Shown here piece by piece: positions 1 to 64,000 of a DNA stretch of 64,000 nt. The stretch is from a virus (lineage: Duplodnaviria; Heunggongvirae; Uroviricota; Caudoviricetes). The first letter of the stretch is position 1; each line of letters begins with the position of its first letter. A program made the position numbers and the translations under genes. The stretch lies in the IMG/VR virus record IMGVR_UViG_3300031133_000383, positions 346,635-410,634 of that record. One strand, given 5' to 3'. The notes beneath the pieces were generated by a model that was not told the DNA's origin, did not search any database, and was given only the letters and a program-made list of their open reading frames with translations.

Positions 1-1
1 G

Positions 2-508
2 TGTGATATTCAAACAAAAGGTCTGTCTGCGGATGCTGTTCGCCAAATGGTCGATCTTTGCCAAAAAGATCTTGCATCACAAAAAACTGATGGGTTGACG
101 GAAAACGTTCAGATGCTGGGTAAAATCATGGAAGTGTCTCATGAGTTTTCTTCGTCTCTTGGACTTGCGGCTCGCGAACTGGGGTATGCTGCAAATGAGT
201 TCTTGGCATCACCAGCAGGCATTTTGACAGCAACTGTTATTATTTGGAAAGTGTTCATGGTCCAGATTCTTGGCATCATCTTTCTCATGGTTGTTATTCC
301 ACTCTGGATTTATATGCTGCGGAAAACTATGATAGACAAGGTTGAATATCTGCCTATCAAACGTTGGGGTGGTCGTGAAGGTCATAAAAAAGTCGTTACC
401 TATGAAAGTTTTGATTCTATTAGTAGTGAGCGTTGTGGATCAATGTTGATTATCTCTGTATTTGCAATTGTTCTTATTGCCATCATTGTAGGTAAGATGA
501 TTACTTAA
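2..508 (+). CDS. Membrane protein, probably 5'-truncated by window edge
   Basis: Frame open from base 2; hydrophobic segments; followed by terminator. Confidence 0.7.
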   Translation, partial: CDIQTKGLSADAVRQMVDLCQKDLASQKTDGLTENVQMLGKIMEVSHEFSSSLGLAARELGYAANEFLASPAGILTATVIIWKVFMVQILGIIFLMVVIPLWIYMLRKTMIDKVEYLPIKRWGGREGHKKVVTYESFDSISSERCGSMLIISVFAIVLIAIIVGKMIT

Positions 509-522
509 ATTGTCAATACAAT

Positions 523-547
523 AAAAGGCACTTAGGTGCCTTTTTTA
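523..547. terminator. Bidirectional intrinsic terminator
   Basis: AAAAGGCAC-TTAG-GTGCCTTTTTTT between convergent genes. Confidence 0.8.
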
Positions 548-572
548 TTGAACATCTACTGTATTATAATTT

Positions 573-2015
573 TTATATTTTAAAGTCACTTTTGCTTACA
601 TAATTTTGAGCTTGTTTAGCTATCTGTGCCAATTTAATATCTTGAATCTTTGAAAAATCATAGTTTAATTGATCCATATTGATTTTTTGCTTGATAGGGT
701 CAAGTACATCTTTGCTTATAATACTATGACTTTCTACTGACTGTTTTATCATTTCAATTGTTTTAGCTCTATCTCCCTTGTTGGTTAGATACATGAACTG
801 AGTCAGTTTTCCATAATCTATCTTATCGCCGACCTCTCTTAGTATTCTATCAGCAATTTTTTCCATTCTCATAGGATTAACCTTTGTCGATTCTTTGTAT
901 TCTACAATATCAAAACCTGAACGTTTAACAATGGATTCACCAAAATGGTTCATCATTGCAGTATTTTTATTATTATCAACATCATTTAAAATGTTACTTT
1001 TTGATAATGAAATCAAGTTACTTTCTATAAAATTTTTATTTGTGTCCTTAAAATCATTTGTTTTTATTTTAGAACTCACAATGTACGCAAACTCCGATAT
1101 ATCTTCAACTTTCATTTTAAGCAAATCAGGATTTTCATTGATTACTTTTTTGAACTCCATCATTGCATAGGCTGTGTTGTGTGTGAGATCATGATCTAGG
1201 TTTCTTACTCTGAACTTGATAACACCGTCTACAATTTCATTAAATGTGTCAAGACTTTGTGATTCGACACCTATCAGCATGGTGGATGCAAAATCTGAAT
1301 GCATTTCTCTGTTAACAACATCTTGATCTTGCCCAAATTGGTGTGATTGTCTGAATGAACTATGAGCGGCTTCATGATATACAAGATACTTAGTAATTAG
1401 TTGATGATTGCTTATCTCAACCAGACTTGAAATCCATGCCACATCTTGTAGATTGACATCAATGTTATTTTCATTGTTGTTGACTAACAATAGTGAATCC
1501 TTTACGTTTTCCAATACACCATTGTCTACATGATTATAATAAGCACTTCCGTTGGTATGAGAATTTGATAGTGTTAGTATGCTTTCAGACCAGAATGGAT
1601 TTTTGACAACCATTGTTTCACCTTCTTCAAGTGTTCCAATTCTATTTATATTACTTTGACCTAGTGCTTGAAGACCTATCCCACTATAGTTTGTGTTTGC
1701 AATATTGTTGCCCAAATTGATGTTGTCTTTATATTCTTTTATCTTTGAATATAAATCCATTCCTTGGTCATTTTGTTGTATCATTTGTTCATGTGCTGCA
1801 ATCGGTGCTTGTTCTGTGATTGGTTGATGTGGAAGTGCGTTTGAAATGAAATTTAATGCAGTGGCTCCCAACAGACCATAAATAACTCCCTTGTTTTTAT
1901 TGATGTATTCTCCAAAATTATAAAGAAGTCCTTTAGTGGCTTTAAAGCTGTCAGTATGATAAAGATTATCATCAAAATTTTCTTTTATATTAGCTAATTG
2001 ATTGAATTTAGACAT
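573..2015 (-). CDS. Putative HEXXH metallopeptidase-like protein with N-terminal hydrophobic segment
   Basis: YHEAAH plus downstream NREMHSD (zincin-like third ligand); 480 aa. Confidence 0.55.
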   Translation of the reverse strand: MSKFNQLANIKENFDDNLYHTDSFKATKGLLYNFGEYINKNKGVIYGLLGATALNFISNALPHQPITEQAPIAAHEQMIQQNDQGMDLYSKIKEYKDNINLGNNIANTNYSGIGLQALGQSNINRIGTLEEGETMVVKNPFWSESILTLSNSHTNGSAYYNHVDNGVLENVKDSLLLVNNNENNIDVNLQDVAWISSLVEISNHQLITKYLVYHEAAHSSFRQSHQFGQDQDVVNREMHSDFASTMLIGVESQSLDTFNEIVDGVIKFRVRNLDHDLTHNTAYAMMEFKKVINENPDLLKMKVEDISEFAYIVSSKIKTNDFKDTNKNFIESNLISLSKSNILNDVDNNKNTAMMNHFGESIVKRSGFDIVEYKESTKVNPMRMEKIADRILREVGDKIDYGKLTQFMYLTNKGDRAKTIEMIKQSVESHSIISKDVLDPIKQKINMDQLNYDFSKIQDIKLAQIAKQAQNYVSKSDFKI

Positions 2016-2135
2016 TATTTTTATTGATGTTTTTTATTATTATACCATTGATTCAGAAATATTAAATAGCTAATTCATTATCTTGACTAAAATAATCATT
2101 CTATGCTAATATGATGATTCTTTGGAGAAAACTTT

Positions 2136-2438
2136 ATGAATCGTGAAAAAATAATCAGTCTTTTCGAACATTACCTTGAAAATACAGATGAACATCACAA
2201 ATTTGATCGTATAAAAAACCCAGTTACCAAACGTCCCGATCTGCAAGCTTTCATGATTTTGGATACATTGCTGCCTTCTGATGATGATATTATTGCAGCG
2301 GCTGAGCATGATATTATTTATCTGGCTCCTGATATTGACGACTTGGCAGCAGTTATTACAGAAGACGACTTTCTTGCTCTGATTCGTTGTGGCATATCCT
2401 ATGACCGTCACTATGATTGCTTGTATATGTTTGTTTAA
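2136..2438 (+). CDS. Hypothetical phage protein
   Basis: GGAG RBS, upstream TTGACT..TGCTAAT promoter. Confidence 0.8.
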   Translation: MNREKIISLFEHYLENTDEHHKFDRIKNPVTKRPDLQAFMILDTLLPSDDDIIAAAEHDIIYLAPDIDDLAAVITEDDFLALIRCGISYDRHYDCLYMFV

Positions 2439-2503
2439 TTTTCCTTGTAAATTAAGCATTTTGGTGATATAATTATTTAAATCAAATTGTAGAGGTACTG
2501 TTC

Positions 2504-2941
2504 ATGGCTATTCATTTTATTGACAATATCGAAAAAGAGAAAAACACAAGTACAGAATTTTATCTTCGCGACATCATTAATTCTGCATTCTCTTTTTTGG
2601 AGTCAGAAGTTTACAAGGGTGCAGTACCACGTTATGTCTCAACGGCAAAACGTAAAGAAATAGAAAACATTATCAAAGAAAGATACTGCTTGGTCTATTG
2701 GTGTTCCTCTTATGAGTTTCCAGTCAACAGTTATCATGATGATGATGGTGATTATATATCCTCTGATTCAGAGACTGTTTTTTATGGATTTGATCATGCA
2801 GCCGCTGTTAAGGCTCTGGAATCAGATGGTATTGAGGATGCTGCTAAAGTCTTGAATGCAATACCAATTGTTGACGAATTTATCAATCTTTACTACGGAG
2901 AGGGCATCACCTTTTCTTATTTCTTTGTCGAAAAGAAGTAA
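2504..2941 (+). CDS. Hypothetical protein
   Basis: GAGG RBS, TGATATAAT promoter. Confidence 0.8.
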   Translation: MAIHFIDNIEKEKNTSTEFYLRDIINSAFSFLESEVYKGAVPRYVSTAKRKEIENIIKERYCLVYWCSSYEFPVNSYHDDDGDYISSDSETVFYGFDHAAAVKALESDGIEDAAKVLNAIPIVDEFINLYYGEGITFSYFFVEKK

Positions 2942-3239
2942 TTTGATTATTGTAGCAAGAAGGACACTTATTTTGAAACCGGTGTTATGGCAGTATTTTG
3001 ATTGATCTTTGCCGTTTTGTTCAAAACAGACATCTGCCATAAAGCCTATTTATTCGAGATTATTAGTATAATACTCCTTATTTTTCAGGTTTTACCTTCA
3101 AAGATGACTTTGTGGCCGTTAAACTATCTTGTAGTATGGGCTATGATGGCACTGAAAGTGTTACCATTCCAATACCTTTTGAATGGCTTGCGGTACAGCA
3201 AAAGAAAAAACTTGACGATCAAGCCACATAAAAGATATA

Positions 3240-3575
3240 ATGGCTTCCTATAAAGCCATTGGGGTACATATCATGAGTGCAATGCATGTTCGTTTAGAAA
3301 GAGTGTTCGATAAAAAAGGTAATTTCAACCTTTCTGAATTTTCTCTTACCCATTTTGATCCCTATCGTAAAACAAATAGTGAAAACTATATCGAACTTTT
3401 TAATCTTCTCTTTGATAATGACAGCAATGTCCTATCCGAAGTCTATCAAGCACTGCCTGCGTTCATCAAGAGTAAAAAGCTGAGTCCTTTTTCAGATGCT
3501 GTTAAACTTTACTATGGTCAGATGCATGGTGCCAATACCAATAACAGCTATCCTGCTACTTATATCTTTCGTTAA
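3240..3575 (+). CDS. Hypothetical protein (start may be 3273)
   Basis: ORF track; phage-like codon usage. Confidence 0.65.
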   Translation: MASYKAIGVHIMSAMHVRLERVFDKKGNFNLSEFSLTHFDPYRKTNSENYIELFNLLFDNDSNVLSEVYQALPAFIKSKKLSPFSDAVKLYYGQMHGANTNNSYPATYIFR

Positions 3576-3640
3576 AAAAAACTTGCTATAAACCGTTGTT
3601 TTTGCTAGAATAACTACACTTAACCACAAGGAAATAATAG

Positions 3641-3754
3641 ATGACTACCAATAAAAAACAAAATGAAATCGAAATGGCTTATGCACAACGTGATGCTATC
3701 AAGCAAAAACAAGAAGAAAAAATGTGGGCTATCCACGAAAAGAAAAAACGCTAA
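3641..3754 (+). CDS. Small basic protein, 37 aa (MTTNKKQNEIEMAYAQRDAIKQKQEEKMWAIHEKKKR)
   Basis: Not in ORF track; AAGGA RBS, TTGCTA..TAGAAT promoter. Confidence 0.6.
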   Translation: MTTNKKQNEIEMAYAQRDAIKQKQEEKMWAIHEKKKR

Positions 3755-3788
3755 TTTTCTTATCATTCTAATTTCAGGAATTATCTTT

Positions 3789-4163
3789 ATGCAAAACCAA
3801 ACAGTTCAACTTACGGATCACGCAATTATTGACTTTACTCACCTTGATCATGCTCCCGATGGGTATTTTGCAGCCGCTATGGGATGGTACTTTCACGGCG
3901 AGCTAGAATCGAAAGTAGGATATGATTTGGCGGCAGCATCAGAAGATTTGATGTTGCTTGAAGATGGTATCTATGCCGGTACTTGGCAAGGCCACGACTG
4001 TACCTTCTTTTTTTGGACCTATATTTCTGACTTCAATATTGCTCCCGCAAATGATCCTAGCATGAAACATAAACGCTATCGCGGGCTGATTGTGCTGAAT
4101 ACCGATAAGTCGTCTTTTGAGGATGCACACAAAAAATACACCGCAAAAGTACAATTCTTGTAA
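3789..4163 (+). CDS. Hypothetical protein
   Basis: Start moved to MQNQTV after AGGA RBS. Confidence 0.75.
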   Translation: MQNQTVQLTDHAIIDFTHLDHAPDGYFAAAMGWYFHGELESKVGYDLAAASEDLMLLEDGIYAGTWQGHDCTFFFWTYISDFNIAPANDPSMKHKRYRGLIVLNTDKSSFEDAHKKYTAKVQFL

Positions 4164-4382
4164 ACTACACCGATCAGAAGAAAGAAGTTTGCCTGTTTCT
4201 AATTGATTTCAAAGAATAAAATAGCCTGATAATATTCTAATTATCGGGCATTTTTATTTTTTTCTGTTTTTTTTGAATTTTATATGATATAATCGACTGC
4301 ATGTATTTTAAATTTCTATAGATTCTGTTATTTGGTAGAATTTTTAAGATAACTCATTTATTTTAGCTTAGGGGACATTTTC

Positions 4383-5054
4383 ATGCTCAAAAAGGTTAGC
4401 AGCTACTCCGAATTCATCAAATACCTTTTTGATGACAATGTACAAGTCAACTTTGAACTTATTGAAAACGAATTTCATTTGCCATCAAACAGAGATTCAG
4501 AGTTAATTCTAAGCCATTATCATATTGATAAGCCATCTGCTTTAAACAATATTCATCTATTGAAAAATGGTTTTGTTGATCATGAAGGATTCAGGATTTA
4601 TTTAATTTATTGTGAGGGATTGGTTTACTCTAAGGTTTTTAGTTATCTGGATGTTCATGTTGCTGCTAAATTCAGAGATCTTAATAGTCCTTGGAAAATT
4701 GTCTATGATTCATTATATTTTACATGGTTGAGTAAATCATTTCATAGACACTCAAAGCAAACCTATACGCATCCTGTTAAAATTGAACAACAGTATTCTC
4801 AATATACCCTTTATTTTGCACCACAAGAAAAATTTGCAGTATCAAGAGTCGTTGTGGATAGCAATTATAGATATATTGTTGATATTGAATTTTCAAAAAA
4901 CTATTCAACTGTTTTAAGACTGTCTGATTTGTCCTTATCTTATCCTGAGATTGCAAACCAACTCAGATTTAAAGTCCGTTCAGTTGATAAGTTTACAACA
5001 AACAATAAGCATTTTAGAGAGCATCTTAAAATTTTAGAAATGATTGCTCTTTGA
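4383..5054 (+). CDS. Hypothetical protein with C-terminal LKILEMIAL motif
   Basis: AGGGG RBS; shared C-terminal motif (see findings). Confidence 0.8.
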   Translation: MLKKVSSYSEFIKYLFDDNVQVNFELIENEFHLPSNRDSELILSHYHIDKPSALNNIHLLKNGFVDHEGFRIYLIYCEGLVYSKVFSYLDVHVAAKFRDLNSPWKIVYDSLYFTWLSKSFHRHSKQTYTHPVKIEQQYSQYTLYFAPQEKFAVSRVVVDSNYRYIVDIEFSKNYSTVLRLSDLSLSYPEIANQLRFKVRSVDKFTTNNKHFREHLKILEMIAL

Positions 5055-5063
5055 GGACTAATT

Positions 5064-5705
5064 ATGATTCCTATTACTGATTATGACTCTTTGTTTAAAA
5101 CACTTCTCTCCATTGAAGAAACTGGATATTTTATCACACCAATAGAAGTATTTTTAAAAAATGAAACAGTTACTAAAAATATATACTATACCTGTATTAT
5201 TGACAGTAATAGTTATGTAATATTCCAATTAACTAAAAATATAATAACCAAGAAATTTTTTTTCTGTACGGATTTTAAAGGCAGTCATCGTGACCACGAT
5301 GAACCTGCTGTTATTGAATATTCTATTCATGGCAATATTATTTTAAAAGAATGGTTTATTAAAGGTAGCCCAAATAGAAAAAATAATTTAAAACCTATTT
5401 GTATTGAATATAAATATAATAAAAAAAATGTACAACATGTTAACAATTCTGCTGATGAACTCAAAAATGCTGGTTTTGTTATTTTTAATTACTTGAAAAA
5501 AAATATTGGTGTTAGTTGCTCCCATATACTATATGATTTAGACAAATCAAAAGTTGTTGATATTTTTCTTTACAATAATGGTCAACCTATATCAATTGAC
5601 ACTTTATTGGAATCTTATCCCGCCATCAACGACCTCTCATTGTCTAATTGTTTTGATTTATCTACCTCTGATATTATTACTGTACTGGATATGATTTTTC
5701 AATAA
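5064..5705 (+). CDS. Hypothetical protein with MORN-variant-like beta repeat (HRDHDEPAVIEY..KEWFIKG) and C-terminal motif
   Basis: GAGG RBS; HR.D.PA repeat typical of phage MORN-like proteins. Confidence 0.7.
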   Translation: MIPITDYDSLFKTLLSIEETGYFITPIEVFLKNETVTKNIYYTCIIDSNSYVIFQLTKNIITKKFFFCTDFKGSHRDHDEPAVIEYSIHGNIILKEWFIKGSPNRKNNLKPICIEYKYNKKNVQHVNNSADELKNAGFVIFNYLKKNIGVSCSHILYDLDKSKVVDIFLYNNGQPISIDTLLESYPAINDLSLSNCFDLSTSDIITVLDMIFQ

Positions 5706-5795
5706 ATCAGTAACTGAATTAAGATTTCATTTCATAAATTTCTTGATTTTTTATCATTTTTTTGATAAAGTACTGCTTTGAAATGAGGATAATGT

Positions 5796-6224
5796 ATGCA
5801 AATCGATGTAGATACTATTAGGCACAATGAATCAGCAGTTGGTCAAATTTTCTGGATTTGTGATTTTCGTCGCGATGATTTGGATAAGAAAGCCCAACGC
5901 CATGTCCAACCTACAAAAGTAATGGTTCGTTCCAATAAAGAAACAACTAAAAGAATTTATTATTCAGAAGTTCACTTTGTTAAAGTAGGGGTTAATGGAA
6001 AAGTATCTACCACACCTATCATGTTGTTTGATAATACCGGTTATCGATCCGATACAGGTATTCCAGTGTTTGTTTTTGATAACGAAGAAGAATGTATTGC
6101 CAAATACAATCAACAAGCGGACAAAATTATCGCAGCCATTGATCTTCGCATGCAATGTATTCTGTCCAGTTTGGCAGCCGAAAAACAAGACATTCTCAGA
6201 TTGAAAATGAATTCAAGAACCTAA
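5796..6224 (+). CDS. Hypothetical phage protein
   Basis: GAGGA RBS, own promoter. Confidence 0.8.
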   Translation: MQIDVDTIRHNESAVGQIFWICDFRRDDLDKKAQRHVQPTKVMVRSNKETTKRIYYSEVHFVKVGVNGKVSTTPIMLFDNTGYRSDTGIPVFVFDNEEECIAKYNQQADKIIAAIDLRMQCILSSLAAEKQDILRLKMNSRT

Positions 6225-6333
6225 AATGATTTTTGATTATCTCAAAAAAATTGCTAGGTATGCAAAATGATTTTGGCACTGACATTTATTTTAATGCTGT
6301 GCTTCACTTTGAGTTTCATGAATTATTGGAAAC

Positions 6334-6714
6334 TTGTTCCACAACAGGACTTCGGTCTTTTCAAAAGGAGAAGGTATGTTTAGATTGTTTTCCAAAAAAG
6401 TCATTGTTGTTGAATATCCAAACAGTGTTAGCATTTATGATAGCTATTCAAAAGTCAAAAAAGATACTGAACTTCTCCAGTTTGTTGATTCTGATATGTC
6501 ATTGAAATCTAAATCAAGTAGCCTTGAAGCACTAGTGGTAAATCCCAATGATGAATCTTTTACTATCATCATCTATTCAATAAACAAAAATACAACAAAC
6601 AGGTTAAGTCCAGCGGCAAAGCATGCTTTTAATCGATATTATTTCTCATTTTTTAAATCATATCTAGATCTTGATATTTTCTCAGCTTTCTCATTTAGTA
6701 AACATGAAGCTTGA
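6334..6714 (+). CDS. Hypothetical protein (likely start MFRLFSKK at 6376)
   Basis: AAGGAG upstream of internal ATG. Confidence 0.6.
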   Translation: MFHNRTSVFSKGEGMFRLFSKKVIVVEYPNSVSIYDSYSKVKKDTELLQFVDSDMSLKSKSSSLEALVVNPNDESFTIIIYSINKNTTNRLSPAAKHAFNRYYFSFFKSYLDLDIFSAFSFSKHEA

Positions 6715-6779
6715 TTGTGTATTACTAACTTGATTTTTCTCTAATATTTGTTATAATAATAAAATCTTAATTCAAGGGT

Positions 6780-7268
6780 TTGAGATCCATGACTGTCACT
6801 TTTCGCATAAATCTTGATGAATCACAATTCCCTCAGAAAAAGGTTTTTATGTGTGATCTTTTTCCTGAACTCGATGATGCCTATTTTGAAGGCGATTATG
6901 GCATTAAATTTGACCCGGACACACGACAATTTTATGAGCTTCAAACAGTTATCGATTTTGCTCATGAAAAAAATTTCTCCACTTTCAATTTTCAAGCTTT
7001 ACTTAAATTGATTGATCATAATATTTATATCATAAGTAAAGAAAATGATAATTTTGGTGAAGTCAAATATGAAAATCTTCAATCATTTCGGCGTAAAGTA
7101 TTTATTGCTCGTAACAAAGTAAATCAGAACAATATAAAAGAAGGCTTTGTGGATGGCATTATGTATTATGGTGGTATGACTCTTGAATACATACAATTTA
7201 ATTTGTCATTGATGCTGAGCATTATTTATAATGCAATAAAACGCCAGTTTGATATTATTTGGAATTGA
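6780..7268 (+). CDS. Hypothetical protein
   Basis: ORF track; promoter TGTTATAAT. Confidence 0.75.
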   Translation: MRSMTVTFRINLDESQFPQKKVFMCDLFPELDDAYFEGDYGIKFDPDTRQFYELQTVIDFAHEKNFSTFNFQALLKLIDHNIYIISKENDNFGEVKYENLQSFRRKVFIARNKVNQNNIKEGFVDGIMYYGGMTLEYIQFNLSLMLSIIYNAIKRQFDIIWN

Positions 7269-7278
7269 GGACATACCT

Positions 7279-7623
7279 ATGAAGCATTCAACTGATGTAT
7301 TTAGACTTGGACTTTCATTTATGTTTGGAACATTGTTTTTTTCTCTATTTCTTTGGAATTATTTTATAAATCATTACGCACATTCTGTATTAATTCAGGA
7401 ATTAGGACAGCCTATGACTAGTAGTCTTCTTATCTTTGTTTACTTTATGCCTCTTTTTATTGGTTTACCTATTGGATTCTTTTTTATCTTTAAATCAATC
7501 AAAATGGAAAATGAAGAATGTGCTGTTCAAATAGCAGAAATTCGTCAACAACATGAACAAGAAACAAAAGAATACAATGAACGTATAGAGGCTTTAAGAT
7601 TGAACTTCTATAACAAAAGTTAA
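7279..7623 (+). CDS. Two-TM membrane protein with coiled-coil tail
   Basis: GAGGA RBS before MKHS; two hydrophobic helices. Confidence 0.75.
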   Translation: MKHSTDVFRLGLSFMFGTLFFSLFLWNYFINHYAHSVLIQELGQPMTSSLLIFVYFMPLFIGLPIGFFFIFKSIKMENEECAVQIAEIRQQHEQETKEYNERIEALRLNFYNKS

Positions 7624-7639
7624 ACTTAATTAGGAGAAA

Positions 7640-8026
7640 TTGATGACTCAGATTCCACAATCGCAAGTTGTTATGGTAGATTTAGTAAACTCTACTACTG
7701 ATAAGTTTGCAAAACTTATTGATGACAAAGCTATCGGTACAACATTTTCTTGGATTGAATTTCGCGACACAACGTTACTGAAAATTATCGAATTTTCATG
7801 TGGCTTTCTGAACTATTCGGATAAAGAACTTTATTTGAAAACCTTCAATAGTCGTATGGCTGCTAATGGGTATTTACTCAAAGCAGTTAATTCACTTGAA
7901 GATAAAGTAGAAGCTTGGCATGAAGGTGATGGACATTTACAAGAACTGCATGAATACCTTTCACTGACATGGCAAGATTATAATCATTTTGTTCATGGTA
8001 CACCTGTGTATATTAAAAATAAATAA
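7640..8026 (+). CDS. Hypothetical protein
   Basis: AGGAG RBS. Confidence 0.8.
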   Translation: MMTQIPQSQVVMVDLVNSTTDKFAKLIDDKAIGTTFSWIEFRDTTLLKIIEFSCGFLNYSDKELYLKTFNSRMAANGYLLKAVNSLEDKVEAWHEGDGHLQELHEYLSLTWQDYNHFVHGTPVYIKNK

Positions 8027-8093
8027 TTCGTCTATTTTATCAGTAAATTTCGTTTTTAAAAAAATAAGTCATAATAAAATTAGGAATTATACG

Positions 8094-8723
8094 ATGAATA
8101 CCAATACAGAAGAATCAATTTTTTTTAAAAAAATGTTTATGAATTTTGCAAGTAAACATAATATAACAGTTGAACGCTATTGCTCAGTCAAATTGTTAAG
8201 CTTTTATAATCATAATTTTGATCCTGTCATGCTTTATGATGTTGGTGTTGATGAAGTAGCTCCCCTTGTATTAAAACCTTTTCGAGGTTTCAAAATAAAG
8301 AAATTAGTTAATGAACTTACACAATATTTATCAAAATGTTCAAATAACTATCTAGATACTTTTTTGGACAAGGATTTTTTTACTTCATATATAATTTATA
8401 ATACTCAAAGTATTTTTTTGAATAAAGATTATACCAGTGTTCATGATATTGCTTATTATCAACTAGAACTTATCAATAATAAATGTTCAACTAATTTTTT
8501 AGTTAATTTGCATACAAAGCCAGTCAAGGCTACCTACTACGAAACGCCAGAAGATACTGTATTAGATAAATATTTGGTAATCGATGTCTATTATAAAGAT
8601 ATAGAATCTTTATTAAATCCTTTTCTTGATTATTATTCGACTGCCATATGTAAGATGCTTGAAATACCTTTAACTCCTATTAACAAAGAGTTGTTGACAG
8701 TATTGAAAATGAAAACAATTTAA
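8094..8723 (+). CDS. Hypothetical protein with C-terminal LTVLKMKTI motif
   Basis: AGGA RBS before MNTNTEE. Confidence 0.75.
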   Translation: MNTNTEESIFFKKMFMNFASKHNITVERYCSVKLLSFYNHNFDPVMLYDVGVDEVAPLVLKPFRGFKIKKLVNELTQYLSKCSNNYLDTFLDKDFFTSYIIYNTQSIFLNKDYTSVHDIAYYQLELINNKCSTNFLVNLHTKPVKATYYETPEDTVLDKYLVIDVYYKDIESLLNPFLDYYSTAICKMLEIPLTPINKELLTVLKMKTI

Positions 8724-8805
8724 TCACCATTATTAAACTTTTTCTTGACGAATGATTGATTTTTTGTTATAATCAGACAAATATAAATGAATGAGGACTA
8801 TATTT

Positions 8806-9885
8806 ATGTCAACCTTTAATGCTATCGTGCTTCCAGTCATTGTTGAGGCCCACCCAAACGCTGATGCAATTGAACTTGCTCGTGTGGGGGACTATTTTTC
8901 CATTATTCAAAAAGGATATCTAAAAACAGGTGATCTGGCTGTTTACATTCCAGAAGGTGCTCTTGTTCCTGAATTTATTCAAGAAGAAGTTGGCTGTTTG
9001 GGTAAATTAGCAGGCTCCAAGAAAAATCGTTTGAAACCTAGTATGCTGCGTGGAGTCCTCAGTCAAGGTCTTTGCTATAAGGCTCGTGATGGCTGGGTTG
9101 AAGGTCAGGACATGGCTCAGGAACTGGGTATTGAAAAATACGAACCTCCTATTCCTGTCCAACTCGCAGGTGAAATCTTGAATGTTGGTCATGAAAACGT
9201 TTTTACCTTTGATATTGAAAACGTAAAACGTTTTCCACATATTCTTCAAGAAGGTGAGTTGGTATCCATGACCGAAAAACTTCATGGTACTTTTACAGTA
9301 GTGGCCAGCTTGTATGGTAAAGAACCTAATTCAGATATGGTCAATGGCCGCTCTTTTGCGAGCAGTAAGGGAAATTTTAATAAAGGCTTGGCCATTCGTG
9401 ACAACGAGCGTAATGCTAAAAACACCTATGTTCGCGTGGCTAATGAGTTCGGTTTGTATACTGCATCTGCTGTACTATCAGATCGTTTTCAGGACAATGT
9501 TTATATTACTGGCGAAACTTTCGGCGATGTGCAAGATTTACGCTATGGCTTGGAAAATGGCAAAATCGATTTTCGTGTGTTCAATATTTTTGTAGGTAAC
9601 CGTGCAAAAGGTGTTATGCCACTCAATGATGCTGAACTTGAAGCAGCCTTGACTGAGTTTAACCTTAAGCGTGTTCCTGTTCTCTATAAGGGGCCTTACA
9701 GTAAAGAAGTGATGTTGCAACACACTGATGGCAAGGAAACCTATTCTGGACAAAACCTTCACATGCGAGAAGGTTTGATTGTCGAACCTCTTGTTCAGAG
9801 ACGTGTTCCAGAAATTGGACGGGTTGTCTTGAAAAGTGTTTCAGCTATTTACCTTGCTCGAAAAGGTGGGACAGAGTTCAACTAA
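8806..9885 (+). CDS. RNA ligase, DRB0094/Rnl2-like family with N-terminal OB domain
   Basis: HPNADAIELA OB start; motif I TEKLHG, GETFG, FRVFNI, EGLIV, LKSVS. Confidence 0.9.
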   Translation: MSTFNAIVLPVIVEAHPNADAIELARVGDYFSIIQKGYLKTGDLAVYIPEGALVPEFIQEEVGCLGKLAGSKKNRLKPSMLRGVLSQGLCYKARDGWVEGQDMAQELGIEKYEPPIPVQLAGEILNVGHENVFTFDIENVKRFPHILQEGELVSMTEKLHGTFTVVASLYGKEPNSDMVNGRSFASSKGNFNKGLAIRDNERNAKNTYVRVANEFGLYTASAVLSDRFQDNVYITGETFGDVQDLRYGLENGKIDFRVFNIFVGNRAKGVMPLNDAELEAALTEFNLKRVPVLYKGPYSKEVMLQHTDGKETYSGQNLHMREGLIVEPLVQRRVPEIGRVVLKSVSAIYLARKGGTEFN

Positions 9886-9886
9886 T

Positions 9887-9910
9887 TGGGACCTTCGGGT
9901 TCCTTTTTTT
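9887..9910 (+). terminator. Intrinsic terminator
   Basis: GGGACC-TTCG-GGTTCC + T-run. Confidence 0.8.
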
Positions 9911-9953
9911 ATGTCATCGTGCTATAATTATCCAAATTATCAGGATTAGAAAG

Positions 9954-10556
9954 ATGTCAAAAATTTTTGAAAATATCATCAACTCCAGTTTTCGTCTTGA
10001 CTTGAATGGTGTTGACACTTTTGAAATTACACCTACTGTTCCCAATAGCACCTTTAATAATTTTGTTATTTTTATTGCTCATGACCAAGATATTCATATC
10101 ATGCCCAGTATTAACATTGAAGCAGGTTCGCTTAGAAATGAACATGGCGAAATAAATGATGTTTTTATGGATATGTTTTTTTCTTATGAACAATATCCTG
10201 TCTTTACTGGCTTTCTACATATTCTTGCACATGCCATTGAATCTGATAATGCTAGTCGTCAAACCTCTGTTCTAGAGCCTGATGGTGCTCCTGTAACTGC
10301 TCTGATACGTCAAATCATTGCGAATCGTGAGTATCCTTGTGTGGAACAAGGCAAGTCGTATTCACGTCTGCAAGATGACAATGGCGGTGAAACCAGTTCT
10401 ACACTGGATGTTGCTTTTGTCTCGGACGGTGTGTATGTTAAGGTGAGATCCTTGGACAGCCTTCGTTTTAGGACTTATTATGGTGGTGGTAAAAGTCATC
10501 GTGTTCGTAATGTTTTGTTAATATTATGCTATCTTATCAAAAATCAACAACTCTGA
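9954..10556 (+). CDS. Hypothetical protein
   Basis: C-terminal LRFRTYYGGGKS.RVRN.L segment; own promoter. Confidence 0.8.
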   Translation: MSKIFENIINSSFRLDLNGVDTFEITPTVPNSTFNNFVIFIAHDQDIHIMPSINIEAGSLRNEHGEINDVFMDMFFSYEQYPVFTGFLHILAHAIESDNASRQTSVLEPDGAPVTALIRQIIANREYPCVEQGKSYSRLQDDNGGETSSTLDVAFVSDGVYVKVRSLDSLRFRTYYGGGKSHRVRNVLLILCYLIKNQQL

Positions 10557-10643
10557 TATTTCTTTAACTCTCTTGATAAAAACATGGTATCTTGTCATCT
10601 TTTGATCGTGTTCATTTATACAACTACGTACTAGCGTAGTTGT

Positions 10644-10799
10644 TTATTTTATTTTTAATTGTTCAATTTTTTTCGAGTCTAATTGCATACCATATTCTGA
10701 TGTTTTAATCTTTTTTGCTTCTTTATCTGCAGCTATTGCACCTGTGCCAAATACTCCCATAAATACAGATAGTACCAAACCTGTCATTTCTTTTTTCAT
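10644..10799 (-). CDS. Small secreted peptide, 51 aa
   Basis: AGGAGG RBS; MKKEMTGLVLSVFMGVFGTGAIA-A signal-peptide-like start; not in ORF track. Confidence 0.65.
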   Translation of the reverse strand: MKKEMTGLVLSVFMGVFGTGAIAADKEAKKIKTSEYGMQLDSKKIEQLKIK

Positions 10800-10934
10800 T
10801 CTACCCTCCTATATAGTTAGCTTGCTATCTATATTATAGATCTAATATCCTAAAGGTCAACAGTTTGTTTCGATAATATAGATCAACCTGTTTTATTTGT
10901 TTAAAAATAGTCAGTTATTATATAATTTGAATAT

Positions 10935-11236
10935 AAAAAAAGCCCTGCTTTTCTGAGCAGAGCTTGTGAATAAGGCGAGGTGGAGATGAATTTCCGATTA
11001 AAAACCTCGTAGGTCCCCATAATAAAAAAATCCTTGGCGATTTTTTCATTACTTGGTCATTATAAACCACGTTGTTGAGTTGACCATTCTTCAACGCAGG
11101 GCATCTTTCTATAATACTAGCTAGTTTGCAGAATTAGCCACTCCTTTAAAAACAACTAGACTAGGAATTTTTTTATATAACCAAGAGAGTATCCATGTAA
11201 AAAAATTTCTTAAAAAAATGTAATATCTCTACCAAG
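10935..11236 (-). ncRNA. Putative ~300-nt non-coding transcript
   Basis: TTGACA-17-TATTAT (11271-11243, minus) and terminator near 10935-10964; no convincing ORF. Confidence 0.45.
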
Positions 11237-11347
11237 ACAGTAATAATAACTTTATATGTTCATTTTGTCAACTGTCTTGATGCCCATATTGATCTTTCTA
11301 TTTGGTTTGTCATATGGTATAATGGCGTATATTTCAGGGGTGATATT

Positions 11348-11938
11348 ATGGCTGCTTTTATATTTACAGAACACCATGAAAACCATTCATTAGGCCGTTT
11401 GATACATTGTCATGGATTGTATGAGCACACTCATACAGTGAGTCGTTTTAAATCGATTTCCACTGACCTTATTGCTGGCAATACTATTTCTATTATGGGC
11501 GACCCATCTTGTTTAAAGATATCTCATTTTTCAACTGTTGTTTGCAAAGTCGATGATAGGCCAATAGGTTTGCTTATTTTTGAAAATTATTCAGTTGATT
11601 CTTCAGTTAAAACCTCTTTTATAGTGAATAAAAAGAAACGTTGTCATACCATGTTGGGTTTTATAGGCACTTACGTTGTTCCTGAATTTAGGAATCAAGG
11701 GATTGCCAGACAAATGATGGATGTTTTTAATCACCATATTGAATCAAAGTTTAAAACAAATGAACGCCATGTCTATATGCTCTGTGCCATGGGTAAGTCT
11801 TTTGATATAGCTGAAAGTGCTTGTGAACGTTTTCTAACTGTATCCAGTCCCTATAATTTAAATTTTTGGAAACAAAAAGCTCGTAATTTTTTTATCTACA
11901 ATGCTATTTCTCTGGCAGAAAATGCACTTATGACCTGA
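11348..11938 (+). CDS. GNAT acetyltransferase
   Basis: YVVPEFRNQGIARQMM acetyl-CoA motif A. Confidence 0.8.
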   Translation: MAAFIFTEHHENHSLGRLIHCHGLYEHTHTVSRFKSISTDLIAGNTISIMGDPSCLKISHFSTVVCKVDDRPIGLLIFENYSVDSSVKTSFIVNKKKRCHTMLGFIGTYVVPEFRNQGIARQMMDVFNHHIESKFKTNERHVYMLCAMGKSFDIAESACERFLTVSSPYNLNFWKQKARNFFIYNAISLAENALMT

Positions 11939-11991
11939 TAATATTATAATTTAATGCTGTAATTAATCTATTAAATAATGAGGATTTACTT

Positions 11992-12258
11992 ATGTGGCAG
12001 ACAGTATTTCGTAAACTAAACTATATTTTTATTTGGACTTGGTATAACGATTGGTTTCGTTTATTTGTTATTATGACACCCACTTACATGGTATTTTTGA
12101 TTCCTTTTTGTTTATGGATTGGCGTGCCTAATGAATACATGAAGAATGTATTATTTTCTGTCTATCTTATTGGTCTTGGATTGGCTTTTGTTTATAATGA
12201 TTATTCTAATCTGCGTAAAATTGGCATGGATGAAAATAGAAATACATTGAAAACATAA
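11992..12258 (+). CDS. Small membrane protein
   Basis: GAGGA RBS; two hydrophobic helices. Confidence 0.75.
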   Translation: MWQTVFRKLNYIFIWTWYNDWFRLFVIMTPTYMVFLIPFCLWIGVPNEYMKNVLFSVYLIGLGLAFVYNDYSNLRKIGMDENRNTLKT

Positions 12259-12278
12259 TTATAGTTTGAATTTGTTAT

Positions 12279-12306
12279 AAAAAAAGCTCCCGAAGGAGCT
12301 TTTTTA
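12279..12306. terminator. Bidirectional intrinsic terminator
   Basis: AAAAAAAGCTCC-CGAA-GGAGCTTTTTT. Confidence 0.85.
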
Positions 12307-12603
12307 TTCTTTGAAGTTGTGTATTTCAGCAATCAGTTTACAGTCATTTTCCATTGCTTCCATCTGCTCTCGAATAGTATCAATCTTGGCGAGATCTTTA
12401 TCTCGTACTTTTCCAATCCACATATCAAAACTGTTGCGATATGATTTTTTAAGTGTGTCGTAACCACTCACTAATTCAGCAAGTTTATATTCATTTTTAT
12501 AGAGATAAAGCCTACCTGATGCTAGTTGCACGATATATCCATCTTTTTCATAAACCTGCTCTCCATAAAGAGTACATTTGTTTGGAGCGGCTGTATATCC
12601 CAT
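12304..12603 (-). CDS. Hypothetical protein
   Basis: GAGGA RBS. Confidence 0.75.
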   Translation of the reverse strand: MGYTAAPNKCTLYGEQVYEKDGYIVQLASGRLYLYKNEYKLAELVSGYDTLKKSYRNSFDMWIGKVRDKDLAKIDTIREQMEAMENDCKLIAEIHNFKE

Positions 12604-12664
12604 AATTCTATCCTCTTTTGTTAAACTATTTTATCAAAAAACCGTTTAGATATCAATCGTTATT

Positions 12665-13654
12665 TTAAATTTTGTATCCATATAACTTTTTTCTCTCATT
12701 CCTTTGTACATCTTTAACCATTACGTTAAATAATTTTGCTGTATAATATGCATCATTTCCTGCATTGTGTAAGTTTTTTGCAATTATCATATGGTTTTCC
12801 AACAATGTCTTAAGTTTAAGCGAATCATGTTCACCTTCTTTTTTTAAATGATGACGATGTACAATTTGTGTATCAAATACCTTATGTTGACTGTAATCAA
12901 TCTTATTTCTTTCAAGAAAAGCCAATTCTGTTGAATGTTCATGCACAATTATAGCCGCTGTCTTTAATAGTGCAATTTCTATACAATTTTTAAGTTCATC
13001 ACTGGTAACTGTTTGTGAAATTCCAAAGTTGAAAGACTGCTGTAGTTTTGTTTTATTTTCGGATATTTTATCTATATGTTCTTGTACAATATAATGGTAT
13101 GATTCCATTTTTCCGTCTTTGAAAAAAGTCAATCCAGCTTCTCTTATATGCTTAATATTGAATTTATCTATCACGCCTGAATAATATTCAAAATCAATTG
13201 CTACTGCATAAGTGTTACTTAAATCAAAATTTTTAACTTCTCCATAGGTTTTAGTACGTTCCAACATTTCTACTTTATCCAATTCTTTCTGAGCCTTATA
13301 GGCTTTAAAAGCAGGCGTTTCTCTAGCAGTAAGTAAAGCCAATTTTAAATCTTCTATTGTATTGACAGGATATGCAACTATATCCGCTTCGCCAGTACGT
13401 GCTGCTTTCAAAAAATCATCTGTGATTTTAAAGTTCTTGTTTTTCATATACCAACATAGTTTTATCTTATCCAACTGATCATCAGAAAAAACCTTAGATA
13501 GTTTTTTATTACTTTGTATATAGATTTCTTTGAATTCAAAATGATTAAATAAATATTCCAAACCTGATATATGTGATAGTAACTTTCTGTTTTCTCTTTC
13601 TTCCAGTTGTTGCATCAACTTATTTTTTATTATATTAATATCATAATAATTCAT
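12665..13654 (-). CDS. DEDDh-like 3'-5' exonuclease domain protein
   Basis: AIDFEY (Exo I), VFDTQ, LHNAGNDA (Exo III). Confidence 0.75.
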   Translation of the reverse strand: MNYYDINIIKNKLMQQLEERENRKLLSHISGLEYLFNHFEFKEIYIQSNKKLSKVFSDDQLDKIKLCWYMKNKNFKITDDFLKAARTGEADIVAYPVNTIEDLKLALLTARETPAFKAYKAQKELDKVEMLERTKTYGEVKNFDLSNTYAVAIDFEYYSGVIDKFNIKHIREAGLTFFKDGKMESYHYIVQEHIDKISENKTKLQQSFNFGISQTVTSDELKNCIEIALLKTAAIIVHEHSTELAFLERNKIDYSQHKVFDTQIVHRHHLKKEGEHDSLKLKTLLENHMIIAKNLHNAGNDAYYTAKLFNVMVKDVQRNERKKLYGYKI

Positions 13655-13824
13655 ATTTTATATCCATGATACTTTCTTAAATTATATCATATTATTTTTA
13701 TATTCAAAGAAATGAACAGTTTATTTATGGCTTCCTTTTTTCTAGGTGGTGCTCCATATAATTGTTGCTTTCTGAATCTGGATTTGATATGATAGCCTTA
13801 CATTAATCAAACAGAGAAATAATC

Positions 13825-14199
13825 ATGAAAATTGAACATGAAGTGATCAGTGCCGTTGTCAGTCATTTTCTTAAAAATCAACCTATTTCCGTCTTGTCTA
13901 ATATGCTTTTTCATAAAGCTAAACAAATCAAGGATCGGCATGAAATTGTCAAGCATAGTGCCACCATGATTGTAAAGGATGACGAATGCAACATTCGAAT
14001 TCATCGAAATGATGTGTGTCCTCGTGTTTTGCAAGATGTTGAAAAAGCAGAAAATTTGACAACCCAACTGGAAATCACCATTGAAGGTGAGATCGTTAAC
14101 GTTATGATTGATTATGAACCCAACACGATGTGGTTTAATATCAAGTCGAAAAAATTTGATGAAGTCTTTGAAAAAGCCAAAGAAATGGCTAAGGAGTGA
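13825..14199 (+). CDS. Hypothetical protein
   Basis: ORF track; own promoter. Confidence 0.75.
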   Translation: MKIEHEVISAVVSHFLKNQPISVLSNMLFHKAKQIKDRHEIVKHSATMIVKDDECNIRIHRNDVCPRVLQDVEKAENLTTQLEITIEGEIVNVMIDYEPNTMWFNIKSKKFDEVFEKAKEMAKE

Positions 14200-14202
14200 C
14201 CT

Positions 14203-14625
14203 ATGGAATTTCGTAAGTTTGTTGAAAAAGCTTTAGGAGAAGTTAGTTTAGATAGTAATCTTCAGAGTTTATACGGCTATATTTCAGCACAAGATATTGA
14301 TGCTATGAGTGATGCCGAACTCGAAAATGTATTTTTTGAAAAAAATTGGGTATCTGGTGGTATAAATGGGAACAGTTGTTATGGTCGAAGTCCTAGATCT
14401 GTTGAACCGTCATCACCTGAAGATATTACGCCTGATTTGGCCAAAGTTTTAATAGCAGTTGAAAAAAGTGATATCAACTTTTTGACTTATATGTCAAAAA
14501 TACAACCATTGATTAAATCTATTGATTTTTCTATGGGTGAGGATTATTACGGCAATTACTACAATTACTCTCGTTTGTATGTAAACTTGAAAGAATTGTA
14601 TGATGCTCTCTATTCTGCTGCCTAA
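14203..14625 (+). CDS. Hypothetical phage protein (W.SGG..GNSCY / DYYGN motifs)
   Basis: AAGGAG RBS. Confidence 0.8.
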   Translation: MEFRKFVEKALGEVSLDSNLQSLYGYISAQDIDAMSDAELENVFFEKNWVSGGINGNSCYGRSPRSVEPSSPEDITPDLAKVLIAVEKSDINFLTYMSKIQPLIKSIDFSMGEDYYGNYYNYSRLYVNLKELYDALYSAA

Positions 14626-14832
14626 TTATTATATTCTTTTATGATGTTGCTATGCAATTTAAAGAGTTTGTTAAAGAAGTAACAATTGTTATGATTATAT
14701 GAATAAACGTATCGAGGCAGCAGCCCCGAACGATTTAACACAATTAGCAATACAATAAACCTCACTTGTGTGAGGTTTTTTTATTGCAGAAATAGAAAAA
14801 ATAAGCTATATTGATAATCTCAGGAGAAAAAA

Positions 14833-15066
14833 ATGAACAAAGGCTATTCGACCGAAATGATCTCAACCAATTTTTCAATTGGCTGGTTATATGTGGGCAA
14901 TATCCGAAGGTATCTCAATGACATTATTGAAAATCAGGGATGGCCTGTAAAGTATGAAGAAAAAGTACGATTTTTATCAAATGAATTTACACTGTATGGT
15001 AATCAACGTGACCTTGTTTATATTCAAAGCAAAATTCAACATTACTTAAATAATCTTGAATTCTAA
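14833..15066 (+). CDS. Hypothetical protein
   Basis: AGGAG RBS. Confidence 0.75.
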   Translation: MNKGYSTEMISTNFSIGWLYVGNIRRYLNDIIENQGWPVKYEEKVRFLSNEFTLYGNQRDLVYIQSKIQHYLNNLEF

Positions 15067-15525
15067 CAATGGCTGAGTGGCTTTCAAATATAATGGATGC
15101 TTGGGCATACCTTGTTTAGTTGTTCCCAAACACCACATTTCGACATTCAACTTAGTCAACAAGTCATAGACTTCTTGCACTCTTTCTATTTTCGCATTGC
15201 CTCCCCATGCACAAATAATCTTTTTATGTTTTAAAAAAAGATTCATGAGATATTGATTATTGTCTACACCGACCGGATCAGATGCTACCCATAGATCCTT
15301 TGGACTTGGACTTCTGAATGCATACAAATTAACAACCTTTAGCGAATCATGACCAAAATCTTTCGCAAATTGAATGCACCGCCTGATTGTAGGATCATCC
15401 AGTAAAGCATCTGCAGTACTGGGGTTTAACATACAAAAAATGGCTGGATTATTAGCATTCTCTACAAAGTCTCTACCCAGTTCATAACGATATTGTTGAC
15501 AATCACTTATAATCGCTGTTTTCAT
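15046..15525 (-). CDS. DUF1643 family protein
   Basis: YRY.L, MLNPSTAD..DDPTIRRC, VNLYA, AWG, PKHPLY. Confidence 0.9.
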   Translation of the reverse strand: MKTAIISDCQQYRYELGRDFVENANNPAIFCMLNPSTADALLDDPTIRRCIQFAKDFGHDSLKVVNLYAFRSPSPKDLWVASDPVGVDNNQYLMNLFLKHKKIICAWGGNAKIERVQEVYDLLTKLNVEMWCLGTTKQGMPKHPLYLKATQPLLEFKII

Positions 15526-15691
15526 CTAGTTTTCTCCAGTTTGACTCTACTATACAACATCACAATTAAAAGTCAAAAATGCATATGAAGGCTTTATTTT
15601 GTAAATGATATTTTTATATTGATAACAAAAGTATTGTTTTTATAATTTTATTTTGATAGTATTGTTCTTTATATTTTAAGAGGAAAGCAGG

Positions 15692-16162
15692 ATGAGTTTT
15701 CTAAACGCTATAAAAGATGTAGAAGATGAGCTAAACATTGTTTTGCCACAAGACTATATTAATTTTCTTAAAAATGAATACGAAAATTCATTAGACAACG
15801 ATGATGAACATGATGATTTCGAATATAAATCTGATTTTTTGAGCATTGATGAGTTAAAAACAGGACAAAGTGTATTAAAACGATACAATCTTTTCAAAAA
15901 TATGACACCTGATCAATTCAGTTTGGAAGATTATAGAAAACAATTGATTATTTCTGATATTGATGGCTGTTGCATTGTTATTGATACCAGAGAGAATGGC
16001 AATGGTGTTTACTTATTGTTTCCAAATCAACAAGAAGTTAGAGTGGTTATTGTACAAAATGAACAAAATGAAAATGCCGTCAGTATACTGGCTTTAGGCG
16101 GTGAACTTAGAAGAAAATTTGCTAATTTTACTGAATTCTACAATTGGTACATTTTATGCTGA
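15692..16162 (+). CDS. SMI1/KNR4 (SUKH) family protein
   Basis: E.ELNIVLPQDYINFL N-terminus; FANFTEF C-terminus. Confidence 0.75.
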   Translation: MSFLNAIKDVEDELNIVLPQDYINFLKNEYENSLDNDDEHDDFEYKSDFLSIDELKTGQSVLKRYNLFKNMTPDQFSLEDYRKQLIISDIDGCCIVIDTRENGNGVYLLFPNQQEVRVVIVQNEQNENAVSILALGGELRRKFANFTEFYNWYILC

Positions 16163-16183
16163 TAGTCTCATAATATATATTCT

Positions 16184-16248
16184 ATTTTTCCACCATCCAT
16201 ATCTTGAATCATCTATTGCCTGCCGTGCAGCATAAAGATTATATTGGT
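16184..16248 (+). repeat. Degenerate copy of the 5' end of the downstream RNA ligase gene
   Basis: Near-identical to 16425-16490 with one base deleted and no ATG. Confidence 0.85.
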
Positions 16249-16418
16249 CCATATTACAAAAGTTGAAAAGTAACATTAATTAATCTTTATAGTTGTTAAT
16301 AAAAAATAAAAACAAAACCTTAAAGGATCGCTTTTAAGGTTTTTTTGTCTTAAAAAGGTTGCTTATTGAGTGTTTTTTTGCTACAATAGCCTCATTGAAA
16401 ACCAACGGAGATACACCA

Positions 16419-17564
16419 ATGTCGATTTTTCCAACCATCCATACCTTGAATGATATGTTGCCTGCTGTGCAGCATAAAGATTACATTGGTGTTAACAAGC
16501 AGTCCAACGGTGCTACCGTTATTTGCTACAACATCAGTAACAGTGAATCTTTTTTGACTGCTCATGAAAAAGAAGCTCGTGGCATCACTTTTGACCGTGA
16601 AGGCAACATTGTGGCTCGCCCATTGCACAAGTTTTTCAACTTGGCAGAACGTGCAGAAGTTCAACCTGCTGTCTTGGATTGGACCAAAATGCACGCTGGT
16701 TTCGACAAAATGGATGGCTCCATGATTACTACTGGTTTCATGGATGGTGAGTTTTTTGCTAAATCCAAAAAATCCTTTGAATCGGATGTGGCGGTTTCGG
16801 CTAAGCGTTTCGTTGAATTGAACCAGAAGTATTACGACTTCACCAAATACTGTGCATTGGCTCACTTGACTCCTATTTTTGAGTTCACTTCGCCAAACCA
16901 TCGTATTGTGTTGCGTTACAATCAAGACAACATGACGTTGTTGCATATCCGTGATAACTTCACTGGTGAATACTTCATGCATGATGAACTGGCAAAACTG
17001 GCGGCTCGCTTTGAAATTCCAGTTAACAAGCCACTGTTTGGTAACGGTTTTGACCTGACTGAGTTGCTGCATTCCCTGAATACTGCCGAAGGCATCGAAG
17101 GCTATGTTATCCAGTTTGAAAATGGTGAAATGGTTAAAGTAAAAACCAAGTGGTATATGAACTTGCACCATGCTGTTACCTTTGTTCGTGAACGTGATAT
17201 TGCTCGTTTGGTACTGGAAGAAAAGATTGACGACTACATTGCATTTGTTAGCTTGAATGCACCAGACGCCGATTTGAGCCATATCCATCGTATCAATGAC
17301 ACTATCAAGGGTGAAGTGGAAGCGATTGATAAAGAAGTTACCGAAATTGCGACTCAGTATGCAGGTTCGGATTTCAAAACGATTGCAATGGCCGTTAAAG
17401 GTCATCCACATTTCACCTTTATCATGAACATGGTGCGTGGCAAGTCAAACGACTATTTGAAGTATTACGAAGCAAATCGCTTGCGAGAAGTATGGTCCTT
17501 GGAACAGATTGATTTGGGCGATTTTGCAGGTGATTTGGAAGAAGCAGAGGAAGAAGCGGGTTAA
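16419..17564 (+). CDS. rnlA: T4 RnlA (Rnl1)-like RNA ligase
   Basis: EARGITFD, LHKFFN, motif I DKMDGS, FEFTSP..RIV, EGYV, KVKT; GGAG RBS. Confidence 0.9.
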   Translation: MSIFPTIHTLNDMLPAVQHKDYIGVNKQSNGATVICYNISNSESFLTAHEKEARGITFDREGNIVARPLHKFFNLAERAEVQPAVLDWTKMHAGFDKMDGSMITTGFMDGEFFAKSKKSFESDVAVSAKRFVELNQKYYDFTKYCALAHLTPIFEFTSPNHRIVLRYNQDNMTLLHIRDNFTGEYFMHDELAKLAARFEIPVNKPLFGNGFDLTELLHSLNTAEGIEGYVIQFENGEMVKVKTKWYMNLHHAVTFVRERDIARLVLEEKIDDYIAFVSLNAPDADLSHIHRINDTIKGEVEAIDKEVTEIATQYAGSDFKTIAMAVKGHPHFTFIMNMVRGKSNDYLKYYEANRLREVWSLEQIDLGDFAGDLEEAEEEAG

Positions 17565-17594
17565 TCCCGCTTTTTTCATTTTTGGAGAAAACCA

Positions 17595-18150
17595 ATGATT
17601 ACGCCTGTAACTGACAAAAAAGTTATCAAGTTGATTAAATCTGGACTTTCACTCACAGGTTCCAACAAAGCAACTAGAATTGATAACTGGGTTTATAATG
17701 CTCCATTATTCAGAAACCTTTCTTTTGATAAACATGGGCCAACACGTCATTTAGCACTATTGATCTTTTGAAAATTTTCGAAAAAACTCGTGATTTCAAT
17801 TTGATTATGCCTGCTATTTAAAGCTGGCTTAACTTTTCTAATTATGCTCTAATACTGTATCTTTTATTGAAAAGAAACCATCATGACTATTAACTACCTG
17901 TCCATTTTTAACAGTCAGACAACCACACTCAATTATACCTGTGCCAAAGACAAGACGACCTCCTTGCTCATGGTGTTCTGAGTCCTTTTGTAGAGCGTGA
18001 ATCCAAATTTATTGTTACTGATGGTGTTTTGTTCACACTCTTTGGGTCGTATCCAAAAGGCAATGTAGGCAAACAGATATCAGATAAGCAACTCTTGCTT
18101 CTGGAAGAAATTTATAGTACAACAACTACAAAGCATCTGGATAATTGCTT
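17595..18150 (+). pseudogene. Fragmented/frameshifted gene remnants
   Basis: RBS+ATG at 17595 and ATG at 17883 with early stops; coding-like sequence continues in other frames. Confidence 0.4.
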
Positions 18151-18152
18151 AC

Positions 18153-18368
18153 TTGTCGAATACATCATTAAATAGGAGTTGTGTAATGTGGCCTTTCTTT
18201 ATTCTTATTATCATCTTGGTAAGTTCTCATATCATGTATGTTAGATACCTTTTTCAATTAATAAATAAATATCACGTCATTCCTAGACTAATACATATCA
18301 TAGTATACAGTGTTATTATAATTTCTGCTATTTTACTAATTGTTCTTGGTTATTCAATGCATTATTGA
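18153..18368 (+). CDS. Small membrane protein (likely start 18186)
   Basis: AGGAG RBS before MWPFF; two TM helices. Confidence 0.65.
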   Translation: MSNTSLNRSCVMWPFFILIIILVSSHIMYVRYLFQLINKYHVIPRLIHIIVYSVIIISAILLIVLGYSMHY

Positions 18369-18481
18369 GAAAAATCCTGATAGTATTTTACGATTTATGA
18401 AAAGTTCAATAAATTTTTGATATTTTCATGAAAATATATTTATTTTTTTAAATATTATGATATAATTATGCCATCACAAAG

Positions 18482-18841
18482 GTGGATATCATGAATATAC
18501 TCAAAGACTTGAAGCGTAAAATCAGACTCTTAAAAGTGTTCCGATTCAATCAAAAAATTCTTTATCTATTGCAAGATCCAGTGGTCGTCAATTCAGCACG
18601 TTTTGAAGATATTTATACGAATGAAAAAAAAGAAACGCACTATATGACCATCTATTATACTGTTAATGGATTTGAAATTTCAAAATTTCAAGTTGATGGC
18701 AGTTTTGCTTCTTACACTGTGTTCAAAGATAACCTTCAACTGTATTCATTTGTTACACGCTTTGGTATTCCACTGAAGAAGGATGTGGACATTGGGTTAG
18801 TTGATTCCATTTTTTCGAAAAAAATGTTGCAATCTTATTAA
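18482..18841 (+). CDS. Hypothetical protein
   Basis: ORF track; TGATATAAT promoter. Confidence 0.75.
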   Translation: MDIMNILKDLKRKIRLLKVFRFNQKILYLLQDPVVVNSARFEDIYTNEKKETHYMTIYYTVNGFEISKFQVDGSFASYTVFKDNLQLYSFVTRFGIPLKKDVDIGLVDSIFSKKMLQSY

Positions 18842-18889
18842 TCACCTATTATAATCAAATTGCATTTTAGCTAGATAGGAGAATATATT

Positions 18890-19027
18890 ATGCACGGTTC
18901 ATTTGGTGATGCCAAAGAAGCTTTTCGTGGTGGTAAAAAACGTGATACTGAACAAGCCAAATTTCATAAGAAAGATAAAGAATGGCGTAAAAAACGGCGT
19001 CAGCGACACGAAGCTATTGGTGACTGA
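18890..19027 (+). CDS. Small basic protein, 45 aa (MHGSFGDAKEAFRGGKKRD...KKRRQRHEAIGD)
   Basis: AGGAG RBS; not in ORF track. Confidence 0.7.
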   Translation: MHGSFGDAKEAFRGGKKRDTEQAKFHKKDKEWRKKRRQRHEAIGD

Positions 19028-19096
19028 TCGATAGAGCATATTATCGTTTAACATTAGCCATCATTTCTAAAATGATGGCTTTTTAATTAAGGTCAT

Positions 19097-19243
19097 TCAA
19101 TTTTTTTCTGGACCACATTTATTGCTGGGATTTTCTTTCAGACATTCCTGATTGTCCTGTGAGGTCGCAAACTCAAAGTTAACACCTGAATGACACGCTG
19201 TAAGTGTAAAGGCAGCAAACAGTACTACAATAAATTTTCTCAT
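19097..19243 (-). CDS. Small lipoprotein, 48 aa
   Basis: MRKFIVVLFAAFTLTA-C lipobox; GAGGA RBS; two further Cys. Confidence 0.75.
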   Translation of the reverse strand: MRKFIVVLFAAFTLTACHSGVNFEFATSQDNQECLKENPSNKCGPEKN

Positions 19244-19394
19244 ATTGATTATCCTCATAGATTTTTAATTATATTATTTTTAAAAATATAGTCAATCTCA
19301 AAATGTTATATTTTTCATTATTTTCTTTATTTTTTGTCCTTTAAATGGTATAATGGCTTATGTTTTAGACAATCTATTTGAATAAAGGATAAAA

Positions 19395-20189
19395 ATGATC
19401 AATAATCTTATGACGGCTCAGCAGGCTTTTAATGTATCCATGAATACGTATCCACTGCTGTATGCTGCTCCAAGTCTTGATGAAGCTAAAATAAAATATT
19501 TTGATCATGTGTTTAATACGATAGGTAATGGTATTAATGAAATACAAACCTTTGTTGCACGTCATCAACTCAATCCTGCAAATAGATCATTTACAAATAG
19601 TTTTCCAGTAAAATATAGTGATGGTTCCTGTTTATTTATGGCTTATACAGAAGTTCGTCAAGTAGCTGATGTAAAGTTTCCTGTGACAAGCAGCATTCTT
19701 CATGAACTATTTACAAAAGAAGAATTGGAGAGTATGCCAGAGGTGGTGGCGAGTGCTCCTTTTCAATCAAAAAGAAATAATCATGTTTTTAGTCCATATC
19801 CTAATTTTTCTAAGTGTTACTCCATGGTCTGGAATATGGATGTTACTTTGTTTCACCATTCATGGGTAGAATCTGCTTTTTGGTATTACACTCAAATGAA
19901 GACTTTTTTTAATAGTGAAACTGTACACTTTTATCATTCTGCTCCGCCTATTGAAGAGAATAAACTGGCACAGCTTATTGCTGATTATGAATCCAATTTC
20001 AGATATTGCAAAGTGGCAGATATGAGCGATGCTGATTACTTTAAGGCAATTTCTGATGCTTATGAATTGGATTATAATGGCGATACTCTAGATTTTATAA
20101 AAAGACGTTGGTCTATTGAATTGTCTCGTATCAATATTTTTATTGATGAAACACTTGATATGCTAGATAAAAAAATCAATAAAAAATAA
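19395..20189 (+). CDS. Hypothetical protein
   Basis: AAGGA RBS, TGGTATAAT promoter. Confidence 0.8.
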   Translation: MINNLMTAQQAFNVSMNTYPLLYAAPSLDEAKIKYFDHVFNTIGNGINEIQTFVARHQLNPANRSFTNSFPVKYSDGSCLFMAYTEVRQVADVKFPVTSSILHELFTKEELESMPEVVASAPFQSKRNNHVFSPYPNFSKCYSMVWNMDVTLFHHSWVESAFWYYTQMKTFFNSETVHFYHSAPPIEENKLAQLIADYESNFRYCKVADMSDADYFKAISDAYELDYNGDTLDFIKRRWSIELSRINIFIDETLDMLDKKINKK

Positions 20190-20228
20190 GTTGACTTTAT
20201 TCAATTTTTTTCATACAATTCTTGGATT

Positions 20229-20312
20229 GCGGAAGTGATGAAATGGTAGACGTGCTGGTCTTAGAAGCCAGTGTCGAGAGACGTGCGGGTTCGAGTCCCG
20301 CTTTCCGCACCA
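20229..20312 (+). tRNA. tRNA-Leu(TAG)
   Basis: Cloverleaf with long variable arm, loop CT-TAG-AA, encoded CCA. Confidence 0.95.
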
Positions 20313-20335
20313 AATTTTAAAGCAAGGACATTACT

Positions 20336-20767
20336 ATGTCTATTACTCATAATTATCAATCTTTGTTGGATTTTGGATTTAGTCACTATTCCGCAACACC
20401 CACTGAAGTCACTCATGTGCTTTCAGACCTCTATCAAGATGGATTCATTAGTTATTATCGATCACTTGATCTTACATTGCCAGAAGATTTATTCCATCAA
20501 CGTCAAAATTTTTTTAGCCATCTTGTGACTGATCATAATGATGAACCTGATTATATTCAACTATTACTTAAAGCTAACATTGATTACAAACATGCCGTTT
20601 GGACAAAAGATCAGACTGCACACGGTGCCATTACTCCTACATTTCGAAAAAACTTATCATGGCGTAATGAGACATATAATTACTTTCCTGACAAACACCC
20701 TTCACTCTACTTTATGATATATAGAGAAATTAGAAATTCTTTTGTTAACTTATTTATTCCTGAATAA
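20336..20767 (+). CDS. Hypothetical protein
   Basis: AAGGA RBS. Confidence 0.75.
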   Translation: MSITHNYQSLLDFGFSHYSATPTEVTHVLSDLYQDGFISYYRSLDLTLPEDLFHQRQNFFSHLVTDHNDEPDYIQLLLKANIDYKHAVWTKDQTAHGAITPTFRKNLSWRNETYNYFPDKHPSLYFMIYREIRNSFVNLFIPE

Positions 20768-20841
20768 TCTGGTCTATTTTATTATTTTCTGTACATTTTC
20801 ATTATTTTTTGATAAAATAAGACAACCTTTTCAGAGATTGC

Positions 20842-21462
20842 ATGATGATTTATAACCCCCAAGATATTTTTAAGCATTTAATCTTAAGTCAGCCTCAATT
20901 CTTTAAGACTTCTTGGGATTGTATGAAAACTATTTTTCTTAGCCAAGATGAACGTTTTGTTTTGACAGATGATTTTAAAATCTGTTTAGTAACTGATGAA
21001 CCTATTTCTGTACATATTGATCGCACATCATTGCAATTTTACAAAAAAGCAGTTCAATCTACAGCGTTTGCCAGTAATTATGGTCATAAGAACATTCATC
21101 AAAAAGCCATTATTGATCTTGAATTTCAAACATTGATTTATGATTTTATTGATGAAAGAATTGATGATATTGTCAAAATGAAACAACCTTATTGCGAAGC
21201 TTTTGAACCATCAGTAAAAGATTTGCAATTGATTTCTTCTACTTCATTGCTTTTTAAAATTGATAATCAATTAGACAGTGATTGGATTACTTATGCAACT
21301 ATTACTGCTGGAAATATTAAACATATTTTGTGGAGCAACTATGGTATTCATACTGCTCAGTCTGCCGTTACAGATCCTGCATCATGGGTTCAACATCATT
21401 ATTTTGAAACCTTTATTAAAATGAACGATATTATTAAGAAAATCACGGGGAAAGACGAATAA
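20842..21462 (+). CDS. Hypothetical protein
   Basis: ORF track; coupled to next gene (TAATG). Confidence 0.8.
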   Translation: MMIYNPQDIFKHLILSQPQFFKTSWDCMKTIFLSQDERFVLTDDFKICLVTDEPISVHIDRTSLQFYKKAVQSTAFASNYGHKNIHQKAIIDLEFQTLIYDFIDERIDDIVKMKQPYCEAFEPSVKDLQLISSTSLLFKIDNQLDSDWITYATITAGNIKHILWSNYGIHTAQSAVTDPASWVQHHYFETFIKMNDIIKKITGKDE

Positions 21463-22079
21463 TGAATAAAATTGAAAACATGATTAAATATATCATTTCA
21501 ACCTATTCGACTGCTTTTCCTACTCGTTGGTTAGTATTGCATCATATGTTTTTTGTCACAGGCAATGGCATGCATTGGTCAAAATCCGGCGAGTTAATAG
21601 GCCGTATCAGCTATGATGCGGAAAAGCCGATTGATCTCAAATTTGACCAACTTGATTCACTTGTTGTTATGCAAAAACAGCTTGCAGGAATCCAGATCCC
21701 TGATGTAAATCTGTCATTGGATGTCAAAATAGATTTTTATACAAGAATGTCGGAATTTACCCGTAAAAACATTGACACCATCAGTGCAAACAATTTTTAC
21801 TATTTCGATGAACAAAAACCATCGATTGAACAATTTGGCTGGGGTTTTTGTGGCAACCATTTATTAACAGATTTACCAAAAAACATTCAATCAGGTTATA
21901 AGTCTTTAGTTTTTGAAGCTGTTTCTATTGCTATGAATGTTTTGATAGAGAAAAGTTATAAAAATAATCAGAAAATAAATTCTTTCGATAGTGATTTTAT
22001 GCTACAATCAAACTGGATTAATACTGAACATATGGATAATTATCTCCAATTGAAATCTATTATTGAAAAGCTTATTTAG
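21462..22079 (+). CDS. Hypothetical protein
   Basis: ORF track; ends in TAG. Confidence 0.8.
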   Translation: MNKIENMIKYIISTYSTAFPTRWLVLHHMFFVTGNGMHWSKSGELIGRISYDAEKPIDLKFDQLDSLVVMQKQLAGIQIPDVNLSLDVKIDFYTRMSEFTRKNIDTISANNFYYFDEQKPSIEQFGWGFCGNHLLTDLPKNIQSGYKSLVFEAVSIAMNVLIEKSYKNNQKINSFDSDFMLQSNWINTEHMDNYLQLKSIIEKLI

Positions 22080-22092
22080 TTAGGAGAGCAAT

Positions 22093-22524
22093 ATGTCTAT
22101 TAACGCGGGTAATGCACAACTTTTCAAGCCTGTTTATAGAAATCGCAGTCATGCACGTTTGGATTTTGGTGACTTTCAAAAAGAAATCAATACTCATCTT
22201 CGCTCAATTCTGCCTTATCATCTGCAATTCAAAGTTTCATTCAGTGATCATTTTCTGGATCGCATCATGGATAGGAAAGCTGATCCTCGACATATCAAAA
22301 AAATGATATGGGATACTTTAGATAAAAAAATATGCGAAATTCTGTATTTTACAGTAGTTGAAAAACCGAATCCACGAATGACTTTTACTGATACTATTCA
22401 TTATGTAATGTCTTCATGGGTCCAACATTCGAAGACGCTGGTTTTTCGTACCTATGTCTATAACCCTAATCGATTTGAAGGCACCAGTAAAGAAAAGGAT
22501 TTTGTAATCAATCATTATCATTAA
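22093..22524 (+). CDS. Hypothetical protein (FSDHFLDRI.DR segment, possibly BECR/RelE-like fold)
   Basis: AGGAG RBS; fold guess from a short motif only. Confidence 0.6.
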   Translation: MSINAGNAQLFKPVYRNRSHARLDFGDFQKEINTHLRSILPYHLQFKVSFSDHFLDRIMDRKADPRHIKKMIWDTLDKKICEILYFTVVEKPNPRMTFTDTIHYVMSSWVQHSKTLVFRTYVYNPNRFEGTSKEKDFVINHYH

Positions 22525-22583
22525 CTTTACAAACCCTCTCTTTTTTGTTATAATATCATAAGTAAACAAAGGGGGGGATAATC

Positions 22584-23090
22584 ATGAATGACACTAAAGT
22601 AAACGATCTTAGTAATGAAATCGAAAACCTCGAAGAAAGCATCGAAAAGACGATTCGTCTTAAAGGTTTCTATCGCATGCCGATGGTTTCTGCTTATCCC
22701 CCTGCTATGAAAGTGCTTCGCGACATGGTTGAACGTGGTCTTTTGACTGAGCGTCAACATGGGCGTGAAATTTTCTTTTCAGCGACTAATAAAATTGTCA
22801 AAACTGTTGTTGTTCGCAGTATTCCAGCAGAAAAAATTCAGTCGGGCTTTACCGTTGGGCGAGCTAAAACGATTCGTGTTATTTCGCGTATCAATAATCG
22901 CTTTGCAGAAGTTGATGCTTCTAATTTTGAAATGTTGGGATTGGTATCGAAAGTTGAAACAAAAATGGTTCCAGCTAACTTTTGGGAAATGCTCACTTTT
23001 AAGAAAAATTGCCGTAAAACTGTTTTGAAGTTTTATAATAATACCACCGTCGTTGTTAATCCTGATGACGAATTGATGAAGGTACGCTAA
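22584..23090 (+). CDS. Hypothetical protein
   Basis: GGGGGA RBS, own promoter. Confidence 0.8.
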   Translation: MNDTKVNDLSNEIENLEESIEKTIRLKGFYRMPMVSAYPPAMKVLRDMVERGLLTERQHGREIFFSATNKIVKTVVVRSIPAEKIQSGFTVGRAKTIRVISRINNRFAEVDASNFEMLGLVSKVETKMVPANFWEMLTFKKNCRKTVLKFYNNTTVVVNPDDELMKVR

Positions 23091-23091
23091 T

Positions 23092-23436
23092 ATGAATGAA
23101 TTGGGTAATATCGAAATTAATCAAGAATCTTTGTGGCGTGAAGTTTGGAAATCTGAACGTATTTCTATTGACAAAAAACGTGAATACCTGCTGAATTTAA
23201 ATCACTTTAGAAAGGCAAGTGACAATGCTCGTAATTTGACATTGTTGGTTGACTCCAAAAAACCTTTGAGTTCAGAAGATATTGCTAATATTCAATTGGC
23301 CATACAACAAGAAAATGATTATATTGAATGTTTGCGTTTATCAGGCTCAGCTTTGTACATCGAATATGATAATTTGAGTTCTATAGCTGATGCCTTGCGT
23401 GTAGAATACGAAAAAAAAACTAGCTGTAAATATTAA
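23092..23436 (+). CDS. Hypothetical protein
   Basis: AAGG RBS. Confidence 0.75.
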   Translation: MNELGNIEINQESLWREVWKSERISIDKKREYLLNLNHFRKASDNARNLTLLVDSKKPLSSEDIANIQLAIQQENDYIECLRLSGSALYIEYDNLSSIADALRVEYEKKTSCKY

Positions 23437-23510
23437 TTGTACAGTTAATAGCGTGTAAAAAAGAAAAGACTATTTATTTAGTTTTTTATATTTTGTAAAA
23501 TTATTGATTA

Positions 23511-24473
23511 GTGAGTATTTTAATAATGAAAGAAGCCTTTTTTGAAAAATTTGGACAGATATTTTGTAGAGACTACGAAAATTTCAGTGTTTTTTTAAAA
23601 CAATCTAATTTTTTTAAAGAGGTAAAGTCCAAAAAGTATAACAATACAGATTTTAAATATTATGAATCAACTGAAAAATATAATGGGTTATCTTATATTC
23701 TACAATTAACAAATACACCTTTTTCTCAGCTATTATCTGTTTTTTCATGCAAATCTAATTATTTTAACAATAAAAACGACAAGTCTCCTAGTCTTAATAG
23801 GTTGTTTTCGCTTGATTTAAAAGTTTTAAACATTTATGAATTGATGGGTAAAAATCCTGATATTATGAACATTCTCGCTGACTTAGGCGATGAACCCTCT
23901 GACAATGTTCCTAATGTTTTATCAGTAGGTGATATTGACGGATTGAAACAGTTTTTTATTGATGCTCAATATGAATTGGGCATTAATAATTTTGATAAAT
24001 TAATTAAAGATTATAGTCAATACGATGAAGAATTCTTGTTCAAGCTCGATTTTATTTTTAATTTATACCATCATAAAGGCTTTACTGAAAAAATGATTCT
24101 TGGTGGCAGTTATCATTATATTAAATGTCACGTTGAAAATAAGGAGGTATTCTCTTATTCCAATGATTCAAGCGAAGATTATTTTTTTATTTTTGAAAGA
24201 GATATTGAAACAAAAAATATTCGTGTCTTCTTTGATTTCATGAGTAATATTGATAAATCTAAATTTAAATTCTCTACATGTGTGGTGGGTAATCATCCAA
24301 TGATTGTTAGACATTATTTGGAAAATGAAATTCCTTGTTTCATTTCTACTGATGGGCATACCAAAGTTATTAAAAATACTCAAACTTATCTTTTTGATGA
24401 TATTGAATACATTGCTAACAATTTGGCTCAGAAATTGAATATTAAATTGCCTAAAATCTTTAGCATTTATTGA
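23511..24473 (+). CDS. Hypothetical protein
   Basis: 320-aa ORF. Confidence 0.75.
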   Translation: MSILIMKEAFFEKFGQIFCRDYENFSVFLKQSNFFKEVKSKKYNNTDFKYYESTEKYNGLSYILQLTNTPFSQLLSVFSCKSNYFNNKNDKSPSLNRLFSLDLKVLNIYELMGKNPDIMNILADLGDEPSDNVPNVLSVGDIDGLKQFFIDAQYELGINNFDKLIKDYSQYDEEFLFKLDFIFNLYHHKGFTEKMILGGSYHYIKCHVENKEVFSYSNDSSEDYFFIFERDIETKNIRVFFDFMSNIDKSKFKFSTCVVGNHPMIVRHYLENEIPCFISTDGHTKVIKNTQTYLFDDIEYIANNLAQKLNIKLPKIFSIY

Positions 24474-24564
24474 TTATTAGAGAGTGTTCAGTATCTTTTT
24501 GTGTTTGTTTTTTGAAATTTATGGTACACTTTATTCTCAACCCATTCTTTAGAAAGGTGTTATA

Positions 24565-25200
24565 ATGGTCAAGAAAAATCATCCTCTCTTTGATTACCTA
24601 AAATCTGCTAAAATATTCACAGTCACTATGATGGTTTTTAGTTTTGCATTGCTTTACAATGCAATGAATACTCAGGTTAAAACAGATATTACATTTTCTA
24701 TTTTCATCTCTTTTTCATCTATTTGCCTTTGGGTCATGTGTATTATCACATCAAGGATACAGTCAATTCACACATTTTATCATTGGTCGAGTTTGCTGAA
24801 CTATACTCTATCATTGGCAATAGTTATTTATTATTTCATATGGTCTAAAAATTATCCAATTGCGGTTTTTGGCTTTTTTATTGCACAAGTTTATGTATTG
24901 ATATTATTGTCTCAGATCTATAATTTCTTTATTTTAAATCATCATGAATTTTCAGAATTACGCTTATTGAACAATGGCGAAAATCCTTTTAATTCACCTA
25001 TGAATGTTGCATTAAGCCTTTCAACTAAATTTTCGTTCTTTACTGCAAATGGGATTGTAAAAATTGGTTATGGTGATTTGTATTTTAACAATAAGAAATT
25101 TGATATGTATCATGTTCAACACTACTTTGAAAAAAATGGCCTTACTATCATGACAGTAACAAATGATGATTTTTTGGTTATGGAAATGCTAGACCACTGA
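24565..25200 (+). CDS. Four-TM membrane protein with C-terminal FLVMEMLDH motif
   Basis: Hydrophobic N-terminal half; AAGGT RBS. Confidence 0.8.
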   Translation: MVKKNHPLFDYLKSAKIFTVTMMVFSFALLYNAMNTQVKTDITFSIFISFSSICLWVMCIITSRIQSIHTFYHWSSLLNYTLSLAIVIYYFIWSKNYPIAVFGFFIAQVYVLILLSQIYNFFILNHHEFSELRLLNNGENPFNSPMNVALSLSTKFSFFTANGIVKIGYGDLYFNNKKFDMYHVQHYFEKNGLTIMTVTNDDFLVMEMLDH

Positions 25201-25258
25201 CCATTTACAAATTCCTTTTTTATGCTATGATTGCATTAATTAACATCGGCCAACTATC

Positions 25259-25483
25259 ATGACAACATTTTCACAAGCAGCCGTTCTTGGTGGTCATTCA
25301 ATCAAAGTCAATGATACTATTCTTATTAATCCCTCACGACATGTCACCATTGTCGGTTCTGATATTTCAATCAATCCTGACAGCGGCGAGACAGATGTCA
25401 TCTTTGTCATCAACTTTTATGATGGAGAACGCTCAGGTACTGAACGTGTACATCGAAAACATCTATCTGACTGGTTGCGTTGA
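25259..25483 (+). CDS. Hypothetical protein
   Basis: ORF track; own promoter. Confidence 0.65.
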   Translation: MTTFSQAAVLGGHSIKVNDTILINPSRHVTIVGSDISINPDSGETDVIFVINFYDGERSGTERVHRKHLSDWLR

Positions 25484-25567
25484 GCATTTTTCGGCCTTGA
25501 TATTGTTGTCAGTAGACTTTTTTTGATGTATAATAGTTGCATTAAAATTATTTTAAGGTCTTTTGAC

Positions 25568-26908
25568 ATGTCCTCCACAGTTGCATCTTTCAGTATTGTT
25601 GGCCGTAATATGACCGCTATGGCTCGAAACATGGTGTTGGATGGTGATTGGAGAAAAAGCACTAAATTCTTGATCGATGAATTTGAAGGTATGACGCATG
25701 GTTATGCTCACATGATTTTGCGTGGCACTCATGTGCTTGACGGTATCAATAATGATATTGAAATGATTGAAGAGCGTGACGATAACTATATTGAAACAAT
25801 GAACGAAATCTATTGTCACAACAGTTTTTACGAATTAGGACAGCTTTATGAATTTCAATCTTTGGTTACAAATGAAACTGTTCATGAAGACATTCGTCGT
25901 CGTCAACTTAACCATGATATTCCAGCCTATGAAGAATATGTTCGTAAATACCTATGCCCCCAACAGGCGTTAGTTTTCAATGTAACCATGGATAGTAAAA
26001 ACTTTTATACCATCATAGCAACTAAAAAAGATAACAATGATCTGCCATTATGGTTTGGAGAGGATGATTTTAGCCGTTCTGCTAAAGCATTCTTTACAAA
26101 ACATCTAAAACCTGCTCCAGTACCTGCAGTTGATAAAGGTATATTTATACAATCTGTTGATGAGCCTACCGAAAAACCTGACTGGTATAAATCCATTCGT
26201 ACTGCTCGGGCATTGCAAACAGCTTCAAATCATGGTTTTGATTCAATTGAAGGCTTTTCAAACAGCCTTCGAAAAAATGTCTTGCAAACAATTGTAGACC
26301 GTGGAGTTCAATGGAAAACGCTTCATATTAATCATGATGGAATAAATGAAACCATCCAGTATCCTTATGAATTAGCGATGGCGTATGTTTTTTCTCGGAC
26401 GGATATCCGACAATTTGCTCCGAAATGGACACCAGTTTGTCCTAGTAATATCAAACAAGATAATGATTCAAGACTGCATTCCGATATTTGGATTGCATTG
26501 GGGTTCGATTTCGATGGTCAAGAATACGACTATAGCACTAAAGAAAACTTAATTCTGTCGGCGATTGTTGATGAACTTCATAACGAAGTTTTCCCAGCCG
26601 GTGAATTTATCACTTTGAACTCGGCGGGGCTGAAAACATTTACAGGTAAAGTAGTTACTCCACAGTCAAAAAAAATTACAAAACATGATATTCTGGTTAT
26701 TCCACATGCTGGATCTGAATTTGAGATTTTTGCTCGGCAAGCGGGTCTTGTCATTTCAGAAGTAGGTGGTAAACTGGCTCACTTAGTCATTGTAGGTCGA
26801 GAAATGGGATTGCCTTTGGTTCGAGTTGATAATGCATGCGAGTTATTCAAGGAAGACGTTGTTATTTCTCTTAACTTTGATGAATGTACTTTAAAAGTAA
26901 AACGATAA
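25568..26908 (+). CDS. Protein with C-terminal PEP-utilising-enzyme mobile (His-swivel) domain
   Basis: ISEVGGKLAHLVIVGREMGLP matches T..GG..SH.AI.ARE.GIP signature. Confidence 0.8.
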   Translation: MSSTVASFSIVGRNMTAMARNMVLDGDWRKSTKFLIDEFEGMTHGYAHMILRGTHVLDGINNDIEMIEERDDNYIETMNEIYCHNSFYELGQLYEFQSLVTNETVHEDIRRRQLNHDIPAYEEYVRKYLCPQQALVFNVTMDSKNFYTIIATKKDNNDLPLWFGEDDFSRSAKAFFTKHLKPAPVPAVDKGIFIQSVDEPTEKPDWYKSIRTARALQTASNHGFDSIEGFSNSLRKNVLQTIVDRGVQWKTLHINHDGINETIQYPYELAMAYVFSRTDIRQFAPKWTPVCPSNIKQDNDSRLHSDIWIALGFDFDGQEYDYSTKENLILSAIVDELHNEVFPAGEFITLNSAGLKTFTGKVVTPQSKKITKHDILVIPHAGSEFEIFARQAGLVISEVGGKLAHLVIVGREMGLPLVRVDNACELFKEDVVISLNFDECTLKVKR

Positions 26909-27034
26909 TACGAAACATAGGTAACATACTCACGGCCATGAATCACCGGGATTTCCGGTAAAATATTCTAAATTTTTGTTTTCATTTAGGCTGTTTTGAT
27001 GTATAATCTCCTAAATCGTTAAGAGATTCTAGCC

Positions 27035-27535
27035 ATGAGCGAAAAGCCTACAAAAATCATCCCCTTCATTCCTCACTATAAACGTGGAAACAATGAAGTA
27101 GTTTTAGAAACGGAATCTGATTTTTATGACCGTCTTGGCAATAAGGCTAGGGTTACTAAAGTCGTTTATCGTGACAACAAAGGTAAATTTCACGAAGAAA
27201 CTATTCGTGTCAAATGGGAACAGCTAATTGACATCAAAAAGACGGTTCCTGAGAAAGTTCATTTGGTTCGGGCCTATATCAGTTTGATGGTGTGCAGTAA
27301 TGGCTTGTTTTTTTATACTACTTTAGCCATGAGTAATGGTGTTGTATCAACTCCAAAATGTTCAAAAGAACTCTATAAGGCTTTGTATGATGTTTTTTAT
27401 TTTGCCAATATGTTTGGTATCGAACCTGATATCTATGAACCCTCTGAGCATGTTTCTGCTGCTGAGATTGCAGCGGCTTACGAAGAAATTAGCCTTCTTG
27501 TTGAAAGCAAAAAAAATCGAAAATCTGACATGTGA
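27035..27535 (+). CDS. Hypothetical protein
   Basis: ORF track; own promoter. Confidence 0.8.
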   Translation: MSEKPTKIIPFIPHYKRGNNEVVLETESDFYDRLGNKARVTKVVYRDNKGKFHEETIRVKWEQLIDIKKTVPEKVHLVRAYISLMVCSNGLFFYTTLAMSNGVVSTPKCSKELYKALYDVFYFANMFGIEPDIYEPSEHVSAAEIAAAYEEISLLVESKKNRKSDM

Positions 27536-27921
27536 TTGATATGCTAATCTTCTTTCCTGTTCTTATTTTGGTATTGAATTGGCCTTTATATTTTATAGGT
27601 CTAATGGATATCTATACATTTCAAGATCTTTTTAAGTTTTTTAGTTATATGATGATGATAAGTATAGGTTTGAACATTTTTTATACTTTTTTGTCAATAT
27701 TTTATGTATTTAGAATTCGCAATTTGAGCAATAAATATCATATTGTTCCATGGCTAGTTTGTTTGAATAGTTTAATTGCTTTTAAATTTATAGCATATTA
27801 TGGTTATTTGAATTGGCTTCCAACTTTTTTGATTTGGTGTATGGTTACAATAACATTTTGCTTATTATCTTTTAAAATAATAGTGAAAAACCATCATAGA
27901 AAAATACAATCTTTTGATTGA
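27532..27921 (+). CDS. Membrane protein
   Basis: Four hydrophobic segments. Confidence 0.7.
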   Translation: MIDMLIFFPVLILVLNWPLYFIGLMDIYTFQDLFKFFSYMMMISIGLNIFYTFLSIFYVFRIRNLSNKYHIVPWLVCLNSLIAFKFIAYYGYLNWLPTFLIWCMVTITFCLLSFKIIVKNHHRKIQSFD

Positions 27922-27985
27922 TTTTTGTCTGTCTTCAGGCTATAATATCTCCTATTAAAATCAAATTCACAAAATAGAGGTTAAC

Positions 27986-28222
27986 ATGATTAAGTCATTA
28001 AAAGAGTATGCATCTGTTGCTCGCCTGTGGGTCATTGAATATGAAAAATCTATTTTAGAATTGGGGATCACACATACTCTTGGAGGTACGTTTACTTCAA
28101 AAGAAGATTTATATTCTGCTATTGAAAGCCAGCTTAAAACTATTTTGAACAGTAAGGAACTTGAAGAAGATATTTCTTTTGAGTCTGCTCTTTTGATTCT
28201 TAAAGGTCAGAATGTAGCATAA
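27986..28222 (+). CDS. Hypothetical protein
   Basis: GAGG RBS, terminator after. Confidence 0.75.
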   Translation: MIKSLKEYASVARLWVIEYEKSILELGITHTLGGTFTSKEDLYSAIESQLKTILNSKELEEDISFESALLILKGQNVA

Positions 28223-28505
28223 TATTTTTTACTTTAAAGCCATCTTCGGGTGGCTTTTTTGATCAAGTTAAATTGATTTCCATTATTGTTAAAAACTCGT
28301 TTAAATCAAAAATATTTCGACAGTCATTTGTATTTAAAAAAGCTACAACATCTTCTTTTCCTTATTTTTCTAAATTTACCTTAATATTTTCTCTATCTTA
28401 CTCTCTTTAGCTTTTTTATCAATAGCTTTACAATATGACATTTTTTATTTTTCTTTAAATAGTTGTTGACTGTAAACCATCATTTTGATAATATAGTCAC
28501 ATCAA

Positions 28506-28589
28506 GCCCGAGTGGTGGAATGGTAGACGCGGTGGATTCAAAATCCTCTGTCGAAAGACGTGCCGGTTCGAGTCCGGCTTCGGGCACCA
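28506..28589 (+). tRNA. tRNA-Leu(CAA)
   Basis: Cloverleaf, loop TT-CAA-AA, long variable arm, CCA. Confidence 0.95.
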
Positions 28590-28597
28590 AATTTATA

Positions 28598-28750
28598 TTT
28601 TAACTGTTGAAAAGAGATGCTGTGCTAATACCAGTGTGGCAGTAGAGGTGGTGACCTATTACTTTATTGCATGATGTTAGCAGGGTTATGAAAGTCACTA
28701 TAATAGTTAAGGGTTGGTAGTAATGCATTTTCAATCTCTCTATGCATTAT
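28598..28750 (+). ncRNA. Double-pseudoknot RNA family A, copy 1
   Basis: Homologous to 28770-28930 with compensatory stems. Confidence 0.75.
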
Positions 28751-28769
28751 GACTTTTATTGTTGGTAAG

Positions 28770-28930
28770 GTTTCAATTGTCGAAAAGAGATGCAGTGGTA
28801 ACACCCAAGCGGTGATAGAATTGGTGACCTATTATTTTATCACACGATGTTGCCATTAGTCAGGAAAGTCACTATAACAATTGAGACAGCAGTAGATGTG
28901 TTGTGTGCTTTAAATCTCTTTGTACACTGC
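28770..28930 (+). ncRNA. Double-pseudoknot RNA family A, copy 2
   Basis: Homologous to 28598-28750. Confidence 0.75.
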
Positions 28931-28976
28931 ATGCTGGACTACTGATTTGTAACGCAGGTTTTTATCCCTGCATTCT

Positions 28977-29065
28977 ATTTTGTTTAGGCTTGTAGCTCAG
29001 ATGGTAGAGCGGAGGGCAGAAACCCTCGCGTCGGAGATTCGATTTCTTCCTCGCCTAGACAAAAT
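28977..29065 (+). ncRNA. tRNA-like RNA with 6-nt anticodon loop (CAGAAA), extended acceptor stem, no CCA
   Basis: TAGCTCAGATGGTAGAGC D-arm, GAGGG/CCCTC stem, TTCGATT T-loop, TTTTGTTTAGGC/GCCTAGACAAAA closing stem. Confidence 0.7.
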
Positions 29066-29220
29066 TTTTTATTTTTAATCAATCAAAGATGACAGCTATT
29101 TGAACTCTGGATTGGTGTAATGATTTTTTTCAACAACCTTGAGCTTGATGTTTTCAAAAAAGAAATCATGGTTAAAAATCTTGACTTCTTTAGCATCTGA
29201 TGCTAATATAACCACACAAA

Positions 29221-29304
29221 GCCCGAGTGGTGAAATGGTAGACGCGGGGGACTTAAAATCCCCTTCCTTACGGAGTGCCGGTTCGAGTCCGGCCTCGGGC
29301 ACCA
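29221..29304 (+). tRNA. tRNA-Leu(TAA)
   Basis: Cloverleaf, loop CT-TAA-AA, long variable arm, CCA. Confidence 0.95.
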
Positions 29305-29312
29305 AATTTTAT

Positions 29313-29386
29313 TTCTCGTTAGTTTAACGGTAGAACAGCGGCCTCTAAAACCGTGTATGCGGGTTCGAATCCCGCACGAGGAACCA
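29313..29386 (+). tRNA. Amber tRNA (anticodon CTA)
   Basis: TTCTCGT/ACGAGGA acceptor, loop CT-CTA-AA (CTA at 29345-29347), GCGGG-TTCGAAT-CCCGC, ACCA. Confidence 0.85.
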
Positions 29387-29393
29387 GTATCAT

Positions 29394-29470
29394 GGGACTT
29401 TAGCTCAGTTGGTTAGAGCGTCCGACTCATAATCGGCAGGTCGTAGGTTCAAGTCCTACAAGTCCCACCA
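29394..29470 (+). tRNA. tRNA-CAT (probably Ile2, lysidine type)
   Basis: Cloverleaf, CT-CAT-AA, Ile-like D-arm, CCA. Confidence 0.9.
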
Positions 29471-29547
29471 AATTATCAAAAATTGTCTATATATTGTATA
29501 TTTCCTTTAATCAGGACAATTTGTTGCTACATCCTCTGAGGTGCCAA

Positions 29548-29898
29548 ATGAATTCAATTGATGTGAATAAAATAACCCCATCTTGGTATGTCAAAGATAA
29601 TATTCTTTTTTTAGATATTCATTATTGGAAACGTAACGAAACAACAGAAGGCCACTGTGGAAGCACTCTAATTTGGAGGAAGACTATCATAAATGGCAAT
29701 CTGATCGCCGCTTATAATTCCATAGTAAAATCAGCTAAAAAATATTTTGATTTACCCTACCTTAAAAAAATCAAGGTGGATAAGTCACCTGCAGTAACGC
29801 CTATTGATGAAAATCATGACTTTGATTTCTATCATCCTCTAGTAGTTTTTTTTATCGGGGTGCTTGTCGGTATGATTTTTATTAAAATGTTGAATTAA
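29548..29898 (+). CDS. Hypothetical protein with C-terminal TM
   Basis: GAGGT RBS before MNSIDV. Confidence 0.7.
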   Translation: MNSIDVNKITPSWYVKDNILFLDIHYWKRNETTEGHCGSTLIWRKTIINGNLIAAYNSIVKSAKKYFDLPYLKKIKVDKSPAVTPIDENHDFDFYHPLVVFFIGVLVGMIFIKMLN

Positions 29899-29932
29899 CT
29901 TTTTAATTTCGATACAGTATGGATATCTATTA

Positions 29933-31135
29933 ATGACAAACCGCCTTGAACTACTGTTAGCGAATACGCCTATTGAATCTGTTTTTGATCATTCAGATTT
30001 TAGTGTTGTTACAGAAGCTGCTAATGTAGGCGAAGTCAGTTTCAATCATTTTGATTTTTTAACTGATAAATCGTATACCGCTACTACCTTTTTCACTGGT
30101 CTTGTTCAATCTCTTTCTTTTATCTTTCCAAATTTTACGATTTCCGAAATTAAAAGTTTAAGTTCTACGGCTTACTTTTACTTTGACATTTTCCCATTTC
30201 CTCAGATTATGAATGATATGCATGCTTCTAATTTCAAAGTGCATGTACTTAATCGAAAAGATACAGTTCGTGTAAATTTCAACCTCTTTACTCTTTCGTT
30301 TCGTTTTAAAAAATGGATTTTTAGTTTTAGTGATACGTTCAAAAAAGAACAGGAAATGGAATCCATTTCTTTTGTTAATATTCATACTGCTATGCTGAGA
30401 TCTTTTAAAGAATTGATTTCAGATGTCATGATTAAGCCACCTCTATTATTTAATAATGCAATCTTCAAGAAAATTATTGAAAATAAATCTAACTTTTCCT
30501 TTAACTCCATGCGTTATGAAGATGTTTTTACACACGAAACTGATGTCAATTTTTCTAGGCATATTAAAAAAATTCAACCGTTGATGATTGTAGGCGATCT
30601 TCGCTCTATCAAGGGTGTTGCTCAACCAGCTATGTTGTATGTAAAAGGTGATATTCGCGTAACTCGTAATGTTTTGAATGTTGCTAAATCAAGTGAAACA
30701 CAAGTATATTTTCGTTATGAATCCCTTGATTTTATAGACTCGCTATTTTCAGTGACTTTTTCTTCTGAGCAACTATCTTCTTTACGAAAGATACTTAATT
30801 TGATTAACAAGATTAATATTTGTTTTGAAAAAGAAGCGTATTCAGGTATTGAAGTCATTCGTATTAACAATTCCAAAAAAGCTATTTATAATTTGATTAA
30901 AGAAAAAAATGCATTTCATATTACATTTGGTAGAACTAGTATTCATATCAATCGTTATATTGAATGCTCTATAATTATTAATAATTCATACCAATCTATC
31001 AAAGTTGAAAGTTTTGAAGAAGCTTTTAATTGTATTTATCAGGCATTCGCTGTACACGTTGCTAATTATTTTAATATTGATCAAAGCCTAGTGAATGATG
31101 ACTATATCAACTTATTGGAAATGGTTCGTCATTGA
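29933..31135 (+). CDS. Hypothetical protein with C-terminal INLLEMVRH motif
   Basis: 400-aa ORF. Confidence 0.8.
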   Translation: MTNRLELLLANTPIESVFDHSDFSVVTEAANVGEVSFNHFDFLTDKSYTATTFFTGLVQSLSFIFPNFTISEIKSLSSTAYFYFDIFPFPQIMNDMHASNFKVHVLNRKDTVRVNFNLFTLSFRFKKWIFSFSDTFKKEQEMESISFVNIHTAMLRSFKELISDVMIKPPLLFNNAIFKKIIENKSNFSFNSMRYEDVFTHETDVNFSRHIKKIQPLMIVGDLRSIKGVAQPAMLYVKGDIRVTRNVLNVAKSSETQVYFRYESLDFIDSLFSVTFSSEQLSSLRKILNLINKINICFEKEAYSGIEVIRINNSKKAIYNLIKEKNAFHITFGRTSIHINRYIECSIIINNSYQSIKVESFEEAFNCIYQAFAVHVANYFNIDQSLVNDDYINLLEMVRH

Positions 31136-31193
31136 CTTTTTTTTATAATTTTATATACTTCTTTTATTTTTATAATATTATTTCGGAGAATAT

Positions 31194-31901
31194 ATGATTA
31201 AAATTATGGAGTATATTGGCCCAGTCTTTACTGTAAATAATCCTCGATATAAACTAGTGCCTATTGAAGAAACAATACAATCTGCCTGTGTCAATGATGA
31301 CTGTATCAATTATCATCAGCCTCTTTTTGATGGTGTCTTTTGTCCTTTTTGTGGGATGAAAGGAGAGTCTTTTTCTTATACAGTTGATCGTTATTTAACA
31401 CAAGAACTTGTTCCCGAAGATGAACAATGTAATCTCTATCTCAAAGCAATAGAACTAGAATCCAGAACGCTTCGTTTTATTCCAAAATTCAAGTCTTATC
31501 AATATAGCCCAAGTTTTTCGTTAATTCATTTTGTTTCAAAAAAATGTTCAAATTATACTTGCCAAGACAACAACCACGAATATCATGATGATTATGATTT
31601 TTGTTATCAGTGTGGATCTAAACTTTCAAATAATATTGATTCTCAACAAAATACTATATTTATTGATGATATTTTAAAAGAACAGAAAAATCAAATATCC
31701 TTAATTTTATGTGATTCAATAGAACATTATGTTCTGCATAATTTGGATGAATTGATTTCAACACCGTTATTTGATCAGTTTATTATTGATTTCATGAACA
31801 GAAAAGAATACAAATCAATTATTAAAGAACTTGAATATATTTATGGTACAGGTACAGTTGTTGTTGAAAATAGACATATAACTTATCGACCAGATATTTA
31901 A
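31194..31901 (+). CDS. Double zinc-ribbon protein
   Basis: C-x4-C...CPFCG and C-x4-C...CYQCG. Confidence 0.75.
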   Translation: MIKIMEYIGPVFTVNNPRYKLVPIEETIQSACVNDDCINYHQPLFDGVFCPFCGMKGESFSYTVDRYLTQELVPEDEQCNLYLKAIELESRTLRFIPKFKSYQYSPSFSLIHFVSKKCSNYTCQDNNHEYHDDYDFCYQCGSKLSNNIDSQQNTIFIDDILKEQKNQISLILCDSIEHYVLHNLDELISTPLFDQFIIDFMNRKEYKSIIKELEYIYGTGTVVVENRHITYRPDI

Positions 31902-32073
31902 GAATTCTCTGTTATTTATGAATACATATTGAATTTTTAAGAGGATGGGAAAAATATCTTGACCTTTAGTAAAAATCTTGATATTATTATAGGTATTAAA
32001 GCCTACAGCAGGTTTCCTATGGAGTATGCTAAGTGTTTAATGCATACAACTAACTGTTACTGCTGTTTATTTT

Positions 32074-32147
32074 GCGGAATTGGTCTAGTGGTTGGGCCGT
32101 AGCCTTCCAAGCTACAGAGACGAGTTCGATCCTCGTATTCCGCTCCA
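32074..32147 (+). tRNA. tRNA-Gly(TCC)
   Basis: GCGGAAT/ATTCCGC, CT-TCC-AA, U73, CCA. Confidence 0.95.
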
Positions 32148-32304
32148 AATTTCAACAATGTGGTGGTAAAACAGCCCTATCTAAAAAAAATAAATATCCG
32201 ATGAATAATTAAAGCCTCTAAAAGAGGCTTTTTTATTGTCTTTAGTCTTCTTCTATTATATATTATATGTTAATATTATCATCTATTTTCATAGGCATTT
32301 AAAA

Positions 32305-33324
32305 ATGGCAACAACATTCTTTCACTTTTTATTTTACTTTTTATTTCCAGAATATGTAAAATTCAACAAGATTAAATACAAAGTACGTCGAAAATTTACA
32401 TTTACAAAGGTTATTTATTATGCAAAATTTGATAATTATTTTTTGAAAATTTCATATTCATATGTAGATGTTATTAAATCTATTTTTTTCAAAAAAGATT
32501 TTGAAAATTTAAATTTTTGTCTTTGGTATAAAGATATTTGCATTACACGAGTTAATTTGAAACATACTTATACAAGTATCTTTGTTAATAATTATGATAT
32601 TATTTTTTACTCTATACAATATTTAAATGATTTTATTAGTTGTTTAGAGCAAAATGTAACATCTGATAACTTATTGGAAATTTGTAATCAATTAATCGAT
32701 ATTCCTTCACCTGAGTTTATTATGTTTACATTTTACTATCAAAACTCTTATTCAATACGGTTTCCAAGTTATTCTAATGTCCCATTTTTCGGTTCAGTTT
32801 CAGACACTGAATCTTTTCATGATTTATGTGTTCTTATTTATGATAAATTTATTTATTTTAATAACTTTGAATCATTAAATAATAAAGATACCGTAGTAAA
32901 AGCTATGAAAGTATATCAAACATTGCAGACAATTTATTCTAAATACTCCATATCTGTCAATCGTTTTTCTAGACCTGAGAGTGGTCTTGTATTTCTAACA
33001 TGTATCAGTTATGGTTCAACAGATGTATCTACAAATGATTTTTTAATTTTAGATTTAGATAACAAAACAGGTATTCTGTTTATCAATTTTTGGAGCGATA
33101 GCTACCTCTTTAATGTTGGTTTTACTTCCTCATCTTTACCTGAATTAGTTCGTCTTGTTATGCAGTATCATGCTGGCGTTTATTTGATGATAAATAAATC
33201 ACCTATTATTGAGAATAGTGAAAAGCCTTATTTTTATAGTAATTTTAATAGTGAGTTCGATTATAAATTTGATAAGATGGATGACTCAATGTTAGATATA
33301 ATTCAAATGATGCATTTAAAATGA
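32305..33324 (+). CDS. Hypothetical protein with C-terminal LDIIQMMHLK motif
   Basis: Start moved to MATTFF. Confidence 0.7.
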   Translation: MATTFFHFLFYFLFPEYVKFNKIKYKVRRKFTFTKVIYYAKFDNYFLKISYSYVDVIKSIFFKKDFENLNFCLWYKDICITRVNLKHTYTSIFVNNYDIIFYSIQYLNDFISCLEQNVTSDNLLEICNQLIDIPSPEFIMFTFYYQNSYSIRFPSYSNVPFFGSVSDTESFHDLCVLIYDKFIYFNNFESLNNKDTVVKAMKVYQTLQTIYSKYSISVNRFSRPESGLVFLTCISYGSTDVSTNDFLILDLDNKTGILFINFWSDSYLFNVGFTSSSLPELVRLVMQYHAGVYLMINKSPIIENSEKPYFYSNFNSEFDYKFDKMDDSMLDIIQMMHLK

Positions 33325-33395
33325 AATTTTCAAATTTTTAACAAGTCTTTCTTAATATGTTGACTTTAGTTAATATCTACTGTATTATTGCGTCT

Positions 33396-33491
33396 TATTG
33401 GATTGAGATGACGCTGAAATCGCCTCACAGAAAGGGCAGATCATCTTGTGGTATAGCGGCGATTGAATGGGTTCGAGGCCCATGTCCGATA
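33396..33491 (+). ncRNA. tRNA-like small RNA (acceptor stem + T-arm, atypical D/anticodon region)
   Basis: TATTGGAT/GTCCGATA, ATGGG-TTCGAGG-CCCAT, AATCGCC/GGCGATT; TTGACT-17-TATTAT promoter. Confidence 0.55.
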
Positions 33492-33628
33492 CTGAATTGA
33501 ATGATTTAGACATTTGGTTTAAATCGTAATTATATAGAAGCATAAACAAAAAAAATAAGCACCACATACTTTTTATTAGGAAAATGGTGCTGTATTTTAA
33601 ACTATAATTTTTTAATCTTGGAAAATAT

Positions 33629-34276
33629 ATGATTATAGAAAATGATGTCGTAAATTATATAGATTCTTACTTTAAAAAAAAGTTTAAAAATGTCAAATTG
33701 TATAATCCTACCGTCACTTTATTTTCATCGTTACAAAATCAGGACGCACCTCATCGGTCTTATTCAGCTAAAATGACTATCGATGATAAACCTATAAATT
33801 TCTTAGTCTATTATACTTTAAAAGATAATGAAGAAGGTGTTTTGTATCTAAACTCTATTAAAGTTAGTTTTATTAAGCAAGATATTAATCTTGTACTAAG
33901 TTTTATTCGCTCTATGGGACAATTAAAAAACTCTTCTGTTTTGGAAGATGTTAATACTTATCTCCTTAATATCTATAATTCAAATCTTCCACAAAAAATC
34001 AATATCAACTTTCTTCAAAATTTTCATTTAAATAATATTCTTGTTCATAATGAAATCCGCATATACGACCTAAAAGATAACTTATCAGAAAATGAACATT
34101 CTGATTTTTTGATTGCTACTCATATTGGTCGTAAAAGTTCCATTTTAACTGATTTATCTTTGCCAGCTTTACCAAAATACGGTTCTGCAAATGTAGATGA
34201 AATCAGAAGCTTCCTTGATGCCTACCAGATTATAAAAAACGAAATTTTTGAATTGTTTAAGATCAACAGTTATTAG
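33629..34276 (+). CDS. Hypothetical protein (variant C-terminal FELFKINSY)
   Basis: ORF track; ends TAG. Confidence 0.75.
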   Translation: MIIENDVVNYIDSYFKKKFKNVKLYNPTVTLFSSLQNQDAPHRSYSAKMTIDDKPINFLVYYTLKDNEEGVLYLNSIKVSFIKQDINLVLSFIRSMGQLKNSSVLEDVNTYLLNIYNSNLPQKININFLQNFHLNNILVHNEIRIYDLKDNLSENEHSDFLIATHIGRKSSILTDLSLPALPKYGSANVDEIRSFLDAYQIIKNEIFELFKINSY

Positions 34277-34503
34277 TTTATTCATATGCTATTGAAATTA
34301 TCCATTTAAGAACACCGAAAAGATTGTTGTCTTTTTCTATATTTTTTGGTATAATTACTTCCTATTCAAAGAGGAATGACCATTATGAACAAGATTATTT
34401 CTGCTATTGTTTTTGCACTGGCTTTTTCATCTTTCAATGCTAATGCAATGATTGATGTTTCGGACAAAAAATAAACCGTCACCTAATTCAAGAGGCACTA
34501 CTA

Positions 34504-34977
34504 ATGTCAAAATCTATTCAGACAGCATCCACTATTGCTGATATGACTTATGAACAGAAAATTGAATATTTCTTATTTGATGATGGTTCTGTTTCCGGTC
34601 TGCGTTACAAAGAGCGTAGTAAATTTTGGAGAAGCATGGGGTTGTGGGAGGGTGGTTATTTTCCTGAACTGCATCAGGTTGCCTTGAAACTCATGATGTA
34701 TAAGGGTAATAAAGACAACCTTGATCAGACTATTAACTCGATCTCTGATATTTTACCTTTTCTGAAAGAATATCAAGGCATCAAACAGTTGGGTGTTTTT
34801 GAGCACACTCTTTCTGAAAATGGTCGATTCATTGTCGAGATTTCGGCATCGTCATATGAATTGGTTCTTTATCGCTATCATCGTCGCAGCGTTATAAAAG
34901 CATTTGATGACTTGCGTTCTTTGGTTGAATATGTTCAAGAATATCATTACTATGAAAATTCTATGATTGCAGAATGA
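34504..34977 (+). CDS. Hypothetical protein
   Basis: GAGG RBS. Confidence 0.8.
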   Translation: MSKSIQTASTIADMTYEQKIEYFLFDDGSVSGLRYKERSKFWRSMGLWEGGYFPELHQVALKLMMYKGNKDNLDQTINSISDILPFLKEYQGIKQLGVFEHTLSENGRFIVEISASSYELVLYRYHRRSVIKAFDDLRSLVEYVQEYHYYENSMIAE

Positions 34978-35124
34978 TTTAACAGTGCAAAAAACTGTTG
35001 ACGTGTAGATGTTTTTTTGATACTATAGCTTTATTGAAACAGCGAAACAACCAGCTAAAAAGTTTTGAAAAAGATGTTGCTAAGGTTTGTGTTTTGTGTT
35101 AGAATGACAGCATGAAATGAATAC

Positions 35125-35254
35125 GGAGCCTGTCAGCGAACAGGTTGGGTGGTAGCGGTGTCGCGGGCAAGCCATCACAGTGAAAGTTACATTGATGCAG
35201 GGGTTGCATTGATTAAAACGATTGGGCGAATCGGTTTCTTTCACAACTTAATTT
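35125..35254 (+). ncRNA. Structured RNA family B, copy 1
   Basis: GGAGCC...TGATTAAAACG...AACTTAATTT; covarying hairpins vs other copies. Confidence 0.8.
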
Positions 35255-35298
35255 GATAATAGGTAGTAGTTGTTGTACTGTCTAGTTTGAAGAGATAT

Positions 35299-35428
35299 GG
35301 AGCCTGTCTACAAGCAGGTTGGGTGGTAGCGGTGTCGCGGGCGAACCATCGACGTGAAAGATTCATTGATGCGGGGAAGGCATTGATTAAAACGGTTAGG
35401 TGGACCGGCTTCTTTCACAACCTAATTT
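35299..35428 (+). ncRNA. Structured RNA family B, copy 2
   Basis: Tandem homolog ending 2 nt before tRNA-Cys. Confidence 0.8.
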
Positions 35429-35430
35429 AT

Positions 35431-35504
35431 GGCTGCTTGGCAGAATGGTCATGCACCGGATTGCAAATCCGAGTATGGGGGTTCGATTCCCTCAGCAGCC
35501 TCCA
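35431..35504 (+). tRNA. tRNA-Cys(GCA)
   Basis: GGCTGCT/AGCAGCC, TT-GCA-AA, U73, CCA. Confidence 0.95.
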
Positions 35505-35647
35505 ACACAAAAGACTTCTTCGGAAGTCTTTTTTTTATTTCAATATATACACAGTATGAATACATATAATTTAATAAATGTTCATTTGTAATTGTATATT
35601 GTCATTCTCATGATTCTTTGCTATAATAGCCTTAGCTTATCAATGGT

Positions 35648-36178
35648 TTGAGGGATTCCATGGACTTTACAAATATCGACAAAATTGATCATCAGTTCAT
35701 TCAGGCCCATGAACTTAAATCTGCCGATCTTCTAAAATACCTTTTTGGAGAGCTTACAGAAATTTCTCTCTATTATCCTGATTTTTATGCATGGCTGACC
35801 AACACAGTTATGCCCGGTTTGATTTCAGGAGAACGTAGCATTATTCTTGAGCATCGTCATGGCGAATTGGCAGGGGTTGCGATCTTGAAGGATAGTGTTG
35901 ATGAGCAAAAGTTATGTTGTCTGCGAGTCATTCCTAAATTTCAGGGTATAGGCATTGGCTTGAAACTGTTTGAGAGATCTTTTAATGAGCTTGACACTGA
36001 TAAACCTCTTTTATCTATTGCAGAGGAAAACACTCATAAATTTAAAAAGATTTTAGCTTATTATGGATTTCAACTGGAAGAAGAGTATTCTGATCTTTAT
36101 CGCCTGAATAAGACTGAATTTAGTTTCAATGGCGTCTTGCTTGTTCCTAAAGAAAAAAAATGGAATATTGATCAATGA
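35648..36178 (+). CDS. GNAT acetyltransferase
   Basis: KLCCLRVIPKFQGIGIGLKL. Confidence 0.85.
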   Translation: MRDSMDFTNIDKIDHQFIQAHELKSADLLKYLFGELTEISLYYPDFYAWLTNTVMPGLISGERSIILEHRHGELAGVAILKDSVDEQKLCCLRVIPKFQGIGIGLKLFERSFNELDTDKPLLSIAEENTHKFKKILAYYGFQLEEEYSDLYRLNKTEFSFNGVLLVPKEKKWNIDQ

Positions 36179-36236
36179 CTTGCTTAATTCGTGGTTTTTT
36201 GATAATATAAGACTATCACTACAGAAGGTAATCAGA

Positions 36237-36416
36237 ATGAACAGTCTCTTTAAGCTTTCTCATAACAAACAATTCAAAACTGCGATGAATAAAACTTTTG
36301 AACAGTTTCAAAATATGACAACTGAAGAATTTTTTGCATTAGCTAGGAAACATTCTCCTGATTCTTCTTCAAGAGATGCGTCATCAATTTCAAAATCAGA
36401 CATAGTTATTCAATAA
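36237..36416 (+). CDS. Small hypothetical protein
   Basis: AAGGT RBS before MNSLFK. Confidence 0.55.
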   Translation: MNSLFKLSHNKQFKTAMNKTFEQFQNMTTEEFFALARKHSPDSSSRDASSISKSDIVIQ

Positions 36417-36781
36417 TTGCACTTTCTTTTTTTTGTCAATTGATGGCTCCAATCAATCAACTCAGCTATTTCTTGCTTAGGAAAATCGTAATCCAATAAC
36501 ACTGTAATCCAGTGTTTTTTATTCATATGATACGCAGGCAATATATAAGGCTGAATTCTTAATATGCTATTGAATTCAGGATTGCCCTTTAGATTGATAA
36601 TATCTACATCACCTTCTTCATTTATTCCTAATTTTCGCTTTTCTATTGTCATTATTAAACCATACCATTTTCCGTCACTATTTCTTAAGACGGCACAAGA
36701 AGGATGTTTCAAAAATAAATATTCAGGTTCTGTATTGTATTTTTCTTTTACATATTTAAAAATTTCTTGTCTGCTTATCAT
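36410..36781 (-). CDS. MmcQ/YjbR family DNA-binding protein
   Basis: YVKEKY..PEYLF, KWYG, NLK..P, PAYHMNKKHWITV. Confidence 0.9.
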   Translation of the reverse strand: MISRQEIFKYVKEKYNTEPEYLFLKHPSCAVLRNSDGKWYGLIMTIEKRKLGINEEGDVDIINLKGNPEFNSILRIQPYILPAYHMNKKHWITVLLDYDFPKQEIAELIDWSHQLTKKRKCNY

Positions 36782-37291
36782 TAAACACCCCTTGTCAATT
36801 AAATAATTTTTTCTTTTCCTGTTGCACGTTACTCTATATTTGCCCATTGTCTGTACAATTATTGAATTGGACAAAATACTCATTTAGTAGAAGACTATCA
36901 TTATTATCTGATAATTCAACACACTCTTAAACATATGAAACTATGTATTTTAGATTACCATTTTTTAATGATAATAAAATTATTGAAATTTGAAAGACAA
37001 TATTCAAGCATAGTATTTCAAAATATATCTTTACACCCAAGCTTATTTTTGCTATAATATGCTTCAAGCTAAACCTTATGAGATATTATTTTATGTTTTA
37101 CCAAAATCGTTATCTTCAAAATTTTTCGTAAGATGAAAAAGTTTTTTTGACTTTATTGATTGATTTTTAGAATCTTTTAATGGTGAGATTATGTCGGTTC
37201 ACTTGAGCAATGTCGAAAAACACAGATTTACACAGCCTTAGCAGAAATTGACTTCAAAATAATTAATCATCAACTTAAATAAAGGTAGCTT

Positions 37292-37627
37292 ATGAATATT
37301 TCCAAAGAATTTATTGACAATCTTAATGTACTCAAAAATGAGAAAACTTCAACAGAAGAAATGATTTTTGATCTGGCTATCAAATATACAGATATTAGTT
37401 CGCAAATCAATAAAAGCACTACTCAAAAACCTTATCTTGAATATTTCAAGATGCATAAAGATTTTATAAATTTCATGAATTCAGCTATTGAAAAAATTGA
37501 TAGCTCACAGTCTAAATTAACTTGTATCAAAATTAAATTGTCAATTGTTGAAATTCATGACAGTATTAAAAAAGAATATCATCGAAAAAATAATTTTATC
37601 CAAAATCTTGCTCTTCGATTTCTCTAA
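37292..37627 (+). CDS. Hypothetical protein
   Basis: AAGGT RBS. Confidence 0.7.
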   Translation: MNISKEFIDNLNVLKNEKTSTEEMIFDLAIKYTDISSQINKSTTQKPYLEYFKMHKDFINFMNSAIEKIDSSQSKLTCIKIKLSIVEIHDSIKKEYHRKNNFIQNLALRFL

Positions 37628-37908
37628 TACTTTCAATTGATGTAGATATCTTAATCGATAACTCTGTTATTTATAGCGGAGTTGTTTACAGACAGTACAT
37701 TGCAATAACTTTATAATTAGCCAGTAGACTTTCTCTTTTCGCTTCAATTCCTAGTTCTTCAAATTCCTTTTCATTTTGAATAACGTTACCAGATTTCCTA
37801 TGATAATAAAACTCAGACATGACTTGATGGAATTGTACTATTATTAGCTTTTAATTATCCTTTTCGTATGGTATAATAGCTTCACTAATCACATATTGAG
37901 AAACTATC

Positions 37909-38217
37909 ATGTACACGCCTACACTTGAAGAAATCCAACGAATGGAAAAATTTGTAGAAGAAATGACATATTATTTCAAAGATACCTTTTGTCAATATTC
38001 TCGTTCTCTGGTTCGCAATGTGGTCTATATTGACTCATGGGCAGATTACGAAGAGTGTGGTGGGGTGGCTATCTATCAAGATTGGAATGGCTATTTTTAT
38101 TCCGTCGATTTTGGTCATTGTGTTATGGGTGATAACAAAATTTATACGGCCCAACAAATTACAGAAGATCAAGCGATTGAAAGCATGATCGAAATGGATG
38201 AAATGTTGGCTTCCTGA
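37909..38217 (+). CDS. Hypothetical protein
   Basis: TGGTATAAT promoter. Confidence 0.75.
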   Translation: MYTPTLEEIQRMEKFVEEMTYYFKDTFCQYSRSLVRNVVYIDSWADYEECGGVAIYQDWNGYFYSVDFGHCVMGDNKIYTAQQITEDQAIESMIEMDEMLAS

Positions 38218-38525
38218 TACACTTTTTCTTTCGGAGATTTTTTATGCTAAATTCTAAACAAGGCATTTTGACAGAATCAGGATTTTATTTCATGTTAAAA
38301 TTGAGTGTGCAATTAATGATTCTGTTGGCCATGACGAGACCCTTTCAGTGTTCATTAAATCTAATAAAGAGAATATGGTTGCCATTGTGACTCAACATAT
38401 CAATGGTCAGGTTGATCAAACCATTCTCCGGGGGAAAAATTCGTTAAAGGCACTTAAAAATTTTCTTTAAAAAAGCTTTGACATAAGTAAGAGATTTTGA
38501 TATACTTATCTCATTGAAGCAGACA

Positions 38526-38740
38526 AGGGGTTGAGCATCAAAGGCTCAATGATAATCCAGCGAGGTCGGGGCGTGGATTAGGTGCCAATGATGGCACAAG
38601 GTTGATTGAGGTTTGATGAGAGTCAAGCCTATGTAGAAATGGCGAAAGCCAGTTCAGTAGCGAGTACTTCAAAGCTATTATGGTTTTCAAGGAAAGTGGG
38701 TCACTCAGGTACTCCCAACTTACTCGCCAGCCCTGATTTA
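38526..38740 (+). ncRNA. Structured RNA family C, copy 1 (~215 nt)
   Basis: Homologous to 41718-41929 with compensatory changes; between promoter and tRNA-Pro. Confidence 0.8.
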
Positions 38741-38741
38741 A

Positions 38742-38819
38742 CGGAGTGTAGGTTAGTCTGGTTATACCGCTTGCTTTGGGAGCAAGATGTCGCAGGTTCA
38801 AATCCTGCCACTCCGACCA
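38742..38819 (+). tRNA. tRNA-Pro(TGG)
   Basis: CGGAGTG/CACTCCG, TT-TGG-GA, CCA. Confidence 0.95.
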
Positions 38820-38832
38820 ATTTTTGTTTTGT

Positions 38833-38911
38833 AGCGAAGTAGAGAAGTCTGGCTGTTCTCGCTAGCCTCATAAGCTAGAGATCGGGGGTTCAAATCCCTC
38901 CTTCGCATCCA
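38833..38911 (+). tRNA. tRNA-Met(CAT), 1:72 mismatch
   Basis: AGCGAAG/CTTCGCA, CT-CAT-AA, CCA. Confidence 0.9.
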
Positions 38912-39002
38912 ATTGAAAAGCTAACAGCAATGTTAGCTTTTTTTTATTCTCTTTTTTGACATAGCTAAATTTTCGTATAAAATTACAGCAGTCTATAAGG
39001 AA

Positions 39003-39497
39003 ATGTTGATGATCGAGAGGAAAGAAAACCTTACTTCACTTTTTAAATTACTTTTGTTCTTTTTTGGTTTTGCGATGTTAATTGTATCGCTATTGACCAG
39101 CTATAACTATTTACGACATATTCCACAAGATATAGGCGAATATACATATACAAATAATACATTATTTTTTAAATTAGAACCCAAAAAGTTATTCTTTATT
39201 ACACTGCCTGAATCCTTGACTGAATATGAACTCATTTTGCCGAAAGATGCTAAATTTAATACCAATGATAAACTTTCTATTGTATTCTTAAGAGGTGTAA
39301 AACCACCTCCAGAAGATTTAAAAGCAAATGCAATGTATATACGGTATCATGTTAAACCTATAGAAATCAATCCTATAAAAGAAATTAACCTTTTTGTTAA
39401 TGACACATTACAATATGATTTAAAAGATAAACTGGTCTTAAAGATAATTGATAAAGATCCTAAAACAGGTGAGGTTTCTATCTCTGTTTTCGAGTGA
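39003..39497 (+). CDS. Membrane-anchored hypothetical protein
   Basis: N-terminal TM. Confidence 0.75.
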   Translation: MLMIERKENLTSLFKLLLFFFGFAMLIVSLLTSYNYLRHIPQDIGEYTYTNNTLFFKLEPKKLFFITLPESLTEYELILPKDAKFNTNDKLSIVFLRGVKPPPEDLKANAMYIRYHVKPIEINPIKEINLFVNDTLQYDLKDKLVLKIIDKDPKTGEVSISVFE

Positions 39498-39585
39498 TTT
39501 CACTCTTTTTAATTATTTTTGCATTAAAGGACCTTCTATGTTATACTTAAATCCTTAATTAAAGCCTCTATTTGGAGAATATAGA

Positions 39586-39975
39586 ATGAATGAAAACCAA
39601 GAAAATGAGATAATTTCCGCAGAAGAATGTACGATTAACTTTGTATTTAAAGAAGAACGCATTCGTGGAACTAAGAAGTTTAAATGTGTAGTGGTTGCAG
39701 AAGATGCCGATGCACCTGATCAGGAGATTTCAGACCGTATTGAAGCTTCTAGTTGGGCAGTTATGAAACAAACCTATCCTACTTTAAAGGATTTGGTTGA
39801 GCATATGTTTTGGTCTGAAAACTGGCAGGTTTGTGGTCATGGGCATGATGAACGTTATCTTATTCTGACAGGATGCTCTGGTCATGAGGGTATTTATGAC
39901 TATGTAGAAGGTGATGACATTCGGGTTCTTTGGTCAGATATCAAAGAAAATGATATTGTTTACCCAAAAGAGTAG
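39586..39975 (+). CDS. Hypothetical protein
   Basis: GGAG RBS; ends TAG. Confidence 0.8.
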   Translation: MNENQENEIISAEECTINFVFKEERIRGTKKFKCVVVAEDADAPDQEISDRIEASSWAVMKQTYPTLKDLVEHMFWSENWQVCGHGHDERYLILTGCSGHEGIYDYVEGDDIRVLWSDIKENDIVYPKE

Positions 39976-40029
39976 AATTTTTTTTGTGGTTTTGATATAC
40001 TTCAACAAATCTCAAATAGGAGTCATCTA

Positions 40030-40452
40030 ATGACTGTTAGTACGCAAGAAGAAATTAATGTATTGATGGCTGAATGTTCGAAACTTGAATCTCAGTTGCG
40101 GGCGAAGCGTGAAGCCCTTGAAATGGCTGTCATAAGCAAATTGACTGCCGATGGCAAGCAGCATCCGTTGTCTTCATTTTTGGGAAAGGTTGCCACCTAT
40201 GACCGTCCTCATAAATGGCAAGACCCTAGTTCGTCTGTATTGACCGAAGATGATTTGAAGAATTACAGCTATCTCAGTTTTAATGGCATTGTAACAGGTG
40301 CTCAGGTTAACTCCTTGTATCATGAGCCTCGATATGACGATAATGACACCTTTTATAGTTTTGCCATTGCAGAAGAATGGTCAGAAATTCCGAAGGGTCA
40401 TTACATTCCGATTGAAGAAGTGTATGAGATGTTGATTTTTAAAATACAATAA
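40030..40452 (+). CDS. Hypothetical protein
   Basis: AGGAG RBS. Confidence 0.8.
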   Translation: MTVSTQEEINVLMAECSKLESQLRAKREALEMAVISKLTADGKQHPLSSFLGKVATYDRPHKWQDPSSSVLTEDDLKNYSYLSFNGIVTGAQVNSLYHEPRYDDNDTFYSFAIAEEWSEIPKGHYIPIEEVYEMLIFKIQ

Positions 40453-40644
40453 ATAGCAGATAAGAGAATATCAAATACTGCGAATTGGTTTGATGGTGTG
40501 TTCTAAATAAAAGCTGAAGAAGCTTTATCTTATCAATGTTTAATTAGTCATTTTTAAATCAATAAATAAAACTTTATGTATGTCATTTATTGATTTTTTT
40601 GTAATTTATGTTATATTCTATACAACAAATAAAGAGGATATTCT

Positions 40645-40959
40645 ATGTCTAATGTTTCCCAAGCCACTTCCAACTTCCAGCAAAAATTCAGTCCAGAAGC
40701 TGCAAAAGGACTTGATGTTGTTTTTCAATTTAATATCAGTGATGCTGATAATTTTTACCTTGTTATAAAAGATAGTATCTGTACCCTTGTAGAAGGTGAT
40801 AATGAAGATGCAAATGTTGTCTTGGTGGCAGATTCTCAAACATTGCTAGATTTATCTGATGGTAGTCTTGATGGCATGCAAGCTTTTATGGCGGGTAAAC
40901 TTCGTATCGAAGGGGATATGATGTTGTCAATGAAACTTCATGAACTTTTCCCTGTTTAA
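40645..40959 (+). CDS. SCP2 sterol/lipid-binding domain protein
   Basis: F.PEAAKGLDVVFQF...LDGMQAFMAGKLRIEGDMML. Confidence 0.9.
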   Translation: MSNVSQATSNFQQKFSPEAAKGLDVVFQFNISDADNFYLVIKDSICTLVEGDNEDANVVLVADSQTLLDLSDGSLDGMQAFMAGKLRIEGDMMLSMKLHELFPV

Positions 40960-40973
40960 AGGAGTTTCTTGCC

Positions 40974-41501
40974 ATGTCCTTACCTTATGTTGCTCCTTTG
41001 GACAGGGTTTTCTTTTTGACAGCTACTAACGAACTTAATACTATAAAAGAGTCAAAAGATAGAATGGAGCAAATTCAGAAACGAGCTTTATATGTTTTTG
41101 ACAAGATTGCTGAAATCTATGATCGTTCTTATTCGTGGGTTACTTATGACAACTGCAATCTTGAAATTGAAGGTTCGGCAGGTAAATATGACTATGAGCG
41201 TTATCTTGAAGAATTCAAGTTTTATAGTGACCTCGATGATGCTGAATACCTTAATCGTATCATTCCTCTTTATTATAACAGTTTTCCATCTCGTTTTATT
41301 TATACTGATTTTGAAGATGAAGTCACTGCTGAACTTCAAGAATTTAAAAACAATGCTGATAAAAAACGTCAGAAATCAAAAGACAAACGTGAACGTCTTA
41401 AAAAAAGAGAGATTGAGCGAGCGAAGATCAGGCCAGACATCATCACGTCTATTACCGCTAAATTAACAGAAGAAGAACTTTCTTTTATTCTATTCAAATA
41501 A
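40974..41501 (+). CDS. Hypothetical protein with C-terminal coiled coil (AKLTEEE)
   Basis: AAGGAG RBS. Confidence 0.8.
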   Translation: MSLPYVAPLDRVFFLTATNELNTIKESKDRMEQIQKRALYVFDKIAEIYDRSYSWVTYDNCNLEIEGSAGKYDYERYLEEFKFYSDLDDAEYLNRIIPLYYNSFPSRFIYTDFEDEVTAELQEFKNNADKKRQKSKDKRERLKKREIERAKIRPDIITSITAKLTEEELSFILFK

Positions 41502-41717
41502 TTTGCAAAAAAAATTAAGAAAGAGTTGCAGTCTATCGTTTTTTGTTGTAGAATAGCCTCATTGAAAAGAAGACATCTGCAAGCGGCTTGAACCGTTGGA
41601 AGAAAGAGGAAAGGCTAACCATCCTACTTGCATGTTTATGATATAATTTTCAAAATTCTAAAAAAACGTTTGACATCTGAAATGAGTTTTGATATAGTTA
41701 TCTCATTGAAACAAATA

Positions 41718-41929
41718 AGGGATTGAGTGTTTAAGGCTCAATGTTAATTCAGTGTGGTCGGGGCGTGAATTAAGTGCTAGTGGCACATGGTTAATTGAAG
41801 CTTGATAAAATCAAGCTTATGTAGAAATGGCGAAAGCCAGTTCAGTAGCGAGTCCTTTAAAGCCCGTTTTGGTTTTCAAGGAAAGTGGGTCACTCAGGCA
41901 ATCCCATCTTACTCGTCAGTCCTGATTTA
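41718..41929 (+). ncRNA. Structured RNA family C, copy 2
   Basis: Homologous to 38526-38740; between promoter and tRNA-Asn. Confidence 0.8.
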
Positions 41930-41931
41930 AT

Positions 41932-42007
41932 TGGTAAATAGCTCAGTCGGTAGAGCAGGTGACTGTTAATCACCGGGTCGTAGGTTCGAGTCCTACTTTA
42001 CCAGCCA
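41932..42007 (+). tRNA. tRNA-Asn(GTT)
   Basis: TGGTAAA/TTTACCA, CT-GTT-AA, G73, CCA. Confidence 0.95.
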
Positions 42008-42034
42008 TATTTTATAGATACAAGAGATTAGATA

Positions 42035-42247
42035 ATGAGCAGATCGGTCAGAGGTTCTAAGGGTAGTGGTTACGACTACTGGGGCAAACGTGCAAAGAGT
42101 TGTTGTTCACCCGGTCGTGTCAATAAGAAGTTGACGTTGGGTATTGAAAGAATGCGTGAACATCAACTGGTATCGTATGAACTTGATCTTGTTGCTGATG
42201 TTCATAACCACTTTGAACACGAAGTTCAAGTACTTAAAGTTTTGTAA
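42035..42247 (+). CDS. Small basic protein inside tRNA operon (MSRSVRGSKGSGYDYW)
   Basis: ORF between tRNA-Asn and tRNA-Met. Confidence 0.7.
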   Translation: MSRSVRGSKGSGYDYWGKRAKSCCSPGRVNKKLTLGIERMREHQLVSYELDLVADVHNHFEHEVQVLKVL

Positions 42248-42262
42248 TTTAAAATGTTTTGA

Positions 42263-42339
42263 AGCGGGGTAGAGAAGCCCGGTAACTCACCAGTCTCATA
42301 AGCTGGAGATCGCAGGTTCAAATCCTGCCCCCGCAACCA
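42263..42339 (+). tRNA. tRNA-Met(CAT), initiator-like acceptor
   Basis: AGCGGGG/CCCCGCA with 1:72 mismatch, CT-CAT-AA, ACCA. Confidence 0.9.
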
Positions 42340-42438
42340 CTTCGGACACCTAGCGTGTCCACCTGTGAAGAACAACACAGAGGCGATTTAGCCTGAATCA
42401 AACGACTGTGAGTAAACACAGTTTTTAAAAATCATTAT

Positions 42439-42514
<76 letters not shown>

Positions 42515-42527
42515 GATTTGTAGTTTT

Positions 42528-42603
42528 GTCCTTTGTAGCTCAGATGGTAGAGCGGGCGTTAGAAGACGCCGCGTCATAGGTTCGATTCCTATCGGGGACA
42601 CCA
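42528..42603 (+). ncRNA. tRNA-like RNA with 6-nt anticodon loop (TAGAAG), bulged acceptor stem, encoded CCA
   Basis: GTCCTTTG/CGGGGAC, GGCGT-TAGAAG-ACGCC, ATAGG-TTCGATT-CCTAT, ACCA. Confidence 0.75.
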
Positions 42604-42609
42604 TTTAGA

Positions 42610-42637
42610 AACCATGCTTCGGCATGGTTTTTTGCTT
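42610..42637 (+). terminator. Intrinsic terminator, identical to 44212-44239
   Basis: AACCATGC-TTCG-GCATGGTTTTTT. Confidence 0.85.
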
Positions 42638-42709
42638 TAGCTTTAAAGTAACTTTACATGTCTTGATGATTTTAATATAATGTAATCCGTTTGTTAATGA
42701 GGCTATTTT

Positions 42710-43042
42710 ATGAAAACAACACTTCCTGCTGTTCTGTTTATTATTGGTTTGGTTGGTCTTACTGGCACGAGTCCTTCTAAGGCTGCTGTTGTTGAAGATC
42801 GTGTTGAACGATTTTCAGCGTTTTGTGTGACGTATGATCGTGCTGTTATCAATGAAGATTCGGTAACAGATATTAAGCGTGAGCCAGATGGTTACATCAC
42901 CATGACAACGGAAGATAATCTTAAAATTATTACTGGTGGTGTTTGTACATTTAAGCAGCTTAAACCCAGTAAAAAAGTGACGGTGATTGAAGATAACGAA
43001 TTCCCAGAAGATGGTGAACCACTTTATTCTATTGGTCATTAA
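42710..43042 (+). CDS. Secreted hypothetical protein
   Basis: Signal-peptide-like N-terminus. Confidence 0.75.
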   Translation: MKTTLPAVLFIIGLVGLTGTSPSKAAVVEDRVERFSAFCVTYDRAVINEDSVTDIKREPDGYITMTTEDNLKIITGGVCTFKQLKPSKKVTVIEDNEFPEDGEPLYSIGH

Positions 43043-43088
43043 GGAATATTAATTTTCACCCTCTCTCACTTTCAATTAAGGAATTCGC

Positions 43089-44189
43089 ATGATTATTAAT
43101 TATCCCGTATTAATTAAAGCTATTTATGACAAGTGCCAAGAAGCCATTGCTTCTGGTGAAGACTGGAAATTTATGGAAAATAAGACTACCTTTGCTGTCT
43201 TTAAAAGTCATTTGCAAGAAGCTTTTAATGCGACCTTGATTGATTTTGGTGGTCATAACCATAACAACATGGCTGGTGACCCGCTGTCGGTTGTTGAACA
43301 AGAAGAACCTTGCATGTATGAGAAGATCAAAGAGCGAACAACACAAGCTTTGAAATATTTTGTGCGAGATATTTATAAAGCTATCAAAGAAAATCAGCCG
43401 TATGAAGATATTGAAAAATCCGTTCTTTTAAAACCCAGCTATTTTTATACGATGGCTATGTTGATTCAAGGCTCACCGGGCACTTATTGTTTTGTGTGCG
43501 GTAAAACCAATGGTCTTTATATGAAGGAAGGTGTTATTTCGCCGGGTTGTTTCATTGATCAGAATAGTCCATTGTGGGAACTGCTCCATGATGATTACAA
43601 AATCATGTTGCGTGGCGAAGAAGCTTCAGAAGATAAACTTTGTGCATATCCCGATGGCATTGAAAAATTTGAGCAATTCATGACCATTAAATCCGATTAC
43701 TTGGTGTTTGCGAATGACTTGCGGAGTGATGTTAAAGTTGACCCCATCGAATCACTTAAATACAGCACAGAGCGTTCTGGTTATTACAACACTATCAACT
43801 CTGATTTGGGTGCTATGTATGACCAAGAATACGCACTAAGCCTTGGCTTGCTCAAAGTGCAAACAGGCAATTCGTCTCCTGTTGTTGCTTACAATGCAAA
43901 AACTGGTGTTATCTTGGCCGCTGATCAACATGCTTGGAAACAAAAGAAACAATATCAGTTCCCACTGGATGTTGAAGGATTTAAAGCTAAATGCACGATT
44001 TGCACCGATGTTTGGACTGTTCAGGCAGTCGATAGCATTATTTACGAAGACTGTGCAAAAGAACAAGGTATTACGCTGAAAGAAGCTGCAGCACAAAATG
44101 GTGATATTATTCCAGTGACACCGGGAAAATATAAAATCACCACGTATACGGCTCCACCTGTCTTTTTCACTATTGAAAAAGTGGATTAA
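43089..44189 (+). CDS. Hypothetical phage protein (CxxC; FANDLR, GNSSP, CTDVW motifs)
   Basis: 366-aa ORF, AAGGA RBS. Confidence 0.85.
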   Translation: MIINYPVLIKAIYDKCQEAIASGEDWKFMENKTTFAVFKSHLQEAFNATLIDFGGHNHNNMAGDPLSVVEQEEPCMYEKIKERTTQALKYFVRDIYKAIKENQPYEDIEKSVLLKPSYFYTMAMLIQGSPGTYCFVCGKTNGLYMKEGVISPGCFIDQNSPLWELLHDDYKIMLRGEEASEDKLCAYPDGIEKFEQFMTIKSDYLVFANDLRSDVKVDPIESLKYSTERSGYYNTINSDLGAMYDQEYALSLGLLKVQTGNSSPVVAYNAKTGVILAADQHAWKQKKQYQFPLDVEGFKAKCTICTDVWTVQAVDSIIYEDCAKEQGITLKEAAAQNGDIIPVTPGKYKITTYTAPPVFFTIEKVD

Positions 44190-44211
44190 GTCGTCATTTG
44201 ATTGTAAACAT

Positions 44212-44239
44212 AACCATGCTTCGGCATGGTTTTTTGCTT
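44212..44239 (+). terminator. Intrinsic terminator
   Basis: Identical to 42610-42637. Confidence 0.85.
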
Positions 44240-44364
44240 CAGGTTCAGATTAATTTTACTAGAAATCGAATTCATAGACTTCATTTTTTCCATAAAATAT
44301 TAAATTAAATTGCATTTTTATCATTTCTTGATATAATGCAGTATCTTATTAAAGGTAAATAGCT

Positions 44365-45267
44365 ATGACTATCTCAGAATTACGTTTCACTGGATTCAAA
44401 GACTCAAATGGTCTAGATATACATGAAGGTGACTATCTAATTCTCAAACTCAGTGATCTTTCCAAAGATGAAATTAAACAACGTACGTTAAATATCATGA
44501 TGGACGCTTATGATATTCAATACATGCAAGCTTACATCAAACCTACTGGTCAACTTCGTTATGACCTTGACGTTATTTATGTTAATGGCAACAATCGGGC
44601 GTTAACTTCTGTAGAATATGCTTTTATTTATGAACAGCATGATATGAGCAAGGAAGAATTTTGGTTGGAATTTGCAAAAAACTCAAAACTTGACGAAATT
44701 GAAACATGTCCAAGCTTCCGTTATTTTTCTATGTTGAAAGGTATTGTTCAAACTCAGTTGTGGTCAAAATCACAACCGCTGGTTAATCGCGACCACGTTA
44801 AAGCGATGGATTTGCAATTGGTTGACAATCAACAAAATCCAATCACTCAGGGTCAACATTTTATGTTTACTGTCCCTGATGATGTTTTCAATGCTGCCCA
44901 TGACACTTTCTATGGTGGTAATCTTGGGCAGAACATGAGACAAATCGCCTGCCGCCATTATTTGTTTTATGTTATTCCTACTGAATTTTTGGCAGTGCGT
45001 TTGATGACGTGTTTTCTTAAAGATGACATGACACCTTTTACCATTGCAGAAGATGAAAAAATTTCTGGTCATGATGCTGAATATTTTAATCATGATGGTG
45101 TTGATCTCAATACTGTTGATAAACAGGAAGTATCCTTGTCTTATGCAGAAGACGCATTTACGTTTGTTCGTTATCTGATGAGTAAGGGCTGGTTGTCTCA
45201 TGAACCTAATCCAGCGATTGATTTGTCCAAATTTAAAGTTGGCTACAAACACTTTATCTCAGCCTGA
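44365..45267 (+). CDS. Protein with YopX-like N-terminal motif, possibly internally duplicated
   Basis: FTGFKDSNGLDIHEGD; second LVDNQQNPITQGQ unit. Confidence 0.65.
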   Translation: MTISELRFTGFKDSNGLDIHEGDYLILKLSDLSKDEIKQRTLNIMMDAYDIQYMQAYIKPTGQLRYDLDVIYVNGNNRALTSVEYAFIYEQHDMSKEEFWLEFAKNSKLDEIETCPSFRYFSMLKGIVQTQLWSKSQPLVNRDHVKAMDLQLVDNQQNPITQGQHFMFTVPDDVFNAAHDTFYGGNLGQNMRQIACRHYLFYVIPTEFLAVRLMTCFLKDDMTPFTIAEDEKISGHDAEYFNHDGVDLNTVDKQEVSLSYAEDAFTFVRYLMSKGWLSHEPNPAIDLSKFKVGYKHFISA

Positions 45268-45314
45268 TATAACCCGTTGATGCTCAATATAAAAAAGCCC
45301 TTTAAGGGATTTTT

Positions 45315-45779
45315 TTATATCTTCCTCTTTTTGATATTTTTTTTCTCAATCGCCTCTTGGGCTTTCACATATTCTTTTAATTCAATTGCTGTTTCGCTCG
45401 GATATGTCATAAAATACCCAGCAGATGTATTAACCAATTTTTCAAATCCTGCATTTTCATAGAATTTGTTTAGCACAAAATTTCGCACTTGATTTTCGTG
45501 TTTATCTGAAATCAACATAGCAAACTGAGAACCTGATATAGCATCTTCTAACAATCCTTTTCCAATTCCTTGTCCTCTATATTCTCGTTCTACATTTAAA
45601 TTTTTAATAACCGTTATTGACTGATATCCTTTGGCTTCAATGAAGTTTATGATGTGTTTCCTTTTAATATGATCGGCAATATTTTCCTCTAAAAAATTCT
45701 TGTAATTATCTTCGTCAACACTAACTGTGTAGCCCGATATACTTCCGCCATCTTCCTCTGATTCTATTACTTCGTACAT
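45315..45779 (-). CDS. GNAT acetyltransferase
   Basis: LNVEREYRGQGIGKGLL, KFYENAGF. Confidence 0.85.
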   Translation of the reverse strand: MYEVIESEEDGGSISGYTVSVDEDNYKNFLEENIADHIKRKHIINFIEAKGYQSITVIKNLNVEREYRGQGIGKGLLEDAISGSQFAMLISDKHENQVRNFVLNKFYENAGFEKLVNTSAGYFMTYPSETAIELKEYVKAQEAIEKKNIKKRKI

Positions 45780-46131
45780 TTGACATCCTCATAATTACCT
45801 GCCGTTTATATTATTATACATTTTTACCATGCTTTTACAATTTTGATTTTACAAAAAATTGTAGTTTCTGTCAAAAGCACGGATATTTTAAAGGTATCTA
45901 GATAATGAGTATTAAACAATTATTTGAAAATAATCCAGCACTGGAGAAAGCTTATGCTTTTGTTTAAAGCTACAAAGAAGCTGATTGACATCCGCTCATA
46001 GATTAATCAAGGGGCGTTCTTTTTACTAAGCTTTGGTAATCTTTTAAAAAAGATTGAATGTTGACTTCTTTTTTGCTATAATATCCTTATTGAAAAGCAG
46101 TATCTATTCTTATTAAATAAAGGTTTCGCTT

Positions 46132-46359
46132 ATGTGCAGCAGAACTGACGCTGATGGTTTTCTTCCTTGTCCTTTTTGTGGTGGCACTGTTATCCATATG
46201 GAAACGTGGAGCCTCCAACGAGGTGAATGGCAAGGAAAAGTAACTAATGAATGTTGTGGCTATACGTTTATTGTCTTGAATGTGTATGGTTCTACCAAGA
46301 AAGAAGTTATCGAGTTCTACAAAAAAAAGTGGAACAAAAGGCCAGAAAAAGCTTGCTAA
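46132..46359 (+). CDS. Lar-like (restriction alleviation) zinc protein
   Basis: LPCPFCGG ... C-terminal KWNKR. Confidence 0.65.
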   Translation: MCSRTDADGFLPCPFCGGTVIHMETWSLQRGEWQGKVTNECCGYTFIVLNVYGSTKKEVIEFYKKKWNKRPEKAC

Positions 46360-46414
46360 GTGGTTTGAAATTTGATAAAATAGCTACATTGAAACAGAGC
46401 AGTGAACAGAATTC

Positions 46415-46577
46415 GGAGCCTGCGTGAAAGTGGGTTGGGTAGCAGCGGTGTTGCGGGCGAGCTACTACGAAGAGTGAGTCAGAAGCTGTGATTCCTCTTC
46501 ATGGGAATGGAGAATTGAAGTGTTGTTGGCTTTGATTAAAACGGCTGGGTGAGTCGGCTCCTTCCCAAACCTAATTT
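46415..46577 (+). ncRNA. Structured RNA family B, copy 3 (expanded central insert)
   Basis: GGAGCC...TGATTAAAACG...AACCTAATTT; own promoter. Confidence 0.75.
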
Positions 46578-46984
46578 AGTTGGAGTTGCTGGTTAATGTA
46601 TAGCTATTATACAAACGGTGACTCTTGATATGGTTAAGAGTGATGTAGTTTCCACTATACAACAGCGGGCAGAAATGGATAGTTGTCATCATACTGTACC
46701 CAATTAAAGAGCAATACCTACTGCAATAGAGACTGGGCTTTTGTAGTAGCAATTAGAATCCATCTCAGCAGATAGAGTGGAGCGATAGGCGTTATTTGAC
46801 CTTGACCTTTGAAGCGATGACATCTTGGTGGCTTGGTGGTGAAAAGTAACCACATATATTAAAGCAATCTGTTCAAAACAGGTTGCTTTTTTTTATAAAA
46901 ATCATAGTTAATTGTTAGTTTTCTTGTTTTTATTTTCTGCTTATGGTATAATCAATTTCCAATCTCTTACTAGGATTACTTATT

Positions 46985-47245
46985 ATGGAACGAGTATCAA
47001 TTCAAAACATTGTTGTGCGATTTTTCTCAGAGCGTTCACAAGCGGCTGATCAAGCAGGTATTATGAATATGAAAGTCTACCAACATGATAATATCAATCA
47101 ATTCGTAGTTTGTTCAGATATTTTGGTAGAACACCCCGAAATCTTCGATACAACTGGCGTTATTTTCAGTGAAAAAACTCAAAAAAAGAATATTGAGTCT
47201 CGCCTTTGGATTGCTGAGTTTATTAAGGATCTGAAAGAAGCCTAA
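46985..47245 (+). CDS. Hypothetical protein
   Basis: AGGA RBS, TGGTATAAT. Confidence 0.75.
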   Translation: MERVSIQNIVVRFFSERSQAADQAGIMNMKVYQHDNINQFVVCSDILVEHPEIFDTTGVIFSEKTQKKNIESRLWIAEFIKDLKEA

Positions 47246-47351
47246 TTCAGTCGTTTTGATTCACTAGAACCATCTATAACTATAGATGGTTTTTTTTATT
47301 GTCTTTATTCAGTCAATATTGTATAATATACGTCTTATAGGAGAAAGCTTG

Positions 47352-47894
47352 ATGAAAGTATCTAAATATTTTCTGTTCACTGCACTGTCGGTTGTTTCTT
47401 TTGTTACGTTTGCCGAACAACCCAGCCTGCCTTCTTTTGATAAATTCAGTTATCAGGGCATTAAGTTCACAGATAGTTTTGAAGATATTAGAAACAAACA
47501 CTTTATCTGCAATAAACGAATTTGTGAAGATAAACAAGAAGACATGACAGTGGTCGTTTCTTTTAGCCATTCCAAAATTACACAGATTGATGTATCAACC
47601 GCTTATCGTGGAGACGATAATTGTGCAGATAATATTAATGAAATCAAACAGTATTTGATTGATAAATTTGATGCTAAAATCGATCCAATCATTGTACCGC
47701 CTATCGCTACGGCTATAGTGATTCAGCAAACAGAAAATCCGTTAAAGGGAACAATTTCCACAGATAAGGGATTGGTCGGATTTGGACTGCGTTGCTCTCG
47801 TAAAAGTAATGAACGTGTGTCTTATTTGAATGTTAGCTTTTCTTTTAAAAATGTTCTATCACAAAATTTCAAAGATTCCTTTACTTATGAATGA
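47352..47894 (+). CDS. Secreted hypothetical protein
   Basis: AGGAG RBS; signal peptide MKVSKYFLFTALSVVSFVTFA. Confidence 0.75.
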   Translation: MKVSKYFLFTALSVVSFVTFAEQPSLPSFDKFSYQGIKFTDSFEDIRNKHFICNKRICEDKQEDMTVVVSFSHSKITQIDVSTAYRGDDNCADNINEIKQYLIDKFDAKIDPIIVPPIATAIVIQQTENPLKGTISTDKGLVGFGLRCSRKSNERVSYLNVSFSFKNVLSQNFKDSFTYE

Positions 47895-47927
47895 GCTAAT
47901 ACAACATAATAAAACGAGGACTGCATA

Positions 47928-48068
47928 ATGATTTGTCTATTTGGATGTTCTAACCTTGTGTATGTTACAACTGAACTTGCCGGAGATAGTTTGAATGGTA
48001 GTTATGAAATTTCAGTGTATAAATGCTCAAAGTGTGGAAAAGTTCACCGAAAAAAAGAGACACGATGA
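47928..48068 (+). CDS. Small Cys-rich protein, 46 aa (ICLFGC...YKCSKCG)
   Basis: GAGGA RBS; not in ORF track. Confidence 0.65.
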   Translation: MICLFGCSNLVYVTTELAGDSLNGSYEISVYKCSKCGKVHRKKETR

Positions 48069-48115
48069 ATTATGAAAATTAAGATAAAAGAAAAGGTAGC
48101 CTAAGCTACCTTTTT

Positions 48116-48436
48116 TTATTTTTTTACTTCTTCAACGTTATCACGAAGATAACTTTCTTTTCTGGATGTTTTTAATTCATCCCATTTTCTGTTTTGCTCT
48201 GCTGTCAATACATTTTTAACTTCTGCTTCCTCAGCTAAACGATGTTTTTGATGTATATCACTTAGTTGTGTTTTTTGAGTGGCTGTCAAATTTAATTCTT
48301 GGTAGTATTTCCCTACTACATTTTCAAACCAGTTGCTGTCTTCTTTTGTTGTGGTGGTTGTAGTTGTGGTATCTGCAAACGCCATAGACACTGGTAGAAG
48401 TGTTGCTCCTATAACTGAAATTAGTAACTTTTTCAT
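48116..48436 (-). CDS. Periplasmic Spy/CpxP-like LTXXQ protein
   Basis: Signal peptide; LNLTATQ and VLTAEQ motifs; AGGAGG RBS. Confidence 0.7.
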   Translation of the reverse strand: MKKLLISVIGATLLPVSMAFADTTTTTTTTKEDSNWFENVVGKYYQELNLTATQKTQLSDIHQKHRLAEEAEVKNVLTAEQNRKWDELKTSRKESYLRDNVEEVKK

Positions 48437-48623
48437 ACTTTCCTCCTAATTATTGGTTTACTCATGTTAACACCTTTTTCTTTAAAGTCAATAGTAATCA
48501 TTATCATTTTCAATGATTTGTATATAACCTTATAATTTTTAATTTTACTCAAATTAATTTTTTATTTACTTTTTAGCTTTTTTTTGATATACTCTACTCT
48601 TAAATTTATAGGAGTGCATTTTC

Positions 48624-48941
48624 ATGGTTAGCTTTATTAAACAAGAGTTCTCAGTTGATCCTGCATTTGTTGGGCAAATTACATCCAGTATGAAAGAATT
48701 TCGTTGGCTTAATGAATTCATCAATATTGAAAATGACGGCACTATTACACTATTCGACATCTCACATGGTGATACAAGTAGTGCTATTCAACAAGTCATT
48801 GATTGCTTGGACACAGAAGCTCGAAATAGCGTAAAAATGGAAATTATTGTCTCTGACAAAGATGAGGTTATTCGTTTTACATTTGACACAAAAGAACACA
48901 CCATTCATACTCAATATGCCACCGATTTTGTATGGGATTGA
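48624..48941 (+). CDS. Hypothetical protein
   Basis: AGGAG RBS. Confidence 0.75.
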   Translation: MVSFIKQEFSVDPAFVGQITSSMKEFRWLNEFINIENDGTITLFDISHGDTSSAIQQVIDCLDTEARNSVKMEIIVSDKDEVIRFTFDTKEHTIHTQYATDFVWD

Positions 48942-49021
48942 TCTTTGTTTATTTAATATATTTTTGTTGAGTTCTATTTGAAGCGTGCTATGATAATGGT
49001 AATTAACATATATTTATTATC

Positions 49022-49363
49022 ATGGCACTTGTAGTTTACACCAACCAGTCAAAACACATTATCACTTATGCTGATTCTCCTGACTCCTTTGATGAATTAG
49101 GAAGGCCAGATATTTCTTTTATACACTCAGTTATTGAGTCTAATGAAATTGAAAGTATTTATGATGAAGATCCGGCTGTTCTAATTTTAATCGATGGAAT
49201 TCAATACTCACTCTTATTATGTGACCAAGCGGCCTCTATAAAACGACTACCTATTAATATATTCGCCACTAAATTAGCTGTTGATATGAAAATTATAGAT
49301 TCAATGGATACTATTAGAGGAACAGTTATCTTCATCGAATTATCAGAGTTAAGCGAAAATTAA
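49022..49363 (+). CDS. Hypothetical protein (LPINIFAT..IRGTVI, DUF3846-like)
   Basis: Motif resemblance only. Confidence 0.6.
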   Translation: MALVVYTNQSKHIITYADSPDSFDELGRPDISFIHSVIESNEIESIYDEDPAVLILIDGIQYSLLLCDQAASIKRLPINIFATKLAVDMKIIDSMDTIRGTVIFIELSELSEN

Positions 49364-49491
49364 TTCATAAAATTATATAAATTTATGAAAATAAGCTATT
49401 TTTACCTCTTAAAGTCGAATAAAAATTATCTAACTTGTATTGACATGTATATAATATTTTATATAATGATACTAGAACATGGTATATATAT

Positions 49492-50025
49492 ATGAACAAT
49501 AAAATAGCACTACTTACCTTTTTAGCTTTCTCGCCTATTATATTTTCTACTACGCCTGCTTACGCTGATTATCGTATTAAAATCGGCATTCCTAACGTTG
49601 TATTAGTAGATTCGACGCCTGTCGAAGAACCCGTTGATGAACCTGCTGATAAATGTCCAAAGCCTTCTAATAAAATGCCCACTTATCAAAATGGATTTCC
49701 TATGGTTACGAAAGATCCGGCTAACGGTCTTGCACGTTATACTGTGCGTTATAATCATGATGGCGATAATTCAAGTTTAACAGATTTTCATAATACATCT
49801 GAACGCTATGTAAATATTATATTATCTAGGAATGAAGGTAATTCATTTAATAGAGATGCTTACTTATTTCCATATTATGACTTCTGGTGGGATGTTAAGG
49901 ATGGAGAACAAATTAACCTAGTCGTCAGAATGGCTGTATATGATAAAGAAGCTGGCGAAATTTGTAATTATGGGGACGAACATCTTATACTTCAAAAAAC
50001 TTATTCCCAGCTTATGAACGAATAA
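49492..50025 (+). CDS. Secreted hypothetical protein
   Basis: Signal peptide ending AYA. Confidence 0.75.
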   Translation: MNNKIALLTFLAFSPIIFSTTPAYADYRIKIGIPNVVLVDSTPVEEPVDEPADKCPKPSNKMPTYQNGFPMVTKDPANGLARYTVRYNHDGDNSSLTDFHNTSERYVNIILSRNEGNSFNRDAYLFPYYDFWWDVKDGEQINLVVRMAVYDKEAGEICNYGDEHLILQKTYSQLMNE

Positions 50026-50088
50026 CAAATAAAAAAAGAGATTTTAAAGTCTCTTTTGTTTTAATATGTATTATTTATTTTAATTTAT

Positions 50089-50601
50089 CTAGTTTGACCA
50101 TTTTTCTTGGCATACTGTTCTTATACGTTCAACTTCATCAATAAACCATTGAAAATCTTCGTATCTATATATTTTGTAGTTTCCATTTTTCCCATACCAA
50201 TTATAATGTACTAAAGGTAACTTGGTATTAACCAACATATGTAACAGACCTCTATTTTGCCTTAATTTGCAACGTAAAGCTTCCAACATGTCTTCTCTGC
50301 TTTCCATTGTAAATGGAACCACGTTTTGTGGATTCTCTTCACAAAGTCTATCACCTAGTTGTTTTGCTGGATAACCATGTGCCAGTCTCAACTCATCATG
50401 TTTTCCGCCAAGTATCAACCAATATTGAAAACCTTCAACAGATTCGAAACAACCATATTTAGGATGATTAAATGGGTAATGTCCAAAATTACTCATTGCT
50501 TTTCCAAGCTTTGTTTTAGCTTTGCTGGCTAAATTCAGATGCGTTTTACCATCATCGTCAGGCGTGAGTTCTATGTTGGGATCAATCATTAATGGCTCCA
50601 A
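50089..50601 (-). CDS. NADAR-like protein (T4 gp30.3-like)
   Basis: AMSNFGHYPF...FESVEGF...KLRQN..L...L..T...LVH pattern. Confidence 0.55.
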   Translation of the reverse strand: MEPLMIDPNIELTPDDDGKTHLNLASKAKTKLGKAMSNFGHYPFNHPKYGCFESVEGFQYWLILGGKHDELRLAHGYPAKQLGDRLCEENPQNVVPFTMESREDMLEALRCKLRQNRGLLHMLVNTKLPLVHYNWYGKNGNYKIYRYEDFQWFIDEVERIRTVCQEKWSN

Positions 50602-50668
50602 AAGTTAGTTGTATAACTATAACTCTAAAAAAAAAATAATCAACATATCAATCTATAATAAAACGATA

Positions 50669-51271
50669 TTATATAGTAAACGGCTTATTGACATTGCTAT
50701 GAGATTTTTCAGCAGCATCTCTTAGGTACTTTTGCTTTTTTTCGTACATTTCCAATAGTTTATCTGCATAACACTCTATCTCCGTATTTTTCATCAGCCT
50801 TGGAACAGTAGGTTCAACCCTTTCAATTTCTACTTTTTTTGGTTTTTCAATAATTACTTTTTCAACCTTGATTTTTTCAGGTTTTGGGGGTTTTGGAGGC
50901 TTTACAGGTTTAACCTTGGGTTCAGGCTTTGGACGATTCTTGATTTCTTCTAATTGGATAGCTCTTTTTTCAGCACGCTCTTTAAGGTATTCACCACTTC
51001 TATCAATCAACTCTTTTATGCCTTCATAGACAGGTCTATGAACGTTTGAAAGGGCTAATGCACCACTTGCAAACAATCCTACTGATGTAAATCCTGCTGT
51101 ACTGGTGTACGCTTGATCAACGTGGGCAACTGACATTGCTGCAGCACTTATACCTGCAACAATACCTACTTTCAGCATCAAAGCGATTTTAGAATTGATT
51201 TGTTCTGCCATTTCAGTATGATTATCAATCACTTCTTGTGGTATTTTATTCTTGAACAGTCTCATTATCAA
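50669..51271 (-). CDS. Membrane protein with Pro/Lys-rich linker
   Basis: Two hydrophobic segments; PKPEPKVKPVKPPKPPKP. Confidence 0.75.
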   Translation of the reverse strand: MIMRLFKNKIPQEVIDNHTEMAEQINSKIALMLKVGIVAGISAAAMSVAHVDQAYTSTAGFTSVGLFASGALALSNVHRPVYEGIKELIDRSGEYLKERAEKRAIQLEEIKNRPKPEPKVKPVKPPKPPKPEKIKVEKVIIEKPKKVEIERVEPTVPRLMKNTEIECYADKLLEMYEKKQKYLRDAAEKSHSNVNKPFTI

Positions 51272-51413
51272 TCATGTATATTTTCTTTTATTTTATCATA
51301 ACTATAATTATTCGCAAATATCATAATATCTTATTTGGTGCATTAATAATTTGGCAACTTGTTTTATAAAATTTTTTGAGTTATACTCCAGTAAATCAAT
51401 TTAGGACCATATT

Positions 51414-52370
51414 ATGCACAGTTTCCATAAACATCACTCTCATGACCAATCCTCACATGATGAAATCAATATTGCAAATCATGATCATTGTCCGCATGAG
51501 CATCTTGCACAAGTTCATCAACATAAAGTTCAAAGTCGAAAAAAGCTCAGTATCATCATGACCGTAACACTATTGTTTGCCATTGTTGAATTTGTAGGTG
51601 GCTGGTGGTCTGGATCTCTTGCTTTAATTTCTGATGCCTTCCACATGTTAACCGACTCATCGTCTCTTTTCATTGCTTTGCTTATGGCTATAATGGCTCA
51701 GAAACCTGCTGACAAACAGTATTCTTACGGCCATGGCCGATGGGAAGTTGTAGGAGCTTTATTTAATGGCTTGTTTATGATTTTTGTGATTGTTTTCTTG
51801 GTCTATGAAGGCATCAATAGAATCTTGAATCCACAGCCTGTTGAATCTGTTGCTATTATGGGCATTGCAGCAATTGGGTTGTTAGTCAACATATTTGCCG
51901 CTGTACTTTTACATGACTCCCATTCTTTAAATGCAAAAGGAGCCTTCATTCATGTCATGGGTGACTTACTGGGCAGTGTAGCTGCTTTGCTAGCAGGTGT
52001 TTTGATTTACTTTACAGGTATGACAGTATTTGATCCTATCATATCATTGATTGTTTCGGCTATTTTAGTTTTTCCAACTTATAATCTGCTTAAAAGTGTT
52101 CTTCATATCTTGTTGGAAGGTGTACCCGAACATATTGATTATATTGAAGTAGGCAAAGAAATCAATAAAGTCAAAGGAGTTGTTTCAATTCATGACTTAC
52201 ATATCTGGACAATGACATCAGAACATGTATCATTATCGGCTCACATTAAAATTAGAACAGTGGAAGAATGGAATACAATTCTGTCCTCTATTCAACTTGT
52301 GTTGACTGAAAAATATGATATTAATCACGTCACACTTCAACCCGAACTTATAGAACATCATCGCCCGTGA
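51414..52370 (+). CDS. Cation diffusion facilitator (ZitB/CzcD-like) Zn/Co/Cd transporter
   Basis: His-rich N-terminus, SLALISDAFHMLTD, HVMGD, HDLHIW, HVTLQPE. Confidence 0.92.
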   Translation: MHSFHKHHSHDQSSHDEINIANHDHCPHEHLAQVHQHKVQSRKKLSIIMTVTLLFAIVEFVGGWWSGSLALISDAFHMLTDSSSLFIALLMAIMAQKPADKQYSYGHGRWEVVGALFNGLFMIFVIVFLVYEGINRILNPQPVESVAIMGIAAIGLLVNIFAAVLLHDSHSLNAKGAFIHVMGDLLGSVAALLAGVLIYFTGMTVFDPIISLIVSAILVFPTYNLLKSVLHILLEGVPEHIDYIEVGKEINKVKGVVSIHDLHIWTMTSEHVSLSAHIKIRTVEEWNTILSSIQLVLTEKYDINHVTLQPELIEHHRP

Positions 52371-52520
52371 TGTTCTTTTTAACACATTCTTTTAAATATT
52401 ATCGACTCTAATGCGACATCTTGACCAATTAAGAAATAAAATTAACTTACTTGTTTTTGTTGATATTTTTTCTTTGTTTTGGTAGAATCAATTTAAATAA
52501 CTCACATAGGAAATTATACA

Positions 52521-52856
52521 ATGCCAATCGTAACCATCAATATTCAAGATACTAAAATTTCCAATATGGCTGAAAGCTGGTTTGGGGCTGTTGACAGTAT
52601 TCCTGATGATAAGCAATCTGATCGAATCCAAATTATTGAACACTCTACTCATTTATTCGATACTTTGCGTAATAATGCTGACATCAAAGCAAATGGATTG
52701 GTTTCAATTGTATTGACCAGTGATATGCTGTCAGCCGCTTCCACTGAATACTCTTTGTTTGTTCATTCCCTTCCAGCAGAAACAAAAAGCTTTTTTAATG
52801 ATCAATTTGAAGATTTCTGGCAAACATTGTGTAATCATATGGCTATTAAAAGCTGA
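52521..52856 (+). CDS. Hypothetical protein
   Basis: AGGA RBS. Confidence 0.75.
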   Translation: MPIVTINIQDTKISNMAESWFGAVDSIPDDKQSDRIQIIEHSTHLFDTLRNNADIKANGLVSIVLTSDMLSAASTEYSLFVHSLPAETKSFFNDQFEDFWQTLCNHMAIKS

Positions 52857-52896
52857 TGTTTATGTTTCAAGGTATATTGTTCTATAATAAAAACCG

Positions 52897-53352
52897 CTAG
52901 TCAGCGGTTTTTTGTTTTACTTTTTTTCTTTTTTGTTTTATATCATTTTTAATTTCTTGCTCTAGTTTACCTTTTCGGAAATTGCACACTGTACACATTG
53001 TTTGAGTATTTGATAGATTATCAGCACCACCAAGTGACCGAGCCAAAATATGATCATGTGTCATCAGAACTTCTTGACCGTTTTCATTGATTCCCCATAA
53101 ATTTAAATGATAAACTTTATCCCAACTGTGTTTTTCAAGAGCAAATAACGTGCCTTCAAGACCACATTCAGCACAATTTAAGCCTTTTAGAAGGAATGTT
53201 TTTAGGCGTAAAGAAGACAGCTTGACTTTATGGCCTTGAAAATCTACTCGTTTATCCACGTTGGGAACTTTCAAGTTTAAATCCATATGGGCTTGTATCG
53301 CTTCAACCACTAATTCCACTGTGAATGTAGTTAATCGATCATAAATTTTCAT
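52897..53352 (-). CDS. HNH endonuclease
   Basis: CAEC...THDHILARSLGGAD...N...CTVCN..K. Confidence 0.85.
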   Translation of the reverse strand: MKIYDRLTTFTVELVVEAIQAHMDLNLKVPNVDKRVDFQGHKVKLSSLRLKTFLLKGLNCAECGLEGTLFALEKHSWDKVYHLNLWGINENGQEVLMTHDHILARSLGGADNLSNTQTMCTVCNFRKGKLEQEIKNDIKQKRKKVKQKTAD

Positions 53353-53450
53353 GTTGTTTCTCCGTCTTAATCTAACAGTATATATTACGTTTTTCGTGAT
53401 TTCTAGTGGTCTATTAAAAAACTGCCTCACGGCAGCTTTTTTATTATTAC

Positions 53451-53792
53451 TTAATTATTTTTTGGTTTCCACCTAGGATTTATATTTTCAGCTTTTTGTT
53501 CTGTGATGGTTTTAGGGGCATAGGTTGCTTGTATAAATGCACCTATATGTGCAATTTCATAATTGGTTTTATTGCCGATTTTTTCCGAAATGATTTCATA
53601 TTCCTTTCCTCTGAACTCTACACGGCTTTCTACTACTGGGCTATTGACATCATATTTCAAACCGTCTATCTTTAAACCTCCCACTTCGATTTTTCCTGTT
53701 TGAAGATCCACCAAACATTCTTTCTGTATATTTTTTCCATCTGCATGAGTTTCAACAAATGATGCTTTTTTCTTGGTATCTGACTCTTTCAT
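53451..53792 (-). CDS. Hypothetical protein
   Basis: ORF track; basic C-terminus. Confidence 0.7.
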   Translation of the reverse strand: MKESDTKKKASFVETHADGKNIQKECLVDLQTGKIEVGGLKIDGLKYDVNSPVVESRVEFRGKEYEIISEKIGNKTNYEIAHIGAFIQATYAPKTITEQKAENINPRWKPKNN

Positions 53793-53894
53793 GATAATCG
53801 TGATGTTGTTTATATTATTGTATCATATTTAAAATAGTTCTCAAATTTTGTTGTATTTTGTCTTTGCTCTTGCTATAATCAAGTTTCATTTCTA

Positions 53895-54452
53895 TTGGAG
53901 ATTTTTATGTCTGACATGGCTGCTAGAATTAGTATTCTACTCACTTCCTACATTGTTTCATATTGTCATAATATTGAAAAAAAAGGGTTGTCAATTTCAT
54001 ATTATAATGAGGATGTACCTGAGTTTGTGACAGCATTCAATAATAACGATATCAGTGAAGCTTTGGAGTCCATTGCCAGTTTGATTTCCAGTAAATCATG
54101 GCATCCAGCAGAACATGAAAAAGAAATCAATTTTTTAAAATTTATTGAACAGCATATGGTCAAGTTATTGATTGAACTCAGTCATGAGCAACTGTTAGCC
54201 AAGACCAAAATCATTCAGGATTTTATAATGGATCATTCCATTAATAGAATTCTTAGTTGTCCCTTTTACGAAGGGCAGATTTCAAAAAATTATATGAATT
54301 CACTTCAAAAAGTTTCAGATTATGTTTTAACTTTGAAAACAAACTATCAGTCTGTCCTTGTTGATCTATTGAATGAATTAAAACAAGAAAGTAGTCAAAT
54401 ATATAGTTTGCAATTACAGGTAGACGGAGAAATCTATGAGCAACACGATTAA
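53895..54452 (+). CDS. Hypothetical protein (likely start 53907)
   Basis: GGAG RBS. Confidence 0.75.
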   Translation: MEIFMSDMAARISILLTSYIVSYCHNIEKKGLSISYYNEDVPEFVTAFNNNDISEALESIASLISSKSWHPAEHEKEINFLKFIEQHMVKLLIELSHEQLLAKTKIIQDFIMDHSINRILSCPFYEGQISKNYMNSLQKVSDYVLTLKTNYQSVLVDLLNELKQESSQIYSLQLQVDGEIYEQHD

Positions 54453-54867
54453 ATCAGAACATCTTCATTATTTTCGTGAAGCATTGTCTTTTGTTGAAGA
54501 ATTTGTCAAAAATACGCATACCGATATCTGTCTTTTTGGAAATTCGGACAGGATTGAATTAAGTCGTATGATTACAATCAATAACAAAACTCTGGTGTTT
54601 GGTCAATCTGTTTATAAAAAACTCTCTGAACATTTTGAAAGTCAGTTTTTAAATGACATTGATGTAGAGTATTTTTCAGAAGAAGAAATAAAATATTTTG
54701 ACTTTGCTTTTAATCTTCAAATCGAGTCATTATCTGCCAGTTATAAACGTTTAGCTGTTGTGACCAACAATCAAATGGTATTGTTTAATTTGAATGTTGA
54801 AATTGGGAGAGTCAAAATGGTTATGCAAGATTTAAAAGATATTATTAATATCCTGAATACCGTATAA
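54436..54867 (+). CDS. Hypothetical protein
   Basis: GGAG RBS. Confidence 0.75.
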   Translation: MSNTIKSEHLHYFREALSFVEEFVKNTHTDICLFGNSDRIELSRMITINNKTLVFGQSVYKKLSEHFESQFLNDIDVEYFSEEEIKYFDFAFNLQIESLSASYKRLAVVTNNQMVLFNLNVEIGRVKMVMQDLKDIINILNTV

Positions 54868-54913
54868 ACTAGACTTTTATCCCCGACCATGCTATACTAT
54901 TTTCATCAATTTA

Positions 54914-55483
54914 ATGTACATGAGTTCTCACATGCATTCGTCGAACAATATCGAAAAAAACAAACGCAAACTTAATAAACCCTTGGTCAGCCATGGGGTT
55001 TCACTGGTTCGTTGGGGTGGTTTGGGAATGGTTAAACAAAAAGGAAATTATGGCCATGACACCTTTCATTCTGCACCTGAACGTTATGGCCACTATGCGT
55101 TCCTTTTTCCTTTTATCGAACTCTTTTTGATTGGGTCCACTAAAACTGTGGAATTTTCAGCCGGGGTTCGTAAGGAATTTCATGCTACTGGTGGTCAGAT
55201 CTGGACTCATTTTAAGCCAGATGATCCTAAAGATATTCTAGCCATTCACAATGATTGGTATAAAGTAGATGTGTGTATTCTCAACAAATTGATTAAAAAA
55301 GTATTCGCACAGGATTCTGCATGTATTCAAACACGTTATTTCTTTGAGGATAAAGAAAACCGTATTCCATGGGATAAAAATAAGACTGAACGTGATTTGA
55401 AGGTTCGTCGTTTGAATCCTTATATTATGTGTTCGACTGATCACATGGAAGTTTTTGTCTGTCGGGACACCAAAATTTCTTAA
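54914..55483 (+). CDS. Hypothetical phage protein (RWGGL...FHSAPER.G.YAF)
   Basis: ORF track. Confidence 0.8.
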   Translation: MYMSSHMHSSNNIEKNKRKLNKPLVSHGVSLVRWGGLGMVKQKGNYGHDTFHSAPERYGHYAFLFPFIELFLIGSTKTVEFSAGVRKEFHATGGQIWTHFKPDDPKDILAIHNDWYKVDVCILNKLIKKVFAQDSACIQTRYFFEDKENRIPWDKNKTERDLKVRRLNPYIMCSTDHMEVFVCRDTKIS

Positions 55484-55560
55484 ATTTTGAATCTATTCTT
55501 GAATTGTTATGATTATTTTGCTATAATTGACTCAACCCAACAGAGAAACAGGAAAGAAAA

Positions 55561-55824
55561 ATGAATACCAATTTCCATATCTTTGAAATTCCACTACCAA
55601 CGATTGAAAAACCAGAACCTACAAAATTTCTGCGTGTTCGTATGAAATTTAAAGGTCAAGAAATTGTTGAAACTTCAAACTTTCAAAGTCTGAATGTTTT
55701 CAATTTCATTGCTGATGATGTGGATGTTTTGTTGTGGGAACACGTCCAAGATGATGGGGAAGTGTTAACAGAGGGTAATTCAGTAAACAGTATGAATCAG
55801 TATTTTGAAAATCTCCCAATTTGA
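55561..55824 (+). CDS. Hypothetical protein
   Basis: AGGA RBS, TGCTATAAT. Confidence 0.75.
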   Translation: MNTNFHIFEIPLPTIEKPEPTKFLRVRMKFKGQEIVETSNFQSLNVFNFIADDVDVLLWEHVQDDGEVLTEGNSVNSMNQYFENLPI

Positions 55825-55833
55825 GGTAACCGT

Positions 55834-56025
55834 ATGACTCCTGAAATGAAACGCCTTCATGGCCGACGCGAAGCTGATGACGATGGCTTTACCTATGTAG
55901 CTGGTAAACATAAGAATGGCCGCATCAAGCGTACTCGTAACAAAAATAACACCGCTCGTTGCATTCGCAGTGACAAACGCTCCGTTAAGGCAGCAGAAAC
56001 TAAACGCATGATGAATGAAAGCTGA
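55834..56025 (+). CDS. Small very basic protein
   Basis: GAGGT RBS; Arg/Lys-rich. Confidence 0.75.
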   Translation: MTPEMKRLHGRREADDDGFTYVAGKHKNGRIKRTRNKNNTARCIRSDKRSVKAAETKRMMNES

Positions 56026-56129
56026 TAGTTTTTGTAGAAAAGGGGTCCTTTGATGGGCCTTTTTTTGTTGTATAATTAAACTCAATTTGCTATAATAAGC
56101 CTCTATTCAGACAAACAGAGATATACACC

Positions 56130-56531
56130 ATGAACACACAAGAAAAGAATGCAATTTTCAATGATGATGATGTATACGATTTGATGGCTGAATTGAAGTC
56201 TGTTATTTGTATGATGGAGCCTTATTACAGTCAATGTGGTGGAGCCAACGAAGCGGAAGAGTTGTTGTCTCGTTTGGAAGCTAAGTTGCCTGTCACTGTT
56301 TCAAAAATGCATAATGCTCAATGCAAGATTTGTGGAAAAACATTTGAGCGTTCTAATTCGAAACGATTGTTGACGGATAGTCAACAAAATTCTTCTTTGA
56401 ATAATCATTTGGGTCACGTTCATGGCATCACTGACTTCAAAGAGCGTAACCGTAACAGTATTCGTGCTCATGTTCAAAACATTACCTATGCTAATAAAGC
56501 CGCTGCAGATGCGGCTAAAGAATCTGAATAG
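56130..56531 (+). CDS. C2H2-like zinc-finger protein
   Basis: CKICGKTF...HLGHVH. Confidence 0.7.
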   Translation: MNTQEKNAIFNDDDVYDLMAELKSVICMMEPYYSQCGGANEAEELLSRLEAKLPVTVSKMHNAQCKICGKTFERSNSKRLLTDSQQNSSLNNHLGHVHGITDFKERNRNSIRAHVQNITYANKAAADAAKESE

Positions 56532-56972
56532 TATTATTGATCAGTTAAAGAAACACGGATGTTTCTATATTTTTTATTATATATTCAGCCTCTAATTATC
56601 CTTTCAAAACAATATTTTCATTATTTTGCCATTTTTTTGGCATCTTTTAACTCTAAAAGACTATAAAGAAATTATTTTTTATATATTTTTATATCAATTC
56701 AAAACTTTATTCTACCGTTTTATTCCATTTTAGTCATTTTTTTGACTTTTTATTTGTAAAATATCCGTTATCATTACATGAAATATCAAGTCATATAGAT
56801 TATTTAAATATTGAATCAATTTGAAATAAAACAATCTTGGTTCATTTCTTATTCAAAGTCATAACTCTGCATTTAATTCTAATTCCAATTATAAATTTTT
56901 TTTTAAAATGAATGACTTGATAATTTTTATCTGAGTGTTATAGTATGCGTTAAAACATGAGGACAGGTATAT

Positions 56973-57842
56973 ATGAAAAAAGTATTAGCATTAAGTTTAG
57001 CATTGATAGGTGGCATGTCTTTAAACGCACAAGCAACAGAATCAGTGGACTTTTCAAAGCTTTCCGCACAAGATAAAGAAGCCATTGGACAAATTGCTAA
57101 AGAATACCTGATTGCTAATCCAGAAGTTTTGGTGGATGTTTCAAAAGCGTTACAAGCCAAAAATCAGGTTTCGCAAGAAGAACAAATAAGACAAGCTGCT
57201 AAAAAAGCAATTGAACAAAAAGATGCCGTTCTTAACGATAAAGATACACCTTTTATTGGACCTAAAGATGCTAAAATTGCTATTGTCGAATTCTTTGACT
57301 ATAATTGTGTTTACTGTTCTAAAGTGTCATCAGAATTAAAGGCCGTTATTAAGAATAATCCTGACATTAAATTTGTATTTAAAGATATGCCTATTTTTGC
57401 CTCTAGATTTCCAACTTCCAAATTAGCTGTTCAATTAGGTAATAAGGTTTATCAAGAAAAAGGAAGTATAGCTTATGTCAAATACCATGATGCAATCTAT
57501 GATACTAAACATTTTGAAGGTGAATTAACTGTAGCTGATGTTGAGAATGCCGCCAAACTTGTAGGTGTAGATCCTAAAATTGAACAAGATGCTTATCAAG
57601 AAAACATCACCAAAAATATGAAACTTGCCTCCGATCTAGCTATTCATGGAACACCAGCGTTCATCTTTATGCCAACCAGTGGTCAAACAGATGACAATAC
57701 TCTTGTTTTGATGCAGGCTATCAGTAAAGAACAAATGCAAGATATTATCAATCAGGTCAAAGAAAAGATCAATGTACCTGTTGCTGGTAATGCTGTTTCA
57801 TCCGAAGTCGAAAAGACAACTACAAAAGCAGTAAAAAAATAA
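56973..57842 (+). CDS. DsbA-family thiol-disulfide oxidoreductase (ScsC/Com1-like)
   Basis: Signal peptide, EYLIANPEVL, EFFDYNCVYC, HGTPAF. Confidence 0.9.
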   Translation: MKKVLALSLALIGGMSLNAQATESVDFSKLSAQDKEAIGQIAKEYLIANPEVLVDVSKALQAKNQVSQEEQIRQAAKKAIEQKDAVLNDKDTPFIGPKDAKIAIVEFFDYNCVYCSKVSSELKAVIKNNPDIKFVFKDMPIFASRFPTSKLAVQLGNKVYQEKGSIAYVKYHDAIYDTKHFEGELTVADVENAAKLVGVDPKIEQDAYQENITKNMKLASDLAIHGTPAFIFMPTSGQTDDNTLVLMQAISKEQMQDIINQVKEKINVPVAGNAVSSEVEKTTTKAVKK

Positions 57843-58031
57843 ATCATACGACTTCACTGATTTACTATCAAGATATCACCTTTTACAATGAGTTATAGCA
57901 TTGAAAAGGTGATTTGTTTTGAGTAGCTTGTGTCTTTTTTCGCAATACTCGTAAAACCATAAATTGTGATTCTTTTTGTCTTGTCTTAATTTTTTTTTAT
58001 GGTATAATAATATCAAAATTCGGAGAGCATC

Positions 58032-58415
58032 ATGTTCGCATCATTTAAAGACCTTTTTACCAAAAATAAACGTATATTGGCACTTGTTTTTCAAGATGGT
58101 ACAGTACATGTATTCACTAAACAAACTTTTGATTGGTCATCGCCAGTCGCATCGTTCGTGGATCATGATCTTTCTCTACTGGGTGTCGATGACAAAATGT
58201 CTGTTCAATCCATGGAAGTTGATATTTATGATGATGTGATTCATTATCCTCATCAAACACTGTATTCTATTCCTTATGATGCACAAAGGAAGCCAGAACG
58301 CACATCAATTTTGCCTGAATCCGTCTGGCTAGTTGTTTGGAACTATCTAGAAGGTGCCAAAGGGGAAATGACTCCACTGTCTCCCAACACTTTTAAGATG
58401 AAAGCTTCGGCTTGA
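58032..58415 (+). CDS. Hypothetical protein
   Basis: GGAG RBS. Confidence 0.75.
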   Translation: MFASFKDLFTKNKRILALVFQDGTVHVFTKQTFDWSSPVASFVDHDLSLLGVDDKMSVQSMEVDIYDDVIHYPHQTLYSIPYDAQRKPERTSILPESVWLVVWNYLEGAKGEMTPLSPNTFKMKASA

Positions 58416-58514
58416 TAGCTTTCATTGATATTGTGTTCTGTTGGTTAAGCTAAAAAAAATGATTACCTTCTTTCTATTTTTTGATATAATTCCCTTCTAA
58501 CGTAGGAGAATGCA

Positions 58515-59027
58515 ATGCCTAACAAATATATCTGCAATCAACGTCGTTTCTTGGTTTTTTCTAAAAGCCTTGTTCATCGTGAAATGGCTGTAAAGGTGCT
58601 GGGTCGCGATAAGTTGATTCATGGAGCAGGCTTTGTAAAACTAAGCGTCTTGGATGGTATCATTGCAGCAGATTGCTTTGGTAAAAGCGAATCATTGAAT
58701 AAAGGCGTTCATCGTCATGACAATTCAAATATTCTTAAATCCATTGGTGTTATTGAAAATGATTCCAGTGTTGAAGCAAAGTATGTTATCTGGCGTCATA
58801 AAGTGGTTGTATTCTCTCCCGAGATTGCTTTTGAAAATGTTATAAAAGGCTCATTTATGGGAGCGACCGATATTGATAGTGCAGGCACTGTTAGCCTAAC
58901 ATTGCGTGATGGCAAGATTGATGTAGTCTGTAAGCCAGCAGTAGAAACAGGTGTCGAAGTTGATCGCCTTGATGTTAGATCCATTTTTGATTTATTTCGA
59001 ATTCCATCAGAACAACAATTCTCTTGA
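58515..59027 (+). CDS. Hypothetical protein with two internal repeats
   Basis: KYI..R.LVFS...GAGFVKL / KYV..R.VVFS...SAGTVSL. Confidence 0.8.
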   Translation: MPNKYICNQRRFLVFSKSLVHREMAVKVLGRDKLIHGAGFVKLSVLDGIIAADCFGKSESLNKGVHRHDNSNILKSIGVIENDSSVEAKYVIWRHKVVVFSPEIAFENVIKGSFMGATDIDSAGTVSLTLRDGKIDVVCKPAVETGVEVDRLDVRSIFDLFRIPSEQQFS

Positions 59028-59054
59028 TTATATAACCAGAAGGAATTTACTATT

Positions 59055-59390
59055 ATGCTTGATTTAGATTTGTCTTTTGAACAACAACGCAATCGTTTTG
59101 AACGCCATCATAAATTGCAGTCGCCTGCATTTTCTGACTATACTCGAACCGAAACAGGCTATGCTGATCAGAACCTTGATTGTATTTTTAAAGGTTGGCA
59201 AATGGCTATGAAAGCTCAACCTTCTGATGAAGTTACGTTATATTTTAGTGTGACTTATGGTTGGCTTTTTGAATATATTGAAACAGGTAGTGGTGTTGAA
59301 TCTCCTGATTTTGAAGGTTGTGATGGTGAGGAACAAGCTATTAATTGGGCGAAAGAGCAAGGATTGATCATCGTCAAAATAGAAAATTAA
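59055..59390 (+). CDS. Hypothetical protein
   Basis: AAGGA RBS. Confidence 0.75.
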   Translation: MLDLDLSFEQQRNRFERHHKLQSPAFSDYTRTETGYADQNLDCIFKGWQMAMKAQPSDEVTLYFSVTYGWLFEYIETGSGVESPDFEGCDGEEQAINWAKEQGLIIVKIEN

Positions 59391-59533
59391 CAACTTGATA
59401 AAAAACCAGCATCTGTTGGTTTTTTTCTATCCTGTATTTAGTAAAATAACCGTATACAATTTTTAATATTTAAAACACACATATAGTTCTTTTCAGATTT
59501 TTTTTAAAAAATACGAAAATCATGAAAAAATGC

Positions 59534-59562
59534 TTGCCAAGGAAGATAGTTTTAGGTATTAT
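59534..59562 (+). promoter_or_regulatory. Sigma70-type promoter of minigene-repeat transcript
   Basis: TTGCCA-17-TATTAT. Confidence 0.7.
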
Positions 59563-59618
59563 AGACACATAAAGCGGCAAGCAAGAAACCTAATGAAAAC
59601 AATGATTTAAAGTAGATA

Positions 59619-59875
59619 AAGTGCCAGAGGTGAGCTACCAATGCAGTAATCGTCTAAAATTAGAGAACTTATTTATTATTGAATTTAGAAAAAACTTTAA
59701 CTCAAAAAACCTATTAAAAATTAAGTCTAGAGGTGGCTAAAAATGTAAAACTAATCCAATATTAGATGACTACTATTAGATAAGATTATGAATTTATTAA
59801 CCTTTAAATTAAAATCAATACAAGTGCTCGGAGGTGAGCCAGACATGCAGTAATTAACTAAAATATATAACTTTA
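59619..59875 (+). repeat. Three diverged 102-nt-period units, each AAGT..GAGGTG-N7-8-ATG(CAG)TAA
   Basis: ATGs at 59641, 59743, 59845. Confidence 0.8.
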
Positions 59876-59980
59876 GACTAATTAAACATAGATGAAAGAT
59901 GAGATAGAAAATCAAAACGGTGCGGTCTTACCAAATGACAATTTAACGTCTCCCACCTAATGATTGTCAAGTGTCAAAAG

Positions 59981-60010
59981 AAAGACCTAGCGATAGGTCT
60001 TTTTTTTATT
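59981..60010 (+). terminator. Intrinsic terminator
   Basis: AAAGACCTA-GCGA-TAGGTCTTTTTTTT. Confidence 0.85.
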
Positions 60011-60171
60011 TAAATTTCTACATTGAAATTTTCTTTCAGAATCAGAAAATGATTGTTATCCTATTGAATTTTTGGTATTATAATCATCTTGAAGCAGCCT
60101 TTACGTAAATCATCAACCACCAAAAGGAGACTTATTATGCTAAGGTTTTAAACTTAACAAGGTAAATTCAT

Positions 60172-60501
60172 ATGAGCAAAACAGTTAGACGCAAATCAGT
60201 AAACATCAGCTTCAAAAAAGGCTACCTCTTCGATATCAGCGATGTAGCTGTTAATGGACTGGTAGATTGCCGTTGGTGTCCTTCATTCAATGGCCTGTCA
60301 CTCAAAGAGGCTAATGCTAAAAAAATCAATTGGTTCCATTCCTGCAAAGGCCCAAGCGAACGCTACTGCCCCGGAAAAGGATACCGCCAAAAGTACAGGG
60401 CTAAGAGCAAACATCAACTCATCCGACAGTTGAAAGTGCTCGAAGACTACGAAGCCGTTCAAATCGACAAGGTTTGCTCGGATCATGAGTTCTGGTCATA
60501 A
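60172..60501 (+). CDS. Basic hypothetical protein (MSKTVRRK)
   Basis: AAGGT RBS. Confidence 0.75.
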   Translation: MSKTVRRKSVNISFKKGYLFDISDVAVNGLVDCRWCPSFNGLSLKEANAKKINWFHSCKGPSERYCPGKGYRQKYRAKSKHQLIRQLKVLEDYEAVQIDKVCSDHEFWS

Positions 60502-60571
60502 TTGGTAAATTAAGCTTGTTATGGATTAGTATATGGTCTATAATGAGCTTTCCTATTTTTAGAGGTGACTT

Positions 60572-61048
60572 ATGAAAGAAGAACAATTGTCCCAAAGTCC
60601 AGTTCCAACAGTTGGAACTAGCGTTATCTTTACAGGTCTCAATGGGTCTTTTGCTGATCGTCGCGTTATTAATGAACGTGAAGCTACTGCTGATGGCTCT
60701 CGTTTGACAGTGCGTAATGTTATTCCAACCATTAACAATGGTGTTGATCGTATTGATCTTGAATTTGAAGAAATTGAAGGTCAGCACAATTCAAACCTGT
60801 TTGTGGAGGCTGTTTATTGGTTTAAACATGTATTTCAGACTGAGCAAACGGTAGTTTTTACAGGTAAGGGGCCTTTTGCCTCTCAGATTGAGTCAGTAAA
60901 GGCACAGGGTGTAAAGCGTGGTGATGAATTAACCATTAAACGGGTTCGATCCAATAATGATTCTGTTTACCTTGAGTTCTATGAACTGGTTGACCTTCAT
61001 AATGGCTTGATGTTTTGTGATAAAAGTTTTTGGGCTAGACCTTGTTAA
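60572..61048 (+). CDS. Hypothetical protein with two internal repeats
   Basis: VIFTG...G.RLTV..V...LEFEE...HNS.LF duplicated; GAGGTG RBS. Confidence 0.8.
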   Translation: MKEEQLSQSPVPTVGTSVIFTGLNGSFADRRVINEREATADGSRLTVRNVIPTINNGVDRIDLEFEEIEGQHNSNLFVEAVYWFKHVFQTEQTVVFTGKGPFASQIESVKAQGVKRGDELTIKRVRSNNDSVYLEFYELVDLHNGLMFCDKSFWARPC

Positions 61049-61603
61049 AATACTTGAAATGATTTCTTTTTATGCTATAATTACTCATACATAAATTGAA
61101 GGCATCATGACAATGATTGTGTTGCCTAATGAGTGGAATCCATAGGAATATCAGTTTTAGCAGACCGTTTCTGTCCTATGGTTAAAAAATGGAATGTTGT
61201 TGTTCAAGTTTGCCTTTTTTCTTGTCCAACAGTTTACTATCTGGCACAATAATATTAGCCTTAAAAATCTGCAGTGATAGCATTGTATTTCAGGAGGCTA
61301 TCATGTTTTTTTCAGTTATCTACTTGAATCAACAAGATTAGATGCTATACTGACTGGAAAGTTTAATGCTGGTTGTTCCACCAATCAGTACCGAACGTCA
61401 GGTCTATATTAAATGGCAGAGTATCGCCGCCTGATCTCTTTTTTATGATGAAAGGCATCTTGGACTTCGGTTCTGGATTAAAACGGTTGGGTGAACTGGC
61501 CTTTTATCTCATTCTTCTAACCATAAGTGTCACTACTTATGGTTTTTTTATTGCTTATTTTTTTGTTTTTTGATACACTCTCATTATCTAATTTGAGGAT
61601 ACC

Positions 61604-62023
61604 GTGATGACACCTAAATTGCAAATGTTGTGGGACGAACTTGAAAAATTCCTTCGTGATGAAAATCAGCGTCTTCAACAATTCAATAATCTTGAACATC
61701 AACCTCGTAAAGCTGGGGCGGGATCTCTTATTTTTAATCGTAGCCCGAAAACGCAGCTAGTTTTGGGATGGAGTCACTATGACTATAATCATTCTCAAAC
61801 AACTTACAATTTGTGTTTGCAGATTGGTTCTGCAACAAAAAATGCATTGACTAATTATGAGGCAACTCTTAAATCAATAATGTCTTTGCCATCAATTTCT
61901 CATTTTGAAAAAGTAGAACGCTTTGAGAGTGTCACACATGTTTATGATGCAGGTAAAGCTGTCAGTATCATTGCTAAATCAGAGGGTAGTAATTTTTATT
62001 GGATTGGGATTAAACATTCATGA
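61604..62023 (+). CDS. Hypothetical protein
   Basis: GAGGA RBS. Confidence 0.75.
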   Translation: MMTPKLQMLWDELEKFLRDENQRLQQFNNLEHQPRKAGAGSLIFNRSPKTQLVLGWSHYDYNHSQTTYNLCLQIGSATKNALTNYEATLKSIMSLPSISHFEKVERFESVTHVYDAGKAVSIIAKSEGSNFYWIGIKHS

Positions 62024-62805
62024 TTGATTCGCTGTTTGCAAAAATTGATACCATAGAAAAGGCACAAGATCCTGCTTTTCTGTCTATACTCTTTGAAAAA
62101 CTGATTTTACTGCTTGAAACAGTCGGTTTAAATAATAATTATGAATACCACGATTTCAATTTTAAGCCTAAGAAAAAAATAGATGTAGACAAACAACGGT
62201 TTGTCATCAGTTTTCCAGAAGGCATTATTTTTGTAGGTTATCAACAATATTCAGTACAGAAATTTTCTGTTGTTCTTGGTATCAACAATAATGCTCATAC
62301 TGATTTGTCCAAACTTAATTGGTCTATTCACAGTCGTAAATGTTCAATAACTGTCGCCGTAAATAACGATCTTGAATATGAAAGCATGTTTATTCATAAC
62401 AGGCTTAATTTTAGGTTGGAATCAATAAATCCGTTTGATGATTATGTTTCTTGTTTTGATGCAGAATACCATTATGATAAAAACCTTAATGTAAAAAAGA
62501 AATTTAAATTTAGAGAAATGGAACGTTATGATGATATTAGTTTTATTTTTGAATTAACATTACCGCCTATCTTTTATACGAATAATATTCAATTTGAAAA
62601 TCATTTCTTTTCTTTTATGGATGCATTTGAAAAAAATAATCCACTCTTAAAAGAGCTTTTTCCCTTTATTCCTGATTTTTCTACTATTTTACATGACCAT
62701 TCTGCTTTTAATGATATGTGTTTTACTTTTGCTGAAAGATATGAAGATACACGCTCAGATTTTTTTAATAATATATTGGTGTTTGAAATGAGTACTTTTG
62801 TATGA
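62020..62805 (+). CDS. Tandem paralog family protein 1 (C-terminal ILVFEMSTFV)
   Basis: Shares FEK, FPEG/FKDG, LPPIFY.N with next gene. Confidence 0.8.
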   Translation: MIDSLFAKIDTIEKAQDPAFLSILFEKLILLLETVGLNNNYEYHDFNFKPKKKIDVDKQRFVISFPEGIIFVGYQQYSVQKFSVVLGINNNAHTDLSKLNWSIHSRKCSITVAVNNDLEYESMFIHNRLNFRLESINPFDDYVSCFDAEYHYDKNLNVKKKFKFREMERYDDISFIFELTLPPIFYTNNIQFENHFFSFMDAFEKNNPLLKELFPFIPDFSTILHDHSAFNDMCFTFAERYEDTRSDFFNNILVFEMSTFV

Positions 62806-63575
62806 CCATGATTGAAGTCTTCAGTAAAATAAAAACAAAAGAAGATATTTCACCCGATGTGAAACGATTTGTTTTTGAGAAATTCTTAACATTGATGCAG
62901 GATGCTGGTTTTATTGTAGACTATTTATTTGATGACTTTAAAATGTTGTGGATCGGTTCGCTTCCATATACTTTAGGTTTTTTATGTCCATTTAAAGATG
63001 GCCTTCTTAAAATTGGCTATCATGCATTAGAACAAAATTTTAATGTTCAACTAACCATCAATCCAAAAACTAAATTATCAAAACCCCTTTTTATGATTGA
63101 TGACATGTCATCATCAAGCATTTATTTGCAAGTAGATAACGATTTTAATTTTAAATCCATTAATTTCTCTTATCGGATATGTTTTGAAGATGAAGTTGGT
63201 TCTGTAGACTCAGACGGAGCTTTTTTAGATATTGATTACACTTATGACCATGTATCACCTCCTTTAAAAGAATTCAAAATCTGTCAATATTTTACAAGTA
63301 TTGATAGTAATGATTGTGACCATTCATTAAAGCTTCCACCCATCTTTTATAAGAATGATTTAGATTTCGATCATTTATTTTTTGACTATATCTCTAATTT
63401 TACTAAAAAAGATTCTGTATTTAATACTGTGTTTCCCAATACACCTAGCCTTTATGATGTTATAAATGATCCTGCTGTTTTACAACAATTATGCATTCAA
63501 TTTTCTAATGATTACTATGATCATTATTCTGTATTGTGTGATCGTCTATTGGTTTTAAATATGAGTAAGATTTAA
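62802..63575 (+). CDS. Tandem paralog family protein 2 (C-terminal LLVLNMSKI)
   Basis: ATGA overlap; homologous to 62020. Confidence 0.8.
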   Translation: MTMIEVFSKIKTKEDISPDVKRFVFEKFLTLMQDAGFIVDYLFDDFKMLWIGSLPYTLGFLCPFKDGLLKIGYHALEQNFNVQLTINPKTKLSKPLFMIDDMSSSSIYLQVDNDFNFKSINFSYRICFEDEVGSVDSDGAFLDIDYTYDHVSPPLKEFKICQYFTSIDSNDCDHSLKLPPIFYKNDLDFDHLFFDYISNFTKKDSVFNTVFPNTPSLYDVINDPAVLQQLCIQFSNDYYDHYSVLCDRLLVLNMSKI

Positions 63576-64000
63576 TGATAACAATGACACTTTCTGTTTA
63601 TTTGGGAAAAATTAAAAATCAAGATGATGTCGATTTTTATACTTCCATTATTTTCGAAAAGTTCATGAAATTTATGTCATTTACAGGATCTCCACCACCT
63701 TATACCATTAATGATTTTAATATTGTTTTTGAAAGAATTAATGGTCTTTCATTTAGATTGATGTGCTCTTTTCCTGATGGTAGATTAATAATTAATTACA
63801 ATGGTGGCATGCCCACTGTTAAGCTACAATTGAGCAGTATTCCCACTAATATGAAAGAACTGTTTATTTTAGATGATATAAACAATTTATTTGTCATGCC
63901 TTATATCGGTCCTGATTTAGATTTTAACGGTATCTATCTATCATATCGGTTTATGTTTAAACTTGTAGACAATCAAAATGAAGGAGTTATTTGTTATTTT
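63575..64000 (+). CDS. Tandem paralog family protein 3, truncated by window end
   Basis: MITMTLSVYLGKIKNQDD...IFEKFM...CSFPDG; TAATG coupling. Confidence 0.75.
   Translation, partial: MITMTLSVYLGKIKNQDDVDFYTSIIFEKFMKFMSFTGSPPPYTINDFNIVFERINGLSFRLMCSFPDGRLIINYNGGMPTVKLQLSSIPTNMKELFILDDINNLFVMPYIGPDLDFNGIYLSYRFMFKLVDNQNEGVICYF

Follow-up and report, generated by a model that had tools for sequence, protein, structure and literature searches.

The window, by which is meant the whole stretch of 64,000 nucleotides that was analysed (positions 346,635 to 410,634 of IMG/VR record IMGVR_UViG_3300031133_000383), carries on its plus strand a predicted noncoding transcription unit at 59534-60010, made up of a promoter, three modules of about 102 nt, a hairpin, and a terminator. 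The promoter is of the sigma-70 type (TTGCCA-17-TATTAT, 59534-59562; 10 of 12 matches). The intrinsic terminator consists of a 14-bp stem and a T-run (59976-60007), and no ORF of at least 60 amino acids is present between promoter and terminator. These elements read as they had been described in an earlier note on this DNA, and the dedicated noncoding transcript which that note put forward, running from promoter to terminator, is supported at the level of prediction.

Module 1 has the core AAGTGCCA-GAGGTGA-GCTACCA-ATG-CAG-TAA (59618-59649), in which GAGGTG (59627-59632) precedes a mini-ORF of Met-Gln-stop, with ATG at 59641, followed by CAG and by TAA at 59647-59649. Module 2 (59724-59748) belongs to a start-stop subtype, GAGGTG-GCTAAAA-ATG-TAA, with GAGGTG at 59730-59735, a gap of 7 nt, ATG at 59743, and TAA at 59746-59748. 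The core of module 3 is AAGTGCTCG-GAGGTGA-GCCAGAC-ATG-CAG-TAA (59822-59853); its Shine-Dalgarno (SD) sequence reads GGAGGTG (59830-59836), the ATG is located at 59845, and CAG is followed by TAA at 59851-59853. The A/T-rich spacers of modules 1 and 2 occupy 59650-59821, broken by the module 2 core at 59724-59748, and they are poorly conserved and predicted to be unstructured. Downstream of the modules lies a two-tier hairpin (59919-59957) with the predicted outer stem GGTGCGG/TCCCACC, the inner stem GAC/GTC, and the octaloop AATTTAAC.

Positions and sequences of the three units match those given in the earlier note. By chance, one would expect 0.25 occurrences of GAGGTG-N8-ATG per window, and GAGGTG-N6-9-ATG followed by zero or one codon and TAA occurs at only these three sites in the whole record of 437,043 bp. 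The three-module array is a real observation, beyond what chance would give. The distance from ATG to ATG is exactly 102 nt in both intervals; the exact spacing emphasized in the earlier note holds for the window copy but not for its relatives, in which the modules are 98-113 nt apart.

Using a generic anti-SD sequence, the predicted SD/anti-SD pairing of the three modules was -10.6 to -15.4 kcal/mol, as compared with a median of -5.8 kcal/mol for 452 long ORFs of the element. The SDs of the modules are in the top 0.2-3 % of these ORFs by predicted pairing, in line with the proposal that they are among the strongest present; that of module 3 (-15.4 kcal/mol predicted) is beaten by one ORF of the 452. 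An SD signal is also clear in the long ORFs themselves, as an enrichment of G between -12 and -8. Start codons are 8 nt away from GAGGTG in the modules, as opposed to 4-5 nt in most real genes with that SD.

A search for the motif in relatives, as had been suggested for this locus, yielded 45 distinct homologous modules after duplicates were removed. They are located in related giant AT-rich elements and were obtained from three other IMG/VR records (ten modules in four loci of G001, three in G002, and two in G003) and from about ten metagenome contigs. The route of collection was by pattern scans and then by a sequence-only model, R1, with nhmmer. Since the seed patterns contained ATGCAG, there is ascertainment bias at the level of loci. 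Fourteen modules that fail the ATGCAG pattern and were found through their neighbours or the profile all retain a start codon and a stop within three codons (14/14).

Outside this group of elements, blastn of the locus against GenBank phages gave zero matches. Rfam 15, scanned with gathering thresholds and by E-value for the window and 11 related loci, returned only tRNAs and one SRP RNA, and IMG/VR scans with the flanking proteins did not retrieve useful relatives. The family was not found with a strict pattern in 185,579 species genomes, which gave only chance matches in high-GC MAGs. A loose pattern, AGTGC-N1-4-GAGGTGAGC, was discarded, as it mostly matched chance gene starts.

Some of the contigs with modules are very large (0.68, 1.54, and 1.86 Mb). 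The contigs concerned, Ga0308157_10000028 (0.68 Mb), Ga0247725_1000001 (1.54 Mb), and Ga0308158_10000001 (1.86 Mb), carry modules at several loci and are larger than any known phage; they could represent a megaphage, another giant element, or a mis-assembly. The IMG/VR "provirus" records G001 and G002 were apparently cut from two of these contigs, as judged from the sample number and matching module sequences.

Eight of the arrays stand alone, namely that of the window (W) and those at loci L175, L181, L002, L204, L214, L211, and L220. Their layout is that of a promoter-like site with a -35 and a -10 sequence separated by 17 nt (8/8 arrays), two to five modules spaced at 98-113 nt, and a terminator. 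The two-tier 3' hairpin, which the earlier note had not recognized, is common to all eight, with a conserved loop GACAATTnAnCGTC. Its inner stem covaries (GAC/GTC, GGC/GCC, AGC/GCT, GGCA/TGCC, and GACA/TGTC), and so does the outer stem, which is GGTGCGG/TCCCACC in the window and ACAAGGC/GCCTTGT, CAAGG/CCTTG, or GCAAG/CTTGT elsewhere. The tract CTCCCACCT, for which pairing with the SDs had been proposed, would form only 5 bp with them in the window and 4 bp in the orthologues. It was dismissed as an anti-SD: the tract is the 3' strand of the outer stem of the hairpin and reads GCCTTGT or CTTGT in other members of the family. In L002, L204, L214, and L220, a GC-richer domain of 100-230 nt is present between the modules and the hairpin, and in L220, an anomalous tRNA-like gene, detected with ARAGORN, is located between the promoter and the first module. 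In the G001 array at L003 (2480-2390, minus strand), two SD-led ORFs of seven or eight residues, MKEEFDDI and MKDEHDDL, lie between two modules; their peptide sequence looks conserved, unlike that of the mini-ORFs of the modules.

Conservation within the modules centres on the signals of translation. A start codon is present in 45/45 modules (44 ATG and one GTG), and the spacer between GAGGTG and the start is 8 nt in all but one of them (44/45). An in-frame stop follows within three codons in 44/45, whereas the other two frames have one in 4/45 and 2/45 and random spacer positions in about 35-52 %. Counted with the start codon, the mini-ORFs are one (n = 4), two (n = 11), three (n = 29), or five codons (n = 1) long. 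TAA is the stop in 40 modules, TGA in four, and TAG in one, mostly at codon 2, 3, or 4. The second codon is always a minor, G-ending synonym, CAG in 36 modules, CCG in four, and AAG in one (with a usage of 24 %, 7 %, and 19 %, respectively), while the third is free and takes at least ten forms (CAT, CAC, AAC, ATT, TTT, TCT, CTA, TTA, TAC, and TAT). Conservation of the peptide ends after Met-Gln. The earlier note had named the fate of start and stop in homologous arrays as decisive, and both the start and the early stop are kept across the 45 modules. Four distinct stand-alone arrays have one ATG-TAA-AA module each, i.e., W, L002, L175 (with its shortened orthologue L181), and L211, and except in W, it is the first module of its array. 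A module of L211 (3083, minus strand) ends in ATG CAG TAG, from which readthrough into a long frame is possible, and the element carries a UAG-reading tRNA.

The conserved core, with the consensus AAGTGCC-n-GAGGTGA-R-C-Y-A-nnn-ATG-CAG, is longer than SD, start, and stop. When positions are anchored on GAGGTG, hardly any variation is seen in the sequence GAGGTGA, C at +8 is present in 45/45 modules, A at +10 in 39/45, and CAG, counted by column, in 40/45. Upstream of the SD, GTGCC is found at -6 to -2 and a weaker YTAAT/TTAGA at -15 to -11. GCTACC, as seen in module 1, is variable across the family. The identity of cores between genomes reaches 97 %, a value obtained for the core of module 1 and a module of L003 in G001, at a spacer identity of about 35 % and an identity of 55 % for the neighbouring protein P0002. 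The claim that SD, spacing, start, and stop are what is conserved was correct as to these elements and too narrow in that conservation also covers GTGCC, C+8, A+10, and CAG. As judged from these alignments, selection is shown to act on the SD, its spacing, the start codon, and the early in-frame stop. The stop moves, the sense codon drifts, and the one change of start codon still leaves a start, which argues for selection on the start and stop of translation and not on a fixed sequence or a peptide.

RNAalifold predicted 0 pairs over the module cores, so that no conserved secondary structure was found there, and the core pairings GTGC/GCA, GCTC/GAGC, and GGT/ACC, examined by eye, fail across the modules. 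The whole transcript is predicted to fold no better than shuffled sequences (z-score -0.12). Accessibility of the SD windows is predicted to equal the average of the RNA, neither specially open nor closed. A Csr/Rsm-type sponge was rejected, as the lack of consensus pairing over the core leaves no presentation of GGA in a hairpin loop; the sole match to the Rsm clan is a weak, partial one to rsmX at 59380-59425 (15 bits against a gathering threshold of 56, E 3.4), upstream of the promoter and outside the transcript. Two further candidates, the core as a mimic of the sarcin-ricin loop and extended pairing of the core with 16S nucleotides 1501-1506, were dropped, as the relevant positions vary. 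Internal promoters in the spacers, looked for by eye as TATAAT- or TTGAAT-like words, are not conserved in the window copy.

A strong association was also found with tRNA genes on the same strand, and the family is carried in tRNA-operon transcripts as well. In seven cases, a module is located directly 3' of a tRNA and is followed by a terminator. The genes 5' of modules are those for tRNA-Leu(UAA), tRNA-Arg(UCU), and a tRNA with the anticodon CAT, to which the tRNA-like gene of L220 can be added. Modules are found between tRNAs in L216 and 5' of tRNAs in L003 and L217/L218, and one module is present in the 3' untranslated region of a protein gene. Their orientation is always that of transcription, and they are always inside promoter-terminator or tRNA units. 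The CAT-anticodon tRNA beside the modules is presumably a tRNA-Ile2, as judged by eye from its likeness to E. coli ileX. A link to initiator tRNA was dismissed, as the CAT-anticodon tRNAs look like tRNA-Ile2 and not like initiators.

The record that contains the window has a GC content of 31 % and 26 tRNA genes. CAG is used 8.4 times per 1000 codons by the element, and no gene for tRNA-Gln is present. Adjacent genes for the ribosomal protein bS21 (47.6 bits) and for the hibernation factor HPF (56.9 bits) were found in the same record (G000:C1:61515-62273), and the element also encodes two RNA ligases. Pth1, the RF-1 domain, and Terminase_6N are absent from the four records G000-G003; of the four, only G001 has a PTH2 gene, so that none is present in G000. 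The six ORFs flanking the array lack significant Pfam or PHROG matches. P0002 is near the array only in orthologous loci and has no family match.

The array RNA most likely works by engaging ribosomes, without making a product. Each module has the appearance of a complete but empty translation unit, with GAGGUGA, a fixed spacer of 8 nt, and an AUG that is separated from the stop by no, one, or two sense codons. At each module, ribosomes would bind, enter an initiation complex, and undergo termination immediately afterwards, in which case the output of the RNA would be the engagement of ribosomes and not a peptide. The modules themselves may be the payload, serving as a sponge or decoy with several sites at which ribosomes, or a factor acting on initiating or terminating ribosomes, would be held; we put the probability of this at roughly 40 %. 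The A site of ribosomes held in this way would show CAG or UAA, and the modules would be made in quantity from their own strong promoters and by hitch-hiking on tRNA operons.

Several observations favour this reading. Start, stop, and the 8-nt spacer are kept while the third codon is free; the genes of the element itself use SDs, and those of the modules rank near the top among them; the early stop is concentrated in the frame of the start (44/45 against 4/45 and 2/45); and start and stop are both retained in the 14 off-pattern modules. No conserved structure covers the core, and the RNA as a whole folds like shuffled sequences. Cores can be 97 % identical where the spacers and the neighbouring protein have diverged to about 35 % and 55 %. 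The orientation always follows transcription, and bS21 and HPF, both of which bind ribosomes, are encoded by the element. The number of modules, two to five per RNA, fits a payload, and so do the seven cases 3' of a tRNA, in which nothing downstream is left to protect. Against it stand the conservation of GTGCC, C+8, A+10, and CAG, none of which is needed in a generic ribosome-binding site, so that the core may have a reader of greater sequence specificity; the start codon, for which the distance from GAGGTG exceeds that of most real genes having this SD by 3-4 nt; the SD windows, which are predicted to be no more accessible than the rest of the RNA; and the very high RNA levels that would be required to titrate the whole ribosome pool. 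In addition, the homologues were partly collected with patterns that require ATGCAG. A more specific version, in which a phage-made translation decoy holds ribosomes with CAG or UAA in the A site and either baits a ribosome-dependent defence nuclease or factor of the host (RelE/YoeB-like) or parks host ribosomes while those of the element, modified with bS21/HPF, do the work, is improbable as it stands.

It is possible, though not probable, that the modules act as a shield, in which a module-bound ribosome would guard RNA that is otherwise not translated, such as pre-tRNAs, larger structured domains, or the 3' hairpin domain, against attack by an endonuclease or a 5'-to-3' exonuclease. STAB-SD and similar 5' stabilizers reportedly have such a role in Bacillus. 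A STAB-SD is a very strong SD within RNA that is not translated; ribosomes bind to it although no protein is made. It lacks start and stop codons and functions a single time, at the 5' end. The modules resemble these known stabilizers in carrying a very strong SD in an RNA that does not make protein, and many of them are suitably placed, 5' of the conserved hairpin in 8/8 stand-alone arrays, 5' of the GC-richer domain in the four that have one, and 5' of tRNAs in L003 and L217/L218. They differ in that the start (45/45) and the stop are conserved, neither of which a STAB-SD needs, and in being present in multiple copies, of which three to five exceed what a shield would require. Many are located 3' of a tRNA, at seven loci with only a terminator downstream, and the one in the 3' untranslated region of a protein gene fits a shield no better. 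An array of sequence-specific binding sites is unlikely. In this reading, the 30-nt core would be recognized by an RNA or protein that the element or its host supplies, for instance by a nuclease, by a translational repressor, or exclusively by those ribosomes of the element that contain bS21, and the likeness to a ribosome-binding site would be part of the recognition. Such an array would account for the conservation of positions that are irrelevant to ribosome binding, including YTAAT/TTAGA, and for the spacing, which is fixed at 8 nt, unlike in most real genes; repeated motifs with spacers are, moreover, the usual build of sponge RNAs. But the stop shifts among three positions and three codon types and the only change of start is from ATG to GTG, a pattern that is expected for translation and not for a fixed binding motif, and no neighbouring protein is consistently linked to the modules, given the restriction of P0002 to orthologous loci.

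Highly improbable is a type III (ToxI-like) antitoxin RNA or a repeat that functions at the DNA level (iterons, sites for protein binding, or a selfish module of the MITE kind, for example), even though the modules come in multiple copies and are found in several genomic settings. The ToxI alternative of the earlier note drew on AGGTGA, GCTACC, and TGCAG, which we take to resemble a ToxI repeat. It was rejected: Rfam gave no match to ToxI or to another antitoxin family with E values up to 10, the period of 98-113 nt (102 nt in the window) with non-conserved spacers differs from tandem repeats of 34-36 nt, and neither an endoribonuclease of the ToxN/AbiQ type nor any other family-matching protein is encoded by the six flanking ORFs (Pfam, PHROG); GCTACC, furthermore, varies. 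Against a DNA-level repeat, the strict co-orientation with transcription inside promoter-terminator or tRNA units argues for a role of the RNA. It is also quite unlikely that the modules are toxic minigenes of the lambda bar or CreT type, in which drop-off of peptidyl-tRNA would deplete a tRNA or overload Pth and shut down translation of the host. Minigenes inhibit most when they combine a strong SD with the shortest length (PMC2490762), and ORFs of one to three codons behind strong SDs are of that design; the second codon is always a minor synonym, CreT toxins act likewise (PMC8501985), and G001 has a PTH2 gene. However, a freely varying third codon, a common one, precedes the stop in 29/45 modules, so that the tRNA at the stop would not be tRNA-Gln, and the element uses CAG itself without encoding a tRNA-Gln; the sponge for tRNA-Gln that had been suggested is weakened on both counts. 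Consecutive rare codons as in CreT are absent, four modules are without any sense codon, Pth1 is lacking in all four records, and PTH2 is lacking in the record with the window.

The candidate ribosome-holding modules can be compared with several known systems. The lambda bar minigenes (PMC2490762; Hernandez-Sanchez 1998, cited there) are single copies with a defined rare codon, AUA. Like bar and engineered minigenes of 2-8 codons, the modules are phage-borne, consist of SD, AUG, one or two codons, and a stop, lack a useful peptide, and would be expected to take effect through translation; SD, AUG, a few codons, and a stop without a functional peptide were found in 45/45 modules. Unlike bar, they come in tandem arrays of two to five with a long conserved core and a variable last codon, and they have a start-stop subtype, a dedicated promoter and terminator, and a linkage to tRNA genes. 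CreT is a small RNA toxin, the activity of which depends on translation of a very short ORF behind a strong SD. Its single ORF contains two rare codons in a row (AGA or AUA), and the CRISPR-like CreA RNA represses the toxin together with Cascade (PMC8501985). The array shares with it the small RNA, the strong SD, and the very short ORF, whereas none of the modules has two consecutive rare codons; a CRISPR-like repeat was not seen in a repeat search of 59400-60100. In Start-Stop sites, a stop directly follows AUG, with an SD-like sequence upstream; they are bound by ribosomes and are located inside genes, where they tune the host ORF (Meydan et al., 10.1101/520783). Module 2 (59743-59748) and three other distinct modules have this form. 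The modules differ in being repeated in a stand-alone RNA, and start-stop is a minority subtype among them (4/45), the other 41 having 1-4 sense codons.

Minigenes that occur singly (lambda bar, CreT) have been described before, as have Start-Stop sites, while the tandem arrays are uncatalogued in Rfam. A literature search did not turn up a description of a conserved RNA in which empty translation units follow one another in tandem, which is equipped with a promoter and a terminator of its own, and which also occurs in tRNA operons. If the reading of the modules as a decoy is true, the array would be a natural multi-site RNA sponge with the ribosome itself as the ligand. The conservation of SD, start, and stop with a free peptide suggests that evolution can select the very act of ribosome loading. 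The elements that host the family carry bS21, HPF, many tRNAs, and other ribosome-related RNAs, and the modules may offer a handle on how host translation is taken over or buffered. The module is short (about 30 nt) and portable, and it could serve as a ribosome-loading part.

A number of smaller observations were made in the same elements. L207 (1-13904), L132, and L202 contain dense, repeated genes for tRNA-Leu(UAA), tRNA-Arg(UCU), and the ileX-like tRNA(CAT), with up to 10 tRNAs in 14 kb; these tRNAs decode UUA, AGA, and AUA, A-ending codons that are heavily used by the AT-rich element. In the window, a suppressor tRNA with the anticodon CUA is located at 29313-29386, and a tRNA to which ARAGORN assigns a four-base anticodon (agaa) is present at 42528-42603, next to a tRNA-Thr. 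G001 (IMGVR_UViG_3300024308_000302) encodes a bacterial small SRP RNA (RF00169, 58.7 bits; L003, 1923-2018, minus strand) just downstream of its module array, a structured RNA, and tRNA-Arg(UCU). Downstream of the array in the window, a TG-extended promoter (60053-60081) and a gene of 109 amino acids that starts at 60172 enclose a four-codon upstream ORF (60124-60151; AAGGAG-7 nt-ATG CTA AGG TTT TAA, Met-Leu-Arg-Phe-stop), the sequence of which is unrelated to the module family and which might encode a leader peptide.
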